A stretch of 64,000 nucleotides of DNA from positions 32,001 through 96,000 of the IMG/VR virus record IMGVR_UViG_3300049892_000014; one strand, 5' to 3'. The first letter of the stretch is position 1; each line of letters opens with the position of its first letter. Under the pieces are notes generated by a model, which searched no databases, had not been told where the DNA came from, and was given only the letters and a program-made list of their open reading frames with translations. The position numbers and the translations under genes are program-made. Shown in pieces: positions 1 to 64,000 of this stretch. The DNA comes from a virus (taxonomy: Duplodnaviria; Caudoviricetes).

Positions 1-2
1 TG

Positions 3-2138
3 GGGTTTAATGATATAGACCTAGACCTAAGTACTCTCCAGGGTAATATTATAGCAGTTGTTGGAGAGAACGGCGCTGGTAAGTCTACTCTATTGGAGTC
101 TATGGGATATGCAGGATTATATAGAACCTTCCCGTCCAGGGAGCAGGGTATACATAAGTATGTTGGTGGTAGCGATGCGTACATAGAGAACGACTTTACG
201 TGTGACGGTAAAGAATACCGCACGAAGATACTGATCAATCCAGCTGGTACTAGGGTTGAAGCGTATCTATTTGAAAATGGGGTGGCTATCAACGATGGCA
301 AGACTAGCTCATTCGATAATGAGATAGTTAAAAGGTTCGGGAGTCCTGAGCTTATCCTTTCATCAGTATTCTCTGCACAGAACAACGTTGGTAGCTTCCT
401 TGAGCTTCCAAGGCCCAAGAGGAAGGATCTCTTTATTTCCATGCTCAATCTTGGTATACTACAGGATGTGGCGAATTATTCGGCTAATATGGAAGCGCAG
501 TTTGAAGCGCAAGAGAGAGATTTAGCAATCAAGATCCAAACACTCGCACCGGCTTGCTCTGTAATAATACCCGACAAGGAATCTCTATCCAAGAAACAGG
601 AATCACTTGCCGCCTGTCTTTTGGATAGAGAGACAGAGCGTGATAGTCTGAAGGCTAAACTTGCAGAAGTGAATAATGTATTACTGGACCAGGTAAAGAA
701 ACAGACTGTGGTTAACAAGCTCACTCTAGAGATAGACAGTCTTACCAGTAAGAGGGCGGCAATAAGAAGTAATCTAGATAAAGCTAGAAAAGAGCTGGAT
801 AATAATATTGCCCCAACCGACGAAGAGGTTGCTAAACTTCAAGCTGAAGCCGATATGGTTGGTGTATACGAACAGAGAAAAGAGGATAAGGAGGCTGAAT
901 TAGCTACAGCTGAACGAATTGTGGCGGAGAATAAATTAGCTATATCTAAGGCATCATCTGAGGAGAGTTCGATTAAGCAGAATATATCATTAAGACAGGA
1001 GATGTTATCTAAGTGCATAAAAGACTCGGAAAAGCTAAAGGAAGTACCATGCGGGGGAGAGGGAGAATTCTCTCTATGTCCATTAATAAAAAACTCAGTA
1101 GACAACAAAAACCTATTACCATCAATGGAGTCGCATCTAGTGGAATTGAGCCAGAGGCTGTTGGATGCACAAGTCTACACGAAGACACTGGCACCTGTTG
1201 ATAATTCGTCGTCGCATCTCAAATTAGATATATTAGATCTGAAGCAGAGAATAGAAGTTGCAAGAAAAGCTAGGATGGATATATCTATATATAAGTCCAA
1301 AAAGAATGACAGTACTATATTAAAACAAAGGATAGACGATCTATCTACTCAGCTATTAGAACTTATAGAAAACATACAAGGAAAAGAAGAGGAGCGTGAG
1401 GATCTTTTAAAGCAATTGAGTTGCGCTATGGATGAGGAGTATACAACACTTACTAAAAATGTAGTATCTATAGATAACGACATAGCTTACTATAAGTCGG
1501 CTCAACATCAGGTAATGATGGATCTTGGTAAAGTGGACGCTATTAAAAAGAACGTAGAATCCGCTCAGTCTGAAACCAGGAAAATTGAAAAAGAACTTGA
1601 GCATCTAAGGAAGGAGAAGGGTGAATGGAGTCATATATCCTATGCGTTCGGACCTAAAGCTATACAGGCTCTAGAAATTGACAGCGCCGGACCTTGGGTT
1701 AGTGATTTGGTCAATGATTTATTACGGTCATGCTTTGGTACTCGGTTTACTATCAACCTGATCACACAGGCAATGAAAGCTAATAAGAGTGGCATGAAGG
1801 ACTTCTTTGATATCGAAGTAATAGATGCAGAGAAGAGTAGGACTGGATTAATCAATGACCTAAGCGGCGGTGAGAAGGTGATCTGCTCAGAAGCGATCTC
1901 CCTTGCTATAGCGTTATACAACGGTAACGTGGGTGGGGTAAAATGGGACACTCTGTATCGTGACGAATGTAGCGGGGCGCTGTCGCCCAAAAATGCTTTG
2001 CTGTATATTAAGATGTTGCGTCGGGCGATTGAACTCGGCAAATTCAAACGATGTTTTTTCATTGCGCATCAACCTGAGTTGGTGGATGCCTCTGATAACC
2101 AGATTATCATTAAGAAGGGAAAGATAGAGCTTAAATAG
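3..2138 (+). CDS. sbcC: SbcC/Rad50-like SMC ATPase (5' end outside the window)
   Basis: The frame is open from base 3. Walker A GENGAGKS lies upstream of the listed start, followed by SVFSAQ (Q-loop), a long coiled coil, the LSGGE signature, YRDE Walker B and FIAH. Confidence 0.9.
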   Translation, partial: GFNDIDLDLSTLQGNIIAVVGENGAGKSTLLESMGYAGLYRTFPSREQGIHKYVGGSDAYIENDFTCDGKEYRTKILINPAGTRVEAYLFENGVAINDGKTSSFDNEIVKRFGSPELILSSVFSAQNNVGSFLELPRPKRKDLFISMLNLGILQDVANYSANMEAQFEAQERDLAIKIQTLAPACSVIIPDKESLSKKQESLAACLLDRETERDSLKAKLAEVNNVLLDQVKKQTVVNKLTLEIDSLTSKRAAIRSNLDKARKELDNNIAPTDEEVAKLQAEADMVGVYEQRKEDKEAELATAERIVAENKLAISKASSEESSIKQNISLRQEMLSKCIKDSEKLKEVPCGGEGEFSLCPLIKNSVDNKNLLPSMESHLVELSQRLLDAQVYTKTLAPVDNSSSHLKLDILDLKQRIEVARKARMDISIYKSKKNDSTILKQRIDDLSTQLLELIENIQGKEEEREDLLKQLSCAMDEEYTTLTKNVVSIDNDIAYYKSAQHQVMMDLGKVDAIKKNVESAQSETRKIEKELEHLRKEKGEWSHISYAFGPKAIQALEIDSAGPWVSDLVNDLLRSCFGTRFTINLITQAMKANKSGMKDFFDIEVIDAEKSRTGLINDLSGGEKVICSEAISLAIALYNGNVGGVKWDTLYRDECSGALSPKNALLYIKMLRRAIELGKFKRCFFIAHQPELVDASDNQIIIKKGKIELK

Positions 2139-2167
2139 TTGACAAGCTGTATTGATTATGGTATATT
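2139..2167 (+). promoter_or_regulatory. sigma70-type promoter
   Basis: TTGACA-17 bp-TATATT with TG extension, upstream of ssb. Confidence 0.8.
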
Positions 2168-2206
2168 CAAAATCGGTCAAACAAAACAGACAAAAAGGAG
2201 ATTAAA

Positions 2207-2581
2207 ATGGGTATTCGAGTAAATAACGTGGTGATTGGTGGAACAGTTGGTAAAGATCCAGAAGTGCGCTTTACTGCAAATGGTAAGCCGGTAGCTTCTT
2301 TTTCTATAGCTATTGATGCAGGGAAAGACAAAGAGGCTGAGTGGTTTGAGGTAACCGCTTGGGAACAACAGGCAGAATTAGCTCAGAAATTCATCATCAA
2401 AGGCTCTCAGGTTATCGTTGTTGGTCGCCTGCAACAGAGCAAATGGGAAGAAAAAGATGGTGGAGGAAAGCGTTCTAAGGTGGTAGTCGTAGCTAACAAC
2501 ATTCAGTTGGTTGGCGGGAAAAGAAAAGAGGACGGCGGCGGGGAACCTGCTGCTATAACTGATGCCGATATACCGTTCTAA
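2207..2581 (+). CDS. ssb: single-stranded DNA-binding protein
   Basis: OB-fold motifs (GKDPEVRFTANGKPVASFSIA, VVGRLQ) and acidic tail DADIPF. Confidence 0.97.
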   Translation: MGIRVNNVVIGGTVGKDPEVRFTANGKPVASFSIAIDAGKDKEAEWFEVTAWEQQAELAQKFIIKGSQVIVVGRLQQSKWEEKDGGGKRSKVVVVANNIQLVGGKRKEDGGGEPAAITDADIPF

Positions 2582-3005
2582 AGCTAAAGGTAAGAATGTA
2601 GCTGAATTAGGGGAGGGGTTTTTCACACAACTCCTCCCTGGTTTAAAGAATGATAAAGATGGAATCCCAATTAAGGATTGGGTAAAGTATCTACGGATTT
2701 CTATAGCCGTGATTAGATTAGCCGAATATGATTATCTATCCCCTAGCGATGGACCGGATTGGAAAAGCGCAAAGTCTTTCCTGTTTGGAAAGAACAATCT
2801 ATTTACCACTGTATGTCAACTCCTAAAAGTAAATCCCAACATGGCAAGATTAAAGATTATCTCATATAAGAAATCTGGAATAGTTGGAGACCCAATCTTT
2901 AACTCCATGTTAGACGAATATACCGATAAAGAGACCCTATCATTAAATCCAACATCAGAAGATATTAATAGGATAATAGACAATGTGCGGAAAAAGCAAG
3001 ACTGA
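2562..3005 (+). CDS. hypothetical protein
   Basis: Overlapping operon arrangement. Confidence 0.6.
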   Translation: MPIYRSKAKGKNVAELGEGFFTQLLPGLKNDKDGIPIKDWVKYLRISIAVIRLAEYDYLSPSDGPDWKSAKSFLFGKNNLFTTVCQLLKVNPNMARLKIISYKKSGIVGDPIFNSMLDEYTDKETLSLNPTSEDINRIIDNVRKKQD

Positions 3006-3180
3006 TATATATTGCGACGATTGCGGCAGAAACCGGAAGCAGGATAGTACGATAATGTTGCGCACCTGTGGTCATATGCTATGTGATGTGTGTAATTATA
3101 ATGATGCGTGTTATAACGATGAGCCGTTTGAAGATTGGGCGGACATAGACGAAACAGATGAATTCTTTGAGGAGATATAA
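2983..3180 (+). CDS. small Cys-rich (Zn-finger/RING-like) protein
   Basis: CDDC...CGHMLCDVC. Confidence 0.55.
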   Translation: MCGKSKTDIYCDDCGRNRKQDSTIMLRTCGHMLCDVCNYNDACYNDEPFEDWADIDETDEFFEEI

Positions 3181-3905
3181 TGAGTGAAGCGTTAGAGGTT
3201 GTGTCAGTAGATGGTGATGTTGCACGGGCTGTCTTAGCAGAGATAGACTCTATCATTAAGAACACGGAACAGGTCGCTAATCATTCAGTAGCTAGAATGT
3301 CTAAGCTACTAGTGGAGGCTAAGAATGGAGCATATTGGGCAGAGCGTGGCTACAAGAATGAAGACGAGTATGTTAAAACTTTGCCGTATAGTCGGGCGCA
3401 GTATTATAATCTTATTGGGATTGGACTACACCTCGGATTCCTACCCGAAGAAACAATAGCAGAACTTGGCATTAAGAAGTCTGAGGCTCTTGTTAGAATT
3501 TCTAAGCATAGTCCAACACTCACAGATGAATGGGTAGAGAAAGCCAAGAAGTCCACACATCAGGAGTTTTTAAATGATGTTCGTGACTTCTTTAAGAAGA
3601 AGGATGATTCAGATGGAGAAGAGGTCGAGTGGATTAGAATTAAAGCCTCTAAGAGCCAGTCTAATGTAATTCACGAGGCTCTTGCGATAGCAGAGAAGAT
3701 GCTCGGCTCTGATAAGAGTCAGGCACATCAGATGGAAACTATTTGTGCTGAGTTTCTTTCTGGAAAGCTTGACAATGGCGATGACCGATTAGATAATCGC
3801 AACGGGTTTATTATTAGTATTATTAGTGGCCTAGCTAGACAGCTTGATCACGAAGCTATCAACGCTTTAGTTGGTGCGCTGGCCGGTGTGGTAGAGGGGC
3901 AATAA
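3180..3905 (+). CDS. hypothetical protein
   Basis: GGAG RBS, TAATG coupling. Confidence 0.7.
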   Translation: MSEALEVVSVDGDVARAVLAEIDSIIKNTEQVANHSVARMSKLLVEAKNGAYWAERGYKNEDEYVKTLPYSRAQYYNLIGIGLHLGFLPEETIAELGIKKSEALVRISKHSPTLTDEWVEKAKKSTHQEFLNDVRDFFKKKDDSDGEEVEWIRIKASKSQSNVIHEALAIAEKMLGSDKSQAHQMETICAEFLSGKLDNGDDRLDNRNGFIISIISGLARQLDHEAINALVGALAGVVEGQ

Positions 3906-3906
3906 A

Positions 3907-4098
3907 ATGAAAGCTGATCCTCAAGATCTGTTAACTGGAATATACGCAGATTGGGATTTAGTATCAAACGAAGAGAAGGATTACGTTACGGCTGTGGATG
4001 ATCTCCTAGCTGCCCGTGGACACCTATCTCCATTACAAATCAAAGAACTAAAGAGATTTCTACAGGAGGTCAAGACACGTGCCAGGGACAAACTTTAA
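3907..4098 (+). CDS. hypothetical protein
   Basis: RBS and operon position. Confidence 0.6.
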   Translation: MKADPQDLLTGIYADWDLVSNEEKDYVTAVDDLLAARGHLSPLQIKELKRFLQEVKTRARDKL

Positions 4099-4372
4099 GC
4101 AGAAGAGAGTTAAACTGACACCTGAAGAATACGAGAAATTAAAAAAGGCGGTAATGGTGCGTGATGGCTACCGTTGCCGCCTTTGTCTTTCTATGCTGAA
4201 TCTAAGTGTAGATCATATAGTTAAGCGTAGTCAGGGAGGTGGAGACACTATGGAGAATCTTAGGACTCTGTGTTGGATTTGTCATAATAAAGTGGATAAC
4301 GAAGCGGGGAGTCCGAAGAGTAAGAAGCTCTCTTGCGTTCCAGAAGCCTCGACAGAAGAGGGTTCTGATTAA
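4079..4372 (+). CDS. HNH endonuclease
   Basis: RDGYRCRLC...VDHIVKRSQGG..NLRTLCWICH. Confidence 0.92.
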   Translation: MPGTNFKQKRVKLTPEEYEKLKKAVMVRDGYRCRLCLSMLNLSVDHIVKRSQGGGDTMENLRTLCWICHNKVDNEAGSPKSKKLSCVPEASTEEGSD

Positions 4373-4603
4373 ATATTTCATCCACTAAATGTTTAGACAT
4401 GTACTTAGACATGTATTCATTAAACATCTCCTCTAGTGTCTTTGGGTTCATCTTATCTAAAGATGACATTACATGCTTAAGATCTTCCTCTTGATCATTC
4501 ATATGCGGCAAAAAACTCCTCGGCTAATTGTTTTCCTATTTTCTCAGATGCTCTTTTCATCATCTCGTCTAATATATCTAATGGACTTGGTGTGTTCATT
4601 TTA

Positions 4604-4903
4604 TTAAGAGAACGCATCACATGTGCCAGAGATTCCTCCTGGTCCTCTTCCATTACTCACCTCCATTGCGTTTAATAGTTTAACCAAAGCTCGACTCTTT
4701 GCTGATTCCCTATTTGAATAGTTACTCCATTTAATCATCATATAGTAGCCATTCTCGCCTTCTTTAGTGGCAGTCCATTGTCCAACGTAGCTTTGATATC
4801 CACCTATATGATCTTCATCTGGTCCGTAATAATCCCATTTAATAGTCCAATCATTATGAGTAGCTTCTCCACATAAAGCCACTTGAAGCCTGATACTATC
4901 CAT
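4604..4903 (-). CDS. hypothetical protein (true start downstream of the tRNA)
   Basis: The listed ORF 4604..5002 runs through tRNA-Thr; the ATG at 4903 follows the tRNA. Confidence 0.45.
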   Translation of the reverse strand: MDSIRLQVALCGEATHNDWTIKWDYYGPDEDHIGGYQSYVGQWTATKEGENGYYMMIKWSNYSNRESAKSRALVKLLNAMEVSNGRGPGGISGTCDAFS

Positions 4904-4914
4904 AATAGAACTAA

Positions 4915-4990
4915 TGGAGCCACTGGAGGGACTTGAACCCCCAACCTTCGCATTACAGGTGCGTTGCTCTGCCAATTGAGCTACAGTGGC
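4915..4990 (-). tRNA. tRNA-Thr(UGU)
   Basis: GCCACTG/CAGTGGC acceptor, TAGCTCAATTGGCAGAGC D arm, loop CCTGTAA, GGTTCAAGTCC T arm, encoded CCA. Confidence 0.93.
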
Positions 4991-5005
4991 CATTTTTCTC
5001 ATAGT

Positions 5006-5584
5006 CTATGAACACCCACTAGTTTCGCCGCAGTTAGTGCAAACATGACACGATCCAGATCGCTTGGTTAGCCCGCCACAGTTATGGCATGGAGGAGAGT
5101 CGGCTACCAAGCTTTCTGTATCATCAGCAAAATTAGACTCTACCACATCTTTGATCGGTTTGTCAATAGCGGGAGTTTCCTTTATCTTCTGTGCCAGATC
5201 TGTGTCAATCATCTTCTGCTCTTTAATCTCTTTCGTACCAAAGGTCTTACCTAACCAGCGGAAGATATAATCCACAATAGAAGATGCATAACCAAAGTCT
5301 TCTCCGGTAAACCCTTGAGGCGGGAAGCTCATATAGGATAACTTAGCAGCTAGCTTATCTATAGACACGCCATGCTGTAGGGCCATAGATGTGATAATAC
5401 TAATAGCATTAAACAATCCACCAAGAGTACTACCTTCCTTGGCTATTGCGATAAAGACCTCTCCAGGCTTCCCGTCCGCATACATACCAACAGTAACAAA
5501 ACCCTTTATGCCACTAATGACAAACTCATGGGTAATAGACGTTCTTGTTTTAGGTAACTTCTTCTGTCTTAATTCTTTAGTCAT
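5006..5584 (-). CDS. stand-alone TSCPD/C-terminal domain of class II (B12) ribonucleotide reductase (NrdJb-like)
   Basis: SITHEF..G..G.VTVGMY.DG.PGEVF...KEGSTL, SIVDYIFRWL, terminal Zn ribbon CHNCGG..RSGSCHVCTNCGETSGCS. Confidence 0.88.
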   Translation of the reverse strand: MTKELRQKKLPKTRTSITHEFVISGIKGFVTVGMYADGKPGEVFIAIAKEGSTLGGLFNAISIITSMALQHGVSIDKLAAKLSYMSFPPQGFTGEDFGYASSIVDYIFRWLGKTFGTKEIKEQKMIDTDLAQKIKETPAIDKPIKDVVESNFADDTESLVADSPPCHNCGGLTKRSGSCHVCTNCGETSGCS

Positions 5585-5595
5585 TTATTCATCCT

Positions 5596-5967
5596 TTATA
5601 TAAATGGGTTTGGTTCTACTTGTTGATAGCTACCAAGTTGATTTAGTTGGTTCTGCTGATGCCTAAAAGCCTGTCCGGCGGCGTAGCCTCCTGCAAATGA
5701 TCCAAACGCATTGCCGCACTGTATGCCACTAAATCCCGTAACTCCAGTACTACATATAGCGCCAGCTATACCTGTAGTCCCTATGAGTCCAACATTACCA
5801 GACGTTCCAGTTATTCCGGTATTACCAGTAGCTCCATAGGTATTTCTGATTTTAGGCGGGGTTGGATTTTCTTTTTCCAGGGCAGCTACCAGCCTTTCTA
5901 GTTCTAATATACTGTCAGACTTAAACTTTAATTCTATTTGACCTATCCACGGTATTCTTATTTTCAT
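5596..5967 (-). CDS. Gly-rich protein with G-x-x repeats
   Basis: GATGNTGITGTSGNVGLIGTTGIAG. Confidence 0.55.
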   Translation of the reverse strand: MKIRIPWIGQIELKFKSDSILELERLVAALEKENPTPPKIRNTYGATGNTGITGTSGNVGLIGTTGIAGAICSTGVTGFSGIQCGNAFGSFAGGYAAGQAFRHQQNQLNQLGSYQQVEPNPFI

Positions 5968-5988
5968 ATTAGCCTCTTGCTTGCAGGA

Positions 5989-6489
5989 TTATATTATACA
6001 CTCACGGGTAAAGAGTGTGGAATCTGCTAATTCTTTATCTGTATTGTAGCTTTTTGATTGGCTAATATCACGTTCAATATTGGCCATATTAACATCACGA
6101 TTTTTATTCCCTCTACTCTCCTCTTCTCTTCTCTTCTCTACTCTGTTGCTCCTTTTCTCTAGAGGCGTTCTATAAGTTTTATAGAGCTTTTCTTTTTCTC
6201 CTTCATTCACAACGATATAGCCGGACTCCAAAAGTGCCTCCCAATCAATTGGATCGGTCGCATTGATCGCTTGAGTGATCCAAACGGTGTCAAATGGTAC
6301 TAAATTGTTGTGCTGAGAACATAAAACAAAGATGCCAATTAAGTGTGCTTTTGAGACATCTTTTAATCTCCAAAATTCTATCTCATGCCACAGAGTTTCG
6401 TATAGTTTAATCCACCTAGGCTTATTAATCTTGTAATGTTGATACTTTTCCATATTACGAACACTCATCCACTGCTTGGTTTCTTCCAT
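5989..6489 (-). CDS. phage replication-initiator N-terminal-like protein
   Basis: WMSVRNMEKYQHYK..PRWIKLY motif followed by an EKRREEESR low-complexity tract, as in phage initiators. Confidence 0.65.
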   Translation of the reverse strand: MEETKQWMSVRNMEKYQHYKINKPRWIKLYETLWHEIEFWRLKDVSKAHLIGIFVLCSQHNNLVPFDTVWITQAINATDPIDWEALLESGYIVVNEGEKEKLYKTYRTPLEKRSNRVEKRREEESRGNKNRDVNMANIERDISQSKSYNTDKELADSTLFTRECII

Positions 6490-6518
6490 TCGTCTCTCCT
6501 TTTCTGTTTTATAGAGGC

Positions 6519-6581
6519 ACTCTACAATATTTCTATAAGAATGTCAAGGGGGTTGACATTCCAAAATGTTTGTGCTACTGT
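6519..6581. promoter_or_regulatory. back-to-back divergent sigma70 promoters
   Basis: TGTCAA at 6542-6547 (minus -35; -10 TAGAGT) and TTGACA at 6553-6558 (-10 TACTGT), forming a GAATGTCAA/TTGACATTC inverted repeat. Confidence 0.75.
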
Positions 6582-6587
6582 TGACGA

Positions 6588-7115
6588 ATGGAGGAACACA
6601 ATATGAGCGATTGTTCGGGTTTGATGTTTCCAAAGCCAAGCAAGAAAAGTAAGAAATCTAGCTTCGGCAAATCTAAGAAGGAGAAGAAGGAAAAGAAAGA
6701 AGATGTTATTGTCTTTGAAGCTGAGGTTGATAAACTTATTGATTTCTACGAAACGCATCGTGGAGACATGGTTAGTGTAGAGAATTACAGGTTCACTAAG
6801 AAGTTGAAAGAGCAAGCATCTAGATGGATTCTAGATGTAATGAGAACTCAAAAGTGTGATCGTGTTGAAGACGTTATCTTGGCATGGCAGAACACTGTAT
6901 TACATGCGGCAGAGAAAGCTCATCCGAGTCATAAGGTTGGATCGTTTATGAATATGTTCTGGTTACTTAAAAACGATTCTAATTACATAGATGTTATGGA
7001 AGGTAAATATGATAGAGCGTTCGGAAAGCCTGCCGAAAGGCGGGGAACTCAAGCGTGGGGAGATCCAAGAGATTTTGCAGGAGTTTCACGTGACGATGGG
7101 GACACCGTCATCTAA
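6588..7115 (+). CDS. replication-initiator C-terminal-like protein
   Basis: FMNMFWLLKNDSNYIDVMEGKYD resembles the (F)DWLL..N...VLEG.Y end of phage initiators; directly upstream of a DnaC-like gene. Confidence 0.55.
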   Translation: MEEHNMSDCSGLMFPKPSKKSKKSSFGKSKKEKKEKKEDVIVFEAEVDKLIDFYETHRGDMVSVENYRFTKKLKEQASRWILDVMRTQKCDRVEDVILAWQNTVLHAAEKAHPSHKVGSFMNMFWLLKNDSNYIDVMEGKYDRAFGKPAERRGTQAWGDPRDFAGVSRDDGDTVI

Positions 7116-7776
7116 TCAATGCAAGATATGCGGTGATAAGGAATATATTCTCCGCAAGGGTAGCCTAACTCCTTGCCAGTGCCTTATCATGAAGAAGCGT
7201 TTGGCGTATGCCGAATCCATAATACCAACAAGATATAGGGACTCGCATATTAATCGGCTGAAACCAATATCCACTATTAAGATAGCTATGGACAGACAAC
7301 AGAAGGTTATTGAGATCATTCAGTCTGATCCGCTTGGTGGGTATCTATTCTTCGGTCCCACTGGTGTTGGTAAAACTCATTTGATGTACGCTTTAGTGGA
7401 TCATGCTATTAGGGCGGGTCGACGCACAGTGGCGATGACGTGTTCGCAGTTCATTAAGATGTCCAGGGATTCTGAATTTAATAAGGAAGAAACGCCGCTT
7501 CTTGATCAGGATTTAATATCCATATATACTGCGTCTGAGGAACCGATGGGAAAGACGCTCCATGTATTTCTAGATGAGATGGATAAGATCAAGTTGAGCG
7601 AATACAGCCAACTTCTATTGTTTGATTTGGTCAACGCTGCCTATGATTATCCAAATAGAATCAAGATTACTATTACATCAAATCTTCCACCCGTAGACTT
7701 TGAGCAGGCGTTTGGAGCGGCATTTTTACGCAAGTTAAAAAGCATCAGTAAACCTATTATATATGGAGTCAACTAA
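6991..7776 (+). CDS. DnaC/IstB-like helicase loader ATPase (true start probably ~7096)
   Basis: CKIC...PCQC Zn site, GPTGVGKT Walker A, FLDEMD Walker B, ITSNL. Confidence 0.88.
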   Translation: MLWKVNMIERSESLPKGGELKRGEIQEILQEFHVTMGTPSSNQCKICGDKEYILRKGSLTPCQCLIMKKRLAYAESIIPTRYRDSHINRLKPISTIKIAMDRQQKVIEIIQSDPLGGYLFFGPTGVGKTHLMYALVDHAIRAGRRTVAMTCSQFIKMSRDSEFNKEETPLLDQDLISIYTASEEPMGKTLHVFLDEMDKIKLSEYSQLLLFDLVNAAYDYPNRIKITITSNLPPVDFEQAFGAAFLRKLKSISKPIIYGVN

Positions 7777-8717
7777 TGAGCGGTGGATTGGTTCAAATAT
7801 CTGAATGCGTTGCCGAGAGGTTTGCTGAGCTTGAGTCCATTAGAAGCGGGAATTTCTCAGGATCTATACCAACTGGATTTGATGAGTTGGATAAAATTAT
7901 GCAGGGAGGCATTCGTCCTTCCGATCTAATAGTAGTAGCTGGCCGTCCTAGTATGGGGAAGACGGCGTTTATGATGGCGTGTGCGTTAAATATTGCACAA
8001 CAAGGTCGGTCGGTTGGTATGTTCTCCCTAGAAATGTCTGCCAGGGGATTGGTTGGTCGTCTCCTATCTATGAAGAGTTTGGTTGATAACTCACACATTA
8101 GAACTGGTGAAGTGAACGAAGAGGAGATGTCTAAGTTAAGATATGCAGGAGAAATATTATCCTCGTTGCCTATCTATATAGACGATACTGGCGGTATACC
8201 GATACCGGAAATGTATAATCGCATCTTAGCTCAACCTGTAGACGTTGTGATGGTTGACTACTTGCAATTATTAGGTGGTCATGGTAATCTGTCTGAGACA
8301 GAGCGTGTAACCAGGGTGAGTCGGGAGTTGAAGGAGTTGTCTAAGACAGTTAAGTTGCCGTTTATGGTAGCGTGTCAGTTAAGCAGGTCGGTTGAGACTA
8401 GAAAAAATAAGAAGCCTATGCTGTCTGATCTAAGGCAGTCTGGACAGATCGAACAAGATGCCGACGCTGTAGTTGCTATGTATAGACCGGAAGTGTATGA
8501 TGACTCACCTGAGTATGCCGGATACGCAGAAGCTCTAGTCATTAAACAGAGGGATGGTGGATTAGGAACTGCCAAGATGGGATTCGCTGGCAAGTACAGC
8601 TTATTCTCAAATTGGGAGCCAGACGTGCCAGTGCCTTCCAGTGAGTATAACGAAGGTATGACCGCCGAGGAGTATTACGGGAAGAGCTATACTGATTTGA
8701 TCAATGAGGATTACTAA
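7776..8717 (+). CDS. dnaB: DnaB-like replicative helicase (C-terminal ATPase domain only)
   Basis: IPTGFDELD, AGRPSMGKT, FSLEMS, VDYLQL, CQLSR, SDLRQSGQIEQDAD. Confidence 0.95.
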   Translation: MSGGLVQISECVAERFAELESIRSGNFSGSIPTGFDELDKIMQGGIRPSDLIVVAGRPSMGKTAFMMACALNIAQQGRSVGMFSLEMSARGLVGRLLSMKSLVDNSHIRTGEVNEEEMSKLRYAGEILSSLPIYIDDTGGIPIPEMYNRILAQPVDVVMVDYLQLLGGHGNLSETERVTRVSRELKELSKTVKLPFMVACQLSRSVETRKNKKPMLSDLRQSGQIEQDADAVVAMYRPEVYDDSPEYAGYAEALVIKQRDGGLGTAKMGFAGKYSLFSNWEPDVPVPSSEYNEGMTAEEYYGKSYTDLINEDY

Positions 8718-9007
8718 TGAGTCCAAATAGTAAGTATAACAGAGGGAGGGCTAATGAGTACAAAGCGATGCGGATTCTTGAAGCTGCTGGATACTATTGC
8801 ATTCGTAGCGCTGGCAGTCATGGTTTTTTTGATATCGTGGCCTTTAATAGTACTGGTATGCGTCTCGTACAGTGTAAAACCAACGGACACGTGACAGCCC
8901 TAGATAGAGAGGGTCTTCAAGAATTTAAAGACCTACCACCTGGTTGCTCTAAAGAGTTGTGGATCTTTTATACTGGCAAGTCTAAACCTACAATAGAAGT
9001 CTTCTAG
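8717..9007 (+). CDS. Hjc-like Holliday junction resolvase (PD-(D/E)XK)
   Basis: GRANEY..MRILEAAGY..IRSAGSHGFFDIVA...LVQCK. Confidence 0.8.
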   Translation: MSPNSKYNRGRANEYKAMRILEAAGYYCIRSAGSHGFFDIVAFNSTGMRLVQCKTNGHVTALDREGLQEFKDLPPGCSKELWIFYTGKSKPTIEVF

Positions 9008-9018
9008 AAGGAGTCTAT

Positions 9019-9330
9019 ATGAAAGCTAAGAAGGTAGTACAACAGCGAGCGCCTAAACTATTAACAGCACCAGAGCGTGAGACTATAGTACGGATTAGCG
9101 ATGAAGATGACACATGGACTATAGCCACAGCGTCTCCTAAATACAAGAATAAGTTTATCAAGTTGGGTTGGGCTGGTACTGACATTGACGTGTATAATGG
9201 CTATGTTGAGTTCACGGTTCCAGAGAGATGCGTGACCTTCAGGAAGCTGGAAAAGAAAAAGGTCTCTCAAAGCACCAAAGATGCTCTCTTAAAAGCCCGT
9301 TTAAGTCGTAAATCTCTCAATAGCAACTAG
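9019..9330 (+). CDS. hypothetical protein
   Basis: AAGGAG RBS. Confidence 0.65.
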   Translation: MKAKKVVQQRAPKLLTAPERETIVRISDEDDTWTIATASPKYKNKFIKLGWAGTDIDVYNGYVEFTVPERCVTFRKLEKKKVSQSTKDALLKARLSRKSLNSN

Positions 9331-9494
9331 AATTTCGAGGTTAATTATGGTAAAGAGTACCAAAGGTCGGATGCACTGCGGTTATCATCCAAAATACACA
9401 GGTAAACGATATCCTACAAGCGAGTGCCTCGTTTGTCTGGAGATATATTATTTTGAGCAGAAGAAAGATGCGAAAAAGAAAGGGACGGCTAAAA

Positions 9495-9866
9495 ATGTCG
9501 GACATTAGAGTGCAAGCCTTCGCAGAGAAGGTGGTGAATAAGGGTGGTGGATGGAAGGGCAAGAAAGAATGGAGGGTTACTAAGGAGGTAATCCAGGGTA
9601 AAGAGGAAGACGTTCACGAACAGGTTTACGTAGAGGTAAAGACTAGTGGATCAGACTATATAGTCTATAACTGTCCGGTGTGTCAAAAACGCAACAAAAG
9701 ATGCGCTTATGATGCGAAGGTTGAAGATGAGGGAAATGTCCTGGTTTTTAGGTGTAATGGATGCCTAAGAATGGTCGAAGTTAAAAGGCCTATTAACCTA
9801 ACTATTCCGAGTGAAAACATGGTTCTTACACCTGGGCAATTAAAAGATAGACAAAAGAGAGGTTAA
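9495..9866 (+). CDS. Zn-ribbon protein
   Basis: CPVC...CNGC; start uncertain. Confidence 0.55.
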   Translation: MSDIRVQAFAEKVVNKGGGWKGKKEWRVTKEVIQGKEEDVHEQVYVEVKTSGSDYIVYNCPVCQKRNKRCAYDAKVEDEGNVLVFRCNGCLRMVEVKRPINLTIPSENMVLTPGQLKDRQKRG

Positions 9867-10316
9867 ATGATAGAGATCATTGAAGATGGAGACATATTCT
9901 TAGAGCCTTCAGAGATGCTAGTGAATCCAACTAACATGCAAGGTACAATGGGTAAGGGTTTAGCGCTGGAATTTCGTAACAGATTTCCAGGTATTTTTGC
10001 ACCTTATTATGAGAAGTGTAAAAATGGCTGGAAATACGGAGAAGTGTTGACATTAAGTAACCCCTCTGAAGAACTTCCTAATTGGATAGTTTGTTACCCT
10101 ACTAAGCATTCATGGAGGAAGCCGTCAAGTATGGACCTGATTGAGAAGAGTATGCACGGCTTATTCGATGAGATTGCTTATACTGGTATTAAGAGTATCT
10201 CTATACCTGCTTTAGGAGCAGGACTAGGTCAGCTACCTTGGGATAAGGTTAAAGCCTACCTACTATCCTGCCCCTTTCCTGAGTTTGTCCACGTGAAGAT
10301 TTTCGCTCCACGATAG
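9867..10316 (+). CDS. macrodomain ADP-ribosylhydrolase (DarG/TARG1-like)
   Basis: GDIF, VNPTN..GTMGKGLALEF, YPTKHSWR, SIPALGAGLGQLPW. Confidence 0.92.
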   Translation: MIEIIEDGDIFLEPSEMLVNPTNMQGTMGKGLALEFRNRFPGIFAPYYEKCKNGWKYGEVLTLSNPSEELPNWIVCYPTKHSWRKPSSMDLIEKSMHGLFDEIAYTGIKSISIPALGAGLGQLPWDKVKAYLLSCPFPEFVHVKIFAPR

Positions 10317-10340
10317 TATCCTAACTACTGTCCGTTGTAT

Positions 10341-10390
10341 TCCTTAATCCCTCTCTTTAGTACTGACACTACTAAGGAGAGGAATAAGGC
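10341..10390. terminator. hairpin between convergent operons
   Basis: CCTTA..CCTCTCTTTAGTA/TACTAAGGAGAGG..TAAGG inverted repeat. Confidence 0.6.
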
Positions 10391-10789
10391 TACGCCCACC
10401 ACAAGCAGGATTCTTTCGATCATACAATCCTTTCTAAGATCCAGCCTCTTTTATTACAGTATCGTTGTACATTATCCAACCACCAACCCTGGAACTTGTA
10501 AGTAGTCCCAGGGTTGTCACAGACTACCTCGCACATAGATTCCCCAAGATTTCTTGATCCTACAGTATTCCGCTCAAGCTTGGTCTCTAACTGCCAAGTG
10601 CTAGTAGTGTCGTCTACCTTGTAGAAGCTCATAGGTCCATCACCCAACGAATATAACGACCAAGTAGACCGAACGACCATCCGATTAACCGAAACATCCA
10701 TGGTGTCACTAGGATTATTCCAGCTAAGATCAAAAACATTTGCAACCATTTCAGTATTTCATCCATACCACTCACCTCCATACGGCTAA

Positions 10790-10972
10790 TTACTTTTTGC
10801 CAGAACTAGCTAATTCACCTATATTTCTAGCGGCGGCACGACAAAATTCAATCCTCTCCCAGCTGGATTTATTCAAGGCTACATTGTCATCAGCTAGCAT
10901 GGATATCGCATTATGATAGATGCACTCCGCTTGATCTACTATTTGCCGTAGAATCTCTTTTGTTACCCTCAT
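10790..10972 (-). CDS. hypothetical protein
   Basis: GAGGAG RBS. Confidence 0.55.
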   Translation of the reverse strand: MRVTKEILRQIVDQAECIYHNAISMLADDNVALNKSSWERIEFCRAAARNIGELASSGKK

Positions 10973-10983
10973 AGTTTATCTCC

Positions 10984-11199
10984 TCACAATAATCTAGCTA
11001 CATCTTCTGACCTTGCCTTACTATATAGAAGCTCATTATCACTACGTCCTTGATAATGATATATATCCACCTGTTCATGTCTTCTTAGTTTATATAGAAT
11101 GGATGGTATGTAGTCTTGATGGAAGACGATAGTGCCATAATTTTCCTCCTTATCATTTACGCTCCAATCTACTAATCTTATGCTATATTCGATCATCAA
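10984..11199 (-). CDS. hypothetical protein
   Basis: GGAGG RBS, coupled. Confidence 0.55.
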   Translation of the reverse strand: MMIEYSIRLVDWSVNDKEENYGTIVFHQDYIPSILYKLRRHEQVDIYHYQGRSDNELLYSKARSEDVARLL

Positions 11200-11465
11200 T
11201 CCTCCTTTTCTAAGTATTTCCTCTTGTATTTACAAAAGGCGCACACTTTGTCGTATGGCGTCCACTCACTGTCACACATACAGTATCCAGAGATAATCTT
11301 TTCAGCCTTCTTGAGCCTCCTTCTTATCTCTGCCAGCTCACGCATTGGAGTCTTTTGATACCTATCAACCCCATACTTGCGACCATCCGGATAGACACAC
11401 GCTTTCTGTTTATGGACACATCTATTCTCCATCTTACATTCATCGCAATTTAACTTCATGGTCAA
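11196..11465 (-). CDS. Cys-rich hypothetical protein
   Basis: Coupled ORF with CxxC motifs. Confidence 0.55.
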   Translation of the reverse strand: MTMKLNCDECKMENRCVHKQKACVYPDGRKYGVDRYQKTPMRELAEIRRRLKKAEKIISGYCMCDSEWTPYDKVCAFCKYKRKYLEKED

Positions 11466-11680
11466 TCCTCTAACATCTTATCTGCTAGCTTATAGGATAT
11501 TTGCTTAATATCTTCTACGTCATATACGTTTAATCCAGCAGACAGTATTCCCTGCATCGCCATAGCTGCAAAGTATTGACGCATACTAATCCCACCACAT
11601 CCACTTGTGTAGCAGCTTCCTTGTGTGGCATATTCCCCAGTCCACGGAGTAGGGAATGCAGGCAGTTTTCTAGTAGGCAT
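11462..11680 (-). CDS. conserved small phage protein (MRxYFAAxAMQG family)
   Basis: GISMRQYFAAMAMQGIL...YKLADKML. Confidence 0.75.
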   Translation of the reverse strand: MPTRKLPAFPTPWTGEYATQGSCYTSGCGGISMRQYFAAMAMQGILSAGLNVYDVEDIKQISYKLADKMLED

Positions 11681-11689
11681 ACAACCCTC

Positions 11690-12256
11690 CTATCTATGTA
11701 TATAAAATAGAACATCTACGCCCTCCCAACACAACATGCACCCAGGGCATGATCCTGGACATTCATGTACATTGGCAGCGTGTCTATTCTCCGTGCCGTC
11801 CTGAGTCCAAGCAAAAGCTACATTACTAGGTACTTTAGGCATCTTCATTCCAGGCCACAAACTAAAGAAGATCTTTAGGTTCTTAGGTAGTTTCTTGTAG
11901 TTCAACTGGAACATCTTAGTGAAACACAAGAATTGAGTATCGGGATATCTATCTGCTATAGACTTCATATTAGACAGATATCTCTGATTCGGAATATCCC
12001 CACCAACATGCCACCTAAAGTATTTTGGTTTTACCTTATCAAGATGGCTTTCCACCATTCCGAAATAAGTAACCGGATCGCACTTAGCTAGGTAAGAATT
12101 TTGATCCCAAGACAATTTAACCGATGGATACATAGCGTAGAACTTCTTAGCATAGCACTTAGATATGCAGGAATTACAATTTTTACAATCCACGCCAGGT
12201 ATAAGTGATATATTAGACACCTTTCCTAGCTTCTTGTTTCCTTTCGATACAGACAT
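11690..12256 (-). CDS. GP88-like Fe-S protein
   Basis: GNKKLGK, C..C..C...CYA, YFRWHVGGDI, terminal CPGSCPGCMLCW. Confidence 0.8.
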   Translation of the reverse strand: MSVSKGNKKLGKVSNISLIPGVDCKNCNSCISKCYAKKFYAMYPSVKLSWDQNSYLAKCDPVTYFGMVESHLDKVKPKYFRWHVGGDIPNQRYLSNMKSIADRYPDTQFLCFTKMFQLNYKKLPKNLKIFFSLWPGMKMPKVPSNVAFAWTQDGTENRHAANVHECPGSCPGCMLCWEGVDVLFYIHR

Positions 12257-13155
12257 TACTCCCTCCCTTCCCAGGATTCTTGGTTGACTGGATACACTTT
12301 AAGACCATTACTTCTCCACATAGCTACTACCGAAGGCCTATCGTCTACGATAAAGTCAATAGAATCCTTTCCGTATCTAGCTATAATTTTATCAAGGATC
12401 TCTTGCTTTACAATGGTATCGGCACGATGATCGCCTCCATTGCGCATAAACATGCGAACCGGAGAGACTCCATTACAAATTAGCATATCCTCGGTAAGAA
12501 TAGCCTCGTCAGTTCCTCTCCCGCTAACAATAAATGTTGTTGTAGACCGATTCATCACGTAGAACCAGTCTGCAATAGGTCTGTTAATCTTATCAAGCAT
12601 AGCTTCGTTCTTTAATGCCGATGGATGAATCCTCTTTCCATTCGCATCAACACGTCCCAATCTATGACTAATATTCATCAGGGTGCCATCTACATCCCAT
12701 ATAGTAATCTTAGACCTATTGGGATCAAGGTCTGGTAAAAGATTATATCGCAGCGCCATGTTTTCAATCACAGCCCTACCAACCCTTCCGTTCCCCTGCC
12801 GCATCCTATCTTGATATATACAATCGTTCACAGCTGTCGGCATTTCGATTAACTCAAAGACAGAATCGCACATTTCCGCAATACCACGCCACATATCTTC
12901 ATTCTTCGGGCTAAGATTTGTGTCGTCAATCACTACGTTAAATCCAAGGCCCAAAGACAGTTCTGCTATGGATTTTTCCGCACGAATAACAACATCCTCT
13001 TTCTTTCCAGACCATCGAAAATCTTTCCCGAAGATCATCAACCGAAGATCATCTCTATTGAGTCTAACTGCCGTTTTACCATTTCCCACAATCTCCCTAG
13101 ACTTCGTACTTTTACCGCTAGCTGGGAGACCCTTCATCATTATAAGTTTTGGCAT
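12256..13155 (-). CDS. pseT: polynucleotide 5'-kinase/3'-phosphatase (T4 PseT-like)
   Basis: GLPASGKST, LNRDDLR, DDTNL, HAD motif DVDGTL, SGR, VDDRPSVV. Confidence 0.95.
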   Translation of the reverse strand: MPKLIMMKGLPASGKSTKSREIVGNGKTAVRLNRDDLRLMIFGKDFRWSGKKEDVVIRAEKSIAELSLGLGFNVVIDDTNLSPKNEDMWRGIAEMCDSVFELIEMPTAVNDCIYQDRMRQGNGRVGRAVIENMALRYNLLPDLDPNRSKITIWDVDGTLMNISHRLGRVDANGKRIHPSALKNEAMLDKINRPIADWFYVMNRSTTTFIVSGRGTDEAILTEDMLICNGVSPVRMFMRNGGDHRADTIVKQEILDKIIARYGKDSIDFIVDDRPSVVAMWRSNGLKVYPVNQESWEGRE

Positions 13156-13438
13156 AGTTCACCTCCATTCTTAACATTAGGCGTAATGCTTCCTTGTCAG
13201 CTTGACTAGATTGTATCCACCACCTACAGGCGTATGACGTGGCATCCATAGATGGGTAATCAGTTCCACATCTTATTCTTTGAACATTATACATGAAAAG
13301 ATTCATATCATCCATACCTTGTATACGAATAAGATATATTCTTTTTTCCTTGATACTTACTTTGTGATAGATGCGGATGCTCTGTAGCTTGTATACTCCG
13401 TCCATATTAATGTATTCCATGTTATATGTATACATCAC
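13118..13438 (-). CDS. hypothetical protein carrying the shared C-terminal helical motif
   Basis: SSQADKEALRLMLRME. Confidence 0.55.
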   Translation of the reverse strand: MMYTYNMEYINMDGVYKLQSIRIYHKVSIKEKRIYLIRIQGMDDMNLFMYNVQRIRCGTDYPSMDATSYACRWWIQSSQADKEALRLMLRMEVNYAKTYNDEGSPS

Positions 13439-15411
13439 AACTCCTTAAATGACGAGATAGCTTCTTCTGGAAGTTGCTTCTTATATTTCAGAACAATCTT
13501 CCTTCCTAAAGCAGCGGCCTTTGGAGTAAGCCTGCCCTGTTGGGCTAAGTTTACACCTAACCTGGTATCGAATTTATTAAACCCTATACCGTCCACAGCT
13601 CTAGCTCCATCACAAAGGCCAGCTATCATCTTTAATGCTAGGTGAATATCATCTATCTGCCTAGAGGTTAGCTTTTGAGAATCAAGGGTTAATTGATCTG
13701 GAGAGACTGATTCCGTAGCAACTGGCTCGGCGTAGTTTGCGCTTAATTCCTCTAACTTTAACGCCTGTCCTACGGCCAATCCCTTATCCAATGCCTTATC
13801 GGCTACGTTCTGCTTTGTCACTGTACGTTTTGCCATCATAGAGTCTATGCTACCCTCTAATACATAATGCTGACACAGAACGCTAGACAACTGGCCGTAT
13901 CTGTGTAGTCTATCTTCGCATTGAGTGATCCATGCCGGAACCCAATCTTCTTCAGCGAAGACTGCATGACTACAAACTAGCTGAAGCTTATTTAATCCTA
14001 TACCAGCGGCTTTAATAGATCCAAGAAAAACACGACAGTTTGGATCTTCTACAAACTTCACCACCGCATCATTCTTCTCGTCTACATCTTGCTCTCCCGT
14101 TAGCCTAACGCACATACCAGGAAACTGTTCATAGAGTCCGTTAATCATATCGTGGTGGTGAGCGAAGACTACTATCTTTTTATCTGTCCCCTCAAGCATC
14201 TCACGGAGATGATTGGCTAAGATTGGGAGTTTAAGAATAGCGGTATCATGCCTAACCTTTGCCATTTCCTTAAATGCAATAGCCTGTGAATCTTTAAGCC
14301 TGCTAATAGCATTATGATAATCCTGCTGATTATCGGAAAGCTTAGCTAGTTCAGCCGCCGCTCTTAATTGACTAATATTCTCCATGCAGTTTTCATAGAA
14401 CTGTCTCTCTTTTAAGATACCTGCTAGAGTTTCGTCTTGAGCGGGGATCTCAATAACCTGTCTTATCTTAGGTGGTAGATCTGTTAAAACCTCAGCTTTT
14501 GTTCTCCTAATCATCACAGTAGATCGAAGTTTCTGCTGTAGTTCTTTAAGATTACTATGACCGGTAAAATCCCAGCCAAACCTACCCTTCTTGCCAGCGG
14601 CATATCTTAAGCCAAACTTAAAGAAGTTATCGTAATTAGCAGGATCTAACCAATTTAAGATAGGAAACAATTCTATAGTTCTGTTAAGAATCGGAGTACC
14701 AGTGAGAGCTATCATACGATCAGCCCTTAGTGGATCTAAGATCCAAACATTCCTAGCCTTCTTACCTACTACCTGGGTAGTTCTCTGCGCTTTAGGATTT
14801 TTACAGAAATGACTTTCATCTACGATAACTAGATCCCAATGCCTTTTGCGTACATCTGTAGCAAACTTTTTAAGTATGTCATAGTTGATGATGACAATGT
14901 CATCAGCCGGAAAGCTCTTAGCGCCAATTCCTACGGATAGTTTTCTGGTTAGCCAGTCGTTTAATTCATTTCTCCAGTTAATCTTAAGAGAGTTTGGGCA
15001 TATGATAAGAACTGATTTAATCTCAGGACAGTAGTTAATCACACCAATAGTCTGAGGAGTCTTACCTAATCCCATATCATCGGCTAATAAAGCATGTTTG
15101 TGCTTTAATAGAAAATCTATACCAGCCAACTGAAATGGCCTAAACTCTTTGCCTTCTGGAGTGGGTACGGATATATTACATCCCCTAGACTTACTAGCCT
15201 CTATTGTGGTATCGTATTGCGTAGACAATGCCTCCAACTCAGCCCTGCAACTACTATCAGCATATCCATATAACTTAGCGGCAATGTGTACGTCCTTGGT
15301 ATACCAATGCCTCTTAAGTACATCCCACTTAAATCCAGCCTTCTTAGGCAGATCTTTTTCCTCATATCTAGTGAGAGCTACAAAGGCATCGCCTTCTTTT
15401 TGTAACAGCAT
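13435..15411 (-). CDS. SNF2-family (HARP/SMARCAL1-like) helicase
   Basis: LLADDMGLGKT, DESH, LTGTPILNR, QCEDRLHRYGQ. Confidence 0.95.
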   Translation of the reverse strand: MLLQKEGDAFVALTRYEEKDLPKKAGFKWDVLKRHWYTKDVHIAAKLYGYADSSCRAELEALSTQYDTTIEASKSRGCNISVPTPEGKEFRPFQLAGIDFLLKHKHALLADDMGLGKTPQTIGVINYCPEIKSVLIICPNSLKINWRNELNDWLTRKLSVGIGAKSFPADDIVIINYDILKKFATDVRKRHWDLVIVDESHFCKNPKAQRTTQVVGKKARNVWILDPLRADRMIALTGTPILNRTIELFPILNWLDPANYDNFFKFGLRYAAGKKGRFGWDFTGHSNLKELQQKLRSTVMIRRTKAEVLTDLPPKIRQVIEIPAQDETLAGILKERQFYENCMENISQLRAAAELAKLSDNQQDYHNAISRLKDSQAIAFKEMAKVRHDTAILKLPILANHLREMLEGTDKKIVVFAHHHDMINGLYEQFPGMCVRLTGEQDVDEKNDAVVKFVEDPNCRVFLGSIKAAGIGLNKLQLVCSHAVFAEEDWVPAWITQCEDRLHRYGQLSSVLCQHYVLEGSIDSMMAKRTVTKQNVADKALDKGLAVGQALKLEELSANYAEPVATESVSPDQLTLDSQKLTSRQIDDIHLALKMIAGLCDGARAVDGIGFNKFDTRLGVNLAQQGRLTPKAAALGRKIVLKYKKQLPEEAISSFKEL

Positions 15412-15421
15412 GAATACTCCT

Positions 15422-15997
15422 TTAGAAGTCTAAATTCTTGTCTAGAAATTCCCTAGCTTCTTTGCCAAGTATCTCCTGCGACAGATAAGAGGTTGTTGAT
15501 GCTATAGACTTATGCCCAAGAAACGAAGAAGCTACCTGGATAGAAGTCGCTGAAGCTAATAGCATCGCCACAGACCTACGAAGTGTATGCGTTGAAGCGG
15601 CAGAACTATCCGTACCTTGTGGCATTAGTTTACTTAGTATGTACTTAAATAATTCATGACAATAGGTTCGTCCAATGGGCTTAGATGGATCTAGACCTGG
15701 AAAGAGATACTTACTTGTACCAACAACCGTAGGTAGGTATTTAATAATCCTCTCCCTAGTTGTATCGTTAATAGACCTCTCTACATACGATCCAGTCTTT
15801 TTCATCTTCCTTCTAATCGACGTGTAGACATTCCCATTCCGATCTACAACGTCCTCTATGAGCAGAGATTTCGCATCGCTAACCCTAAGACCGGTATTGC
15901 CCATAATCCTTAGCAGGACTTCGTCTCTTATAGACCTAGATCCAGCTATATCATACATCTTCTTAATCTGTGCTGCATCTAAAAATATCTTAGACAT
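15422..15997 (-). CDS. tyrosine recombinase (catalytic domain only)
   Basis: TGLRVSD, HTLRRS, LGHKSIASTTSY. Confidence 0.92.
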   Translation of the reverse strand: MSKIFLDAAQIKKMYDIAGSRSIRDEVLLRIMGNTGLRVSDAKSLLIEDVVDRNGNVYTSIRRKMKKTGSYVERSINDTTRERIIKYLPTVVGTSKYLFPGLDPSKPIGRTYCHELFKYILSKLMPQGTDSSAASTHTLRRSVAMLLASATSIQVASSFLGHKSIASTTSYLSQEILGKEAREFLDKNLDF

Positions 15998-16400
15998 ATC
16001 TTGGCCCTCTCAATCTTGCTAATAAAGATAATCTGTCTAATTCATCACTAGAACAATTGTATACATATTTAGTTATTTCTATCCTCTGCTCTACAGTTGG
16101 GTGATACCCTTCGTTAAACAAGACATGTCCAGCTTCCTGCATAATTATACATGGCAGAAATGGAGTTCTAGCCTGATACGGATGGTTAATGCTTTTACCC
16201 CTAGTGACAAACTGGAAAACCATATCACGATCCTTGTCTACTACGGCTCTGTAATATATATAACTCTTCTTTCCATTGTCTGTCAGAGTCATCCTGCGAA
16301 TACAAGAGTTTCCCTTAAATTCTGGATGATTATTTTCTGGGTTGACAATAATATCATTTATGGAATATAGCTCAGCCCTTGCTTTACGTTTTTTAACCAT
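15990..16400 (-). CDS. hypothetical protein with shared C-terminal motif
   Basis: CSSDELDRLSLLARLRG. Confidence 0.6.
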   Translation of the reverse strand: MVKKRKARAELYSINDIIVNPENNHPEFKGNSCIRRMTLTDNGKKSYIYYRAVVDKDRDMVFQFVTRGKSINHPYQARTPFLPCIIMQEAGHVLFNEGYHPTVEQRIEITKYVYNCSSDELDRLSLLARLRGPRYV

Positions 16401-16401
16401 G

Positions 16402-16677
16402 TTATTTCACTCCAAAAGTTGACAGTAATCCACGACTAATCTTTTTTCTCCTAACTTTTTTCCCATCCATGGATACAGCTACACTTCTTGCTATTGCCAT
16501 TCTGTAGACAGATTCTATAGAGATAACAATCTCATCTTTGCCACGTTGCTTAAATGCAATATATCCATCAGGTAGGATAGTCATAATGCCATAGTCCGAT
16601 TTCCTGGGTTCTATGCGATTATCCATACTTAGATTAACTCTACGCTTAATCTCTTTTCCATCTTTAAGATTGATCAC
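16402..16677 (-). CDS. hypothetical protein
   Basis: Coupled ORF with RBS. Confidence 0.6.
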   Translation of the reverse strand: MINLKDGKEIKRRVNLSMDNRIEPRKSDYGIMTILPDGYIAFKQRGKDEIVISIESVYRMAIARSVAVSMDGKKVRRKKISRGLLSTFGVK

Positions 16678-17032
16678 GTTTACCCTCCAAGGTATACATC
16701 ATCCATGCTAGTTCCGCTTCTCTACTACACATATTAGCCTCTAAGGCACCTGTATAGCATAGAAAATCAACACACTTATACCATTCAGGATGAGTACGAC
16801 CTTCAGGATACTTAAACACAGTCTTCCAAACATAGAAATAAAAATCCATAGGCCATGTTTTACTAATCACCTTCCATCCTCCATTTTCACCTGGCCTATA
16901 GAAAACAATATCATCAACTTTAGTCTTCCAGTCTTGCGTTCTAATGTACCATCGCTTTTCGCCATTAAGCTCGCAAAGCGTAGGGGGAGTTTCGATAAAT
17001 TTACCACGCAATAGTTTTTTAGCAGCAGCCAT
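16664..17032 (-). CDS. hypothetical protein with shared C-terminal motif
   Basis: CSREAELAWMMYTLEG. Confidence 0.6.
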   Translation of the reverse strand: MAAAKKLLRGKFIETPPTLCELNGEKRWYIRTQDWKTKVDDIVFYRPGENGGWKVISKTWPMDFYFYVWKTVFKYPEGRTHPEWYKCVDFLCYTGALEANMCSREAELAWMMYTLEGKRDQS

Positions 17033-17857
17033 TTATACCTCCACTAGGTTAAAGGAACTACGATATAATTTCATATCCTTCACGTCCAAAAACTTACTAA
17101 ATATCTCAGGTTCATACAGCGATATTTTGAAATCAGAGCTACATAAATACTTGTAGAAATTAGCTCCAAAGGCTATGTTTTCAGTGGTTCCAATATCATT
17201 CAAGGCCTCTGTTAAAGCCTGATAATCTACCGGCTTGTACTTCGCTCTCCCTGCGGCTTCATACGGAAGCAGGACAAAATATTTTATTCTTTCTTTGTAT
17301 GTTGTGTAGATAGACTTGAATCGTTCCACACTCTCCGAATCGCTTATGATGATATGCAGATTAGTCTGTACTTTATCATGTAGTAGATCTACCGCATTCA
17401 TCCAGTAATCAGCCAAATGAGGATGGCAACTAATAGCCACTCCACCGCATAGCTTGGCTGTATGATTTACAATCTCTTGCGTCAACCCCATCCCATTAGT
17501 TGTGTAGTTTGGGAGAATGCCATAAAAACTAAACAGTCTCAGTATTTCGTTAAAATCTGGATGCTCGTTAGGATTTCCTCCACCAATAGCTACCTGGAAC
17601 GGTCGTTGGTTGTAGGTTAATCCAAAAAAGTAACTGTCGAGTTTCTCCAGAGCATTCCTATATCCATCGCATTCGTTTCCGCTATCCTGGTAGCAATACA
17701 AGCAATTACCACGACAAGCATTAGTAATCTTCACGTCCATAAACTCAGGATATTTTAGATCAGTAATAGGTAGAGATGGATCTAGCTTTATCCGTAATGT
17801 TTTTCCACCGATAAAGAAAGATTTATAGTTATGCTCTGGAAATACTCGACTTTTCAT
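17033..17857 (-). CDS. radical SAM protein
   Basis: CRGNCLYC (CxxxCxxC), QVAIGGGNP, NYTTNG. Confidence 0.92.
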   Translation of the reverse strand: MKSRVFPEHNYKSFFIGGKTLRIKLDPSLPITDLKYPEFMDVKITNACRGNCLYCYQDSGNECDGYRNALEKLDSYFFGLTYNQRPFQVAIGGGNPNEHPDFNEILRLFSFYGILPNYTTNGMGLTQEIVNHTAKLCGGVAISCHPHLADYWMNAVDLLHDKVQTNLHIIISDSESVERFKSIYTTYKERIKYFVLLPYEAAGRAKYKPVDYQALTEALNDIGTTENIAFGANFYKYLCSSDFKISLYEPEIFSKFLDVKDMKLYRSSFNLVEV

Positions 17858-18318
17858 TAGTTGTTTACCTCCACGGATTCAAACACATTTCTAATTAAGC
17901 TAGCTAAGCCAGAAGGAGTTCCATCTAGGGCAACTATCTCTATATCCCTAGCTAAGCCAGGATTACCTTCATACTTGTGATAATCATCAACAAAGTTCTC
18001 GAATAACTTTAAGGCTTTTTCCTTGTTTTCAGTAAGCCATACCGAAGCCTTCATTGGGTTCAGGTCGCTATTCGACTCCATAAATTCAGGATGCTCACTT
18101 TCAAGCCACCAGGAAAAATCATTCCACGCCTCATCGCTAGGTACTTCGGCTATGGTGTATAAATCATTAAAGGTCTTATCTGATCCAGCTGCCTTCAAGA
18201 CCTCATTCACGATTTTAACCACCATATTCTTAGCATCTGATGATGGAAACGTATAAATCTCAGTCGAACTATTGGTAATAATATCAATAATTGACTGAGG
18301 ATGTATCCTTATCTTCAT
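17857..18318 (-). CDS. conserved phage protein (DIITNSSTE motif)
   Basis: N-terminal IIDIITNSSTEIY; coupled to the radical SAM gene. Confidence 0.7.
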   Translation of the reverse strand: MKIRIHPQSIIDIITNSSTEIYTFPSSDAKNMVVKIVNEVLKAAGSDKTFNDLYTIAEVPSDEAWNDFSWWLESEHPEFMESNSDLNPMKASVWLTENKEKALKLFENFVDDYHKYEGNPGLARDIEIVALDGTPSGLASLIRNVFESVEVNN

Positions 18319-18469
18319 AGACTTCCTCCTTCTTTATGGTTATACTAACTTACTAAGACATATCTGTATCCAGATAGGCCACTGCGGCCAGGTTGTCTTA
18401 GTCACTCTTTCTACTATCCTTATGGTACCGAGAACTATTTTACTAATCATATGTCACCTAACTAATTGC

Positions 18470-18597
18470 TCGCATAGCCAATGTCGGGATTTAAACCCGA
18501 TCCCTTGACCTACACCACATAGCAGGAGTCAAACCGTCTTAGGGTAGAGCTATGTTTCGGATGCTATCACGGCTAGCACGGCGCATTGGCTATGCGA
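18470..18597 (-). ncRNA. structured tRNA-like non-coding RNA
   Basis: 14-bp perfect terminal stem, T-arm-like hairpin, potential pseudoknot, dedicated promoter. Confidence 0.7.
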
Positions 18598-18599
18598 AC

Positions 18600-18628
18600 A
18601 ATATAACCTATTGTTCACAGATTGTCAA
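18600..18628 (-). promoter_or_regulatory. sigma70-type promoter
   Basis: TTGACA-17 bp-TATATT on the minus strand. Confidence 0.8.
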
Positions 18629-18646
18629 GATCTTTCCGATGCTAGA

Positions 18647-18949
18647 TTATTTCATACCTTCAAGGAGACATTCTAACTTTAGCATATCAAAATCATCCGG
18701 TGGAAGTTCCTCAAAATAAGTAGATAGCTTAGTCTGCCCGATGATATTAGGATGTTGGGACAGCCCTAATTTTTTACATATCCTACTCCATACACAGGGA
18801 GATAAAGTAAGAGTAGTTCCACGTAAAACATTACGCTCCATCATCTCTACGTTTTTAACAGGTCTACTTCTTTGCATATAGTCTACGTTGATCCAGAACA
18901 TATACTTGCATCTCCTGGCACGTATCACTCTCTCGTATCTTGTACTCAT
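18647..18949 (-). CDS. hypothetical protein with shared C-terminal motif
   Basis: LPPDDFDMLKLECLLEG. Confidence 0.6.
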   Translation of the reverse strand: MSTRYERVIRARRCKYMFWINVDYMQRSRPVKNVEMMERNVLRGTTLTLSPCVWSRICKKLGLSQHPNIIGQTKLSTYFEELPPDDFDMLKLECLLEGMK

Positions 18950-18950
18950 G

Positions 18951-19241
18951 TTAATCTCCTTGTAGAATTTCTTGTAGGTGAAACGCTTCCCATTCAGCCT
19001 TAGTGAAATTGACCAATATCTTTAACCATTTCTTTCTTCTTCGGCTATCATATTGAGTGTTGATCTCAAATGTTTGATAAGATATTGGGTATCCTAGTTG
19101 TTTTTTAGCACCCTTAGACCTAACTATCCATTCGGTTTTCCAGTCGGGCCAATCACCATCTTTCGGATAAGACCAGCTAGATTCATCTACCTGCTTTACA
19201 AACTCATAGAAGTTATGGTTTCTACGATTCTTCCTTTTCAA
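18951..19241 (-). CDS. hypothetical protein with shared C-terminal motif
   Basis: FTKAEWEAFHLQEILQG. Confidence 0.6.
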   Translation of the reverse strand: MKRKNRRNHNFYEFVKQVDESSWSYPKDGDWPDWKTEWIVRSKGAKKQLGYPISYQTFEINTQYDSRRRKKWLKILVNFTKAEWEAFHLQEILQGD

Positions 19242-19686
19242 GGGAATCCTTTCTCATGACGTATGTTGTAAACTGTTTATTAGTAATCAGAATAGGTAGC
19301 GGTAGAGCAATCAAACCCTGCCAAGTTCCAGAGGAAGTATAGCCATTAAGATTAGCTTTGTCATTCCTAACTGTAATATAGGCAGTTCCCTGCTCGTCAA
19401 GACGTTGATTGATAAACTGAAGAATCTCCTCACGCTTCGCCGGTTCAGATAATGTATTTAATACATAGGTACATAAAATCGTCTGATAATTCCACGCTAG
19501 CCATGTTCTATTCTTATGGTATTGGTCATAACCTTCTATATCTAATAGCTTCGCATCTGTACCATAACCACATCCATAGTCAAGAGCTGGTTTAAGAATA
19601 AGTCCCCTATCATTCAACATCCTTGCTGGTACGCTTAGCTTCCTTCTTTTAATCGCTGTCTTGTGTGTATTATCTGGTGACTCCAT
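19222..19686 (-). CDS. class I SAM-dependent methyltransferase-like protein
   Basis: LDYGCGYGTD, YQTILCTYVLN, AYITVR. Confidence 0.8.
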   Translation of the reverse strand: MESPDNTHKTAIKRRKLSVPARMLNDRGLILKPALDYGCGYGTDAKLLDIEGYDQYHKNRTWLAWNYQTILCTYVLNTLSEPAKREEILQFINQRLDEQGTAYITVRNDKANLNGYTSSGTWQGLIALPLPILITNKQFTTYVMRKDSLEKEES

Positions 19687-19906
19687 GATTCCTCCAATCT
19701 AAAATACCAAACATATGGATAGCTTCCCATTGTTCGGGTGTTAATGTAGATAGAAACTCGTGGGTTCCGTCAATATCATTCTCATCACGGATGGCCCAAT
19801 AATGAGCAGATAGTATTGGTTGTCCTATCTTTTTTCCAGAGACAGATAATTGGATGAAGTATTTATCATCCATACTTACATATTCTGCACTAATCTTAGC
19901 TCCCAT
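19670..19906 (-). CDS. hypothetical protein with shared C-terminal motif
   Basis: LTPEQWEAIHMFGILD. Confidence 0.6.
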   Translation of the reverse strand: MGAKISAEYVSMDDKYFIQLSVSGKKIGQPILSAHYWAIRDENDIDGTHEFLSTLTPEQWEAIHMFGILDWRNHGVTR

Positions 19907-20162
19907 TACCAGATCCCCTTCCCTCTATAACTTCTGTTAGATAGAATAACTCCCATTCTTCTTTAGTGAATTTCATCAGTCTTTCAGCAAACTTAGTCTC
20001 GCCTTCTGACTTTGTATAATGTCTATACGTAGACCCAGAAATAGACCTACCTATTGGTACTTGTACGTTTATCCAAGCTGAACTAGCATCTCTATATAGG
20101 TCAATGGTATCTAGTTCATTCTGCCTATATCTGAAGATAAGTCTAGTGTGATTTGTTTCCAT
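19896..20162 (-). CDS. hypothetical protein with shared C-terminal motif
   Basis: FTKEEWELFYLTEVIEG. Confidence 0.6.
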   Translation of the reverse strand: METNHTRLIFRYRQNELDTIDLYRDASSAWINVQVPIGRSISGSTYRHYTKSEGETKFAERLMKFTKEEWELFYLTEVIEGRGSGNGS

Positions 20163-20197
20163 GACGCTCTCCTAACTAATTGTGTTATAATAGCTAT

Positions 20198-20749
20198 ATG
20201 GGAAAAGATAATTGGTTAGTTAAAAAAGAGGGGCCAGAACCTTTACTGGCAAAGAAAACTAAAGCATATCCAGAATGGGAAAGGGCTAATGTATCCTATT
20301 CGCATTGGCTCAGCGGTAGAACTGCTGAAGAAATTGAGAAGTTTACAGGAGTAGCTCTAGTCGAAGTGGAAAAGGATATAGCGCATATAGAAAGTGTCCT
20401 ACCTTCTAAGACTCTCATTGCAAACAACAACACTAGACAGCGCATCTTACTACAGCGTACACAAGCTAAAGCATACGCTGATAAGTTACAAGATGCACTC
20501 ACTACTGATGTAGCAGCATATCTAAAAGCGGGATTAAACCCGACAACCCCTCTAAAAGAATATAGAGAGGCTGTCGGGATGACCGAAAAGCCTGGCGCAT
20601 TAAACATTCAAGTCAATCAGCAAACTAACGTAACTACAGGCGTTAGCAGGACTGAAGATATTATTCGCTCCGTAATGAATAAGATGCACCAGAAGGAAGA
20701 TGAGCCACCTATTATAGACGTTGAGGCAGAAGAAGCTGAAGCTGTTTAA
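20198..20749 (+). CDS. putative terminase small subunit-like HTH protein
   Basis: N-terminal HTH-like segment, C-terminal LNIQVNQQTN and IIDVEAEE; lone + strand gene with TGTTATAAT upstream. Confidence 0.45.
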   Translation: MGKDNWLVKKEGPEPLLAKKTKAYPEWERANVSYSHWLSGRTAEEIEKFTGVALVEVEKDIAHIESVLPSKTLIANNNTRQRILLQRTQAKAYADKLQDALTTDVAAYLKAGLNPTTPLKEYREAVGMTEKPGALNIQVNQQTNVTTGVSRTEDIIRSVMNKMHQKEDEPPIIDVEAEEAEAV

Positions 20750-21960
20750 TCTTCTTCTACTTGAATACAACGCTTAACCCAATCAGGCGGCTGACAGTTA
20801 TAGCTGCCTACTTTAACTACAATGACTGGAAACTTGGGAATAAATTTACCCCAATCAGCATCGCAATCTGATACAATGACAAGAAAATCAGGTCTAGGCT
20901 TTAGTTGAGCCGCAGCCTCTATCCCTGGCCCCATATTTGTACCACCGCCACCAACTAAGGAAATCTGCTTCCTAGACTTAACCTTCTGAACATGACCAAC
21001 GCTAGAATCATTACTGATTACAGTAACGTCTACCGCCAGTCCCTTCAGGATGCCGTCAACCTCACCAATAGCATGGGCCAAGTCTTTATTAGACATACTT
21101 CCACTGGTATCAATCTGTACGGCAACATTAGGCTTAGGCGCACGGAGACTTGGCATGATAATCTTGCCATATATAGACTGTCTTCTGGCTGGTCTGCTAT
21201 AAGTATAGTTGACCATACCTTGAGTTTCCCCGATCATGCCACGAATACATCCATTGAGAATTGTTCTCCATGGAACTGTACTCCTTAGCATGTCGTCAGC
21301 CCATCTCTCAAAGCCTCCAGGTATAGAACCCCTGCCCTTAGACCTTGCGTAATCCTGTATATCCTTTGCCACAGTATTCTTAATTACCTCTACTTCTTTA
21401 CCTGTGACTCCCTGTACGCTACCAGTACCATCACCTTCTGGTACACTTTCATCATCGCCCTCTCCAGTAGCACATCCACCACAAGCTCCACCGCCTACTG
21501 TAGGATTAGGGATTTGCTGTTTAATCTCCTCAGCCTTATCCATTAACAGCTTGAAGTATTCCTCAGCCATTAAACCTTCGTCAAAGCCAAAGGTTTCTTT
21601 GGGATAAATAACTCCTTTGGGTAGCTTAATATCTTTAATATCATCGTTAATCTCACAGTCAGCCGCAAGATTCCAGATCATATGTTCCGCCTGGGATGAT
21701 ACGCAGGATCTTATAGGATGATCTCTAAGTAAGTGCATGACCTCATGTACCATAACAGATGCTATCTCGTTAATACTCCATTGGTCAAATATACCAGAGT
21801 TATAAATCATCCTCCATCTCTTATCCACTCCCATCGTAACTTGTCCCGCAGTCCTACTGAGATCATCCGTCTCAATAGGAATAAGCGCAAACAATCCTGA
21901 TGAAAAGTAGGGAAAGAGATACGCTGCCCTAAGTCTTGCGGCGCATATTCTTTCGTCCAT
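20746..21960 (-). CDS. DUF2201-like metallopeptidase + VWA domain protein
   Basis: HEVMH, WNLAADCEIND, VQIDTSGSM (MIDAS), GGGGT. Confidence 0.9.
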   Translation of the reverse strand: MDERICAARLRAAYLFPYFSSGLFALIPIETDDLSRTAGQVTMGVDKRWRMIYNSGIFDQWSINEIASVMVHEVMHLLRDHPIRSCVSSQAEHMIWNLAADCEINDDIKDIKLPKGVIYPKETFGFDEGLMAEEYFKLLMDKAEEIKQQIPNPTVGGGACGGCATGEGDDESVPEGDGTGSVQGVTGKEVEVIKNTVAKDIQDYARSKGRGSIPGGFERWADDMLRSTVPWRTILNGCIRGMIGETQGMVNYTYSRPARRQSIYGKIIMPSLRAPKPNVAVQIDTSGSMSNKDLAHAIGEVDGILKGLAVDVTVISNDSSVGHVQKVKSRKQISLVGGGGTNMGPGIEAAAQLKPRPDFLVIVSDCDADWGKFIPKFPVIVVKVGSYNCQPPDWVKRCIQVEED

Positions 21961-22231
21961 TGGGTTTCCCTCCTTCGTGATGTTTAATCAGCTCATAAGC
22001 CATAGTTTTATATGTTTCAGTAATACTTCGGAGAGTAGTTTTCATTCCCTCTAGTTGACTGATGACTGTTAGAGCATCCTGTTCTGGAAGAATAAATTTA
22101 GGCCTAAACCTATAGCATCCATACCCCTTGACTCTAGCAAATCCGTCATCATCTAGCTTAACCAACTCATCCCATAAAAGATATGGGAATAAGTCATATG
22201 ACCAAAAAACATATTGTTTCTCTTTCATCAT
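21929..22231 (-). CDS. hypothetical protein
   Basis: Coupled ORF. Confidence 0.6.
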   Translation of the reverse strand: MMKEKQYVFWSYDLFPYLLWDELVKLDDDGFARVKGYGCYRFRPKFILPEQDALTVISQLEGMKTTLRSITETYKTMAYELIKHHEGGKPNGRKNMRRKT

Positions 22232-22404
22232 AAATCCTCAATGTTAATTCCGTAATGCTGGAGTACAACAGCTTCCAGCTTCTCGACTTCGGTAACCCAT
22301 TCAGCAGGTGGCTCAACTCCACTTTCATCTATAGCATCCAGTAGATCATTAGCGGCCTCCAATATATCCTTGGTTGAGTCAAGTATTTCATCAGTCTTAG
22401 ACAT
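22228..22404 (-). CDS. small acidic hypothetical protein (58 aa, below the ORF-track cutoff)
   Basis: MSKTDEILDSTKDILEAANDLL...; fills the gap with start/stop overlaps. Confidence 0.55.
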   Translation of the reverse strand: MSKTDEILDSTKDILEAANDLLDAIDESGVEPPAEWVTEVEKLEAVVLQHYGINIEDL

Positions 22405-22705
22405 ATTTACCCCCCAACTTAATCATTAGTAAAATTTTCTCTAACTCATCTTCTGACTTGTTCATCAAAAACTTAATAGTATTCGACTGAGCGTGGTGTT
22501 CTCCTCCGTGTAATAGCACAACAAGCTTACTTAATACAACATCATTCCACTCTCTGGGCATCCACTTCTTAATAGGATTACCATAATCGCCAGGGAATGT
22601 TTTGTATAGGATAAATATGCCATTCACGTCGTAAAACCAACCCCACCCGTTAGTCGTATCAATCCATGTTCGACCTATTACACCCACTTCCATATATACC
22701 TCCAA
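22397..22705 (-). CDS. hypothetical protein with shared C-terminal motif (start probably 22693)
   Basis: KSEDELEKILLMIKLGG. Confidence 0.6.
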   Translation of the reverse strand: MEVYMEVGVIGRTWIDTTNGWGWFYDVNGIFILYKTFPGDYGNPIKKWMPREWNDVVLSKLVVLLHGGEHHAQSNTIKFLMNKSEDELEKILLMIKLGGKYV

Positions 22706-22769
22706 TTAGTATTCAATTCCAGGCTCACCCTGAGCCAAGACTGAGCTAAGGGTGAGCCAAGATTCAATA

Positions 22770-23864
22770 CTACCAGAGTCCAGCTTGCGTCAATACATCC
22801 TTAAACCGCATAGCTTCTGGCGGCGGGAGCGATGTAGACTTAGGCCGATTCTTAACAAGCAATCTAGCACAAGAAGCCGCTATGTCTGCCACGTTCAATT
22901 CGGCAGCTTTAGCCAACACTCTCCAACCATTCAGCCATCGCTCATTGGTGTTGTTACTGATAACGACAGCTGTTACTGAGGTCAGTAAGGCGTAAGCCCT
23001 ATCTCCACGTTTAGGAAGAACAAGCTTTTCGGGATGAGCCAATACAACTTCAGGATCAGGCAACTCATCACCCTCTTGAAACTTCTTAAACTCTAGAGCT
23101 GGGCCGTCCCCAACACATCCAGCTATAAGTTCAAAGACTACATCGTCAGAGTCTTTGAAACCAAACGCTCTAGCAGCAGCCAATAGCCTTGCAGCCATAT
23201 CCCATGTTCTATTACTTGGCCACGCTTTACCACGACTATCCTCATCCTTAGGAATAGCATTACGCAGATTAGGACGAGTGCGAACAAATGAAACTATCGC
23301 AGTTCGAGCTAATTGGATATTAGCAGGTTTATCCCAATCTTTAGGAAGTTCCTGCTTTTTAGACTGCGGCCATCCAGAGATCATACCCTCAGACCATGAA
23401 TCCAGAGTATCCGCAAAATCAAAGTGAACAAACCTATTAGCCAACGGAGGAGATAGCTCCCATCCATTAGCCGCTTGCTCAGGTGGATTAGCAGCAGCTA
23501 CGATAGTGACATGCTTAGGTAGCTGAAGATCACCAACAGCCTTATCTAAAACCACTCTAAGCAATGCACTCTGTACAGCCGGTGGAGCCGTAGAGATTTC
23601 ATCTAAGAATAAGACTCCAGGAATATCGGTATTCAATCGGTGCGCCCAAGACGGCGGAGCATAATGTACAACTCCATCCGCACCCTGAATAGGTAGGCCG
23701 CTAAAGTCCGAAGGTTCACGGATAGCGGCAATAACTACCTCACAGTTCCAATCCATACTCTTTGCTACGTCAACAAACCAAGAAGACTTACCAACTCCAG
23801 GAGGGCCAGTTAGTAGCACTGGAACGCCCGCCAACATTGCAATAGTCATAGCTTTACCACTCAT
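22770..23864 (-). CDS. MoxR-like AAA+ ATPase
   Basis: GPPGVGKS, LFLDEI, AAANPP, PLANRFVH; partner of the downstream VWA protein. Confidence 0.92.
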   Translation of the reverse strand: MSGKAMTIAMLAGVPVLLTGPPGVGKSSWFVDVAKSMDWNCEVVIAAIREPSDFSGLPIQGADGVVHYAPPSWAHRLNTDIPGVLFLDEISTAPPAVQSALLRVVLDKAVGDLQLPKHVTIVAAANPPEQAANGWELSPPLANRFVHFDFADTLDSWSEGMISGWPQSKKQELPKDWDKPANIQLARTAIVSFVRTRPNLRNAIPKDEDSRGKAWPSNRTWDMAARLLAAARAFGFKDSDDVVFELIAGCVGDGPALEFKKFQEGDELPDPEVVLAHPEKLVLPKRGDRAYALLTSVTAVVISNNTNERWLNGWRVLAKAAELNVADIAASCARLLVKNRPKSTSLPPPEAMRFKDVLTQAGLW

Positions 23865-23880
23865 ATGTTTTCTCCTTAAG

Positions 23881-24141
23881 TTATTGTTTTTTCTTCGGGT
23901 TGCAAATAGGACAATCATCTTCCTGGTCTGAGATCCGATCAGGAACTAATGGCCATTGATTTAACTCGCTGACCTGGTTTAAGTCTCCAGTCCATTTTGA
24001 TGATGTGCTATGGATAGTTACAGATGGTATCTTATACTGCTCTACCATAGACTTCACATCATTAAGTTTATGGATATGACGGCTAATAATCTGTCCGTCT
24101 GGCAGTGTGAAATCAACTTCAAAACCTTTCGTCTTACTCAT
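23881..24141 (-). CDS. hypothetical protein with C-terminal CPIC
   Basis: AAGGAG RBS. Confidence 0.55.
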   Translation of the reverse strand: MSKTKGFEVDFTLPDGQIISRHIHKLNDVKSMVEQYKIPSVTIHSTSSKWTGDLNQVSELNQWPLVPDRISDQEDDCPICNPKKKQ

Positions 24142-24144
24142 CGT

Positions 24145-25107
24145 TTACTCCTTTGGATATTTATTGATATAATCATAAGAATAATTGACTATATCATGTA
24201 TTGATACTGCATAGATAGCTTTTTCTGCTAACGCTACCCGTTCTTGAAGCTCTGCCACATAAGCGTCTACATGTGAACTATTCTCATGCTTACTGGTAAC
24301 TGCCGCTATTTTTGTAGACAAAACTATCTCTCGTAAAGTATTCAGATTACCACCAGCGGCTAGCCAATCAGAGAAGTCTCCCTTTTCTGGAAGGCCTGGC
24401 AATTCTACTACCTTAACTAAATTAGCTAATGCAGCAATGCCATAGAGAATAGTTTTAGCATGTTGTTGTCCAGCCTGGTCATTATCAGGAATAATTACAA
24501 CATTCTTTCCCTTAAACCATTGATTGTAATCTTCCTTCCAACTATTAGCTCCCATCGGATTAGTAGTAGCCGGTAGTCCTAACTTCCACATAGCATCAGC
24601 ATCCTTCTCGCCTTCAACTATGTAGACTACTGGCCTATCTATCCATTCATTGATACGATATGGATATAGTTTAATATCTCCAATCCCAGGTTGCCAATCA
24701 GGATTATGCTCCCAGTCTGCAATGTTTCGATACAAAGCGTAAGACTTCTTATTGTTATCGTCAATAAACTTCTTGACCAATAAGAATGGATTACCCTTCG
24801 GATCTCTATAGACGTGAGAATTAACAAAGTTTCCCTTTGTCCTAGCTCTTTCTTCCATAAGCCCCCTTTCTACAAGCCAAGTAATCACATCACTTACCTT
24901 GTTTTTATTACTGATAAAGAAAGCAAAGTCCCAAGCTCCTCCATGCTTACCGCAAGGCCCACACATCCACACATTCTTATCGGGATGTATGGTTAAGCTG
25001 CCATGTAGATCGTCATGATTGGGACAATGAAAAATAATCTGCTGTCCAACCTTTCGGTCAAACTGCAATCCAACAGTCTTAGCAATGGCTGAACAAGTGA
25101 TATTCAT
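24145..25107 (-). CDS. DNA primase (CHC2 Zn finger + TOPRIM)
   Basis: CPNHDD...WMCGPC, YIVEGEKDAD, IIPDND.AG, KGDFSDWL. Confidence 0.9.
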   Translation of the reverse strand: MNITCSAIAKTVGLQFDRKVGQQIIFHCPNHDDLHGSLTIHPDKNVWMCGPCGKHGGAWDFAFFISNKNKVSDVITWLVERGLMEERARTKGNFVNSHVYRDPKGNPFLLVKKFIDDNNKKSYALYRNIADWEHNPDWQPGIGDIKLYPYRINEWIDRPVVYIVEGEKDADAMWKLGLPATTNPMGANSWKEDYNQWFKGKNVVIIPDNDQAGQQHAKTILYGIAALANLVKVVELPGLPEKGDFSDWLAAGGNLNTLREIVLSTKIAAVTSKHENSSHVDAYVAELQERVALAEKAIYAVSIHDIVNYSYDYINKYPKE

Positions 25108-25343
25108 GATAGCCTATCCATTAAATATTCTAGGTTCATTTGTTTGTATACAATTCTTTTAATTGTATTTGGAGCTAGTTTATACATGATGCCTAGGGTT
25201 TCCAAGACTTCATTCTCTATATATTGCACATTCTTGCCGTCACAGTCATGCCTCCAATGCGGGCAATCTCTCCAAGATGCTAAGATATTTCTATCTCTAT
25301 TCATTATGGCTATTTTTCTATCTAATCTTTTCATGTTTATCAC
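25104..25343 (-). CDS. hypothetical protein
   Basis: Coupled ORF. Confidence 0.5.
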   Translation of the reverse strand: MINMKRLDRKIAIMNRDRNILASWRDCPHWRHDCDGKNVQYIENEVLETLGIMYKLAPNTIKRIVYKQMNLEYLMDRLS

Positions 25344-25584
25344 CTATTAAATCTGATAATTTAATCAAGATGGATAAATCATTTAACTCGTAAATAGATT
25401 TTGCTATTGCAAGCAAATACTCTTTATCGCAATTCAAGCAACAATCGTAACCTAAGTTAATGGTAACGCTATCCGGCCCATGCTTTTCACAATGCGGATA
25501 ATTATAACCTCTTTCAGAAATATTGATAGGCGCACCAGTCATCGCCACACCCCTATTCCTACTATAAGTTATCGTAGCTCTCAT
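25318..25584 (-). CDS. hypothetical Cys-containing protein
   Basis: GGAGG RBS after a hairpin, ATG at 25584. Confidence 0.55.
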   Translation of the reverse strand: MRATITYSRNRGVAMTGAPINISERGYNYPHCEKHGPDSVTINLGYDCCLNCDKEYLLAIAKSIYELNDLSILIKLSDLIGDKHEKIR

Positions 25585-25640
25585 ACATCCTCCTATAGTA
25601 AACATTCCCAGGCTATACAGAGTATAGCCAAGGATAAAAA

Positions 25641-26651
25641 CTAAGTAGTGATGATATGTTTTGGATTGTTTTTAGTTACTTCCAATAAAACATCCAAAGC
25701 GGAAGCTTTTACATCATTGCCAGTTCCGAAGATAGCCGACTCCGCCCTAAGCATGTCCTCGGTTAGATTCTTTCTTTTAGCTGTACTACGAACACTCTTT
25801 TCATGGTCTACATAAGCATTAATAGCTCCAAGCAGAGAATAGGCAGAACCCTTAACTTCTGGCACTACGTTGTATTGATTATTGTCAAACAGCTCAATAA
25901 TCCGAAGCATGACATTATCACGCCTTGTACTCTGATCTCCAGGAAATACCTGATCCAAGGCTTCTGCCATACTCTCCTTAGTCATATCACGTTCCGCTAA
26001 GATATTCAACTTCGCTTGAATATCCTGAGAACTTAATACAACTTGATCCATAAGACTCTTAGCAGCCGCTAACTTACGCTCTGCATTAGTCGTATGTTTA
26101 ATCCTTAAAACTTCTCCATTACCATATCGCAATGCAGTCTGTAGAGAAGTTCCACGCTTCACATTGATATGTGTAAGCCTAGCTGTAGTAGCCATAGATC
26201 CATCATGGCTAGAAGCAAATAGGATATGGGCTTTATTCAAATCGTCAGTCCCATTGATAAAGAAGTCACAAGCAGGACAACGTACTAATACCCAAAAGAC
26301 ATTGCCATCTCCCAAAGCTCCAGCGGACTCATAATGAGATCCTCCCGCTTCTCCTATGAGAGTATCGACAAAGTTAAAGGCGTATTCAAACTGTAATGGA
26401 CGATATACGCTGCCAACTGTAGCAAAGAATCTATCGTTATCATCTCTGAATATACCAAAAGCGTTAATCTTTTCACCCGAACCATTCGGATGAACTAACT
26501 GACGCTTAGAGACTGTGAAAGTTAAATGAGCTAGTTGCCTAGCTTGTTCCCAGGTTACTGGCTTATCTGATACTTGAGACAAACCATCGGCCTGGCCTAC
26601 TACAAACGACATATACTCGTTGCTGAGTACATCAAAGGCCATGCTTTTCAT
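25641..26651 (-). CDS. DUF932-family protein
   Basis: YESAGALGDG, SSHDGS, IKHT, AYSLLGAINAYVDH, FGTG..VK. Confidence 0.88.
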   Translation of the reverse strand: MKSMAFDVLSNEYMSFVVGQADGLSQVSDKPVTWEQARQLAHLTFTVSKRQLVHPNGSGEKINAFGIFRDDNDRFFATVGSVYRPLQFEYAFNFVDTLIGEAGGSHYESAGALGDGNVFWVLVRCPACDFFINGTDDLNKAHILFASSHDGSMATTARLTHINVKRGTSLQTALRYGNGEVLRIKHTTNAERKLAAAKSLMDQVVLSSQDIQAKLNILAERDMTKESMAEALDQVFPGDQSTRRDNVMLRIIELFDNNQYNVVPEVKGSAYSLLGAINAYVDHEKSVRSTAKRKNLTEDMLRAESAIFGTGNDVKASALDVLLEVTKNNPKHIITT

Positions 26652-26965
26652 AAATCCTCCCCATGAAATGCGGCATCAGCTATCGCTTCTACTTCTTCAT
26701 CACTAGCGTAGCCAATGAGAGCTTTATTGATAGGAAAGCCATCATCATCAAAAGCTTTAATAGCTTCCATATCAGTATCTTCGCCATCGTGATCTTTGAG
26801 ACATTCACGTTTATAAGACTCTGTTTCTTCTCTTAGCTGGATCAAAGTCTCATCAATCATGTTTGCCAATATATCCCTGCCTTCCGAAGATGACAAGTCA
26901 ATCTTGTCTATCTCTTCACAGACAGTCCAAGCGGCACCATCATTGTCTTCGATGACTAATATCAT
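26648..26965 (-). CDS. acidic hypothetical protein
   Basis: AGGAGG RBS. Confidence 0.6.
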   Translation of the reverse strand: MILVIEDNDGAAWTVCEEIDKIDLSSSEGRDILANMIDETLIQLREETESYKRECLKDHDGEDTDMEAIKAFDDDGFPINKALIGYASDEEVEAIADAAFHGEDL

Positions 26966-26977
26966 ATTCCTCCTTGG

Positions 26978-27637
26978 TTAGTTATTGTAATACTCACTTT
27001 CATACCTATCCATGTACTGCATATTCCCAGGATCTTCAATAATCAATGCTAACCTTGCGCATCCAAGAGAATCTTTCGGTACACTTGTTGGAGTTGAATC
27101 GAAGTCTAGTCCAAAATGCTCAGAAAATCTTCGAGACTCAGCCATCTTAGTTTCGGCAGCATTTAATTTCCATCGCTTAGACCAATTCTCTCTAGCACGA
27201 ACAACTTTAAGTGCTAGAATATCTATATCATCCCTATAATCTTTTAATATAGACTGTAGATGATGATGATATGGCTTCCTATACTTAGATAAGTGAACAC
27301 GAAATACTTTGTATCCACTCAGTAATTCCATATGATCATCAGACCATATGTTATGGTTTCTGATGGCATGAAACGCAGCATAGCTATGCTGTCTAGTAGT
27401 TTGAGACTTACTATCAATACAGTTTAGAAAGACACACTCATCCTTCCCCTCCATTCTAACGAAAGATGCGACAGGATAATGCGCACCAAAACTATAAAGG
27501 GTATCATTTCTATAATATAGTGAGTAATCTGTATTTCTAGCATGGTCTTGCTCTTTTTCAGCCCACAACTCTGCAACTCTACGATTGTTATATACTATCT
27601 TTGGTCGTTTCTTTTTCAGAGTAATAGAAATTTCCAT
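26978..27637 (-). CDS. conserved phage hypothetical protein
   Basis: LYSFGAHYPVA...SQTTRQH. Confidence 0.65.
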   Translation of the reverse strand: MEISITLKKKRPKIVYNNRRVAELWAEKEQDHARNTDYSLYYRNDTLYSFGAHYPVASFVRMEGKDECVFLNCIDSKSQTTRQHSYAAFHAIRNHNIWSDDHMELLSGYKVFRVHLSKYRKPYHHHLQSILKDYRDDIDILALKVVRARENWSKRWKLNAAETKMAESRRFSEHFGLDFDSTPTSVPKDSLGCARLALIIEDPGNMQYMDRYESEYYNN

Positions 27638-27885
27638 TAGTCTAGCTCCTTAAGAGTCCATAGTATATCACTATCAACCCTACGCAGTCCAATCCAATAG
27701 CCATGCTTCTCATAAGTTACCTTGCGCTCCCAACCAATCTTGGGCAGAACAGGAATATGATAGCCATTAGGATCAGACTGCTGACATAAGATTTTAGCTT
27801 CACTCTCAGTAATATAATACAATCCATTACTGAGAAGTCTTTTTTCTAAATCAAGCTTCATAGCCACTCCTGCATAGGCTTGCAA
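27637..27885 (-). CDS. hypothetical protein
   Basis: Coupled ORF. Confidence 0.5.
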   Translation of the reverse strand: MQAYAGVAMKLDLEKRLLSNGLYYITESEAKILCQQSDPNGYHIPVLPKIGWERKVTYEKHGYWIGLRRVDSDILWTLKELD

Positions 27886-28079
27886 TTCTCTAGCTTCTTA
27901 ACAATTGAAGCCTCATGAGTGTGGCCATCCTGGGTTAGTATTTCAGATATAGTAGGTGATTTCATATCGCAAATTTGCCTAACTATATCCAACATTGTAC
28001 GATAGTGTGCATTGATCTCATTGAGACCTGAGACTTCTCCACACAACGGACAATAATCATCTTGCCACGACATATACAT
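27858..28079 (-). CDS. small Zn-ribbon protein
   Basis: CPLCG; RBS follows a hairpin. Confidence 0.55.
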   Translation of the reverse strand: MYMSWQDDYCPLCGEVSGLNEINAHYRTMLDIVRQICDMKSPTISEILTQDGHTHEASIVKKLENCKPMQEWL

Positions 28080-28371
28080 ACTCCTTTCACTAATAAATCA
28101 ACCCCAGTCTACGCAGGTCGCTTAAGCTAGAATCTTTCCAGAATGATAGGCAGACACTCAGCCTATCAAACTCGTCCTAGCCCTCTCTACACGTAGACAA
28201 GAGCAAAGCTATTAGCGGGATTATTCAGTTGCATACACTAACTGTATGCCACTAACTAAGCACACTATGGATAGCCAAGCTTTAGGGCCAAGAGTATGAG
28301 CTAAGAGACCATACCCTATAGCTATTAAAATATATCCAGCAAATCTTATAGACTTCATGGAAGCCTCCTTT

Positions 28372-28983
28372 CTAAAACTCAAACTTATCTTTCCCACCTA
28401 TAACATTCATCATCTTATCCATTTCAAAGCGATACATTTCTTCGTCTGATAATCCATAATTGATAGACCATTTAGTAGCTTCGTTGAGATCTGAGACAGT
28501 TTTGAATAAAGTCTCTAGCTCTTGATAAGTCCAATGTTTCCAATATGACGTAGTAGGCTTATCATCTGAAAATAATTTATTAAACCTATCTCTAATTGAC
28601 GCCTGGTATTTTATGGATAGTAACTCCTTATAACAATTCACATCTAAGGCAGCTATACTACCATAATAATTTACCTGAGATATATTATATTTATTACTCA
28701 ACAGTATGCGATAGATGCTGTCAACTCTATTCATAAGGCAATGGCCATCCCGATAAATTCCTAAATCTTTTCCCTTAACCATATAGCCATCATGGTCAAA
28801 CATTACAACTAAATTAGCCGGTCTATCCATATAAGCCATAACAACATTTCCCATAAACAAGAAATCCCGTATAATTGTGACTTCCCGTTTACCTTTGTAC
28901 TTAAAAGATGCGTATTTCTGTCCACGCATCCAGGCCATGGTTACTCCTGCAATATCTGAATAAATAGCTTTTTGCTTAGGCAT
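28372..28983 (-). CDS. hypothetical protein
   Basis: AAGGAG RBS follows a hairpin. Confidence 0.65.
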   Translation of the reverse strand: MPKQKAIYSDIAGVTMAWMRGQKYASFKYKGKREVTIIRDFLFMGNVVMAYMDRPANLVVMFDHDGYMVKGKDLGIYRDGHCLMNRVDSIYRILLSNKYNISQVNYYGSIAALDVNCYKELLSIKYQASIRDRFNKLFSDDKPTTSYWKHWTYQELETLFKTVSDLNEATKWSINYGLSDEEMYRFEMDKMMNVIGGKDKFEF

Positions 28984-29302
28984 CCTATCTCCTTTCTCAA
29001 ATACACATTCCCAGGCTTAACAAGCGTCGTTCCAATTACACCAGTTAAGCCAAGGATACATATTCGATATCCTATTTAGATGTGGAGCCTATCCCTAAAC
29101 AGCACATAATAGATAGACTTGTGGCTTTTCTACATATGGGTATCCTCCTTTCTTTTTATAGGAGAAACATAAGTCTTACCATTTCGTAGTTTACACATAC
29201 CCAAAGCTTGATGGCATAGCCTACTATAGTGGCAGCACCAGTTTTTCTTTAGCAAACCCTTATTCCACAAAGATTGACAGTCTCTACATCGCTTTGGGCA
29301 TT

Positions 29303-29761
29303 TCATTTGTACTCCTGTGTAATCTCATCTCTATGCTCCATAAGCAGGATTCCTAGCATATTCTGCCCAGTATGCCCACAGTCTGGGCAATGACATATAC
29401 CCCAGAAGGTCTCATGGATGTAGTTACCATACTGTAGATCAACTGGATAAGTTTCCTTGAGCATATATTTTAATAACTTATCCAAGAATTTAACCCTTAT
29501 AAGCGTTCTCATGATCTCTAGTTTATATGTTGACCAATCAGGCCTCATATTGGACAGTATGCCAGCTCTGATAGCGTATGTGGGATACTTTTGCTTTCTT
29601 ATATACTCACGATACTGCCTACCTTCTTCGGTTTCGCTAGACATCTTAGAAGCCTGATAAGCATGTTCCACAGTTTTGTAATAGACTCCATCAAACAATA
29701 TAGGCTTACCTATATAATTATTTGAGAGAAAGCTATTACCTTGTTTGAAGAATCTTATCAT
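29303..29761 (-). CDS. NADAR-family ADP-ribosylhydrolase (YbiA-like)
   Basis: FLSNNY, YKTVEHAYQASK, RPDW...K..IM..LIRVKF, FWG, GQNMLGILLM. Confidence 0.92.
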   Translation of the reverse strand: MIRFFKQGNSFLSNNYIGKPILFDGVYYKTVEHAYQASKMSSETEEGRQYREYIRKQKYPTYAIRAGILSNMRPDWSTYKLEIMRTLIRVKFLDKLLKYMLKETYPVDLQYGNYIHETFWGICHCPDCGHTGQNMLGILLMEHRDEITQEYK

Positions 29762-29776
29762 TTTGTCTCCTAACTC

Positions 29777-29977
29777 CTACAAATAAAAAACCCGATCACC
29801 CTTAACATAGGCTGTTCGGTTATATTTCCAATGTCTATTAGACTCAGTCCATCCAGAATTAACTAGCCCATTCTTTACTCTAATCCATATTCTCCTACAC
29901 TCCTCAATCGGAGCATAGTAAGGATAATACACATGAGCAAAGACTACTCTTTGTTTCTTATTCTTCTTCTTTTTCAT
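29777..29977 (-). CDS. hypothetical protein
   Basis: GGAGG RBS follows a hairpin. Confidence 0.55.
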   Translation of the reverse strand: MKKKKNKKQRVVFAHVYYPYYAPIEECRRIWIRVKNGLVNSGWTESNRHWKYNRTAYVKGDRVFYL

Positions 29978-30161
29978 AGTCTATCCTCCATAAAACAATC
30001 CCAGGCTTAATCCGAAGATTAAGCCAAGGTTATTCTATGAGTCTTTACTGAACATTCTTGACTGTATCTTATATCTAGCAGTCCTATCCTGTCTAAATCC
30101 AGGATTAAGACTTCCACAGTTTGCCCTACGAGTCATCTTAGGATTAGACTGATGGATTAGC

Positions 30162-30392
30162 CTAGTCTTCTTGTTGACCTCTGACTTCCACAGTTGAGCT
30201 AGACTCATTGATACTCCTGCTAGATTTTATAGTTAGAATCATCAGCACAGCTCCTAATAGATAAGCTATTGCCTTATCATATTGGGTAGAGTGCAGTAGA
30301 GAATCCATACCAATAAAGGTACAGTAGATACCTAATATGCTCACAACGATTAGACATACAAGATTAAACAAATGCCATAGCAATGACAACAT
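30162..30392 (-). CDS. small membrane protein (2 TM)
   Basis: Two hydrophobic stretches, RBS. Confidence 0.55.
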   Translation of the reverse strand: MLSLLWHLFNLVCLIVVSILGIYCTFIGMDSLLHSTQYDKAIAYLLGAVLMILTIKSSRSINESSSTVEVRGQQED

Positions 30393-30416
30393 ATAGTCTG
30401 CCCTCCATAAGCAGGA

Positions 30417-30692
30417 TTAAATACAACCTCCACAACATCCCTGTCTAACTTCGGCATTAACTACATCTATTGCCTCAGCCTTTGCTTCTTCTGGAAAGCC
30501 TTCAGGCCATTCACTAATAAGCCATGGGCCATATTCTACATTCTCTTCCCATTCCTTGGTAAACCATACGCTTCCACCCGAAGACATACAGTATTGTGGA
30601 AACGTAAACTCTTGGCCATCTACCTTGAGAACCAGAATACCAGAGCATAGATTGGGATACTGACCGCTATAAGACACAAACTCAACAGTCAT
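30417..30692 (-). CDS. conserved phage protein ending GCCGGCI
   Basis: VEFVSYSGQYPNLCSG...GCCGGCI. Confidence 0.7.
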   Translation of the reverse strand: MTVEFVSYSGQYPNLCSGILVLKVDGQEFTFPQYCMSSGGSVWFTKEWEENVEYGPWLISEWPEGFPEEAKAEAIDVVNAEVRQGCCGGCI

Positions 30693-30701
30693 AACTCCTC
30701 C

Positions 30702-31106
30702 TTAGAGATAGTTAAGTCTAGCCTGGTGCATAACACCATGCCATTTATGAACAGGGACACAACTTGTAATCTTATCCACTATTGCATCAAGACGCTTAGT
30801 CCATAGCCTTCGATCCGCATAAGACAATGGAATGTAATAATCTGCCCCTATAGGCATACAATGATGAGCGTCTATAGGTGACAGATAAAAAGCTACATTA
30901 CGCCAAACATAATAGATAGAGGCATCTCGAAAGTCATATTCTCTATACTGTCCGTAATGCGTATCATCTGCTGGCTTAATGATCGAAGATATTGGAGGCT
31001 TACTAGCCCTAAGAACGCCACCAGAGTTAAGGATAGCTCTTGCTATACCTAACTCATGTTCATCAAACTGTTTTTCATCAAGTTCAATTTTAGGCATATC
31101 ATACAT
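30702..31106 (-). CDS. hypothetical protein
   Basis: AAGGAG RBS follows a hairpin. Confidence 0.65.
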   Translation of the reverse strand: MYDMPKIELDEKQFDEHELGIARAILNSGGVLRASKPPISSIIKPADDTHYGQYREYDFRDASIYYVWRNVAFYLSPIDAHHCMPIGADYYIPLSYADRRLWTKRLDAIVDKITSCVPVHKWHGVMHQARLNYL

Positions 31107-31261
31107 AGTGTTTCTCCTTGGTTAATAAATCAATCTCAGGCTCAATCTAACTGTTCTAGTCTTACCATTATCGCTATTGCGGCATCTGTACAGCTATTCC
31201 ATTCGGTTGCCTACAGTTTTGCCAGACCATACTATCGCATAGTATTGAGCCAGAAACAAAG

Positions 31262-31495
31262 CTATCCCTCTGAGTTTAATACTTCGGGTTCACTCACTTC
31301 AAAATCTACAGTCTTAACTGGAGACGTATAGATTGTTTCACTACCAAAAGGCTTAAATATCATCTTAAAGCCTATGGTAATGTATTCACAAGCTGTGAAC
31401 ACGGGACAAAACTCAGGGTGTCCCTGGATATATAGACGATTGCTTACTTCCTCAATCGTATACAGTGTGTTAATGGTTTGTACCTTAATCTTCAT
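31262..31495 (-). CDS. hypothetical protein
   Basis: RBS, operon position. Confidence 0.55.
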   Translation of the reverse strand: MKIKVQTINTLYTIEEVSNRLYIQGHPEFCPVFTACEYITIGFKMIFKPFGSETIYTSPVKTVDFEVSEPEVLNSEG

Positions 31496-31499
31496 CGCA

Positions 31500-31871
31500 T
31501 TACTTATCCTTTCCTACTGTGGTAGCCAAATCAAAGCCGCCATAGTATCCATTGTGCTTGTTGTGGGTTTGACAGACTATTACTCCATTATCTGTGTAGA
31601 TACGGAGAAACATAATCTCATGACGATCATCTTCATAATCATCTGGGACATCGTTGACAGACTCAGTCTTAATACTGACAAGCTTAGCATTGTCATAAGA
31701 CGAAAGATCATCATCGCAAGTCATATATCTATGCTCACAACAAGACTGTCCTCCATCCCATATGCTCAGGTTAGTCTTGTCTGTGAAATGCAGGATAAGA
31801 GTATCATTCTCCATCTCTACAGACGCAATAGTCTTACCAAAGCAATCTTTTGCATCCTGATCCAAGTACAT
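31500..31871 (-). CDS. conserved phage protein (QSCCE / HNGYYGG motifs)
   Basis: GQSCCEHRYMTCDD...HNGYYGGF. Confidence 0.7.
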   Translation of the reverse strand: MYLDQDAKDCFGKTIASVEMENDTLILHFTDKTNLSIWDGGQSCCEHRYMTCDDDLSSYDNAKLVSIKTESVNDVPDDYEDDRHEIMFLRIYTDNGVIVCQTHNKHNGYYGGFDLATTVGKDK

Positions 31872-31943
31872 ATCTTCCTCCTATATAAACCATTCCCAGG
31901 CTTGTCCACGTGTAGACAAGCCAAGGATAATCTATAAGCAGGA

Positions 31944-32333
31944 CTATTCTTGATAATCATCCAGAGGATACTGCATAGCATACTCTATGCAATCCTTCGA
32001 CTCTTTCAATCCCTGAGCCGTGAGCTTGCGATACAGTTGTATCATGTTAATCTTATTGGCCAGAGTATTAGTCCGTGTAGCGTATTCGACAATAGCTCGG
32101 CCAATCTTAAGCAATCCCCCATCAGGACGGACAGGCTCCCAAGCATTGACAAACTCAATCTCATCGTTCTCACCATGTATGCGTTCAGGCTCAAATATAT
32201 CCCTGCAAGCCTGTCGCAAACATTCCAATTCGAACCATGTCTTATAGGGAACGTCTACAATCTGTCCATTGTTATCCTTAATACTATAGATATAATACTG
32301 ATCCATATGCTTTTGAATAGTAATCTTAGTCAT
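31944..32333 (-). CDS. protein with C-terminal ribosomal L7/L12 CTD-like domain
   Basis: NKINMIQLYRKLTAQGLKESKDCIE matches the L7/L12 KI.VIK.VR.LTGLGLKEAKDLVE pattern. Confidence 0.7.
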   Translation of the reverse strand: MTKITIQKHMDQYYIYSIKDNNGQIVDVPYKTWFELECLRQACRDIFEPERIHGENDEIEFVNAWEPVRPDGGLLKIGRAIVEYATRTNTLANKINMIQLYRKLTAQGLKESKDCIEYAMQYPLDDYQE

Positions 32334-32579
32334 AAAACCTCCATGGTTAGTGTAAACAAACAATCCCAGGCTAGTCCACGTGTAGACTAGCCAAGGTTAA
32401 ATGTTTACCTTTCGGAGTAACGCTTGTCCTCATCACACTCATTAGCAGGACTATTGAAAGCCTTGCTATTCTGTAGATGCCGTAGGTAGAATGAATGGTC
32501 TGCTATACGCTCGTCTATGAGAAACATAGGACGATTAGTAGACTCATCTATCCCGATTATAGAACCATCGCTGTTTTCC

Positions 32580-32753
32580 TTAATTCTCACGATTCTGTCT
32601 CCTGGCCACAACTAAGGCCTGTGATTCTGGTTTAAGTTTAAGACATGAACTGCACATATGTTCACTGGCCGATATAGCCTGTAAACTATCTACAGTGTGA
32701 AGGTTGCCACAGATAAGACAATTGTAAGTGTATCCAACTTTATCGGGTTGCAT
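32580..32753 (-). CDS. small Zn-finger protein (57 aa)
   Basis: CLICG...CSSC; AAGGAG RBS after a hairpin. Confidence 0.5.
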   Translation of the reverse strand: MQPDKVGYTYNCLICGNLHTVDSLQAISASEHMCSSCLKLKPESQALVVARRQNREN

Positions 32754-32998
32754 AGTGTATTCTCCTTGGTTAATAAAACAATCTCAGGCTTAGGGATGCT
32801 TTCGAGGCAAATTATAGAGACAAGCCGACTCTACCTAAGCCAAAGACAATGCTATTACCAGGACTTACTGGCTATCTTTACTGGATGCTATACTACTTAA
32901 TAGTTTACCTCCACAGAATACGAGCATAGTTAGGACAAAGCTACCAGCTAGACAGGCTATAACAACTTCCATAGAGTAAATCCTTTCGATAAGCAGGA

Positions 32999-33041
32999 TA
33001 AAAAAGAAAGGCTAGAGCGTACAGAGGATACACTCTAGCCA
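32999..33041 (-). terminator. Rho-independent terminator
   Basis: GGCTAGAG...CTCTAGCC followed by TTTCTTTTTT on the minus strand. Confidence 0.7.
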
Positions 33042-34217
33042 GTAAACCTAGACAGCCTTTAGAACTGTCACTGTAGGTTTCACCTAGAGACTCGCTATTA
33101 CACTATCTCTAGGTCTATCACCTATTAGGTAGATAAGTTTTGTGACTTAGCAGGCTACTATTTATCCAGATAAAGAATATATAGATTACCGCCTGTTTTG
33201 GGTAACGCTAAGTCCTTCGCCCCGCATATCTTATACTGATTATGACCGCTTATTTACCGCCACCATTGAGTGATACGCTTCACAGTCCACATGTAGACAG
33301 GATAGAATACTATCCTGGGAAGTGTTCCGCTTTAGTCTTGGCTTCGCCAAGTCCCGATAAGATATACTATTAGCCGCCCCTGATCTGTAGTCTGTCCACA
33401 TGAGATAACAACAATGCCCCCGTTACTCTGTATCCTGCACTCTCTTTTGCTAGAGCCGTACAATCTGCACTCCGCATAAGCAGGACTCTTGGGCTTCCAC
33501 CGCCAGTATAGAACGATAGACTACAACGATTGGTTTAGGTACAACCACTCCTAGTTTGGATAGGATCTTTCGTCATTGGCCGTTGTCTATACAAGCTATC
33601 AGGTTGAGTCCTTCTCAACCATCAACCTAGAGATACTACCTGCATTGCACAGTTTGTCTCTAGGCCACTCGTACCATCAAGTATTACGTCCCCTAAAACC
33701 ATTGACTGTAACACTAAACGACTTATGATCCCGTTCTAATTGTCTTTGGCGCATTGCCTATCCGCCGACTGCAACCTCATTGGATAGGAGCTAGGTTATC
33801 CTTCACCTTAGCTGTTCTCTATGGCTTGCTCACCAACTTACTGTAATCTGTCTATACTAGCTCAGCCTAAGTGTTAGCTCATTGCCTTGATTAGCAGGAC
33901 TTTGTGTATTCCTTCTGTAGTGCTAATCTGCTAGGAGAGCGTATACAAATTGTCTCCTAACTAACTGACTCTAACTATACCCTATACCCTATCCCAATCT
34001 ATCCTAGTCTATAGGCTATCCAGTTTAGGATAGTTTCAAGACTAGGCTAGACTAGGCTAGAGTATATGGCATTTTGCGTTAAAATCGGTTTTAAGCCGTT
34101 TTCCCAATGCAAGGCATAGTAGCATATGCCATGACCGGAGAAAATGCCTTAAAAGCGACTACAGCGCATTTAATGGCCTATTTGCTATCGTATCGGATAG
34201 GCTGAAAATCGTTTTGA

Positions 34218-34260
34218 GCAAAAAAAAAGGCGAGCAAGCTATGGTAGCTTGCCCGCCTTT
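34218..34260 (-). terminator. Rho-independent terminator
   Basis: AAGGCGGGCAAGCTA...TAGCTTGCTCGCC then a T9 run. Confidence 0.85.
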
Positions 34261-34277
34261 ATCGTTTCCGGTTTTGC

Positions 34278-34550
34278 TTAGGAAGTAGCTATCTCCGTTT
34301 CCGTTTTCCCCTTAGACAGTTTGTCAGAGTTTACGGAGATAAACTTGCGAATATCGTCGGCAGCGTCCAGAACCCGATTCCAGCCTGTCTCGTATAGCGT
34401 GACAGGGAAACGTCCAAGTCCATATACGCTGACCGCTCCTTTGGTCGATACCTTGAAGGAAAGTTTGCCAGAATTTTTGGCTTTCAAGGCATTGTTTTCG
34501 GCTTCAAGTTTTGCAAGTTTTGCTTCCATTTCGGCTAATGTCATTCCCAT
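34278..34550 (-). CDS. conserved small protein (KVSxKGAVSVYGLGRFPVTLY family)
   Basis: Coiled-coil N-terminus plus a recognisable conserved motif; GGAG RBS before the ATG at 34550. Confidence 0.75.
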   Translation of the reverse strand: MGMTLAEMEAKLAKLEAENNALKAKNSGKLSFKVSTKGAVSVYGLGRFPVTLYETGWNRVLDAADDIRKFISVNSDKLSKGKTETEIATS

Positions 34551-34984
34551 GGTATTGTTTCTCCAGAGTATGAATCCGCCTAATAGCTTGGAACCATTCC
34601 GCCCTGTTAGGCGGAAACGATTGCAGGTTTTTTGCGCCCTGCACCATTGCGGCAACAAATCGGGCATTTTTTTCACGGCTTGTCAAGGCAAGGTATATAT
34701 ATGATAGATTACTGACTATAGGATAATCTGCAAATGATTATAGGCTTGATCTTGAATGATAAGGGAATAGCTATATCCTGCGAACAATTCCACAAAATGT
34801 TCGGATAGTCATAGGCTAACCCTAATAGAGACAATGATTTACGGCTAGGGTAGGGGTAGGGGTCGAGACCTGCCTACCCTACCCCCTTATATGCTACGAC
34901 CCCTCCTTTAATACGCACAAAAAATTCCCTTCATATCCGAAAACTAGGTAGATAAAAGAGTTACAGTCTTTTTCACTATATCTC

Positions 34985-35013
34985 TTGACAGACTAATTTG
35001 ATTATGCTAGTAT
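34985..35013 (+). promoter_or_regulatory. sigma70-type promoter
   Basis: TTGACA-17-TAGTAT with TG. Confidence 0.8.
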
Positions 35014-35031
35014 GTTTTTTGTGGAGGCGCT

Positions 35032-35316
35032 ATGAAGAAGCTGATATGCTGTTTATTGTTACTTATGACGGTCGGATGTACCACTATTACGAATGGTAGA
35101 GTGATTGATAAGAGATTCTTCGCAGCTCATTATCAGGTAACGTATATGCCGAACGGTAAGACGCTGATGCCAATATTAATGCACCACGACGATGAGTGGG
35201 ATCTTAAGCTTGTGAAAGGTGACGATAGCGGGTGGGTAGAGGTTTCTGAAAAGGAGTACAATTCGATAAGGGTTGGAGATAATTTTAGTCTACACGTAGA
35301 CAAGGAGAATAAATGA
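35032..35316 (+). CDS. putative lipoprotein
   Basis: MKK-hydrophobic-TVGC lipobox. Confidence 0.7.
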   Translation: MKKLICCLLLLMTVGCTTITNGRVIDKRFFAAHYQVTYMPNGKTLMPILMHHDDEWDLKLVKGDDSGWVEVSEKEYNSIRVGDNFSLHVDKENK

Positions 35317-35852
35317 GAACGAATTCAGAGTACGCTGATATGCAGATTAGACTGAAACAGGCCGTGGCTGATTTTTATACGGCCATGATCAAATGGGAAC
35401 TTGATGGATTTTTACCAGGCAGAAAGTTTGATGAGGCGGATAAGGCCTCTGACGAGGTGTATAATCTATTAGATGAACAACGAAAAGAACAGGCTATGAG
35501 GGAGGCTGAAATGGCGTGTAACGGTGAAGAAAAGAATAAGATTAACACGAATTACGTGAAGGTTCAGGACGAGAGTGCGATTAACATTCCAACTATAACA
35601 ACTTCCTCTGAGGCTTATTACCCACCTACTTGTTGTGATGGATGCGGGTGTGAGTTGGATGAGCCGAGCGTGGCGATTGAAATTTATTTCAATAATGGAT
35701 CGTGCCTGGCCTTTAATGATTGTGAGATTGATATTAATAACGATGGTCTTCTGGTTTTTGATTATGTCTCCGTGTTGGACGGTAAGACGAAGACGGCCAC
35801 GTTTCAGAAATACCAACTCGCCGGTTACACGATGACGGTCGACAACGAATAA
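35313..35852 (+). CDS. hypothetical protein
   Basis: AAGGAG RBS, coupled. Confidence 0.55.
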   Translation: MRTNSEYADMQIRLKQAVADFYTAMIKWELDGFLPGRKFDEADKASDEVYNLLDEQRKEQAMREAEMACNGEEKNKINTNYVKVQDESAINIPTITTSSEAYYPPTCCDGCGCELDEPSVAIEIYFNNGSCLAFNDCEIDINNDGLLVFDYVSVLDGKTKTATFQKYQLAGYTMTVDNE

Positions 35853-36092
35853 AAAACGTATATATAATGATATCCGGACAGAAATCCGGACAAAATGTCC
35901 GGATTGGAATTCCGTGGGCAGCGTGGAGAACACGAACTGCAAGTGACTATGCGGCAAGGAAAGCTGTGGGTGATACTAGGTAATTCTCGCAGTAAGCCGA
36001 GAGCTATTTCGGCGCAGGATGTCTGGCAGGAGGTTGATCGGCCTAGAGTGGAAAGACACTCCCCACGGAATAAAAAAATTTTGAGTTTCTTC

Positions 36093-36121
36093 TTGACATT
36101 CTAAAAAGAACATAGTACAGT
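36093..36121 (+). promoter_or_regulatory. sigma70-type promoter
   Basis: TTGACA-17-TACAGT. Confidence 0.7.
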
Positions 36122-36139
36122 GGTTGAATTGGAGGGGGC

Positions 36140-36919
36140 GTGAAACTGATGGATAAGACAGGTAAAGAAGTTGTATTCCCCACGCTGGAAGAAGGGTGCG
36201 CAGGGAAACATTTTGAGTTTATGGGATTTGATTGCTGGTGGACGGGGTGGAAACAAACCGCTAGCCAGATAGTTTATGGTGGGCAGTGGGTTGCCTATGA
36301 CCAGAAAACCGGACTTGGATACGCTTATTCTTTACCTGGGCGGAAATTTATGCCTATTATATCCCTCACTCACGCACTGGATATGACGGTGAATAGCCTC
36401 GTAGAAGACCAATTTAGAGTTGTAACTGACAAGAAATATAGAACTCAGATGGTACGGCAGGGTAAGAGGTCGTTTAAAAGGCAGATATCGGAGCATGAGC
36501 GCAGGAGAATGATGGATGCTTTGGATGAAAGGAAGCAGAAAGAGGTTATAACTGACTGGTCTAAGATGTACCAGCAGTGGGTTAATCAGGCTGGAAAGAA
36601 TGTCGTACCTCAATCATGGACGACCTCTGGAACATTTATAGGACAACAGTCCATAGGAGCCGCATCCACTAATGTACCACCAGGTGGAATTATTAGTACG
36701 ACAATAGCTCCTAGCAATGTTATGTACAAAGGAAGTAGCTACGACTATAATGCATGGCAGGATGCAATAGTGCAGGGTTGTAAGGAACAAGCAAAACAGA
36801 AGGTTCAAAAGGAAATGGATGATAAGCTAGCCTCTATGAAAGAAGAGGCTATGAAAGACTATTATAATAGCTCTATCTTGGATAATATTAAATCAGTCTT
36901 AAAAGGAAAGAAGGAGTAA
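36140..36919 (+). CDS. hypothetical protein
   Basis: GGAGG RBS. Confidence 0.65.
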   Translation: MKLMDKTGKEVVFPTLEEGCAGKHFEFMGFDCWWTGWKQTASQIVYGGQWVAYDQKTGLGYAYSLPGRKFMPIISLTHALDMTVNSLVEDQFRVVTDKKYRTQMVRQGKRSFKRQISEHERRRMMDALDERKQKEVITDWSKMYQQWVNQAGKNVVPQSWTTSGTFIGQQSIGAASTNVPPGGIISTTIAPSNVMYKGSSYDYNAWQDAIVQGCKEQAKQKVQKEMDDKLASMKEEAMKDYYNSSILDNIKSVLKGKKE

Positions 36920-38223
36920 TGGACGATCTGAAGTTATACACGCCCACGTTTAAAGAGATAGGTTACAAGTTCATGTTGCAGCATGAGTCGTGGATAACAG
37001 CGCAGATGGGTTGCAGTACTGATAGTTTAGTTCGAGTCAGACCGCCCGATTGGCTTTCTGATTTCATCACAGTAGCTCTGAAGACGTTGTATTTTAAGGA
37101 CAAGGTAGGAATCGTAACAAACAATATGAATCCTATAGCGTTAGCCGTAGGTGCCGATATAGAAGGAATCGAAACAACGAATGGCTTGGAAGGAAACCTG
37201 GTGGAATTCTACAACGCCCAAAAGGCTGGAGATTGGTATGTTAACTCTTCTGAATATCTCCTGTCAGTCAAAATTCGTAGCCTTAGTTTCCCTTTTGTCG
37301 TGTATTGCCAGCCTGTCGCAATGCACGGACACACTGCCGAGAGGACTGAATTGATACTTCCTCAGAGTGGTTTGGATGAGTTCGTCACCTATTTCCAGAA
37401 TGAAGAGAGGCGTAGTGGTAGAATAACAGTTAATGTCTTTGGGCAAAAGACATATACCATTAAGCCTATGGAATGGGAAAACATGATCATTGATGAGTCG
37501 GTAAACTTTCTGATTAAGAAAGATTTGCAGACCTTCATGCAGAAGCGTGATTGGTTCTCAGGCAAGGGCATACCATATAGGAGAGGATACCTGTTGCATG
37601 GACCTCCTGGCAACGGTAAAACCTCTGCGATCAGGGCAATGCTTACACAGGCTAAGCTCCCTGCTTTCACTATTAAGAAGATGTACGACCCTGATGCTAT
37701 GTATTATTTCGAGGATATGTTTGAAGCTGCCAGTAAGTCTGGCGGCGCTTTTATCATATTAGAAGATATTGATCGTGCGTTCTCAGACAAATCGGATGGG
37801 AAGGAAGCCAACTCTAACCTTGTTCCTTTCTCCGTCTTTCTTAATTGTCTAGATGGTATTTCTGATGCTGACGGGATTATTGTCGTTGCCACAGCAAATA
37901 ATCCCCAAGTATTAGACAAGGCCATCCTTGAAAGACCAGGGAGATTTGATAGAGTGGTTCACTTCCCTAATCCGACACTAGACCTCCGAAAGAGATACAT
38001 GGCTAGTCATTTACCAGAGATGGATGATGAGAGCTTGACCAGGATAGCCGGTGAGTGTAATAATATGAGCTTCGCCCAGCTTCGTGAGATCTACATTATA
38101 GCGTCTCAGCTGGCGGATGATAGAAGCATGGAGGTCACGGAAACGGATGTGATAGATGCACATCAACGTCTTGTTTCAGCGCTTCAGAAAGCTAAGGCTA
38201 AAGATGCGGGGTACAAAGCCTAG
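36919..38223 (+). CDS. AAA+ ATPase (BCS1/FtsH-type AAA domain)
   Basis: RRGYLLHGPPGNGKT, IILEDID, LNCLDG, TANNP..LD.AI.ERPGRFD. Confidence 0.93.
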   Translation: MDDLKLYTPTFKEIGYKFMLQHESWITAQMGCSTDSLVRVRPPDWLSDFITVALKTLYFKDKVGIVTNNMNPIALAVGADIEGIETTNGLEGNLVEFYNAQKAGDWYVNSSEYLLSVKIRSLSFPFVVYCQPVAMHGHTAERTELILPQSGLDEFVTYFQNEERRSGRITVNVFGQKTYTIKPMEWENMIIDESVNFLIKKDLQTFMQKRDWFSGKGIPYRRGYLLHGPPGNGKTSAIRAMLTQAKLPAFTIKKMYDPDAMYYFEDMFEAASKSGGAFIILEDIDRAFSDKSDGKEANSNLVPFSVFLNCLDGISDADGIIVVATANNPQVLDKAILERPGRFDRVVHFPNPTLDLRKRYMASHLPEMDDESLTRIAGECNNMSFAQLREIYIIASQLADDRSMEVTETDVIDAHQRLVSALQKAKAKDAGYKA

Positions 38224-38500
38224 GATACCGTCTTGCGGAACGGTATCTTACGCCAAGATACCGTGCGAACATATGATCCTAAATGGTGTCAATTGTAGTG
38301 AGGGGTATATCTCTGTAACTATAACTGAAAACAATCAGACCAGGTACTTCGATATGCCTAAGAACTTTACTACTGAAGATCTTAGTTATGTAATGAATGA
38401 GTTCGGATCTCCTTCTGAGGCTGTTGATATGCTAGAGAATGCGACTCCGGAAGAATTGGAGAGGATTCAACTACTAGCGAGGATGCATGATATCAGGTAG
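38204..38500 (+). CDS. hypothetical protein with shared C-terminal motif
   Basis: ATPEELERIQLLARMH. Confidence 0.6.
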   Translation: MRGTKPRIPSCGTVSYAKIPCEHMILNGVNCSEGYISVTITENNQTRYFDMPKNFTTEDLSYVMNEFGSPSEAVDMLENATPEELERIQLLARMHDIR

Positions 38501-38804
38501 GCCTTCTGTATTAAATTGGAATGAAGGAGGCGGTGAGAAGCGCATAGTCGTAGGAGCAAATGAGAACCTGACTGCCGTTATCACAAACGTAGAAGCAGGC
38601 GCACTGCTGACCATAGTAGAGGGAAAGAGGATTATAGAACTTAAAAGAAAGATCGGAAATGAGGCAATCACTTCTGAGTTTATCTATTATCTATATGGAC
38701 AGTTTGATTATACTCATACCGATTTTGTTAAATGGCTACACACGGTCACGATTGATGAACTAGAGCGCCATAGAATGTTATACGCTTTATCAGAAAGGAA
38801 ATAA
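38487..38804 (+). CDS. hypothetical protein with shared C-terminal motif
   Basis: VTIDELERHRMLYALS. Confidence 0.6.
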   Translation: MISGRPSVLNWNEGGGEKRIVVGANENLTAVITNVEAGALLTIVEGKRIIELKRKIGNEAITSEFIYYLYGQFDYTHTDFVKWLHTVTIDELERHRMLYALSERK

Positions 38805-38879
38805 TGCGGGGTAGAGTACTGGTAACTCAGTAGCCTCATAAGCTACCTTATGTCGGTTCAAATCCGGCCCCCGCAACCA
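38805..38879 (+). tRNA. tRNA-Met(CAU)
   Basis: TGCGGGG/CCCCGCA acceptor, GTAGC-CTCATAA-GCTAC, GGTTCAAATCC, CCA. Confidence 0.9.
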
Positions 38880-38884
38880 AACTT

Positions 38885-39112
38885 ATGGGTGTATATGATA
38901 TTGAGATGGGAGTTGGCCCTCTAATGGAGTATATAATATTAGGAGCGCTTGACGGGTCAAAGAGACTAGAGGCTCAGGAGATAATGTCATACGTTCTATA
39001 TAGCATGTTTCATGGCGACCACATTCAGGCTGAAGACTGGTTTAAAACACATAACAGGGCTGACTATGAGAATGTCAGGCTCATGAGATCGTTGAGTAGA
39101 CATGCCAATTAA
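38885..39112 (+). CDS. hypothetical protein with shared C-terminal motif
   Basis: HNRADYENVRLMRSLS. Confidence 0.5.
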   Translation: MGVYDIEMGVGPLMEYIILGALDGSKRLEAQEIMSYVLYSMFHGDHIQAEDWFKTHNRADYENVRLMRSLSRHAN

Positions 39113-39467
39113 ATTACCGACAGTTGGATGGCACGACGTAAACACCAAGGAAATAATCCTTCGTGATAAGGGTGCGGTTACCTACCTGCCGTATGCTGTC
39201 TTTAAAAATGTGAAAGAGGTATGGCCTGATAGCGCAACTTACGCAATAGTAAATCGGTACGGGGAAACGCAGGGCCAACTATGGTTTACCCCTATAGATC
39301 TTGGCGATAATGTAAAGCTTAGCATGGAAACTTTTTGCCAGATGGTCCAGGATCAACAAGGTGGAACCGAATACAGCAGAGACGATTTAATCGGTTATCT
39401 GAAAGCCCTCCTGGAAGCAGATGTGGAGCTTTATAAATTAATGGTGAAAATGGGAAAATGGGATTGA
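39102..39467 (+). CDS. hypothetical protein with shared C-terminal motif
   Basis: LLEADVELYKLMVKMG. Confidence 0.6.
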   Translation: MPIKLPTVGWHDVNTKEIILRDKGAVTYLPYAVFKNVKEVWPDSATYAIVNRYGETQGQLWFTPIDLGDNVKLSMETFCQMVQDQQGGTEYSRDDLIGYLKALLEADVELYKLMVKMGKWD

Positions 39468-39492
39468 CAAGCTAATTTGACTGTGCTACTAT
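39464..39492 (+). promoter_or_regulatory. sigma70-type promoter
   Basis: TTGACA-17-TACTAT with TG. Confidence 0.8.
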
Positions 39493-39513
39493 TCTTTTTG
39501 TGGAGGGAAAGAT

Positions 39514-39888
39514 ATGTGGCTGATGACGAAATACGGATTTTATTCTATAGTACAAAAACGACCTGGCATATATCATGTAAGGGCTAGGGAGGTGCATGAC
39601 TTGTATCACCTAATAGACTTCGTCCCTCTTCCAGGAAGAGAGGTTAGATTTACCGGTACTAATGATTATCTAGCCAGGCTGATTCTAAACAAGGAAGAGC
39701 TTGATAGAGTAATGACTTTCCTTAGCAATAACATTGATTACGACAACTTTAAAGATAAGATAGATAAGACTCCAGAGCAGAGACGCAAACCATACCACAA
39801 GATCTGGCAAGTATTAGCAGATGCTTTGGGAGCGTATGGTATGCCGCCTAAAAAAAATGGGGGTGAGAAAGTTTCGACAGCCGGATAA
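39514..39888 (+). CDS. conserved hypothetical protein
   Basis: MWLMTKYGFYSIVQK...VRARE...DY..R...IDYDNFK. Confidence 0.75.
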   Translation: MWLMTKYGFYSIVQKRPGIYHVRAREVHDLYHLIDFVPLPGREVRFTGTNDYLARLILNKEELDRVMTFLSNNIDYDNFKDKIDKTPEQRRKPYHKIWQVLADALGAYGMPPKKNGGEKVSTAG

Positions 39889-39941
39889 GTCCCTGCGGGG
39901 AACCTGGCTGGACCTGGGAGCGTTACCCAGCACCTCCACCA
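39859..39941 (+). ncRNA. minimal tmRNA-like RNA (tRNA-like domain only, no tag ORF)
   Basis: GGGGGTG/CACCTCC-ACCA acceptor with G3:U70, stemless D-loop ending TTCGAC, short helix 2, GGAC linker, 5-bp T stem. Confidence 0.8.
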
Positions 39942-39957
39942 AACTTAAGGAGATATT

Positions 39958-40575
39958 ATGAAGTATAGTTCATTTCTAAGATTTTTATTAGGTTTAGGAC
40001 TAGTGATACTTGCGGTCGGATTATTCGCTACGACTACGGACTATGTAGCTAAATATCTTTATGAAAAGTCTAGACCTATACCTATCTCTAAAACGTCTTC
40101 CATGATAGATGAGGATGTATTAAAGGGTTTCACTCAGGATGGTAATGATATAGTTTATGATCGGCTTGCGGATGAGATAATCGTTGCCTCTAAGAAGTCG
40201 GGCGAGAAGTACAATATCCCACCAATACTGATACTCTCAGTAATGCAAGCCGAGTCTTCCTTCAACCTGAACGCATTCAGCAAGGAAAAAGCTAAGGGAT
40301 TGATGCAGATTAACACGGCTGTTTGGGGAGATCAGTTGCGTAAGGCTGGTATAATAAGTAAGGACTCAGATATCTATGATCCTCAGAATAATATTGAGGC
40401 AGGATGCTTTATACTGCGTCAGTACATTGACGAGACTAAAGACTTTGAGAAGGCGATGAATAAGTATTTAGGCGCTTACTATAAACCATATATTGACAAG
40501 ATCGGTCGAAATGTGGGAGATATATGTATGAAAAATATTTCCAAGAGGATTGACGCAACGTATAAAATAAAATAG
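39958..40575 (+). CDS. lytic transglycosylase (SLT) with N-terminal membrane anchor
   Basis: VMQAESSFN..A.S...AKGLMQI, NNIEAG. Confidence 0.9.
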   Translation: MKYSSFLRFLLGLGLVILAVGLFATTTDYVAKYLYEKSRPIPISKTSSMIDEDVLKGFTQDGNDIVYDRLADEIIVASKKSGEKYNIPPILILSVMQAESSFNLNAFSKEKAKGLMQINTAVWGDQLRKAGIISKDSDIYDPQNNIEAGCFILRQYIDETKDFEKAMNKYLGAYYKPYIDKIGRNVGDICMKNISKRIDATYKIK

Positions 40576-40583
40576 GAGGGGTT

Positions 40584-40964
40584 ATGAAAGTAGCTATCGT
40601 AGGATCTCGACGCAGGATGGATAAAGAGTCAGTCGTAGCTTATGTTAATACCCTACCGGAAGGAACGGTTGTTGTCAGCGGTGGATGTGAAGGAGTGGAT
40701 ACCTGGGCCATAGATCGGGCTAAAGAACTAGGATTGAAGTGGAAGATCTTCTTTCCTGACTTTAAGGGTGCGAAGACTTATGGCGATTTGTGCAAGCGTT
40801 ACTATGCACGTAACGAAGAAGTAGTGAAATTTTCTGACGTTATAGTTGCCTTCGTTTCCGACGACCGAAAGGGAGGAACCGAGAACACGATCAAATGGGC
40901 AAAAAAATACGGGAAACCAGTTATTATAATGAAGGAAGAAAAAGATGCCGTGGCAAGCAACTAA
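40584..40964 (+). CDS. SLOG-superfamily protein (DUF2493/YspA-like)
   Basis: VAIVGSR, VVSGGCEGVD, RNEEVV, KGGTENTI. Confidence 0.85.
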   Translation: MKVAIVGSRRRMDKESVVAYVNTLPEGTVVVSGGCEGVDTWAIDRAKELGLKWKIFFPDFKGAKTYGDLCKRYYARNEEVVKFSDVIVAFVSDDRKGGTENTIKWAKKYGKPVIIMKEEKDAVASN

Positions 40965-41107
40965 TAGTTATGTTAACCCGTTTCCAAATTGACATATATG
41001 CGGACTCCCAGTTTGGGTTGGAGATAGGGTTGTCAAGCAAAATGGGCCGCACACGCTATGTAGCGAGAATGAATTAAGCGTTACATTGAAACGATTGGAG
41101 AGAGAAC

Positions 41108-41458
41108 TTGAAGAACCTACTATTCAGCCTAACAGCTAAAGACTTTGAGTTCCAAACCTTCTGCACCGGAGGAAATGGTGGGCAGCATCGCAATGCTAAG
41201 CAGAACGGTGTTAGATGTATTCATCCAGATTCAGGAGCTAGAGCCGAGCATAGAGATGGACGTGACCAGAGAAAGAATAAGCAAGAGGCGTTTAGAAAGT
41301 GTTGTGAAACGCCTACTTTTAAGATATGGCACAAGCTTGAAGTTGCTAAAAGGCTCAGGCAACCAATACAAAAAACAGAAGAAGAAATTCAGAGATACGT
41401 AAACGAGCAGATGCAAGAAGGGAATTTAAAAATTGAAGAACTTGAAATTTCAGTTTGA
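41108..41458 (+). CDS. stand-alone GGQ peptidyl-tRNA hydrolase (RF-1 domain; ArfB/PrfH-like)
   Basis: FCTGGNGGQHRN...GVRCIHPDSG...RDQRKNKQEAF. Confidence 0.9.
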   Translation: MKNLLFSLTAKDFEFQTFCTGGNGGQHRNAKQNGVRCIHPDSGARAEHRDGRDQRKNKQEAFRKCCETPTFKIWHKLEVAKRLRQPIQKTEEEIQRYVNEQMQEGNLKIEELEISV

Positions 41459-42032
41459 GGCACCGAAGAAATTCGATCCTTTTATAATTGATGTAGAAAC
41501 TCAGAAGCTTTCAAACGAAGTAGAGGGTGGATGGAAGTCTATTGACCAGTTCTTGGTTTCCGTATCTGTATCCTGGGATAAAGCTAACGGCACTAGAGTA
41601 TGGTATGAAGAAGATACTATCAGGCTGATTGAGGAAGCGAAGAAGCATTATCCCATTGTTTCTTTTAATGGAGAGGGCTTTGACTTCATAGTCCTGAGCC
41701 ATTACGGGGATGTAAATCCCCTTTATCAGTCGAGCGTGGACCTGTTGAAAATTTCTAAAAAAATTTTAGGGTTCCGCATCAAACTGGATTCCTTAGCTCA
41801 GGCCACCCTTGGGTCTGAGAAGACTGCTGATGGATTGCAGGCTGTAGCGTGGTGGAGGTCTGGAGATCCAGAATTAAGGCAGAAGGTAGTTGATTACTGT
41901 AAGTCTGACGCAGAGATTACCAGGGATATATATCAATACGCTATTGATAATGGGCATCTTCATTGCACCGACTTACAGGGTGGGAAGTTTAAGTATAACA
42001 TTAGCAAATCGGTCCTTGGTGTAACGGAATAG
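41433..42032 (+). CDS. RNase H-like DEDD 3'-5' exonuclease
   Basis: IDVETQ, SFNGEGFDF, KLDSLA, YCKSD. Confidence 0.85.
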   Translation: MKNLKFQFEAPKKFDPFIIDVETQKLSNEVEGGWKSIDQFLVSVSVSWDKANGTRVWYEEDTIRLIEEAKKHYPIVSFNGEGFDFIVLSHYGDVNPLYQSSVDLLKISKKILGFRIKLDSLAQATLGSEKTADGLQAVAWWRSGDPELRQKVVDYCKSDAEITRDIYQYAIDNGHLHCTDLQGGKFKYNISKSVLGVTE

Positions 42033-42086
42033 CACAGCAGTCTCCAAAACTGCAAGGTCTAGGTTCAAATCCTAGAGGGCTGGCCA
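42010..42086 (+). tRNA. tRNA-Trp(CCA)
   Basis: GCAGT-CTCCAAA-ACTGC, GGTTCAAATCC, G73-CCA. Confidence 0.9.
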
Positions 42087-42091
42087 AATTC

Positions 42092-42176
42092 GATGACGTA
42101 GTTATAATCCTTCGGGTAGTTAGAACGCCACCATTAGGGGGTGGTAGTGCTGATAAAAACGCAGCCGTCATCATCA
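42092..42176 (+). ncRNA. aberrant tRNA-like element (loop ATTAGGG)
   Basis: GATGACG/CGTCATC acceptor, CCACC/GGTGG anticodon stem, non-canonical D and T arms. Confidence 0.55.
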
Positions 42177-42246
42177 ATTTTATGCCATAGCGTGATCTAC
42201 AGGAGGTACATGCGCACTCCAGCGATACGGGGCGCTATGGTTTTAT

Positions 42247-42324
42247 CGGGGTGTGGCCAAATTGGTTTAAGGCTCTTGATTTGGAATCAAGGAACTGGAG
42301 GTTCGAGTCCTCCCGCCCCGACCA
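42247..42324 (+). tRNA. tRNA-Pro(UGG)
   Basis: CGGGGTG/CGCCCCG, CTTGA-TTTGGAA-TCAAG, ACCA. Confidence 0.93.
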
Positions 42325-42340
42325 AACTTATGGGGGAGAT

Positions 42341-42850
42341 ATGCTACAAGGGAAGGTTAAATTCGGCGTGGTGGAGTCTGGTATTTATTCTATTTATTCC
42401 ATCATTAAAGACGTAGTATCGCTTCTTGATAACAGGAAGGATAACTATGGTCTTACATCAAACCAAATAACACAGGGAATTATGGGGGCGGGAGCAGAGG
42501 GCGCTGTGCATAAAAGAATGGGTCTATATTTTCCATTTCCCATTAATGTCTTTAAAAGCCAACCTGATTGCATACCGTTAAGTGCAGATATTAGATGGAC
42601 AGGAAGCCAGGCGATTATTATTAGACCAGGAGATGCAGATCGGTGGATGATCGGAGTTAGTGGTGGACCGAGAGAGTGGACTATACATGGAGCAATTAAT
42701 GTTGTTGATGTTAAGAAGCTCCCTAAAGATAGTCAGCATTTTTGGTATGCGCCTGACAAAAGTAGGCCTGGATGCTGGAATATACCATTTAAGTATTTTA
42801 GGGAAATAGGGGATGTGAGCTATTTAAATGAAAGAGAATTCCGTCAATGA
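42341..42850 (+). CDS. hypothetical protein (possible nuclease fold)
   Basis: GGAG RBS after tRNA-Pro; GAGAEGAV...PD...DIR. Confidence 0.55.
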   Translation: MLQGKVKFGVVESGIYSIYSIIKDVVSLLDNRKDNYGLTSNQITQGIMGAGAEGAVHKRMGLYFPFPINVFKSQPDCIPLSADIRWTGSQAIIIRPGDADRWMIGVSGGPREWTIHGAINVVDVKKLPKDSQHFWYAPDKSRPGCWNIPFKYFREIGDVSYLNEREFRQ

Positions 42851-43250
42851 GGCGAGTATGAAAAAGAAAAATAAAGAATCCGGCCCAGTCTACTGTATAG
42901 AGTATAGCTATCAAACCGGTGATTCATTCCATACTGAAGATAGGCGTGATACTCTGGAATATGAATGGCACGACTACGACATAGCCAAGGAAGCGCTCAC
43001 TCGTATCAATGAGCATTATAAATGGTACGAAGGCAAAGAGAGGTCATACGCTCCAAAGGTGAAGAAGCCAAAGTGGCATAAGATTAATACGGAGTCTATG
43101 AAGTGGTTTCATGAGGATTCTATGCACAATCTCATTAATCTTAGAATGGATGACGGTCAAGAGGTTCAATTTTGGCCACCATGGTGCGGATACTTTGAAT
43201 CTTTATATGGTGCGGAAATCGTACTAAAGCACGATAAGTTTAGATATTGA
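42828..43250 (+). CDS. conserved phage hypothetical protein
   Basis: YQTGDSF...WCGYFESL. Confidence 0.65.
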   Translation: MKENSVNEASMKKKNKESGPVYCIEYSYQTGDSFHTEDRRDTLEYEWHDYDIAKEALTRINEHYKWYEGKERSYAPKVKKPKWHKINTESMKWFHEDSMHNLINLRMDDGQEVQFWPPWCGYFESLYGAEIVLKHDKFRY

Positions 43251-43327
43251 GGGATAGCTTAGGCCTTGGTAAAAGCGCCGGTCTGTTAAACCGGAAATCG
43301 CAGGTTCGACTCCTGCTCCCTCAGCCA
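43248..43327 (+). tRNA. tRNA-Asn(GUU)
   Basis: CCGGT-CTGTTAA-ACCGG, GGTTCGACTCC, GCCA. Confidence 0.92.
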
Positions 43328-43333
43328 ATTTAC

Positions 43334-43408
43334 GGGTAGGTAGCTTAATGGCTAAAGCCCTGGACTGTGAATTCAGCTATCTGGGTTCGACTCCCAGCCT
43401 TCCCTCCA
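43334..43408 (+). tRNA. tRNA-His(GUG)
   Basis: CTGGA-CTGTGAA-TTCAG, GGTTCGACTCC, CCA. Confidence 0.85.
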
Positions 43409-43416
43409 TTTAATAC

Positions 43417-43504
43417 GCCGACGCTGAGGAGATGGCGAGCCTCGCTTGACTGTAAATCAAGTCGCCTTCGGGCGTTGTAGGTTCGACTCCTACCGGCGGC
43501 ACCA
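43417..43504 (+). tRNA. tRNA-Tyr(GUA)
   Basis: CTTGA-CTGTAAA-TCAAG, long variable arm, ACCA. Confidence 0.9.
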
Positions 43505-43512
43505 AATTTTAT

Positions 43513-43586
43513 TGGTGGTTAGCCTAATGGCAAGGCAGCGGGCCTTGAACCCGCTTAAATAGGTTCGATTCCTATACCATCTACCA
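43513..43586 (+). tRNA. tRNA-Gln(UUG)
   Basis: GCGGG-CCTTGAA-CCCGC, GGTTCGATTCC, CCA. Confidence 0.87.
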
Positions 43587-43587
43587 A

Positions 43588-43671
43588 GCCGAAGTGGTGG
43601 AATGGCAGACACGCCGGTCTTAGAAACCGGTCCCTTAAGGGGTGGGGGTTCAAGTCCCTCCTTCGGTACCA
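43588..43671 (+). tRNA. tRNA-Leu(UAG)
   Basis: CCGGT-CTTAGAA-ACCGG, variable arm, ACCA. Confidence 0.93.
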
Positions 43672-43691
43672 ATATATAACAAGGAGATCGC

Positions 43692-44213
43692 ATGGCAGAA
43701 ATTAATAAGTGGTACGAAAGTTTAGGTGCAGACTATTACTCTAACTCAGTAGGCGAGATTGAGTGGCAGTATATAGGGGGAGTTGCTATTCCGTATGGGG
43801 TGACTCGTTTTATAGAGTTTACCGGTAAAGGAGATCCTACTCCGGAAGATCTTGCTGAGATCCAAGATAAAGCTTTGGGTATTGAGGCTCCATATAATTA
43901 CACTGAAGTAGTGGCTAATGCCCTTAAGTGCTATGTGAATATTGTGGTATGGCGCAAGCGTCTAGATACTTTCTGGGTCTTTAGTAATAGACATGAGGAA
44001 TGGGTTAAGTTCGCAGAGGCGGAGTATCGTAATTACGTAATTAAGAAAACTAAACTACCAGTTGCTCTTGATTATGAGGATATGCTGAAGAAGCGATCAG
44101 AAAAATATGCCAATAAGCCTACTCCTAAAAACCGTCCAAGCTTATCTTTGCACGTAGATCGAATACGCAAGCGTGATAAAACAGAGGGTAATGGTCCAGA
44201 TCCAGTTAAATAG
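43692..44213 (+). CDS. hypothetical protein
   Basis: AAGGAG RBS, inside the tRNA cluster. Confidence 0.65.
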   Translation: MAEINKWYESLGADYYSNSVGEIEWQYIGGVAIPYGVTRFIEFTGKGDPTPEDLAEIQDKALGIEAPYNYTEVVANALKCYVNIVVWRKRLDTFWVFSNRHEEWVKFAEAEYRNYVIKKTKLPVALDYEDMLKKRSEKYANKPTPKNRPSLSLHVDRIRKRDKTEGNGPDPVK

Positions 44214-44218
44214 AATAT

Positions 44219-44305
44219 GCGATTGTGGTGAAATTGGCAGACACAGCGGACTTAAAATCCGCTGCCTTAACGGGCGTGAGAGTTCAAGTCTCTCCTTTCG
44301 CACCA
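44219..44305 (+). tRNA. tRNA-Leu(UAA)
   Basis: GCGGA-CTTAAAA-TCCGC, variable arm, ACCA. Confidence 0.9.
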
Positions 44306-44314
44306 TCCGCTTTC

Positions 44315-44342
44315 GCAGGTGAGCGATATCACCTGCTTCTTC
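44315..44342 (+). terminator. putative terminator
   Basis: GCAGGTGA-gcgata-TCACCTGC then TTCTT. Confidence 0.55.
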
Positions 44343-44407
44343 CTTCCTAATAAAAACCCTTGACAATCTAATTTGATTCTGCCATATTGTTTACGGAGGT
44401 AATAACC

Positions 44408-44668
44408 ATGAACAAAGAAATGCCAGATGAAGTATATGTACAGCGTTACCATTGGGAATACGGTCCGGAGCAGAATATAGAAGATGATGATTATTTGATT
44501 GTCTCAGAAACTAAGGACGATCTTTTCGACCAGGATCTTGGACACAATCAAGCCGGTGTCGTTGTTGGAATCTATAAGCTGCAACGTGTCGTTGAAATGA
44601 CCAAGACAATTCGCCAGCCTTTATATAAAGAGAGGCCGGTTAGTGTCGCTAAAAAAATAAAAAAATAA
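44408..44668 (+). CDS. hypothetical protein
   Basis: Promoter at 44360-44388, GGAGG RBS. Confidence 0.6.
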   Translation: MNKEMPDEVYVQRYHWEYGPEQNIEDDDYLIVSETKDDLFDQDLGHNQAGVVVGIYKLQRVVEMTKTIRQPLYKERPVSVAKKIKK

Positions 44669-44706
44669 GTATTGACATTCTTAAATGAATGATGTAGGAT
44701 TCATTT

Positions 44707-45816
44707 ATGGCAAACGTAAAAGATGTTTTTTCGATAGAAGCTCTTGACGAACAAATAGAGCGTGGATTTGTGTCCAAACGTAAACATCCAGATCTCCCAC
44801 TGTATATATATAACTATACCCAGGAGGCTACGTTTGCCAATGAATGGAATGAAGTCACTATGACTTGTAGGGGGTTGATATTAGATGGAGACTATAATAT
44901 TATCGCTCGTCCTTTTAGGAAGTTTTTTAATCTGGAAACTGCTGGCCTTCCTGAGACGCAAATTAACAACCTTCCTAGGGACGTTAAACAAACTATAACC
45001 GAGAAGATGGATGGTTCTCTTGGAATTCTTTGGAGATATAAAGGCCACGAAGGCATAGCGACTAGAGGTTCCTTTACCTCTGAGCAGGCGATATGGGCAA
45101 CGAATCATTGGCGTACATTAATGTTTTTAAGATGGCACTTTGCATTCGACCGTGATACCACTCCTTTGTTCGAGATTATATATCCAGAGAATCGCATCGT
45201 TGTTGACTATAAGGGTGACAAGAAGCTTGTTCTGCTAGGAATTGTGAATAATGCAGATGGAACCGAATATTCCTATGACGAACTTAAATCCACTGGATAT
45301 CCCAATGTAGTCACGGTCTATGAAGGTAAATCTCTTTCCGATTGCGTATCTCAAGCTGAGACGGATTTACCTCTTAATAGGGAGGGGTATGTTGTAAGCT
45401 ATGATACTAAGCCAATGCCCCTTCGTATTAAAATTAAGTTTGACGAGTACCTCAGATTACATAGGCTTATCTTCAGCTTAAATGATCGGGTCATCTGGGA
45501 ATCTGTTAGCCAAGGCATTAATCCTAATGCTAATCTCGACTATGCTCCAGATGAAATCAGAGCATGGATAAAGAAATACACTCAGAAGTTTCTAAGTGAG
45601 TGCGAGAGAATTGCGTACACTGCCGAGGACGTGTTTAACCGGAGACCACGCAATGTCAGTAGGAAGGAAATTGCACAATGGTTTAGTATGTATCCAGAAG
45701 TAAAGAGTTCTTGCTTTGCGATGCTGGATAATAAAGATTACTTTCCTATCATATGGAAGATGCTTCGACCAAAACATGCAACACCTTTTAGGAGGGATGT
45801 GCCTGATGGAGAATAA
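44707..45816 (+). CDS. RNA ligase, T4 Rnl1-like
   Basis: CRGLIL, RPFRKFFN, TEKMDGSLGI, ATRGSF, FEII, REGYVV, KIKF. Confidence 0.93.
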   Translation: MANVKDVFSIEALDEQIERGFVSKRKHPDLPLYIYNYTQEATFANEWNEVTMTCRGLILDGDYNIIARPFRKFFNLETAGLPETQINNLPRDVKQTITEKMDGSLGILWRYKGHEGIATRGSFTSEQAIWATNHWRTLMFLRWHFAFDRDTTPLFEIIYPENRIVVDYKGDKKLVLLGIVNNADGTEYSYDELKSTGYPNVVTVYEGKSLSDCVSQAETDLPLNREGYVVSYDTKPMPLRIKIKFDEYLRLHRLIFSLNDRVIWESVSQGINPNANLDYAPDEIRAWIKKYTQKFLSECERIAYTAEDVFNRRPRNVSRKEIAQWFSMYPEVKSSCFAMLDNKDYFPIIWKMLRPKHATPFRRDVPDGE

Positions 45817-46001
45817 GTGGGTACCAGAACAAGCAGAAGACGGAGATAAGATCCTGTGTATGATGTGCGGAAAGACGCATATCTTATTTCAGGGAAGTAT
45901 GAATGGTGCCAGGGTTGGGGATGGAGTCTTGTTTTATAAGTGTGGCTCAAGAACCTACATTGGATCAATTAACAAAAAGACAGCATTTGGGGTGACGTAT
46001 C

Positions 46002-46595
46002 ATGACTAATTACGATCCAAGAGAGTGCCAGGGAGATTGGATACAGACAAAGAGCAGGACTAAGGTACATCTACTTAATCCGTCTATTGACGAGATTAAA
46101 ATAGAAGACATAGCTCACGCCTTATCTAATCTATGCAGATGGAATGGTCACACGCTACAATTCTACTCAGTGGCACAGCATAGCATATTAGTAAGCAGAC
46201 ACTGTGAACCAGTTAATGCTTTGTGGGGATTACTCCATGATGCGACAGAGGCATACCTTGGAGATATGGTAAGGCCTTTAAAGCTATCAGGCGAGATGAA
46301 TGGATACGTTGTTGCTGAGAAGAGAATGATGGACTGTATCTGTGATAAGTTTGGGTTGCCGTATGATATGCCTGCCGATGTTAAGGTGGCAGATAATCGA
46401 ATACTGCAAACCGAGGCGGAGCAGTTAATCAGTCCACTCGTAGACATGAAATGGGAGATATCAACCCCATATGAACTAATCATAGAACCGCTCCACCCAC
46501 GTGTGGCTAGGGTTCTTTTTCTTGAACGCTTTTACGAACTTGGAGGTAAGACTGATGAAGTACTCTGTACAGGGATTGAACAAGTTGCAAGCTGA
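46002..46595 (+). CDS. HD-domain 5'-deoxynucleotidase (YfbR/YfdR-like)
   Basis: DIAHALSNLCRWNGH, YSVAQHS, LLHDATEAYLGD. Confidence 0.9.
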   Translation: MTNYDPRECQGDWIQTKSRTKVHLLNPSIDEIKIEDIAHALSNLCRWNGHTLQFYSVAQHSILVSRHCEPVNALWGLLHDATEAYLGDMVRPLKLSGEMNGYVVAEKRMMDCICDKFGLPYDMPADVKVADNRILQTEAEQLISPLVDMKWEISTPYELIIEPLHPRVARVLFLERFYELGGKTDEVLCTGIEQVAS

Positions 46596-46878
46596 GATTT
46601 CTCACTGGCGCTGGACTAAGGGGTTTTCTACTCCAGAGAATATGTCTAGTGCAAACGAGGTACTAGCAAAGCTCATGTTAGTAGTAACAGAATTAGCGGA
46701 AGCCGCTGAAGCGGTGCGCCATGGAGATGAGGCTAATTTTAAAGAAGAGATGGCCGATGCCTATATTAGAATGCTGGATATGACCGGAACATTCGTTGGC
46801 TTCGACCTGGAACAAGAGATAGAGAACAAGATGGCAGTTAACGAAGGGCGACCACAGTTGCATGGTAAGAGGTGTTAG
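46555..46878 (+). CDS. MazG-like NTP pyrophosphohydrolase
   Basis: LMLVVTELAEAAEA...EEMADAYIR..D...KM..N..R. Confidence 0.88.
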   Translation: MKYSVQGLNKLQAEISHWRWTKGFSTPENMSSANEVLAKLMLVVTELAEAAEAVRHGDEANFKEEMADAYIRMLDMTGTFVGFDLEQEIENKMAVNEGRPQLHGKRC

Positions 46879-46882
46879 TATT

Positions 46883-47551
46883 ATGGTTAGAAGCGATAGA
46901 GATCGTGAATATGATAAACGGTACAGAGAAGAACATAGAGAAGAGATTAGAGAGCGTGATCGTCGCTGGAGAGCGGAACACCTAGAGAGCATAAGGGAGA
47001 GTCAAAGGATATCTAATAGAAAATATGCAGAGAAAAACAGAGAATCCCTCAATGCTAAATCTAACAATCGCTACTGGAAAGACATTGAAGCTTCCAGGGC
47101 TAAAGGTAGGAAGTATGCCGCAAAGTATAGAGAAGAACACTTAGAAGCGGTCAGGGGGAGGGATCGTGAGCATTATGCTAAAAAAGGTGGTAAGGAGAAA
47201 ATGAGACAGTGGAGAGCGAAAGATCCAGAAGCAAGGAGGGAGAGGGATAGGGAATATGAGAAAAAAAATTACTCCTCTAGAAGAGATGGGAAGCTAAGGA
47301 GTAAATACAATATCTCACTATCAGACTACAGCGAGATGCTAGAAAAACAAAATGGAGCGTGTGCTATCTGCGGGATAGATCGAAATTTCCCAGGAAAGGG
47401 TAATAAGCTATTTGTGGATCACGATCATAAAACAGGCAAAGTTAGAGGGCTTCTGTGTAACAATTGCAACGCTCACCTTGGAATCCTAGAAAACGAAGCG
47501 TTTGTCAATAAGGCTAATGAGTACTTGGGTGGAGGAGAATATAATGTCTGA
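46883..47551 (+). CDS. endonuclease VII-like HNH (free-standing homing endonuclease)
   Basis: Repetitive R/E/Y helical N-terminus; QNGACAIC, VDHDHKTGKVRGLLCNNCN. Confidence 0.9.
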   Translation: MVRSDRDREYDKRYREEHREEIRERDRRWRAEHLESIRESQRISNRKYAEKNRESLNAKSNNRYWKDIEASRAKGRKYAAKYREEHLEAVRGRDREHYAKKGGKEKMRQWRAKDPEARRERDREYEKKNYSSRRDGKLRSKYNISLSDYSEMLEKQNGACAICGIDRNFPGKGNKLFVDHDHKTGKVRGLLCNNCNAHLGILENEAFVNKANEYLGGGEYNV

Positions 47552-48635
47552 ACATATATGTGAAGTAGTTCCAGTAGTACTAGAGAAACACGACAACGCT
47601 GACCTACTGTCTATTGTCCGTGTTCGTGGATGGCAGTGTGTCGTGAAGACTGCTGATTTTCAGAACCAGCCACTGGGTATATATATCCCAATCGACATGA
47701 TGATTCCAGATACACCTGAATGGGCGTGGATGGAAAGTAAGCGTGTCAAAACTCACAAGTTCCGTGGAGCAATCTCTCAGGGATTACTTATACCAGCGGC
47801 AAAGGGTATGCGTATCGGAGACGATGTAACGGCACAACTTGGTATCACTAGATACATACCAAAGATTCCTGGTAATAAAAGCAAGCTCCGTGGCGGTCAG
47901 TCTATCGCACCGCCTCCAGGTATGATTAAGTACACAGATATAGAGAACTGGAAGAACTACTCTCATATCTTTACTAATAAAGATCTAGTAGTGGTTACAG
48001 AGAAGATACATGGGGCCAATTCTAGGTTCGCCATACTGGACGGTAAGTTCTATACTGGATCTCACAACACTGTTCGGAAGCCTATTCCGCCAGAGCCGAC
48101 TAGTTGGTTTGGTAAGAAGATTCTTTCTTTAAAGCGAAAGATGGGCCTGGCTCCAATTAAGCGGACTCCAGATACATGGCAACAGGTAGCGGTGAATTAC
48201 GACATAGAGAATAAGATGCGCATGGCCTTTCACAATAAGCAGGACGTTATCTTATTCGGTGAAATCTACGGGCCTCATGTTCAGTCTAGTATGCCATACG
48301 GAGTTCCAGAAGGAGAGACTCATGTAGCGTTCTTTGATTGCTATACAGATGGACGCTATATGGGATGGAATGAATTCCAATCCAAAATGATCTCCATGGG
48401 TCTACCAACTGTCCCCCAGCTTAAAATCATGGCCTTCGGTCAAGATGTTATAGATATGGTAGATGGCAAGGCTTTTGCTGGTACTCATATCAGAGAGGGT
48501 ATTGTTGTAAAGCCTTGGCCGGATGAGCAGTTCGACAGCAGGCTTGGTCGTAAGGTTATTAAAATGATTAGCGACAAATATCTCTTGAAAGACTACGAGC
48601 AAGAGCCTGATGACGCTATTGACGTGGCTGAATAA
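47544..48635 (+). CDS. RNA ligase (DRB0094/Rnl2-like)
   Basis: HDNADLL, RGAISQGLL, TEKIHGAN, FGEIYG, FFD, REGIVVK. Confidence 0.92.
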   Translation: MSEHICEVVPVVLEKHDNADLLSIVRVRGWQCVVKTADFQNQPLGIYIPIDMMIPDTPEWAWMESKRVKTHKFRGAISQGLLIPAAKGMRIGDDVTAQLGITRYIPKIPGNKSKLRGGQSIAPPPGMIKYTDIENWKNYSHIFTNKDLVVVTEKIHGANSRFAILDGKFYTGSHNTVRKPIPPEPTSWFGKKILSLKRKMGLAPIKRTPDTWQQVAVNYDIENKMRMAFHNKQDVILFGEIYGPHVQSSMPYGVPEGETHVAFFDCYTDGRYMGWNEFQSKMISMGLPTVPQLKIMAFGQDVIDMVDGKAFAGTHIREGIVVKPWPDEQFDSRLGRKVIKMISDKYLLKDYEQEPDDAIDVAE

Positions 48636-48913
48636 TGGCGACTAAAGAGAAGAGATATAAATGTTTAACTTGCAAGCATCCTCTGGATGAACACACAGAG
48701 GATCGCTGCATCCATTGGAATTGGGACACACAAGCGATCTGCAAATGCAACGAAGGCTCAGATGGTGTTCCTCTTAATAAAGTCTTTGAAAAGATACGTG
48801 TTTCAGAGGTTGTTACTATAGGTAAAAACTTCGTCTGGTTCAAGGGAAATGATGGCAGGCAATGGCGTTGGATGTTTAAACAAAAGAAGTTATTCCCAAT
48901 AACTGTGGTATAA
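48635..48913 (+). CDS. hypothetical Cys/His-rich protein
   Basis: CLTCKH..EH...C...CKC. Confidence 0.55.
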   Translation: MATKEKRYKCLTCKHPLDEHTEDRCIHWNWDTQAICKCNEGSDGVPLNKVFEKIRVSEVVTIGKNFVWFKGNDGRQWRWMFKQKKLFPITVV

Positions 48914-48918
48914 TAGAG

Positions 48919-49248
48919 GTGTATATGAAAGAAAAACAAGAGCTTGATAAATATACGTTAAACGATGAATTGAATTTCATTGCATGGATAGCATCTAACG
49001 GTACAACTGATTGCAATGGAAAGATTAAGAACGACTCAGAAGTAGAAGAAGACGGTCTTCCACGTAAGGCTAGAACGTGTTCACAGAGGATAGACTTTCT
49101 CAGGAAGTATGCTGGTAGTTGGTCTGACCGTATACTACCAGACGGATGGGAGCCAAAGATGCGAGGCATGGTTACTGATTACATATTCACCATAGCCATC
49201 CCTACAGTGTCAGCCTTACGAGAGGTTCAATTAGGAGATTTGGTTTAA
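48919..49248 (+). CDS. hypothetical protein
   Basis: GAGG RBS. Confidence 0.55.
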   Translation: MYMKEKQELDKYTLNDELNFIAWIASNGTTDCNGKIKNDSEVEEDGLPRKARTCSQRIDFLRKYAGSWSDRILPDGWEPKMRGMVTDYIFTIAIPTVSALREVQLGDLV

Positions 49249-49616
49249 TGAATATCATGACAATAGTTTACGATGTTGGGGTTCTCCTGATGTTATTGAC
49301 TTTAGCTGGAGGAGTGTATGGCAATATCTATATGCTCTGGAAACTATTGGGAGCATTCCGATATATAGAGTTTTCAGAAGCCAGGAGAATGCAAGCTCCG
49401 AATATGGGTATGCCCAATATGAATCAGTATACTCCAGCCAGTAAGCAGGAGACTGATGGAAGCTTCATCCCACGTACTGAAGCGGACGCATATCTACACG
49501 AAGAGGCTAATAAGATTAGCGTAGCTGCTGGGATCTCCGACGATGAGGCTATTAATGTTCTATTAGAACAGATACGTAGGCAGAATGAAAACAAGGGGAC
49601 TGTCGCTAATGTATAA
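49248..49616 (+). CDS. membrane-anchored hypothetical protein
   Basis: N-terminal hydrophobic helix. Confidence 0.6.
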   Translation: MNIMTIVYDVGVLLMLLTLAGGVYGNIYMLWKLLGAFRYIEFSEARRMQAPNMGMPNMNQYTPASKQETDGSFIPRTEADAYLHEEANKISVAAGISDDEAINVLLEQIRRQNENKGTVANV

Positions 49617-49761
49617 TACGGTTTGACCATAAACTCACTCCATTCAAGGATTGGATAGCCTCTAAGACTACTCTACGTCTCCTTGAGCGTAAGTTTAGGA
49701 TAAGAGGTGAGAGTGGTTATCAGGGCGGGGATAAAACCCCGCCTAGTGAAATTGAGTTATA

Positions 49762-51648
49762 TTGAATCATATACAGGAACATAAGATTTTAACAGAGGTA
49801 TGGGACCATCTGGATCAAAGACTAGATGATGCTGGGGGAATTGTATGGAAAGCCTGGGAGTCACTATCAAGCTTAGAGATTGAATTTATCACCAAAGAAG
49901 TGGGTAGGATAGTAACAGATCCCAGGTACTATCTCACTCACTATCACAAAATCCGCACCAAAGATAATATGATTCGCTCCATGCTTCCTTTGTTTGATTC
50001 GCAGGAAGCGTTTCTTGAAATATTCCTTCGACAATTAAATAACAAAGAACCGATTAGAATTATCGTCTTAAAAGCTAGACAGCTTGGAATGACATCTTTA
50101 AGTACAGCCCTAGTATTCTGGCGTACTATAACCATGGAAAACGTCAACACTGCCTCTATTAGCGATGAAGATGAGCGTTCATTAGTAGCTTATAATATGT
50201 GTCGTATCGCCTGGGAAAGTTTACCGTGGTGGTTTAAGCCGGAGGTGAGACATCTCGTACAAGCTAAACAGATTACTTTCGACAGAACTAATGAGAAAGA
50301 TAGGGCGAAATCTCCTGGGCTTCGTTCAAGTATTAGTTTTGAGCCTGCTAATTCCCCTTCTGGCGCTCTTTATTCTAAGTCTCTCTTTGCTATACATTGC
50401 GCTGAAGTAAGTCGATATCGGAAGGCCGACGCTCTAGTAGAAGGAGTATTCGGGTCTCTTGTTAATATACCTGGCTCTATAGGTATCATGGAAAGCACGG
50501 CAAGAGGACGTAAGGGTGTATGGTATGATATATGCGATGCGGCTATGCACAAGCGTATGGACTGGGAATTCTTGTTCCTTCCGTGGTTTTCAGAGCCTGG
50601 ATACAGGGAAACTGTTATAGGTGGATTTAGCAGAACAAAGGAAGAAGAGTCTATTGCCATAGGCGCTGAACGGGATTATGGAGTAAAGATTGATGATGAG
50701 CAATTAAATTGGCGACGGCGTAAGGCTGCTCAGTTTACGGCGGCTGATGGAAATGACGATAGAGTTGCGCAGGAATTTGCAGGAAATCCAACCGAAGCGT
50801 TTCTACAAACAGGATCGTGCGCATTTAATAAGAAGATGCTCCAGATGCAGGTAAACAACTTCGTACAGCCGCCCATGTGGGAGGGCGAGGTTGCATTAAA
50901 GCCTAATAATAAACAACCAAAATTGACCAGGCTTCCAGACGGAAGATTTCAAGTATGGGAATGGCCAAGGGCTAATGAAGTATATTACGTACCTGGAGAT
51001 CCATCTCTAGGAGTTGAAAACGCCGACTTTTCCTGCATACAGGTATTAAAGATACCAAAAGATCCAATGAAGCCCATTGAGCAAGTAGCTAGATGGCATG
51101 GATTAGTAGGAACTCCAGAGTTCGCTAGGATCATGTGCGCTATTGGCTATCTGTATAATACTGCTGAAGTGTGTCCAGAGAGTAATACATTCCAGAATAT
51201 TATCAGCGATATAGTCAGGGTATATGATTATCCTAACTGGTATAGATGGACAGCTGACGACAAAGTTAAGGGACAGTACTCTAACTTTATGGGATGGGTC
51301 ACTAATAGTCGAACTCGTCCTGCTATTATCTCTAAATTTAGGGAAGCTATTAATGAGATTACGGTCATCATAAGATCGGCTGACGATATTAATGAATGCT
51401 ATGATTTTGGTGACGTTGATGGCTTTGGTGATTCCAAGCGATTTGAAGCACTCTCAGGACACGATGATGGACTAATGGCATTCATGATTGGATATTATGT
51501 TTGCACTAAGATACAGCCAAGACTATACGAGTCTGACGACGTCATCTATACAGACCCTAATGCTACTAGGCAGAATACGGATTACTCCCCAATTTACGAC
51601 AATGATCCAATGGATAACCCACAACGCTTTGACTATGACATGCTATAA
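49762..51648 (+). CDS. terL: terminase large subunit
   Basis: IIVLKARQLGMTS, HCAEVS, IMESTARG, FLPWF, GDPSLG..ADFS, HDDGLMA. Confidence 0.93.
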   Translation: MNHIQEHKILTEVWDHLDQRLDDAGGIVWKAWESLSSLEIEFITKEVGRIVTDPRYYLTHYHKIRTKDNMIRSMLPLFDSQEAFLEIFLRQLNNKEPIRIIVLKARQLGMTSLSTALVFWRTITMENVNTASISDEDERSLVAYNMCRIAWESLPWWFKPEVRHLVQAKQITFDRTNEKDRAKSPGLRSSISFEPANSPSGALYSKSLFAIHCAEVSRYRKADALVEGVFGSLVNIPGSIGIMESTARGRKGVWYDICDAAMHKRMDWEFLFLPWFSEPGYRETVIGGFSRTKEEESIAIGAERDYGVKIDDEQLNWRRRKAAQFTAADGNDDRVAQEFAGNPTEAFLQTGSCAFNKKMLQMQVNNFVQPPMWEGEVALKPNNKQPKLTRLPDGRFQVWEWPRANEVYYVPGDPSLGVENADFSCIQVLKIPKDPMKPIEQVARWHGLVGTPEFARIMCAIGYLYNTAEVCPESNTFQNIISDIVRVYDYPNWYRWTADDKVKGQYSNFMGWVTNSRTRPAIISKFREAINEITVIIRSADDINECYDFGDVDGFGDSKRFEALSGHDDGLMAFMIGYYVCTKIQPRLYESDDVIYTDPNATRQNTDYSPIYDNDPMDNPQRFDYDML

Positions 51649-51659
51649 GGAGAAACAAA

Positions 51660-52130
51660 ATGAAAGGTGATGCTTTAATTATTGAAATGTTGAACGACGC
51701 CCTGATTGATGAGCTAATGGCTATTAACCAGTACATCCTACATTCGGAGATATTCAGCAACTGGGGATACGAAAAGCTAGGCGCTATGGAGAAGGGTCTC
51801 GCTAGAGCTGAGATGGGTCACGCTGAACGACTTATTGAGCGTATTGTATTCCTAGAGGGAATGCCTAATATGACCAACTATCGCAAGTTGAATATTGGAG
51901 AAAAGACTCCAGATATGTTAGCTAGTGATCTGAAGTTGGAAATGGGAGCCGTTGACAGGTATCGCAAGATTGCTGAGACTGCGTTTAGCAAGGGGGATAA
52001 GGTTACATTTGAACTGGCATCCTCACTTCTTAAAGATGAAGAGGATCACGTTAATACTCAAGAGGGAGAACGTGATATGATAGTAGATATGGGATTACAG
52101 ATTTACCTTAGTACAAAAGTGGAGGCATAA
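51660..52130 (+). CDS. bfr: bacterioferritin
   Basis: MKGD..., ELMAINQY.LH, EMGHAERLIERIVFLEG.P (heme Met), LEMGA, DEEDH. Confidence 0.93.
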   Translation: MKGDALIIEMLNDALIDELMAINQYILHSEIFSNWGYEKLGAMEKGLARAEMGHAERLIERIVFLEGMPNMTNYRKLNIGEKTPDMLASDLKLEMGAVDRYRKIAETAFSKGDKVTFELASSLLKDEEDHVNTQEGERDMIVDMGLQIYLSTKVEA

Positions 52131-52720
52131 TGCCAGAGATTACACCGCCTATTGGAATGTGTCCAGAATGCGCAGTTGAAGATATTAAAACTTATGGGGT
52201 TCTTGCTAGGAATGGTATGGAGATAAACTGTACCCGTGGACATTCCTTCGCTAACATGGATGATTTCAATGAGGGAATCACTAAGCAAGAGAGAAAGAAG
52301 ATGAAGAAAGACATGGATAAAAAAGCTGCTGATACCTTTGGATCTAGAAAGCTTAACGAGAATGATGTTCCGGCAATCGTCCAAAAAAATCCAGACGATA
52401 TCTCTATAGACGAGGTTAATAAAGCTAGGCTAGAGACTTTAGTGGGAGAATTTCACGACATCTCAGGACTGGTTGGATTGGTCTACTCTGCGCTGGAAGA
52501 TAAGAAGAATCTAGAAGAAGTAATAAGGAATGCCAAGAAAGCTAAAGTCGGGGAAGAGGATGGAAAGATTCTAGTCTCTGGAGACTTGCAGATCTCAGGC
52601 GTTATTCCTGAACGTCATGTTCAACCGCTGATTGATCTAGCTCACAGCTGGAACAGAAGCGCAACAGAATACGTGAATGAAAGAATGGCCGAACTGTTTG
52701 ATAATATGATGTTCTACTAG
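52130..52720 (+). CDS. hypothetical protein with N-terminal Zn ribbon
   Basis: CPEC...CTRGH. Confidence 0.6.
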   Translation: MPEITPPIGMCPECAVEDIKTYGVLARNGMEINCTRGHSFANMDDFNEGITKQERKKMKKDMDKKAADTFGSRKLNENDVPAIVQKNPDDISIDEVNKARLETLVGEFHDISGLVGLVYSALEDKKNLEEVIRNAKKAKVGEEDGKILVSGDLQISGVIPERHVQPLIDLAHSWNRSATEYVNERMAELFDNMMFY

Positions 52721-52730
52721 GGGGTAGAAA

Positions 52731-53000
52731 ATGCCATTGTATGAAGAGCAATGTCCAGTTTGCGGACTGGTAAAAGAACACTTCTGTCGAATGTCTGAAA
52801 GTGACGTTGTTATGAAGTGTGAATGTGGAGGCTCAATGGAACGTGTGTTCTCCGTTCCTTCTGTTAGGATCTTCCAGGAATACACAACAACTCATATCCT
52901 TCCGCACGGGAAACCTATTACTATTACCAGTGAGAGGCATGAGACTTCTGTTCTACGGGAAAACGGATTATGCAAAGCCGACAGCAATCCAACAAAATAA
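52731..53000 (+). CDS. FmdB-family Zn-ribbon protein
   Basis: MPLYEEQCPVCG...CECGGSMERVFS. Confidence 0.85.
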   Translation: MPLYEEQCPVCGLVKEHFCRMSESDVVMKCECGGSMERVFSVPSVRIFQEYTTTHILPHGKPITITSERHETSVLRENGLCKADSNPTK

Positions 53001-53002
53001 TG

Positions 53003-53031
53003 TTGACATTCCAAATTGATTGTGCTACTTT
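53003..53031 (+). promoter_or_regulatory. sigma70-type promoter
   Basis: TTGACA-17-TACTTT with TG. Confidence 0.7.
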
Positions 53032-53047
53032 CTGCGTGAGGTGAACA

Positions 53048-53653
53048 ATGAAAATAATTAGACCGAGCGTAGAATTTTTATGGATGACACAATCTCCACT
53101 TGAGGCGATAGAATTAGCTGGGAGAACTTGCTATAAATCTGAGGATCGAATTACCTCAAAAAGCGCCGAGAAGTTTATCCACATGTTACTCAATAAGGGA
53201 CATGAAGCCATGTTAGAACATGCATCCATGTCTTATAGGATCGTATGTGACAGGGGCGTAACTCATGAGATAGTACGTCACCGGCTATTTTCATATGCCC
53301 AGGAAAGCACTCGCTATGTTAACTACAAAGATGGCATAGAGGTGATTAGCCCATTTAACGACGTTATCACTCCTGAAGACGCAGCTACAGCTGGCATTTG
53401 GCAGCAGACCATGCAGTATTGCGAGTCTACGTATAGATATTTAATAGAGAATGGAGAGAAGCCTCAAATAGCCAGGGCGGTACTTCCGACATGTGTAAAG
53501 ACTGAGATTGTAGTTACTGGAAATATGCGAGAATGGAGACATTTCTTTAAGTTGAGGACTGCTAAAGACGCCCATCCTCAGATGCAGGAAGTTGCTAATA
53601 TGTTGTTGTTTGACGCTACATATAGGGTTCCAATTCTTTTTGACGAATACTAA
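53048..53653 (+). CDS. thyX: FAD-dependent thymidylate synthase
   Basis: GRTCYKS, GHEAMLEH, RGVTHEIVRHRLFSYAQESTRY, AHPQM. Confidence 0.96.
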   Translation: MKIIRPSVEFLWMTQSPLEAIELAGRTCYKSEDRITSKSAEKFIHMLLNKGHEAMLEHASMSYRIVCDRGVTHEIVRHRLFSYAQESTRYVNYKDGIEVISPFNDVITPEDAATAGIWQQTMQYCESTYRYLIENGEKPQIARAVLPTCVKTEIVVTGNMREWRHFFKLRTAKDAHPQMQEVANMLLFDATYRVPILFDEY

Positions 53654-53662
53654 GGGGGCAGA

Positions 53663-54040
53663 ATGAAGCGTAAACCTAGTGAAGAGATTATTATGAGAGA
53701 TCATGCTAACGAAGAGGTTCAATCTTTTGAGACTGGAGCAACATGTACCAAGGTACATGAGAGATATGATTTAATATGTCCCACCGGTCTTAAGAGAATA
53801 GCGCAGCGTTATGCGTTGGGGGCTGTTAAATATTCCGATTATAACTGGTGTAAAGGGATTCCTATAAAGGAACGTCTTAACCATTTAATTAAACATGTCA
53901 ATGAATACATTGCTAATGGAAACGTATTCGATGATAACCTGGCCGCTATAGCATGGAACGCAATAGCCTTGATGCATTATGAAGAGGACTGCAAGCACCA
54001 TGAAGCTCCTTGGATAGACAAGGAAGAGGATGCCAAGTAG
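53663..54040 (+). CDS. dATP/dGTP diphosphohydrolase-domain protein (DUF5664-like)
   Basis: FETGA, RYDLI, GAVKY..YNW.KG, DNLAAIAWNA. Confidence 0.85.
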   Translation: MKRKPSEEIIMRDHANEEVQSFETGATCTKVHERYDLICPTGLKRIAQRYALGAVKYSDYNWCKGIPIKERLNHLIKHVNEYIANGNVFDDNLAAIAWNAIALMHYEEDCKHHEAPWIDKEEDAK

Positions 54041-54473
54041 TTGTTATACCTTCGATAAAGCTATACGCAGGAAAATGATTAAAGAAGCGGAGCCTGTGCA
54101 ATTCAAGCTTCGCTTCTCTAATCGTAGATACTATATCAAGACGTTTATATGGCCAGATAGGGAATCTATGGTAGCTGGCGCTGCCGTAGAAGGTCCGAAA
54201 TACCACGCATGTTATGTTCCATTCTCACCAGCAAACGATCCCCCATGTATAGGTGAATTACACTTCTATGTAGAATTCCTTAAATCAGGAGTAGTAGCAC
54301 ATGAGCTATTACATGCTATCTTTGATCTAGCCTGGAAGCAGCGTCAGATCATAAATCCTCCATCTATAACTACGCCTGATACCGCCAAGAATCATCAGTA
54401 TTGCGAGTTTCTCTGTGGAGAACTAGAGAACCTCACTAACCAATTCTGGAAACATTATCCTCTAAGTCAATAA
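54030..54473 (+). CDS. HExxH-containing hypothetical protein
   Basis: VVAHELLHA...E. Confidence 0.6.
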   Translation: MPSSCYTFDKAIRRKMIKEAEPVQFKLRFSNRRYYIKTFIWPDRESMVAGAAVEGPKYHACYVPFSPANDPPCIGELHFYVEFLKSGVVAHELLHAIFDLAWKQRQIINPPSITTPDTAKNHQYCEFLCGELENLTNQFWKHYPLSQ

Positions 54474-54540
54474 GTATTGATTCCATGTGCTATAATAGGT
54501 CTTGTGTACACCTATTGATAATTATCTCATGGAGTAGAAT

Positions 54541-56430
54541 GTGGAAATATCCCCCTTATTTACCGGCGACCCTGACGGGATTACGATATCCCAGCAACCT
54601 GGATATCAGAAAACTGTAAGTGAATGGTGTGAAAGAGTTTACGCTGAGGCGAAGCATGAGCTAGATCAGAATGAAGAGATCATGGGTCTAGACAAATCTA
54701 TTTCCTTCCTCCTGGGAAAGCAGTGGTCAGAGAAGCGGCCTACATACAAGTCTTCTCCTGTGAGTAATAGGGTGTGGAGTAACTTAATCCAGCTTGTATC
54801 ATATCTTACAGACTTACGTCCCTCCTTTGAAATTAAAGCATCCAATAAAACATACGATGAGCAATGCGTATTACTAAACAAGCTATCTAGAAGCTGGTTC
54901 TATAATCGGGATATTGATTTAGTTCTGTCTCAAATTGTTATACATGCTGCTACCACTATTGGATATGGTAGATTGTCGTGGAATCCAGAGTTATGCGGCG
55001 GGATGGGTGATATGGAGCTGACGGCTGTTGGCCCTACAGACCTAATACCTATTAAACCTGCAAATCACCTCCAGAACTCCAGAGGAGTTATTTACCAGAC
55101 AGTTAAAGAATTAAGTTGGTTTAGGGATAAGTTTCCTATTACTGGCCAGCATGTAAAGCCGGACCCATCTCTATCCAGATTCTCAAAAACGTCCAAGCCA
55201 TCAGGTGCGGTTGGCCGAGCGTGGGAAGTTATTGGTCCCGCCATGCGCAGAGTACTATCTGCTTCTTCATCTGTGACCAATGATTCCGTAATGCCTTTAG
55301 CTAGGCTTAGGGAGTATTGGCTTCATGATGATCAGCTTAATACATCTGGAGCCGATGTATACGTAGGAGATCTTGTTAAGGGTTATGGATATAAAGTATC
55401 TCCTGGTCAAAAGCTATACCCACGAGGTAGGCTCATTACTATGGGTGGGGATACTGTTGTTTATGATGGACCTAATCCTTTCTATCACGGACAATTTCCT
55501 TTCTGCGCACTTAGATTAAATCAGGTACCTTGGTCTTGGTTGGGTGTATCTGAATTTAGAAACCAGATTCCCCTACAAGAGTCTATGAATCACATCCTGG
55601 CCGGTATTATGGATTCCGTGAAACGGGCTGTGAACCCACCTCTTCTTTCTCCATCTAATGCTTTTGGTGATGCAGTAAAGAAGAATATAGATCCTAACAT
55701 GCCGAATGCCATGATCTACTACAACCCAAATACCATTGCTCCTCCACAGTATGCTAGTTCTCCTAGTTTGCCTGGATTTGTGTTCGAGACCATGCTTTAC
55801 TTCCAAAGGGAGTTGGATAGTCAGAGTGGGTTCCTTGATCTCCAGGGCTTAACCAGGCGGGGTATTATTCCTGCTGGTGATACGATTGAATCATTAAAAC
55901 AGAACCAGCAGACTATGGTGAGATTAAAGGTTAGGTATATTGAGGGATTCTTTAAAGAGCTTGGTACTCAATTTGTATCTAACGCATTTCAGTTCTACAC
56001 GATGAAGCGCAGGATTCACATGCTTGGGAGTGAGGGTCTCACGTTTGAGGACTTCGATTTAGATCCAGAGACAATGATTCCGGCTGAAGTAAACCCAGAG
56101 GTATACTTCCGTAACTTCGGATTCTACGTTGCTCCTGGTAGCTTGCTGGATTCCAATAGAACTCAGAAAGCCCTGCTTATGCTACAACTCCGACGTATGG
56201 GAGATATGGATCTTAAGAATCTGTTAGAGGCTTTGGATCTCGGTAGTATGTATGACAGTATTAAAAAGAACCTACAAGGAGAAGGGGCTGACTTCCTTAT
56301 CAATGCTATTAAGCAGAAGATGGGCGGAGGCGCTCCATCAGCTGAAGGTATGTCTCCACAGCAGGCTCAGCAGTTATCTAGTGGTAATATGGGTACAGCG
56401 GGATCTGCCGACCAGCAGAATAATGGATAA
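54541..56430 (+). CDS. portal protein
   Basis: 629 aa, position before scaffold and capsid; GKQW, NPFYHGQFPF, IPLQESMN, Gln/Gly-rich tail. Confidence 0.85.
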   Translation: MEISPLFTGDPDGITISQQPGYQKTVSEWCERVYAEAKHELDQNEEIMGLDKSISFLLGKQWSEKRPTYKSSPVSNRVWSNLIQLVSYLTDLRPSFEIKASNKTYDEQCVLLNKLSRSWFYNRDIDLVLSQIVIHAATTIGYGRLSWNPELCGGMGDMELTAVGPTDLIPIKPANHLQNSRGVIYQTVKELSWFRDKFPITGQHVKPDPSLSRFSKTSKPSGAVGRAWEVIGPAMRRVLSASSSVTNDSVMPLARLREYWLHDDQLNTSGADVYVGDLVKGYGYKVSPGQKLYPRGRLITMGGDTVVYDGPNPFYHGQFPFCALRLNQVPWSWLGVSEFRNQIPLQESMNHILAGIMDSVKRAVNPPLLSPSNAFGDAVKKNIDPNMPNAMIYYNPNTIAPPQYASSPSLPGFVFETMLYFQRELDSQSGFLDLQGLTRRGIIPAGDTIESLKQNQQTMVRLKVRYIEGFFKELGTQFVSNAFQFYTMKRRIHMLGSEGLTFEDFDLDPETMIPAEVNPEVYFRNFGFYVAPGSLLDSNRTQKALLMLQLRRMGDMDLKNLLEALDLGSMYDSIKKNLQGEGADFLINAIKQKMGGGAPSAEGMSPQQAQQLSSGNMGTAGSADQQNNG

Positions 56431-56435
56431 TCATA

Positions 56436-56729
56436 ATGCCTAAAGATAAGTTTAAGCCAAAGGAATTTGCCGACTTTGAGAAGAAGAAGTCCTATGTAGC
56501 TCTAGAGGATCGTGTTGAGCGCCTTGAGAAGGGTAGGACTGCACCTGAAGAAGGTGAGTTTAACAGGTCGTCTAAAGATGTGCGTGAGGATTACTTCGCA
56601 GACGAGAAAAGGGCTGAAGAAGACCGTGGAGAGAAAAAAGAGCAAAAGCGTAGACCATTAAAGCAGCCACGGAAAATGATCCGTAAATGGGATACAAGAA
56701 GCGCCAAGCGAAGGAATAGTAGTAGGTAA
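56436..56729 (+). CDS. charged hypothetical protein
   Basis: Follows portal. Confidence 0.5.
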   Translation: MPKDKFKPKEFADFEKKKSYVALEDRVERLEKGRTAPEEGEFNRSSKDVREDYFADEKRAEEDRGEKKEQKRRPLKQPRKMIRKWDTRSAKRRNSSR

Positions 56730-56881
56730 GACCGTAACTTCAATTATCTCTTGACAACGTGTGTAATACTATATTTGTATGAAGTTAACTTTTTATCCCG
56801 AAGTCTGCCCTGCTCGTTAGCTCTACCCCATAGGGCAGGGTGGGCTGTCTTTTCAAGATAATCATTTTAAGGAGTAATAAC

Positions 56882-57052
56882 ATGGCGGATGCGTCGAAGA
56901 TTAAAGATAAAACTGGCAAAGCTGAAGGTCATGGCGACAACACTGCACCGGCTGGTATCCAGTCCCCTGCAACATATATCCCATTGTCCCCAACGCCTAG
57001 TTCTGTAAATAGCAAGACATCTGATCTTGGTCATCGTGGAGAACAGAAGTAA
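56882..57052 (+). CDS. small virion-associated protein
   Basis: AAGGAG RBS before MADASKIK. Confidence 0.5.
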   Translation: MADASKIKDKTGKAEGHGDNTAPAGIQSPATYIPLSPTPSSVNSKTSDLGHRGEQK

Positions 57053-57070
57053 TTAGAAAGGTGAGTAACT

Positions 57071-57430
57071 ATGCCAGCACCTATGAGTATGGATAGACCA
57101 CCGATGCCTCCACCAGATGTTACTGGTCAGATGGGTATGCCCCCAACACAGCCAGCGAATGAACCTGGTCTAGCGTCGATGATGCCCCAAGGGGGAGATC
57201 AGCAAGCTGTGAACCCTAACGGGGAACTGATGGCTCAGACAGAAGCTATTAAACGAGTGTTAGAGCAGATCGTAAGACTTAACCCTATTATGGCACCCTT
57301 CGCACAGAAGTGTATAACCATATTAGATAGCGGTCTATCTGCTGTTTCTCAATCACCCGCCACTACGGATAACCCTGGTGGTGGTATTCAAGCCATGTTA
57401 GCGGCTAAACAACCGCCTCCAATGGCATAA
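57071..57430 (+). CDS. Pro/Met/Gln-rich head assembly protein
   Basis: Composition and position. Confidence 0.6.
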   Translation: MPAPMSMDRPPMPPPDVTGQMGMPPTQPANEPGLASMMPQGGDQQAVNPNGELMAQTEAIKRVLEQIVRLNPIMAPFAQKCITILDSGLSAVSQSPATTDNPGGGIQAMLAAKQPPPMA

Positions 57431-57496
57431 CCGAGCCGAGCCTGTGTAACGAATAGTAGGTACTTTTCGTGACAGGAAGCTCAATAAGAGGTATAT

Positions 57497-58366
57497 ATGG
57501 CTTTATCAGCGGAACTTGAAGCCTTGTTGTCGAAGATTAACGACGACACGGTTAGAGAAGCTACACGTAAACAGTTGGTTGAAAATCATGAAAACGGTCT
57601 TCGCCAGTCTGATTACTCGAAGAAACAAAATGAGTTGAAGTTAGAGCGAGAGAAAATGCAGACCGAATGGAAGGGTCATTTGGACTGGTACAACACAGCG
57701 AAGACTACTTACGAGCAAGCTATTGAAGAACAGCGATTGCTTGAAGAGAAGGTCCAGTCGCTTGAAGCGAAAAAGGAATCGTCCTCAACACTTGTTGACG
57801 AGTTAGAGATTGGTAAACAACTAAAGATCGCACAAGAGCGAGCGGAAAAGGCTAGCCAAGTATCTGATAAATTGTTTAATCAAGTCTCTGAAATCGACAA
57901 GATGATTAAGGATGGTCAGTTGATTACCGCTGATAAGTTTGAAGCGGCAGTCAATCGCAAGGCCGATGGTTTGGCTAACGCCATTCTCGACGTATGGGAA
58001 AAACAGCAATCTTACAAATCGGAATTTGGTAAAGATTTGCCAAGACAGACGTTGATTGATGAAGCGGCGAAACATAATGGGAATATTGAATTAGCGTATG
58101 AAGCTCTTACTAAAGTTGACCGTGACGACAAGCTGAAGAAGACTATCGAAGCTGAATTCGAGAAGAAGTATCAAGATCGAATTCGACAAGCAGGACTACC
58201 GATAGACGACGGCGGCGGCGGCGGCGCATTTGAGGGTTTAGGCGCATTGCAGCGTAAGGCGCTAGGTGGTAAGGACTCAGAGATACCGGAAGATATTCCG
58301 GCTGATGGCTCCGGAAGACTTAGTTATCTTATCGGCAAAGAGTTAGCAAGCGAGGGTAAGGGTTAA
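57497..58366 (+). CDS. capsid scaffolding protein
   Basis: LRQSDYSKK motif, coiled coil, directly upstream of the MCP. Confidence 0.8.
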   Translation: MALSAELEALLSKINDDTVREATRKQLVENHENGLRQSDYSKKQNELKLEREKMQTEWKGHLDWYNTAKTTYEQAIEEQRLLEEKVQSLEAKKESSSTLVDELEIGKQLKIAQERAEKASQVSDKLFNQVSEIDKMIKDGQLITADKFEAAVNRKADGLANAILDVWEKQQSYKSEFGKDLPRQTLIDEAAKHNGNIELAYEALTKVDRDDKLKKTIEAEFEKKYQDRIRQAGLPIDDGGGGGAFEGLGALQRKALGGKDSEIPEDIPADGSGRLSYLIGKELASEGKG

Positions 58367-58611
58367 TCCTTATCTCTATCAAGGCTTACCGCTGAGCCAG
58401 CCTGGCGAATCAGCGGTTTTCGTCTACACGTAGACGAATGTAGCACTCTATGTAGCGGCGACCAGAGCCGATATGGGAAGTCCTGAGAGACCGAGCCTAT
58501 AATATCGGAAGGTGACAGAGCGAAGCTGAGTGTAGATTGAGCATTTATAGTCAATCCGCATCATGCGGAGATCTTAACCTTTTAATTTTATATATCTATG
58601 GAGATATTTTT

Positions 58612-59595
58612 ATGGCTTTAACATGGACTGATATTGATGGCAAAGTAAATAAGCACATCGTCCCACGGCTGGTTGATAATGTGTACAAATCCTCGCCGGT
58701 TCTTACCCGCTTGCGCACACGGAACGCAGAACGTTTCGATGGTGGTTTGTCTATTCGGCATCCCATAGTGTACGCCAAGCTGACTGGTGGAGCATTCACC
58801 AAGGGCGGAAGTTTTAATATTGACAAAGTGCAGACAGACACTGCGCTGGAGATCGTTCCGAAGTATTACTATGTTAATATTTCCCTGTACGGTCCTGATA
58901 ACGTTCTGGCACGTGGACCAGAGGCTGCGATGTCCTACGTCGAAAGCAAGATGTTTAATGCTTCCGGTAAAATGGCGGACATGCTCGGAACAGATTTGTT
59001 CCTTGATGGTGGGCTTAGCTCTTTATCTACATCTACCACTTCGCAGTTGGACGGCTTCCAGGTAGCTCTGGACAATGGTACCCTGGCTGCTGCTTACGCC
59101 GGTATTACCCGTGCAGACCTTGGCGTTGCCAACGGAACAAACAATGCTGGAATCAATGGCTACGTGAACTCAGCAATGACCACGTTCTCCATGGGAACAT
59201 TCCAGGCTGGGTACGGCGGATCTTGGTTCGGTAACGAACATGTAGACCTGATCGTCACCACACAGGCTATTTGGGACATTATCTGGAGCAAACTCCAACC
59301 GCAGCAACGCTTCATGGAGATGGATAATGATCTGGGCAAAGTCGGCTTCCAGACACTTCGGTGGAACGGTGCGTCGATTGTAGTTGACCAGCTCTGTCCG
59401 GCAGGCTACATCTTTGGTTTAAACACCAAGTACATCCTGTTCTACATTTCCACAGTGCCGAAGTATCAGTTCGGCTTCACCGGATTCAAAGAAGTTCAGA
59501 ACTCCGATGACGTTGCCGGTCAGTACCTGTTCGCAGGGAACATGCTGGTAACAGCTCCTCGTCTCTTCTTCACGTTCTACAACGTGGCTGCTTAA
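58612..59595 (+). CDS. major capsid protein
   Basis: GGAG RBS; MALTWTDI...LVDNVYKSSPVL, QPQQRF, GFQTL; biased codon usage; followed by a terminator. Confidence 0.88.
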   Translation: MALTWTDIDGKVNKHIVPRLVDNVYKSSPVLTRLRTRNAERFDGGLSIRHPIVYAKLTGGAFTKGGSFNIDKVQTDTALEIVPKYYYVNISLYGPDNVLARGPEAAMSYVESKMFNASGKMADMLGTDLFLDGGLSSLSTSTTSQLDGFQVALDNGTLAAAYAGITRADLGVANGTNNAGINGYVNSAMTTFSMGTFQAGYGGSWFGNEHVDLIVTTQAIWDIIWSKLQPQQRFMEMDNDLGKVGFQTLRWNGASIVVDQLCPAGYIFGLNTKYILFYISTVPKYQFGFTGFKEVQNSDDVAGQYLFAGNMLVTAPRLFFTFYNVAA

Positions 59596-59607
59596 TATAA
59601 CTGAATT

Positions 59608-59632
59608 AGGGGAGTGAATAACTCCCCTTTTT
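59608..59632 (+). terminator. Rho-independent terminator
   Basis: AGGGGAGT-gaata-ACTCCCCT-TTTT. Confidence 0.8.
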
Positions 59633-59659
59633 CTAATACTTAATTGGAGGCGAAGGAAT

Positions 59660-60181
59660 ATGGGAAGTTTAAATTATACAGGCACTCTTCAGATTGTAGA
59701 CGTGGACCCACGTGGTATCTCGTTTCAGTCTGACTCAGTTGCTAAAAATCCAGTTGGGTGTATCACACGATTAAACGGTAACCTCTACCGCTACGTTCTA
59801 CTTACCACAGGAATTGGCCCAGTTGCAACAGTCGCTGGCGCTCCTTGCTACCTGGAGGAAGTGAACCCTGCCACTAACGTTTTCACAGTTAATTCAGACT
59901 ATTCTGATAGTCTCAAGGTATTTGCGGGAGTATTACTAAAAGCCGCTATTACTACTGGTACGTATACGTGGATTCAGGTCGGCGGAGTGATTGAGTCCGT
60001 AGTCAATGATGACACCACAGTTAAAGGCGATAGAGTACAAGCTAAAGCAGATGCTACCTTCACTAAGGTTAGCCAAGGTGCCGACGCTGGGTATTCTACA
60101 TGGGGCGTTTTGCTCGAAGATCGAAGTGCTACCACTGCTGGAAAAGCAAAGACATTGCTCTTTCCTAAGATGGTTTGGTAA
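59660..60181 (+). CDS. capsid decoration/cement-like protein (paralog A1)
   Basis: NPVGCITR..GNLYRYV...YTWIQVGG. Confidence 0.7.
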   Translation: MGSLNYTGTLQIVDVDPRGISFQSDSVAKNPVGCITRLNGNLYRYVLLTTGIGPVATVAGAPCYLEEVNPATNVFTVNSDYSDSLKVFAGVLLKAAITTGTYTWIQVGGVIESVVNDDTTVKGDRVQAKADATFTKVSQGADAGYSTWGVLLEDRSATTAGKAKTLLFPKMVW

Positions 60182-60192
60182 GGAGGAGATAA

Positions 60193-60747
60193 ATGACTTT
60201 ACCTACAAATCAACCTAATGAATATAGCGGCACAGTCCAGGGAGTTTCTTTAACTGGTCGTGCGGTTGGCGGTGCTATTGATCTTAGCCTGCAAATGGAC
60301 ACAACTCCGCAAAATCCGGTTGGCTGTGTCACACGATATGATGGTAATCTGTATCGTTACGTATATCTGGCATCTGGGACTACGGTCAAAGGTGCGCCCG
60401 CTTATTGGGTTACAGCTTATACTCGTCCAGATCTTGGGCTGTATAGCGTATCCGCTACAAACGGAGCGTCTGCTGCGGACAACTGTTTCGCTGGACGATT
60501 CCTAGCAGCTAGTATAACCGTGGCTAGGTATATCTGGATTCAGGTATCCGGCGCAAGCTCGTATGTTAAAGTTGACGATGGTGCGGCTGTAGGCGAACGC
60601 CTAGTGGCTTCTTCCTCTGATACATTTACACATGTCAACGATACTGTTAGCGGACCAAATCTGGCTGTCGGCGTTGTTACTGAAGCTGAAGGCGGGACTA
60701 CAAGTGGTATTTGTTCGGCCATTATCTTTGGGCCATTCGGGTTCTAA
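60193..60747 (+). CDS. capsid decoration/cement-like protein (paralog A2)
   Basis: NPVGCVTR..GNLYRYV...YIWIQVSG. Confidence 0.7.
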   Translation: MTLPTNQPNEYSGTVQGVSLTGRAVGGAIDLSLQMDTTPQNPVGCVTRYDGNLYRYVYLASGTTVKGAPAYWVTAYTRPDLGLYSVSATNGASAADNCFAGRFLAASITVARYIWIQVSGASSYVKVDDGAAVGERLVASSSDTFTHVNDTVSGPNLAVGVVTEAEGGTTSGICSAIIFGPFGF

Positions 60748-60759
60748 TAGGAGAGAAAT

Positions 60760-61314
60760 ATGACAACAACTGATACTAATATTTTGAATCATAGCGGAGA
60801 ACTTCACGGCGTTTACATTGGTCGTAATACGTCTGGAGACAAAGATATCACCGCACAGCAAGATTCTACTCCAAAGAATCCACTCGGTTGCGTTACAAGG
60901 TTTGCCGGTAATCTTTACCGATATGTATACTTTGTTTCCGGAACAACTGTTGCTGGCGCTCCTGCTTATTGGCAGGCACTTAATCCACTATCTACTAGCT
61001 CAACAGCTAGCTTTGCTGTTACTCAGGCAGCTGCGTCTGCGATTGACGGTAAGGGCAACAACGTGGTTGCCGGTGTATTCCTGGCGGCTGCGATTACAGC
61101 TGCTCGGTATATCTGGGTTCAGGTTGGTGGAGTTTACTCCGCCGCACGAGTTGGCGCTTCCACTGCGATGGGAGATCTTCAATTCGGTGGATCTAATGAT
61201 ATATTTGTTCGCATTGCTCAAGGTCAGCCTGTAACAGATGAACCATTCGGTATTGCGTTAGCGGGAATCTCGTCTAATGTCGCCGCTATGGAAATCATAA
61301 ACTGTAACTGGTAA
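60760..61314 (+). CDS. capsid decoration/cement-like protein (paralog A3)
   Basis: NPLGCVTR..GNLYRYV...YIWVQVGG. Confidence 0.7.
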   Translation: MTTTDTNILNHSGELHGVYIGRNTSGDKDITAQQDSTPKNPLGCVTRFAGNLYRYVYFVSGTTVAGAPAYWQALNPLSTSSTASFAVTQAAASAIDGKGNNVVAGVFLAAAITAARYIWVQVGGVYSAARVGASTAMGDLQFGGSNDIFVRIAQGQPVTDEPFGIALAGISSNVAAMEIINCNW

Positions 61315-61331
61315 TTAACTAGGAGAACGCT

Positions 61332-61868
61332 ATGTCTGTAACGATTAGCAATAAGATTTTTTCTACCTTCGGCAGTAAGAACTTTCTCAAGTTCGATCTC
61401 GTCGTTGGCGCATATGTAACAGATGGCGTCTCTCTAGCTCCTGCGGATTTGGGATGGGGGTCTATCGACCTCCTTCTCGCTGAACGTAAAGGCGGAGTGT
61501 TGTACTGTTATGACTATACCAATAAAAAGATTAAGGTATACAGGCAGTATGTGGCTACCGCTGGGGCATTGAGCAAGCCAGCTATTGATACAACTGATGG
61601 CACCATTCTTATCACTGGAGGAGAATCTGGCGCATCTGTAGTTCAATTATACGTAGAGCCTGACTCTAACTCTGGTAAGTTGGCTCTAGATACAGTGACT
61701 GGTCCATTAACAATTCCAGCCGCCACGTTTGGTATTACTCCGGTGTCTATGGTCTTAGCGGCAGCTATTACTTTTACCGGTGACGCCAATGCAGCCAGGG
61801 CTTTCGCTGAAGTCGTAAACGCAACAGCACTAACTGATACGGTTCGCTGTATCGCAATAGGGGTATAA
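61332..61868 (+). CDS. virion structural protein (paralog B1)
   Basis: FG.K...FD...GAY..G.SL.P.D.G, YDY...K.K, EV...AIG. Confidence 0.65.
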   Translation: MSVTISNKIFSTFGSKNFLKFDLVVGAYVTDGVSLAPADLGWGSIDLLLAERKGGVLYCYDYTNKKIKVYRQYVATAGALSKPAIDTTDGTILITGGESGASVVQLYVEPDSNSGKLALDTVTGPLTIPAATFGITPVSMVLAAAITFTGDANAARAFAEVVNATALTDTVRCIAIGV

Positions 61869-61871
61869 TAC

Positions 61872-62393
61872 ATGTCAATTACAATTACCAATCTTCAGGA
61901 AAATGTATTCGGAGATAAGAGAATAGCAATCTTTGACATAGCCCTTGGAGTTTATGCATCAGGTGGTCTATCTCTAGTCCCAGCGGACGTTGGGTTGAGA
62001 AAGTTTGATCTAGTGCTTATATCTCCTACTGGTGGATATTCATACACATATAACACGTCTACTAGTAAGGTTATGGCCTTAAGGTCTCCTGCGCAAACTT
62101 CTACTGGAGTTATTTCTGGGCCAATCACAGTTGCCATGAGCGGAGTAACACTTACTGGTCCTCATACTACTGGGGCTATTCTTAAGTTAAACTCTGATAC
62201 TGCTACCGGTGCATTGAGTAAAACAGAAGCAACGTCCAGATCCATCGCACCAGCAACCTTTGGAATACCGGTGCCAACAGCAACTATCTCCCCAGTATTT
62301 GTGGGCGGGACTTCTACTACTGCTGTTATGCCAGAAGTAACGGGTACACCGACTCTGTCAGCAACCGCTAGGGTTATGGTTATAGGAGACTAA
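61872..62393 (+). CDS. virion structural protein (paralog B2)
   Basis: Same motifs as B1. Confidence 0.65.
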   Translation: MSITITNLQENVFGDKRIAIFDIALGVYASGGLSLVPADVGLRKFDLVLISPTGGYSYTYNTSTSKVMALRSPAQTSTGVISGPITVAMSGVTLTGPHTTGAILKLNSDTATGALSKTEATSRSIAPATFGIPVPTATISPVFVGGTSTTAVMPEVTGTPTLSATARVMVIGD

Positions 62394-62394
62394 T

Positions 62395-62934
62395 ATGACA
62401 GCAACAGTTTCAAATCGTAAAGAGACAGCATTCGGAACAAAACGAATTGTTGAATTTGACGTCGCTCTTGGTGCGTACACAGGTGGTGGTACTGGGGTAT
62501 CTTTAGACCCAACCGCTTTTGGTATGCGCAATGTAGATATCGTGATTATAGAACCTGGTACGGATGGGTATATTTACGAATATGATTATGTAAATAAATC
62601 CATGAAAGCATATATGGCCGGTGGGGTTGCATTTTCTGCAACTGTATCTGCGCCAGCTATTGCCGTAACTGGAGCTGTCCATACAGTAGTCGGCGGCATT
62701 GGGGCTGGTACTGGACCGCTACTCAGCTTGACAAATGGAACAGTTTCTGGTAAACTATCCAAATCAGAAGCTACAAATAGACTTATTCCATTGGCGGCAT
62801 TTGGTCTAGGTGCTTCGTCTGGAGCGTTGGCAACATCTCCAACGTTTGGGGCGGCAACAGCTCAGGCATCTCTGGCGGAAGTTGCTTCTGCTACATTGTC
62901 CACAGCTGTGCATTGTCTAGCAATCGGTGACTAA
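62395..62934 (+). CDS. virion structural protein (paralog B3)
   Basis: Same motifs as B1. Confidence 0.65.
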   Translation: MTATVSNRKETAFGTKRIVEFDVALGAYTGGGTGVSLDPTAFGMRNVDIVIIEPGTDGYIYEYDYVNKSMKAYMAGGVAFSATVSAPAIAVTGAVHTVVGGIGAGTGPLLSLTNGTVSGKLSKSEATNRLIPLAAFGLGASSGALATSPTFGAATAQASLAEVASATLSTAVHCLAIGD

Positions 62935-62990
62935 ACCTTGAATGGGGGGCTAACAATAAAGAAGTCTCCTTATAATTAATGGAGTCTTAT

Positions 62991-64000
62991 ATGACTTATA
63001 GTGGGCCAGCCCAGCCATACTCTAGCAATGTTCAAGAGAATTACCGACATATGCAGGAACATGTTAGACAATGGAATCCTAATTTTCCGCAACCTCTGAT
63101 CGAAAGATCTATCAATACTAGATTACGCATGATACAGGACCGCCGCATGTGGGGCGGTCTTCTTGTGCGTGGTCAGATCTCCACACCAGCAATCTATTCA
63201 ACCGGCGCAATTCAGGTTGTTAATGGGTCTGCTACTGTTACAGGCACCGGAACAGCCTGGCCAGTATCTGATCATGTAGATACAACTCTGTCTGACGCTA
63301 TTACAGATACTGGAATCTTGCAAGATATTACTCCGGCGAGCATGACTAACATCAACGCTGGAGACTGGGTGCTAGTCGACGGTGGCCTTGGCACCCAAGA
63401 GATTATACTCGTTGTAAGTACTACTGCAACTACTTTCAGGGCTAATCCTTCTACTGCTCATTCTGCTGGGGCTACTGTAACTAAGAGTTCCTTTGTGCGT
63501 AGACAGTTTAGGGAAACCTCTGGCAAGGGGCAATATTATAATATTATGGCAGTAGTTGATGATTCAACTTTGATATTAGATTTAACATTCGGCGGAGCAT
63601 CTCTAACTTCAACTAGCTATAAAATACTACAAGCTTATTGGAGTATGGAGCCAGACCTAAGAATGATATGGTCTATAGTGAATCATCAAAATGGCTGGAG
63701 GATTAAGTTTAATTTACCAGCTGAAGCTTTAAATAACTATGATGTATGGAGAACTGCTACTGGATTTACTACAAAGATGGTAGACTATGTACCTGATGAA
63801 ATCGGGCGATTCAGGTATGAATTCTATCCACCGCCTACTACTGCTCAATCTTTTCCTTATCTCGCATATCGCACAGTTCGTGATATGATTGATGATGAGG
63901 ATACTCCTCCTCCAGGTATACCAAGTCATTGTATCGTTCATGGTGCAATAGCTGATGCCTTAAGGTGGGGAAGGCGTGATAGTGATTATTACGATCCTAA
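62991..64000 (+). CDS. head-tail adaptor-like virion protein with an inserted beta-rich domain (3' truncated)
   Basis: GGAG RBS; frame open to the window end: MTYSGPAQ...YSTGAIQVVNGSATVTGTGTAW...EFYPPP...IVHGAIADAL. Confidence 0.7.
   Translation, partial: MTYSGPAQPYSSNVQENYRHMQEHVRQWNPNFPQPLIERSINTRLRMIQDRRMWGGLLVRGQISTPAIYSTGAIQVVNGSATVTGTGTAWPVSDHVDTTLSDAITDTGILQDITPASMTNINAGDWVLVDGGLGTQEIILVVSTTATTFRANPSTAHSAGATVTKSSFVRRQFRETSGKGQYYNIMAVVDDSTLILDLTFGGASLTSTSYKILQAYWSMEPDLRMIWSIVNHQNGWRIKFNLPAEALNNYDVWRTATGFTTKMVDYVPDEIGRFRYEFYPPPTTAQSFPYLAYRTVRDMIDDEDTPPPGIPSHCIVHGAIADALRWGRRDSDYYDP

What the first reader, a model, noticed from the sequence alone, without database searches (positions are those of the whole stretch)
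39859..48635. Possible phage ribosome-rescue and tRNA-repair system: mini-tmRNA + GGQ factor + tRNAs + two RNA ligases + PNK
Seen within ~9 kb: the mini-tmRNA, a 116-aa stand-alone GGQ peptidyl-tRNA hydrolase (41108-41458) with an acidic rather than ArfB-like basic tail, eight tRNAs plus tRNA-like elements, and Rnl1-like and DRB0094-like RNA ligases. A PseT kinase/phosphatase lies at 12256-13155. Known: Pnk plus Rnl1 repair anticodon-nuclease-cut tRNA in T4, and ArfB/PrfH hydrolyse peptidyl-tRNA on stalled ribosomes. Inference: the tagless tmRNA could accept the stalled peptide and the GGQ protein release it, giving rescue without proteolysis and countering translation-targeting abortive-infection toxins.
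Basis: partly seen in the sequence, partly recalled or inferred. Interest (0 to 1): 0.82.

Follow-up and report, generated by a model that had tools for sequence, protein, structure and literature searches.

The report
Phage mini-tmRNA, GGQ factor, RNA-repair genes
An uncultured soil phage carries a tag-less 83-base copy of the bacterial ribosome-rescue RNA, a bare release-factor catalytic domain, tRNAs and tRNA-repair enzymes. All are real, but in other phages the small RNA and the release factor mostly occur apart, so they do not look like a two-part machine.

Summary
The 83-nt element at 39859-39941 is a real CDS-less (tRNA-like-domain-only) tmRNA. A covariance model built from 56 other viral copies, without this one, scores it 78.8 bits (E 9e-17). 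Across 59 distinct copies, 96% of cells in the 23 modelled base pairs are paired, 17 pairs show compensatory changes, and G3:U70 is invariant.

This kind of RNA is published for one phage, mycobacteriophage DS6A, where it inhibited host tmRNA in E. coli. One restrictive pattern found at least 119 copies in IMG/VR. Earlier agents of this scan found the same unannotated family on other DNA.

The 116-aa protein is release-factor domain 3 plus a non-basic helical tail. It is neither ArfB nor PrfH. The Rnl1-like ligase, DRB0094-like ligase and Pnkp all have intact catalytic motifs.

- 2 of 55 other mini-tmRNA records have a GGQ gene, and 11 of 13 near-complete or complete ones (plus complete phage DS6A) lack it.
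- None of 37 other GGQ records has a mini-tmRNA; 10-12 carry tag-encoding two-piece tmRNAs.
- The GGQ gene instead tracks tRNA arrays and RNA ligases.

Best reading: a loose translation-maintenance island of independent parts. This is a new member of known kinds and of moderate interest.

The parts
39859..39941 (+). CDS-less (tRNA-like-domain-only) mini-tmRNA, 83 nt. It has G3:U70, A73 and an encoded CCA, and its T loop is AGCGUUA. Its first 30 nt overlap the end of ORF 39514-39888.
   Evidence: Fold. Same architecture as the DS6A element. Independent model R2: 78.8 bits, E 8.7e-17. Family covariation.
39514..39888 (+). 124-aa ORF of unknown function upstream of the mini-tmRNA and overlapping it. 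A promoter-like site lies at 39464-39492.
   Evidence: ORF list. No Pfam match. One distant homologue, 37% identical, with no mini-tmRNA beside it. Promoter scan no better than shuffles.
41108..41458 (+). Stand-alone GGQ peptidyl-tRNA hydrolase domain: release-factor domain 3 plus two C-terminal helices, 116 aa.
   Evidence: Pfam RF-1, 41 bits. GGQ motif. AlphaFold2 pLDDT 77; best fold matches are domain 3 of RF2, RF1 and mtRF1, then C12orf65 and PrfH. At least 489 homologous clusters.
42010..44305 (+). Array of eight tRNA genes (Trp, Pro, Asn, His, Tyr, Gln, Leu-UAG, Leu-UAA) interspersed with small ORFs. A ninth, tRNA-Met, lies at 38805-38879.
   Evidence: ARAGORN and Rfam.
44707..45816 (+). 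Rnl1-like ATP-dependent RNA ligase.
   Evidence: PF09511, 57 bits. TIGR02308 at 62 bits, below its equivalog cut-off. Motif I KMDG at residue 100.
47502..48635 (+). DRB0094-like RNA ligase with an N-terminal OB fold.
   Evidence: PF09414 at 68 bits and PF21189 at 60 bits. TIGR02306 at 113 bits, below its 151-bit cut-off. K-I-H-G at residue 168.
12256..13155 (-). Polynucleotide 5'-kinase/3'-phosphatase (T4 Pnkp/PseT type), 27 kb away on the other strand.
   Evidence: PF25109 at 72 bits and AAA_33 at 64 bits. P-loop and DVDGT motifs.
39958..42032 (+). Other genes interleaved with the set: SLT lytic transglycosylase (39958-40575), SLOG/DprA-like protein (40584-40964), RNase H-fold 3'-5' exonuclease (41433-42032, overlapping the GGQ stop codon).
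   Evidence: Pfam. None of them is conserved next to GGQ genes elsewhere.

Best explanation
The region is a loose translation-maintenance island at the end of the non-structural part of an uncultured phage of about 105 kb or more. The large terminase follows at 49762. Its parts act independently and are inherited independently.

1. The 83-nt RNA belongs to the phage family of CDS-less tmRNAs. By inference it is cut out of the transcript like a tRNA and charged with alanine, given G3:U70, A73 and CCA. It would use the host's SmpB, since the phage encodes none. It would then compete with host tmRNA for SmpB and stalled ribosomes, so nascent chains escape the degradation tag. Whether the ribosome is then productively freed or only blocked is open.

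2. The 116-aa protein is a release-factor catalytic domain with no codon-reading or mRNA-channel-sensing part. By inference it hydrolyses peptidyl-tRNA on ribosomes or 50S subunits stalled during infection, for example after tRNA depletion or cleavage.

3. The eight or nine tRNAs supplement or replace host tRNAs.

4. Pnkp and the two RNA ligases heal and seal nuclease-cut tRNA, as in T4.

Shown here: the identities and family memberships, the RNA's structure conservation, and the co-occurrence statistics. Inferred: every biochemical activity.
For: RNA identity and family:
- It has the same 83-nt architecture as the DS6A 'TLD only' tmRNA, with compensatory differences in three helices.
- At least 119 pattern hits in IMG/VR gave 88-89 distinct sequences of mostly 81-85 nt; 115 of 120 have a perfect 7-bp acceptor stem.
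- On 59 distinct copies, 96.2% of cells are paired, against 68% in shuffles and 41-53% when the partner columns are slid. 17 of 23 pairs change on both sides, and G3:U70 is kept in 59 of 59.
- The independent model gives E 8.7e-17.

RNA function:
- DS6A's form inhibited endogenous tmRNA in E. coli (PMC11915505 and PMC4131195, citing Mao 2009).
- No SmpB was found in this contig or in 52 mini-tmRNA-bearing records.

Independence of the parts:
- RF-1 ORFs occur in 0 of 5 and 2 of 50 mini-tmRNA records.
- No mini-tmRNA occurs in the 37 other GGQ records.
- No gene is conserved next to GGQ.
- Mini-tmRNAs sit in varied contexts, often between portal or protease genes and the major capsid gene.

GGQ context:
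- 21 of 35 GGQ loci have tRNAs within 5 kb.
- RNA ligase PF09414 occurs in 11 of 37 GGQ records against 3 of 52 mini-tmRNA records (Fisher p = 0.003). Among near-complete records the figures are 6 of 8 against 2 of 13 (p = 0.018).
- RF-1, Pth and tmRNA genes inside mycobacterial and phage tRNA arrays are already published (PMC5966550).

Repair enzymes: catalytic motifs are intact.
Against:
- The T loop AGCGUUA departs from the canonical UUCGAAU, so modification and EF-Tu or SmpB handling may differ.
- GGQ phages are rich in tmRNA genes of some form: 13 of 38 records counting this one, against 2.3% of phage genomes reported in PMC9004378. Three contigs (this one, G041, G067) carry both a mini-tmRNA and a GGQ gene. 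Some functional link with trans-translation is therefore not excluded.
- Many records are fragments, so absences are soft.
- Genome size confounds the ligase association.
- The host is unknown.
Confidence: 0.55

Rival explanations
1. First reader's model. Ala-charged mini-tmRNA with SmpB accepts the stalled peptide. The sensor-less GGQ protein then uses the parked RNA-SmpB complex as its adaptor to hydrolyse the product, giving tag-free rescue that counters translation-targeting defence toxins.
For: - Both genes lie 1.2 kb apart on one strand in this window.
- The GGQ protein lacks any sensor domain or basic tail, so it plausibly needs a partner.
- Two other contigs carry both genes; in G041 they are 4.6 kb apart on the same strand.
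- GGQ phages are enriched for tmRNA genes in general.
Against: - 53 of 55 other mini-tmRNA records, including 11 of 13 near-complete ones and complete DS6A, have no GGQ gene.
- None of the 37 other GGQ records has a mini-tmRNA.
- The tmRNAs of GGQ-carrying relatives are two-piece; for L007 and Tunturi_4 ARAGORN predicts tags ending in VAA.
- In G067 the two genes are 93 kb apart.
- There is no conserved synteny.
Confidence: 0.1
2. The mini-tmRNA is a productive tag-free rescuer by itself. It takes over the nascent chain, adding one Ala, and the complex is resolved by host factors (ArfA/RF2, ArfB, or drop-off followed by Pth). Phage proteins from broken mRNAs are thus spared and ribosomes recycled. 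This differs from the best explanation only in what happens after peptidyl transfer.
For: - The G3:U70 wobble is invariant in 59 of 59 copies although the search pattern did not fix the 5' strand. The acceptor stem is a perfect 7 bp in 115 of 120 copies. Both suggest selection for charging rather than for SmpB binding alone.
- CDS-less tmRNAs of jakobid mitochondria and some plastids co-occur with SmpB and are thought to be functional (PMC11915505).
- Many copies sit just upstream of the major capsid gene, whose mRNA is very heavily translated.
Against: - The only experiment on this type showed inhibition of tmRNA, reportedly whether or not the RNA could be charged (PMC4131195).
- There is no resume codon or stop codon, so release needs another factor that most of these phages do not encode.
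Confidence: 0.25
3. The GGQ protein and the RNA ligases form a phage counterpart of the bacterial PrfH-RtcB pair. The GGQ domain clears ribosomes stalled by nuclease-damaged tRNA or rRNA while the ligases and Pnkp repair the RNA. The mini-tmRNA is a bystander.
For: - The longest family alignment is to PrfH: residues 8-96 against 103-188 of 200. PrfH structures are among the fold matches.
- RNA ligase PF09414 is enriched in GGQ records, p = 0.003, and one GGQ record has RtcB.
- PrfH-RtcB is described as a coupled rescue and repair system (PMC6514570).
Against: - The ligase and GGQ genes are not adjacent here (3.2 kb and 6 kb apart) or elsewhere.
- PrfH's N-terminal sensing domain is absent.
- Tunturi_4 and two complete GGQ phages lack PF09414.
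- Genome size and tRNA richness confound the enrichment.
Confidence: 0.25
4. The 83-nt element is functionless: a decaying internal-deletion remnant of a full tmRNA gene, or a phage attachment-site fragment copied from a host ssrA gene.
For: - Relatives by GGQ gene carry full two-piece tmRNAs.
- The 3' 32 nt are 94% identical to the ssrA end of Sphingobium phage Lacusarx.
- tmRNA genes are common integration sites (PMC11915505).
Against: - Both acceptor strands are present and covary across 59 distinct copies, with all 23 pairs intact here.
- The length is tightly conserved at 81-85 nt.
- No integrase appears among the recurrent neighbours.
- An attachment fragment would hold only the 3' part.
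Confidence: 0.04

Closest known systems
CDS-less ('TLD only') tmRNA of mycobacteriophage DS6A (JN698994, 28478-28560; PMC4131195, PMC11915505)
   Same: Both are 83 nt. Both have a 7-bp acceptor stem with G3:U70, a stemless D-like loop ending in UCGAC, a helix closed by a small CCN-loop-NGG hairpin, a 5-bp T arm and no tag reading frame. Both are phage-encoded and neither phage encodes SmpB.
   Different: The T loop is AGCGUUA rather than UUCGAUU, and CCA is encoded. The host phylum and genome context differ. DS6A has RtcB and no GGQ gene; this phage has a GGQ gene and Rnl-type ligases.
Two-piece (permuted) tmRNAs of phages, e.g. Sphingobium phage Lacusarx ssrA (Rfam RF04321/RF01849)
   Same: The T arm, the unusual AGCGUUA T loop and the 3' acceptor strand CACCUCCACCA are the same. 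They also sit beside tRNA arrays.
   Different: Those RNAs are circularly permuted and full length with a tag message. This one is single-piece with nothing between the two halves of the tRNA-like domain.
ArfB (YaeJ) / ICT1 ribosome-rescue factors
   Same: Each is a stand-alone GGQ catalytic domain without codon-recognition domains.
   Different: There is no long basic C-terminal tail: residues 67-116 hold 8 K/R and 10 E. The best sequence and fold matches are domain 3 of RF1 and RF2, not ArfB.
PrfH (RF-H) with RtcB2
   Same: A GGQ domain plus following helix aligns to PrfH residues 103-188. RNA ligase genes occur in the same genomes.
   Different: PrfH's N-terminal decoding-site-sensing half is missing: 34 bits against a 167-bit cut-off. 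The ligases are ATP-dependent Rnl types, not RtcB, and are not adjacent.
'RF-1 domain peptide chain release factor' genes of tRNA arrays in cluster C and related mycobacteriophages and Tunturiibacter phages (PMC5966550; GenBank annotations)
   Same: Same protein family: 66% identity to Tunturi_3 and Tunturi_4, and 37-42% to mycobacteriophage proteins. They reside among tRNA genes, often with a tmRNA gene in the genome.
   Different: Where a tmRNA was found in these phages it is a full, tag-encoding one. Here it is the tagless mini form.
T4 Pnkp + Rnl1 tRNA repair pathway
   Same: Kinase-phosphatase and Rnl1-type ligase are present with intact catalytic motifs.
   Different: Both score below the equivalog thresholds. 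A second, DRB0094-type ligase is present. Pnkp lies 27 kb away on the other strand. No host anticodon nuclease is known here.

Membership tests
Canonical tmRNA (Rfam RF00023; ARAGORN) | tRNA-like domain: acceptor stem with G3:U70, T arm, no anticodon arm | tested here: met
Canonical tmRNA (Rfam RF00023; ARAGORN) | mRNA-like domain with resume codon, tag ORF and stop codon, plus pseudoknots | tested here: not met
   Only about 33 nt lie between the two halves of the tRNA-like domain. ARAGORN makes no call. No Rfam tmRNA match reaches gathering score or E <= 0.01.
CDS-less / TLD-only tmRNA (DS6A type) | RNA of about 65-90 nt made of the tmRNA tRNA-like domain closed by a short helix and hairpin | tested here: met
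   Alignment with DS6A. Model from 56 other copies: 78.8 bits, E 8.7e-17.
CDS-less / TLD-only tmRNA (DS6A type) | Inhibits or replaces host trans-translation; binds SmpB; charged with Ala | not testable with these tools
   Known only from the DS6A experiment cited in PMC4131195 and PMC11915505.
Pfam RF-1 (PF00472) GGQ peptidyl-tRNA hydrolase domain | Domain match above the gathering score, with the GGQ motif | tested here: met
   41 bits against a cut-off of 35. Motif GGNGGQHRN. Fold matches.
ArfB / ICT1 | Basic C-terminal tail that probes the empty mRNA channel | tested here: not met
   Residues 67-116 hold 8 K/R and 10 E. No ArfB structure appears among the listed matches.
PrfH (TIGR03072) | Full-length two-domain protein above the equivalog cut-off | tested here: not met
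   34 bits against 166.65; only PrfH residues 103-188 are covered.
PrfH (TIGR03072) | Operon partner RtcB | tested here: not met
   No RtcB in this contig.
T4 Rnl1 RNA ligase | PF09511 domain and motif I lysine (KxDG) | tested here: met
   57 bits. KMDG at residue 100. The equivalog TIGR02308 scores only 62 against 242, so the protein is Rnl1-like, not an orthologue.
DRB0094-type RNA ligase (TIGR02306) | N-terminal OB fold plus nucleotidyltransferase domain, above the equivalog cut-off | tested here: inconclusive
   Both domains are present and K-I-H-G lies at residue 168. The score of 112.7 is below the 151.15 cut-off.
T4 Pnkp (PseT) | P-loop kinase domain fused to a DxDxT phosphatase domain | tested here: met
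   PF13671 and PF25109. Motifs GLPASGKS and DVDGT.

The most novel reading that the evidence does not exclude
In the minority of tRNA-rich phages that carry both genes (this contig, G041, G067), the sensor-less GGQ domain recognises ribosomes on which SmpB and the tagless mini-tmRNA have taken over the nascent chain, and it hydrolyses peptidyl-Ala-mini-tmRNA. This would be a two-part, tag-free, phage-encoded rescue pathway. More broadly, phage GGQ domains together with Rnl-type ligases would be a viral analogue of PrfH-RtcB that clears and repairs translation machinery cut by host defence nucleases.
Probability: 0.12. Interest if true: 0.8.

Novelty: new member of a known kind. Interest (0 to 1): 0.42.

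Why it matters
Published tmRNA surveys report tagless tmRNAs in phages only for DS6A. ARAGORN and the Rfam gathering thresholds missed this copy. The data here, and earlier reports of this scan, show a large, structurally conserved family spread over unrelated phages. That implies that interfering with or bypassing host trans-translation is a common phage strategy. It also gives a compact RNA tool for probing SmpB and tmRNA function.

The negative co-occurrence result stops a tempting but unsupported 'two-component rescue system' from entering annotation. The enrichment of RNA ligases in GGQ-carrying phages is a testable lead. It points to a viral counterpart of rescue-plus-repair systems that answer tRNA- or rRNA-cutting defence nucleases.

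Tried and rejected
- nhmmer with the single 83-nt sequence against 36 GGQ loci found only itself.
- A strict acceptor/T-arm/CCA regex on those loci found only tRNA-Ala-like genes.
- Megablast of the 9.3-kb region against cultured phages found nothing.
- Blastn with the 83-nt query recovered only the 3' 32 nt in Lacusarx ssrA.
- Rfam at E <= 5 gave no meaningful tmRNA hit on the window.
- Synteny was checked through the upstream 124-aa ORF. It has one distant homologue, with no mini-tmRNA next to it, so no sister phage could show whether the element arose by deletion.
- A search for genes conserved next to GGQ found none.
- The attachment-site reading was rejected: both halves are present and covary, and no integrase is among the recurrent neighbours.
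- Foldseek against the PDB gave no match at E <= 0.001. The ranked list is nevertheless uniformly release-factor domain 3.
- No complex prediction was run, because I do not claim binding and no host SmpB sequence is available.

Full report
SOURCE AND CONTEXT

The window is bases 32001-96000 of a 104.9-kb IMG/VR viral contig estimated to be 82% complete. It has no nucleotide-level relative among cultured phages. Its large terminase, at 49762-51648, is only about 25% identical to any cultured phage protein. The host is unknown. The region in question is the last stretch of non-structural genes before the terminase.

ARAGORN and Rfam find eight tRNA genes between 42010 and 44305 and a tRNA-Met at 38805. 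The protein-coding items are as follows.
- ORF 41108-41458 matches Pfam RF-1 above threshold and carries GGNGGQHRN.
- ORF 44707-45816 is Rnl1-like, with motif I KMDG.
- ORF 47502-48635 has a PHA02142 OB fold plus an RNA-ligase nucleotidyltransferase domain. Its best family is DRB0094, and it has K-I-H-G at residue 168.
- ORF 12256-13155, on the minus strand, is a Pnkp with a P-loop and a DVDGT phosphatase motif.

The two 'tRNA-like elements' at 42092-42241 stay unverified: there is no Rfam match and the fold z-scores are weak.

THE MINI-tmRNA IS REAL AND BELONGS TO A LARGE PHAGE FAMILY

Neither ARAGORN nor Rfam calls the element at 39859-39941. Its folding energy alone is not remarkable (z -1.84).

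Hudson et al. (PMC4131195) list mycobacteriophage DS6A as having a 'TLD only' tmRNA. I located that element at JN698994 28478-28560. It is also 83 nt and aligns helix for helix with the window's element, with compensatory differences in the acceptor stem, the central stem, its small hairpin and the T arm.

Patterns derived from the two sequences retrieved further copies from IMG/VR. These gave 88-89 distinct sequences, mostly 81-85 nt. In 115 of 120 of them a perfect 7-bp acceptor stem forms with a 5' strand that the pattern did not specify.

On 59 distinct aligned copies:
- 96.2% of cells in the 23 modelled pairs form standard pairs, against 68% after shuffling and 41-53% when the partner columns are slid;
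- 17 of 23 pairs show changes on both sides;
- the G3:U70 wobble is kept in all 59.

A model built from 56 of these, excluding the window, DS6A and the window's closest relative, scores the window's element at 78.8 bits, E 8.7e-17, over its full length with every pair standard.

The odd T loop AGCGUUA is shared with three near-identical small contigs. It is also shared with the two-piece tmRNAs of large phages, including Sphingobium phage Lacusarx. It is rare in bacterial genomes: 3 hits among the representative genomes of about 186,000 species.

WHAT IS KNOWN ABOUT THIS KIND OF RNA

The 2025 tmRNA database paper (PMC11915505) states that CDS-less forms occur in some organelles. [quoted passage not shown] Hudson et al. 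add that inhibition occurred whether or not the RNA could be charged, perhaps by titrating SmpB. I found no paper describing the wider phage family.

Earlier agents of this scan reached the same conclusion on other phage DNA: a widespread, unannotated family with DS6A as the closest known case. I reproduced that independently here.

No SmpB gene is present in this contig or in 52 mini-tmRNA-bearing records, so the RNA must work with host SmpB.

The genomic contexts of the family are diverse. 27 of 89 copies have a tRNA within 3 kb, and 19 of 89 encode CCA. The most recurrent neighbours are portal and head-protease genes upstream and the major capsid gene about 200 nt downstream. No integrase recurs. 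Together with the covarying 5' and 3' strands, this excludes an attachment-site fragment.

THE GGQ PROTEIN

It belongs to a family of at least 489 clusters of proteins of about 107-130 aa. Its closest cultured relatives are the 'RF-1 domain peptide chain release factor' genes of Tunturiibacter phages (66% identity). Those of about 205 mycobacteriophages are 37-42% identical.

AlphaFold2 (pLDDT 77) gives a three-stranded sheet, the long helix of release-factor domain 3 and two further helices. The fold matches are domain 3 of RF2, RF1 and mtRF1, then C12orf65 and PrfH. The longest family alignment is to the C-terminal half of PrfH.

The protein has neither ArfB's basic tail nor PrfH's N-terminal sensing half. 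It is therefore a bare catalytic module. How it is targeted is unknown.

THE COUPLING TEST

Direction 1, mini-tmRNA records:
- RF-1 ORFs occur in 0 of 5 records and 2 of 50 records.
- Of the 13 IMG/VR records estimated at least 90% complete, 11 lack it, as does the complete DS6A genome.
- In the two positives the genes are 4.6 kb apart (G041) and 93 kb apart (G067).

Direction 2, the 37 other GGQ-bearing records:
- None has a mini-tmRNA.
- 10 have a two-piece tmRNA above the Rfam cut-off and 2 more lie just below it.
- These include unannotated genes in Tunturi_4, directly downstream of its RF-1 gene, and in Tunturi_3.
- ARAGORN predicts tags ending in VAA for L007 and Tunturi_4.
- About half of the complete GGQ phages have no tmRNA gene of any kind.
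- No gene is conserved next to GGQ.

The GGQ gene is thus linked to tRNA arrays: 21 of 35 loci have tRNAs within 5 kb. This agrees with the published note that RF-1, Pth and tmRNA genes sit in mycobacterial tRNA arrays (PMC5966550). It is also loosely linked to tmRNA genes in general, but not to the tagless form.

A DIFFERENT ASSOCIATION

RNA ligase PF09414 occurs in 11 of 37 GGQ records, against 3 of 52 mini-tmRNA records (Fisher p = 0.003). Among near-complete records the figures are 6 of 8 against 2 of 13 (p = 0.018). RtcB occurs in one GGQ record.

This recalls the bacterial PrfH-RtcB pairing (PMC6514570). However, genome size and tRNA richness confound it, and the genes are not adjacent.

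CONCLUSION

The parts are real and individually belong to known kinds. The best-supported reading is an island of independently acting translation-maintenance functions:
- a DS6A-type tagless tmRNA that competes with host trans-translation;
- a bare GGQ hydrolase typical of phage tRNA arrays;
- supplementary tRNAs;
- a Pnkp/Rnl heal-and-seal repair set.

It remains a low-probability possibility for this phage. All biochemical activities are inferred.

Noticed in passing
L037:9332-9741 (Tunturiibacter phage Tunturi_4, PP885687) and L038:3394-3618 (Tunturi_3, PP885686): Both cultured phages carry a two-piece (permuted) tmRNA gene above the Rfam cut-off (79 and 63 bits). Each lies in a gap with no annotated feature. 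In Tunturi_4 it starts right after the RF-1 domain gene.
   Followed up: partly
L037:7642-7701 (Tunturi_4): A 60-nt element has a GGGG... 5' end, a UUCGACU T loop and a ...CUCCACCA 3' end. It weakly matches tmRNA models (RF00023 19 bits; R2 23.9 bits). It lies about 1.3 kb upstream of the RF-1 gene and under an annotated opposite-strand hypothetical ORF. It may be a second, even smaller tRNA-like-domain relic.
   Followed up: partly
PV588686.1 33356-33434 (Streptomyces phage pSt2308): A full-length mini-tmRNA look-alike (75% identical over 81 nt to L111's copy) has no annotated feature in a cultured 113-kb phage.
   Followed up: no
Mini-tmRNA family, central hairpin (alignment A2 columns 35-38 and 75-78): The small hairpin that replaces the whole mRNA domain is sequence-conserved (about CCGCAYGCGG, preceded by an A-rich bulge) across unrelated phages. 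This goes beyond what pairing alone needs. Its role is unexplained.
   Followed up: no
Mini-tmRNA loci such as L116, L169, L204: In a dozen or more unrelated contigs the mini-tmRNA sits on the same strand between portal or head-protease genes and the major capsid gene, about 200 nt upstream of the capsid start. This suggests late, high-level co-expression.
   Followed up: partly
L023:5001-5327: One GGQ-family homologue, in a contig rated 100% complete, has GGG in place of GGQ. It may be a catalytically altered variant.
   Followed up: no
L004/L005:7298-7372: A CUA-anticodon tRNA (called tRNA-Pyl by ARAGORN) lies 2 kb from the GGQ gene in two related contigs. An earlier report of this scan described amber-gated GGQ genes beside suppressor tRNAs. 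The window's GGQ gene has no in-frame TAG.
   Followed up: no
window 40584-40964 and 41433-42032: A SLOG/DprA-like small protein and an RNase H-fold 3'-5' exonuclease flank the GGQ gene, and the exonuclease start overlaps the GGQ stop. Neither is conserved next to GGQ genes elsewhere.
   Followed up: partly
window 43513-43586: The tRNA-Gln (UUG) has a U1-U72 mismatch, G3-U70 and A73, as another first-reader note says. It folds as a normal cloverleaf. Its charging identity was not examined.
   Followed up: no
window 42092-42176: An 85-nt cloverleaf-like fold has a perfect 7-bp acceptor stem, a 6-bp 'anticodon' stem (loop AUUAGGG) and an aberrant T arm. It is not called by ARAGORN or Rfam, and its fold z-score is -2.0.
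   Followed up: partly
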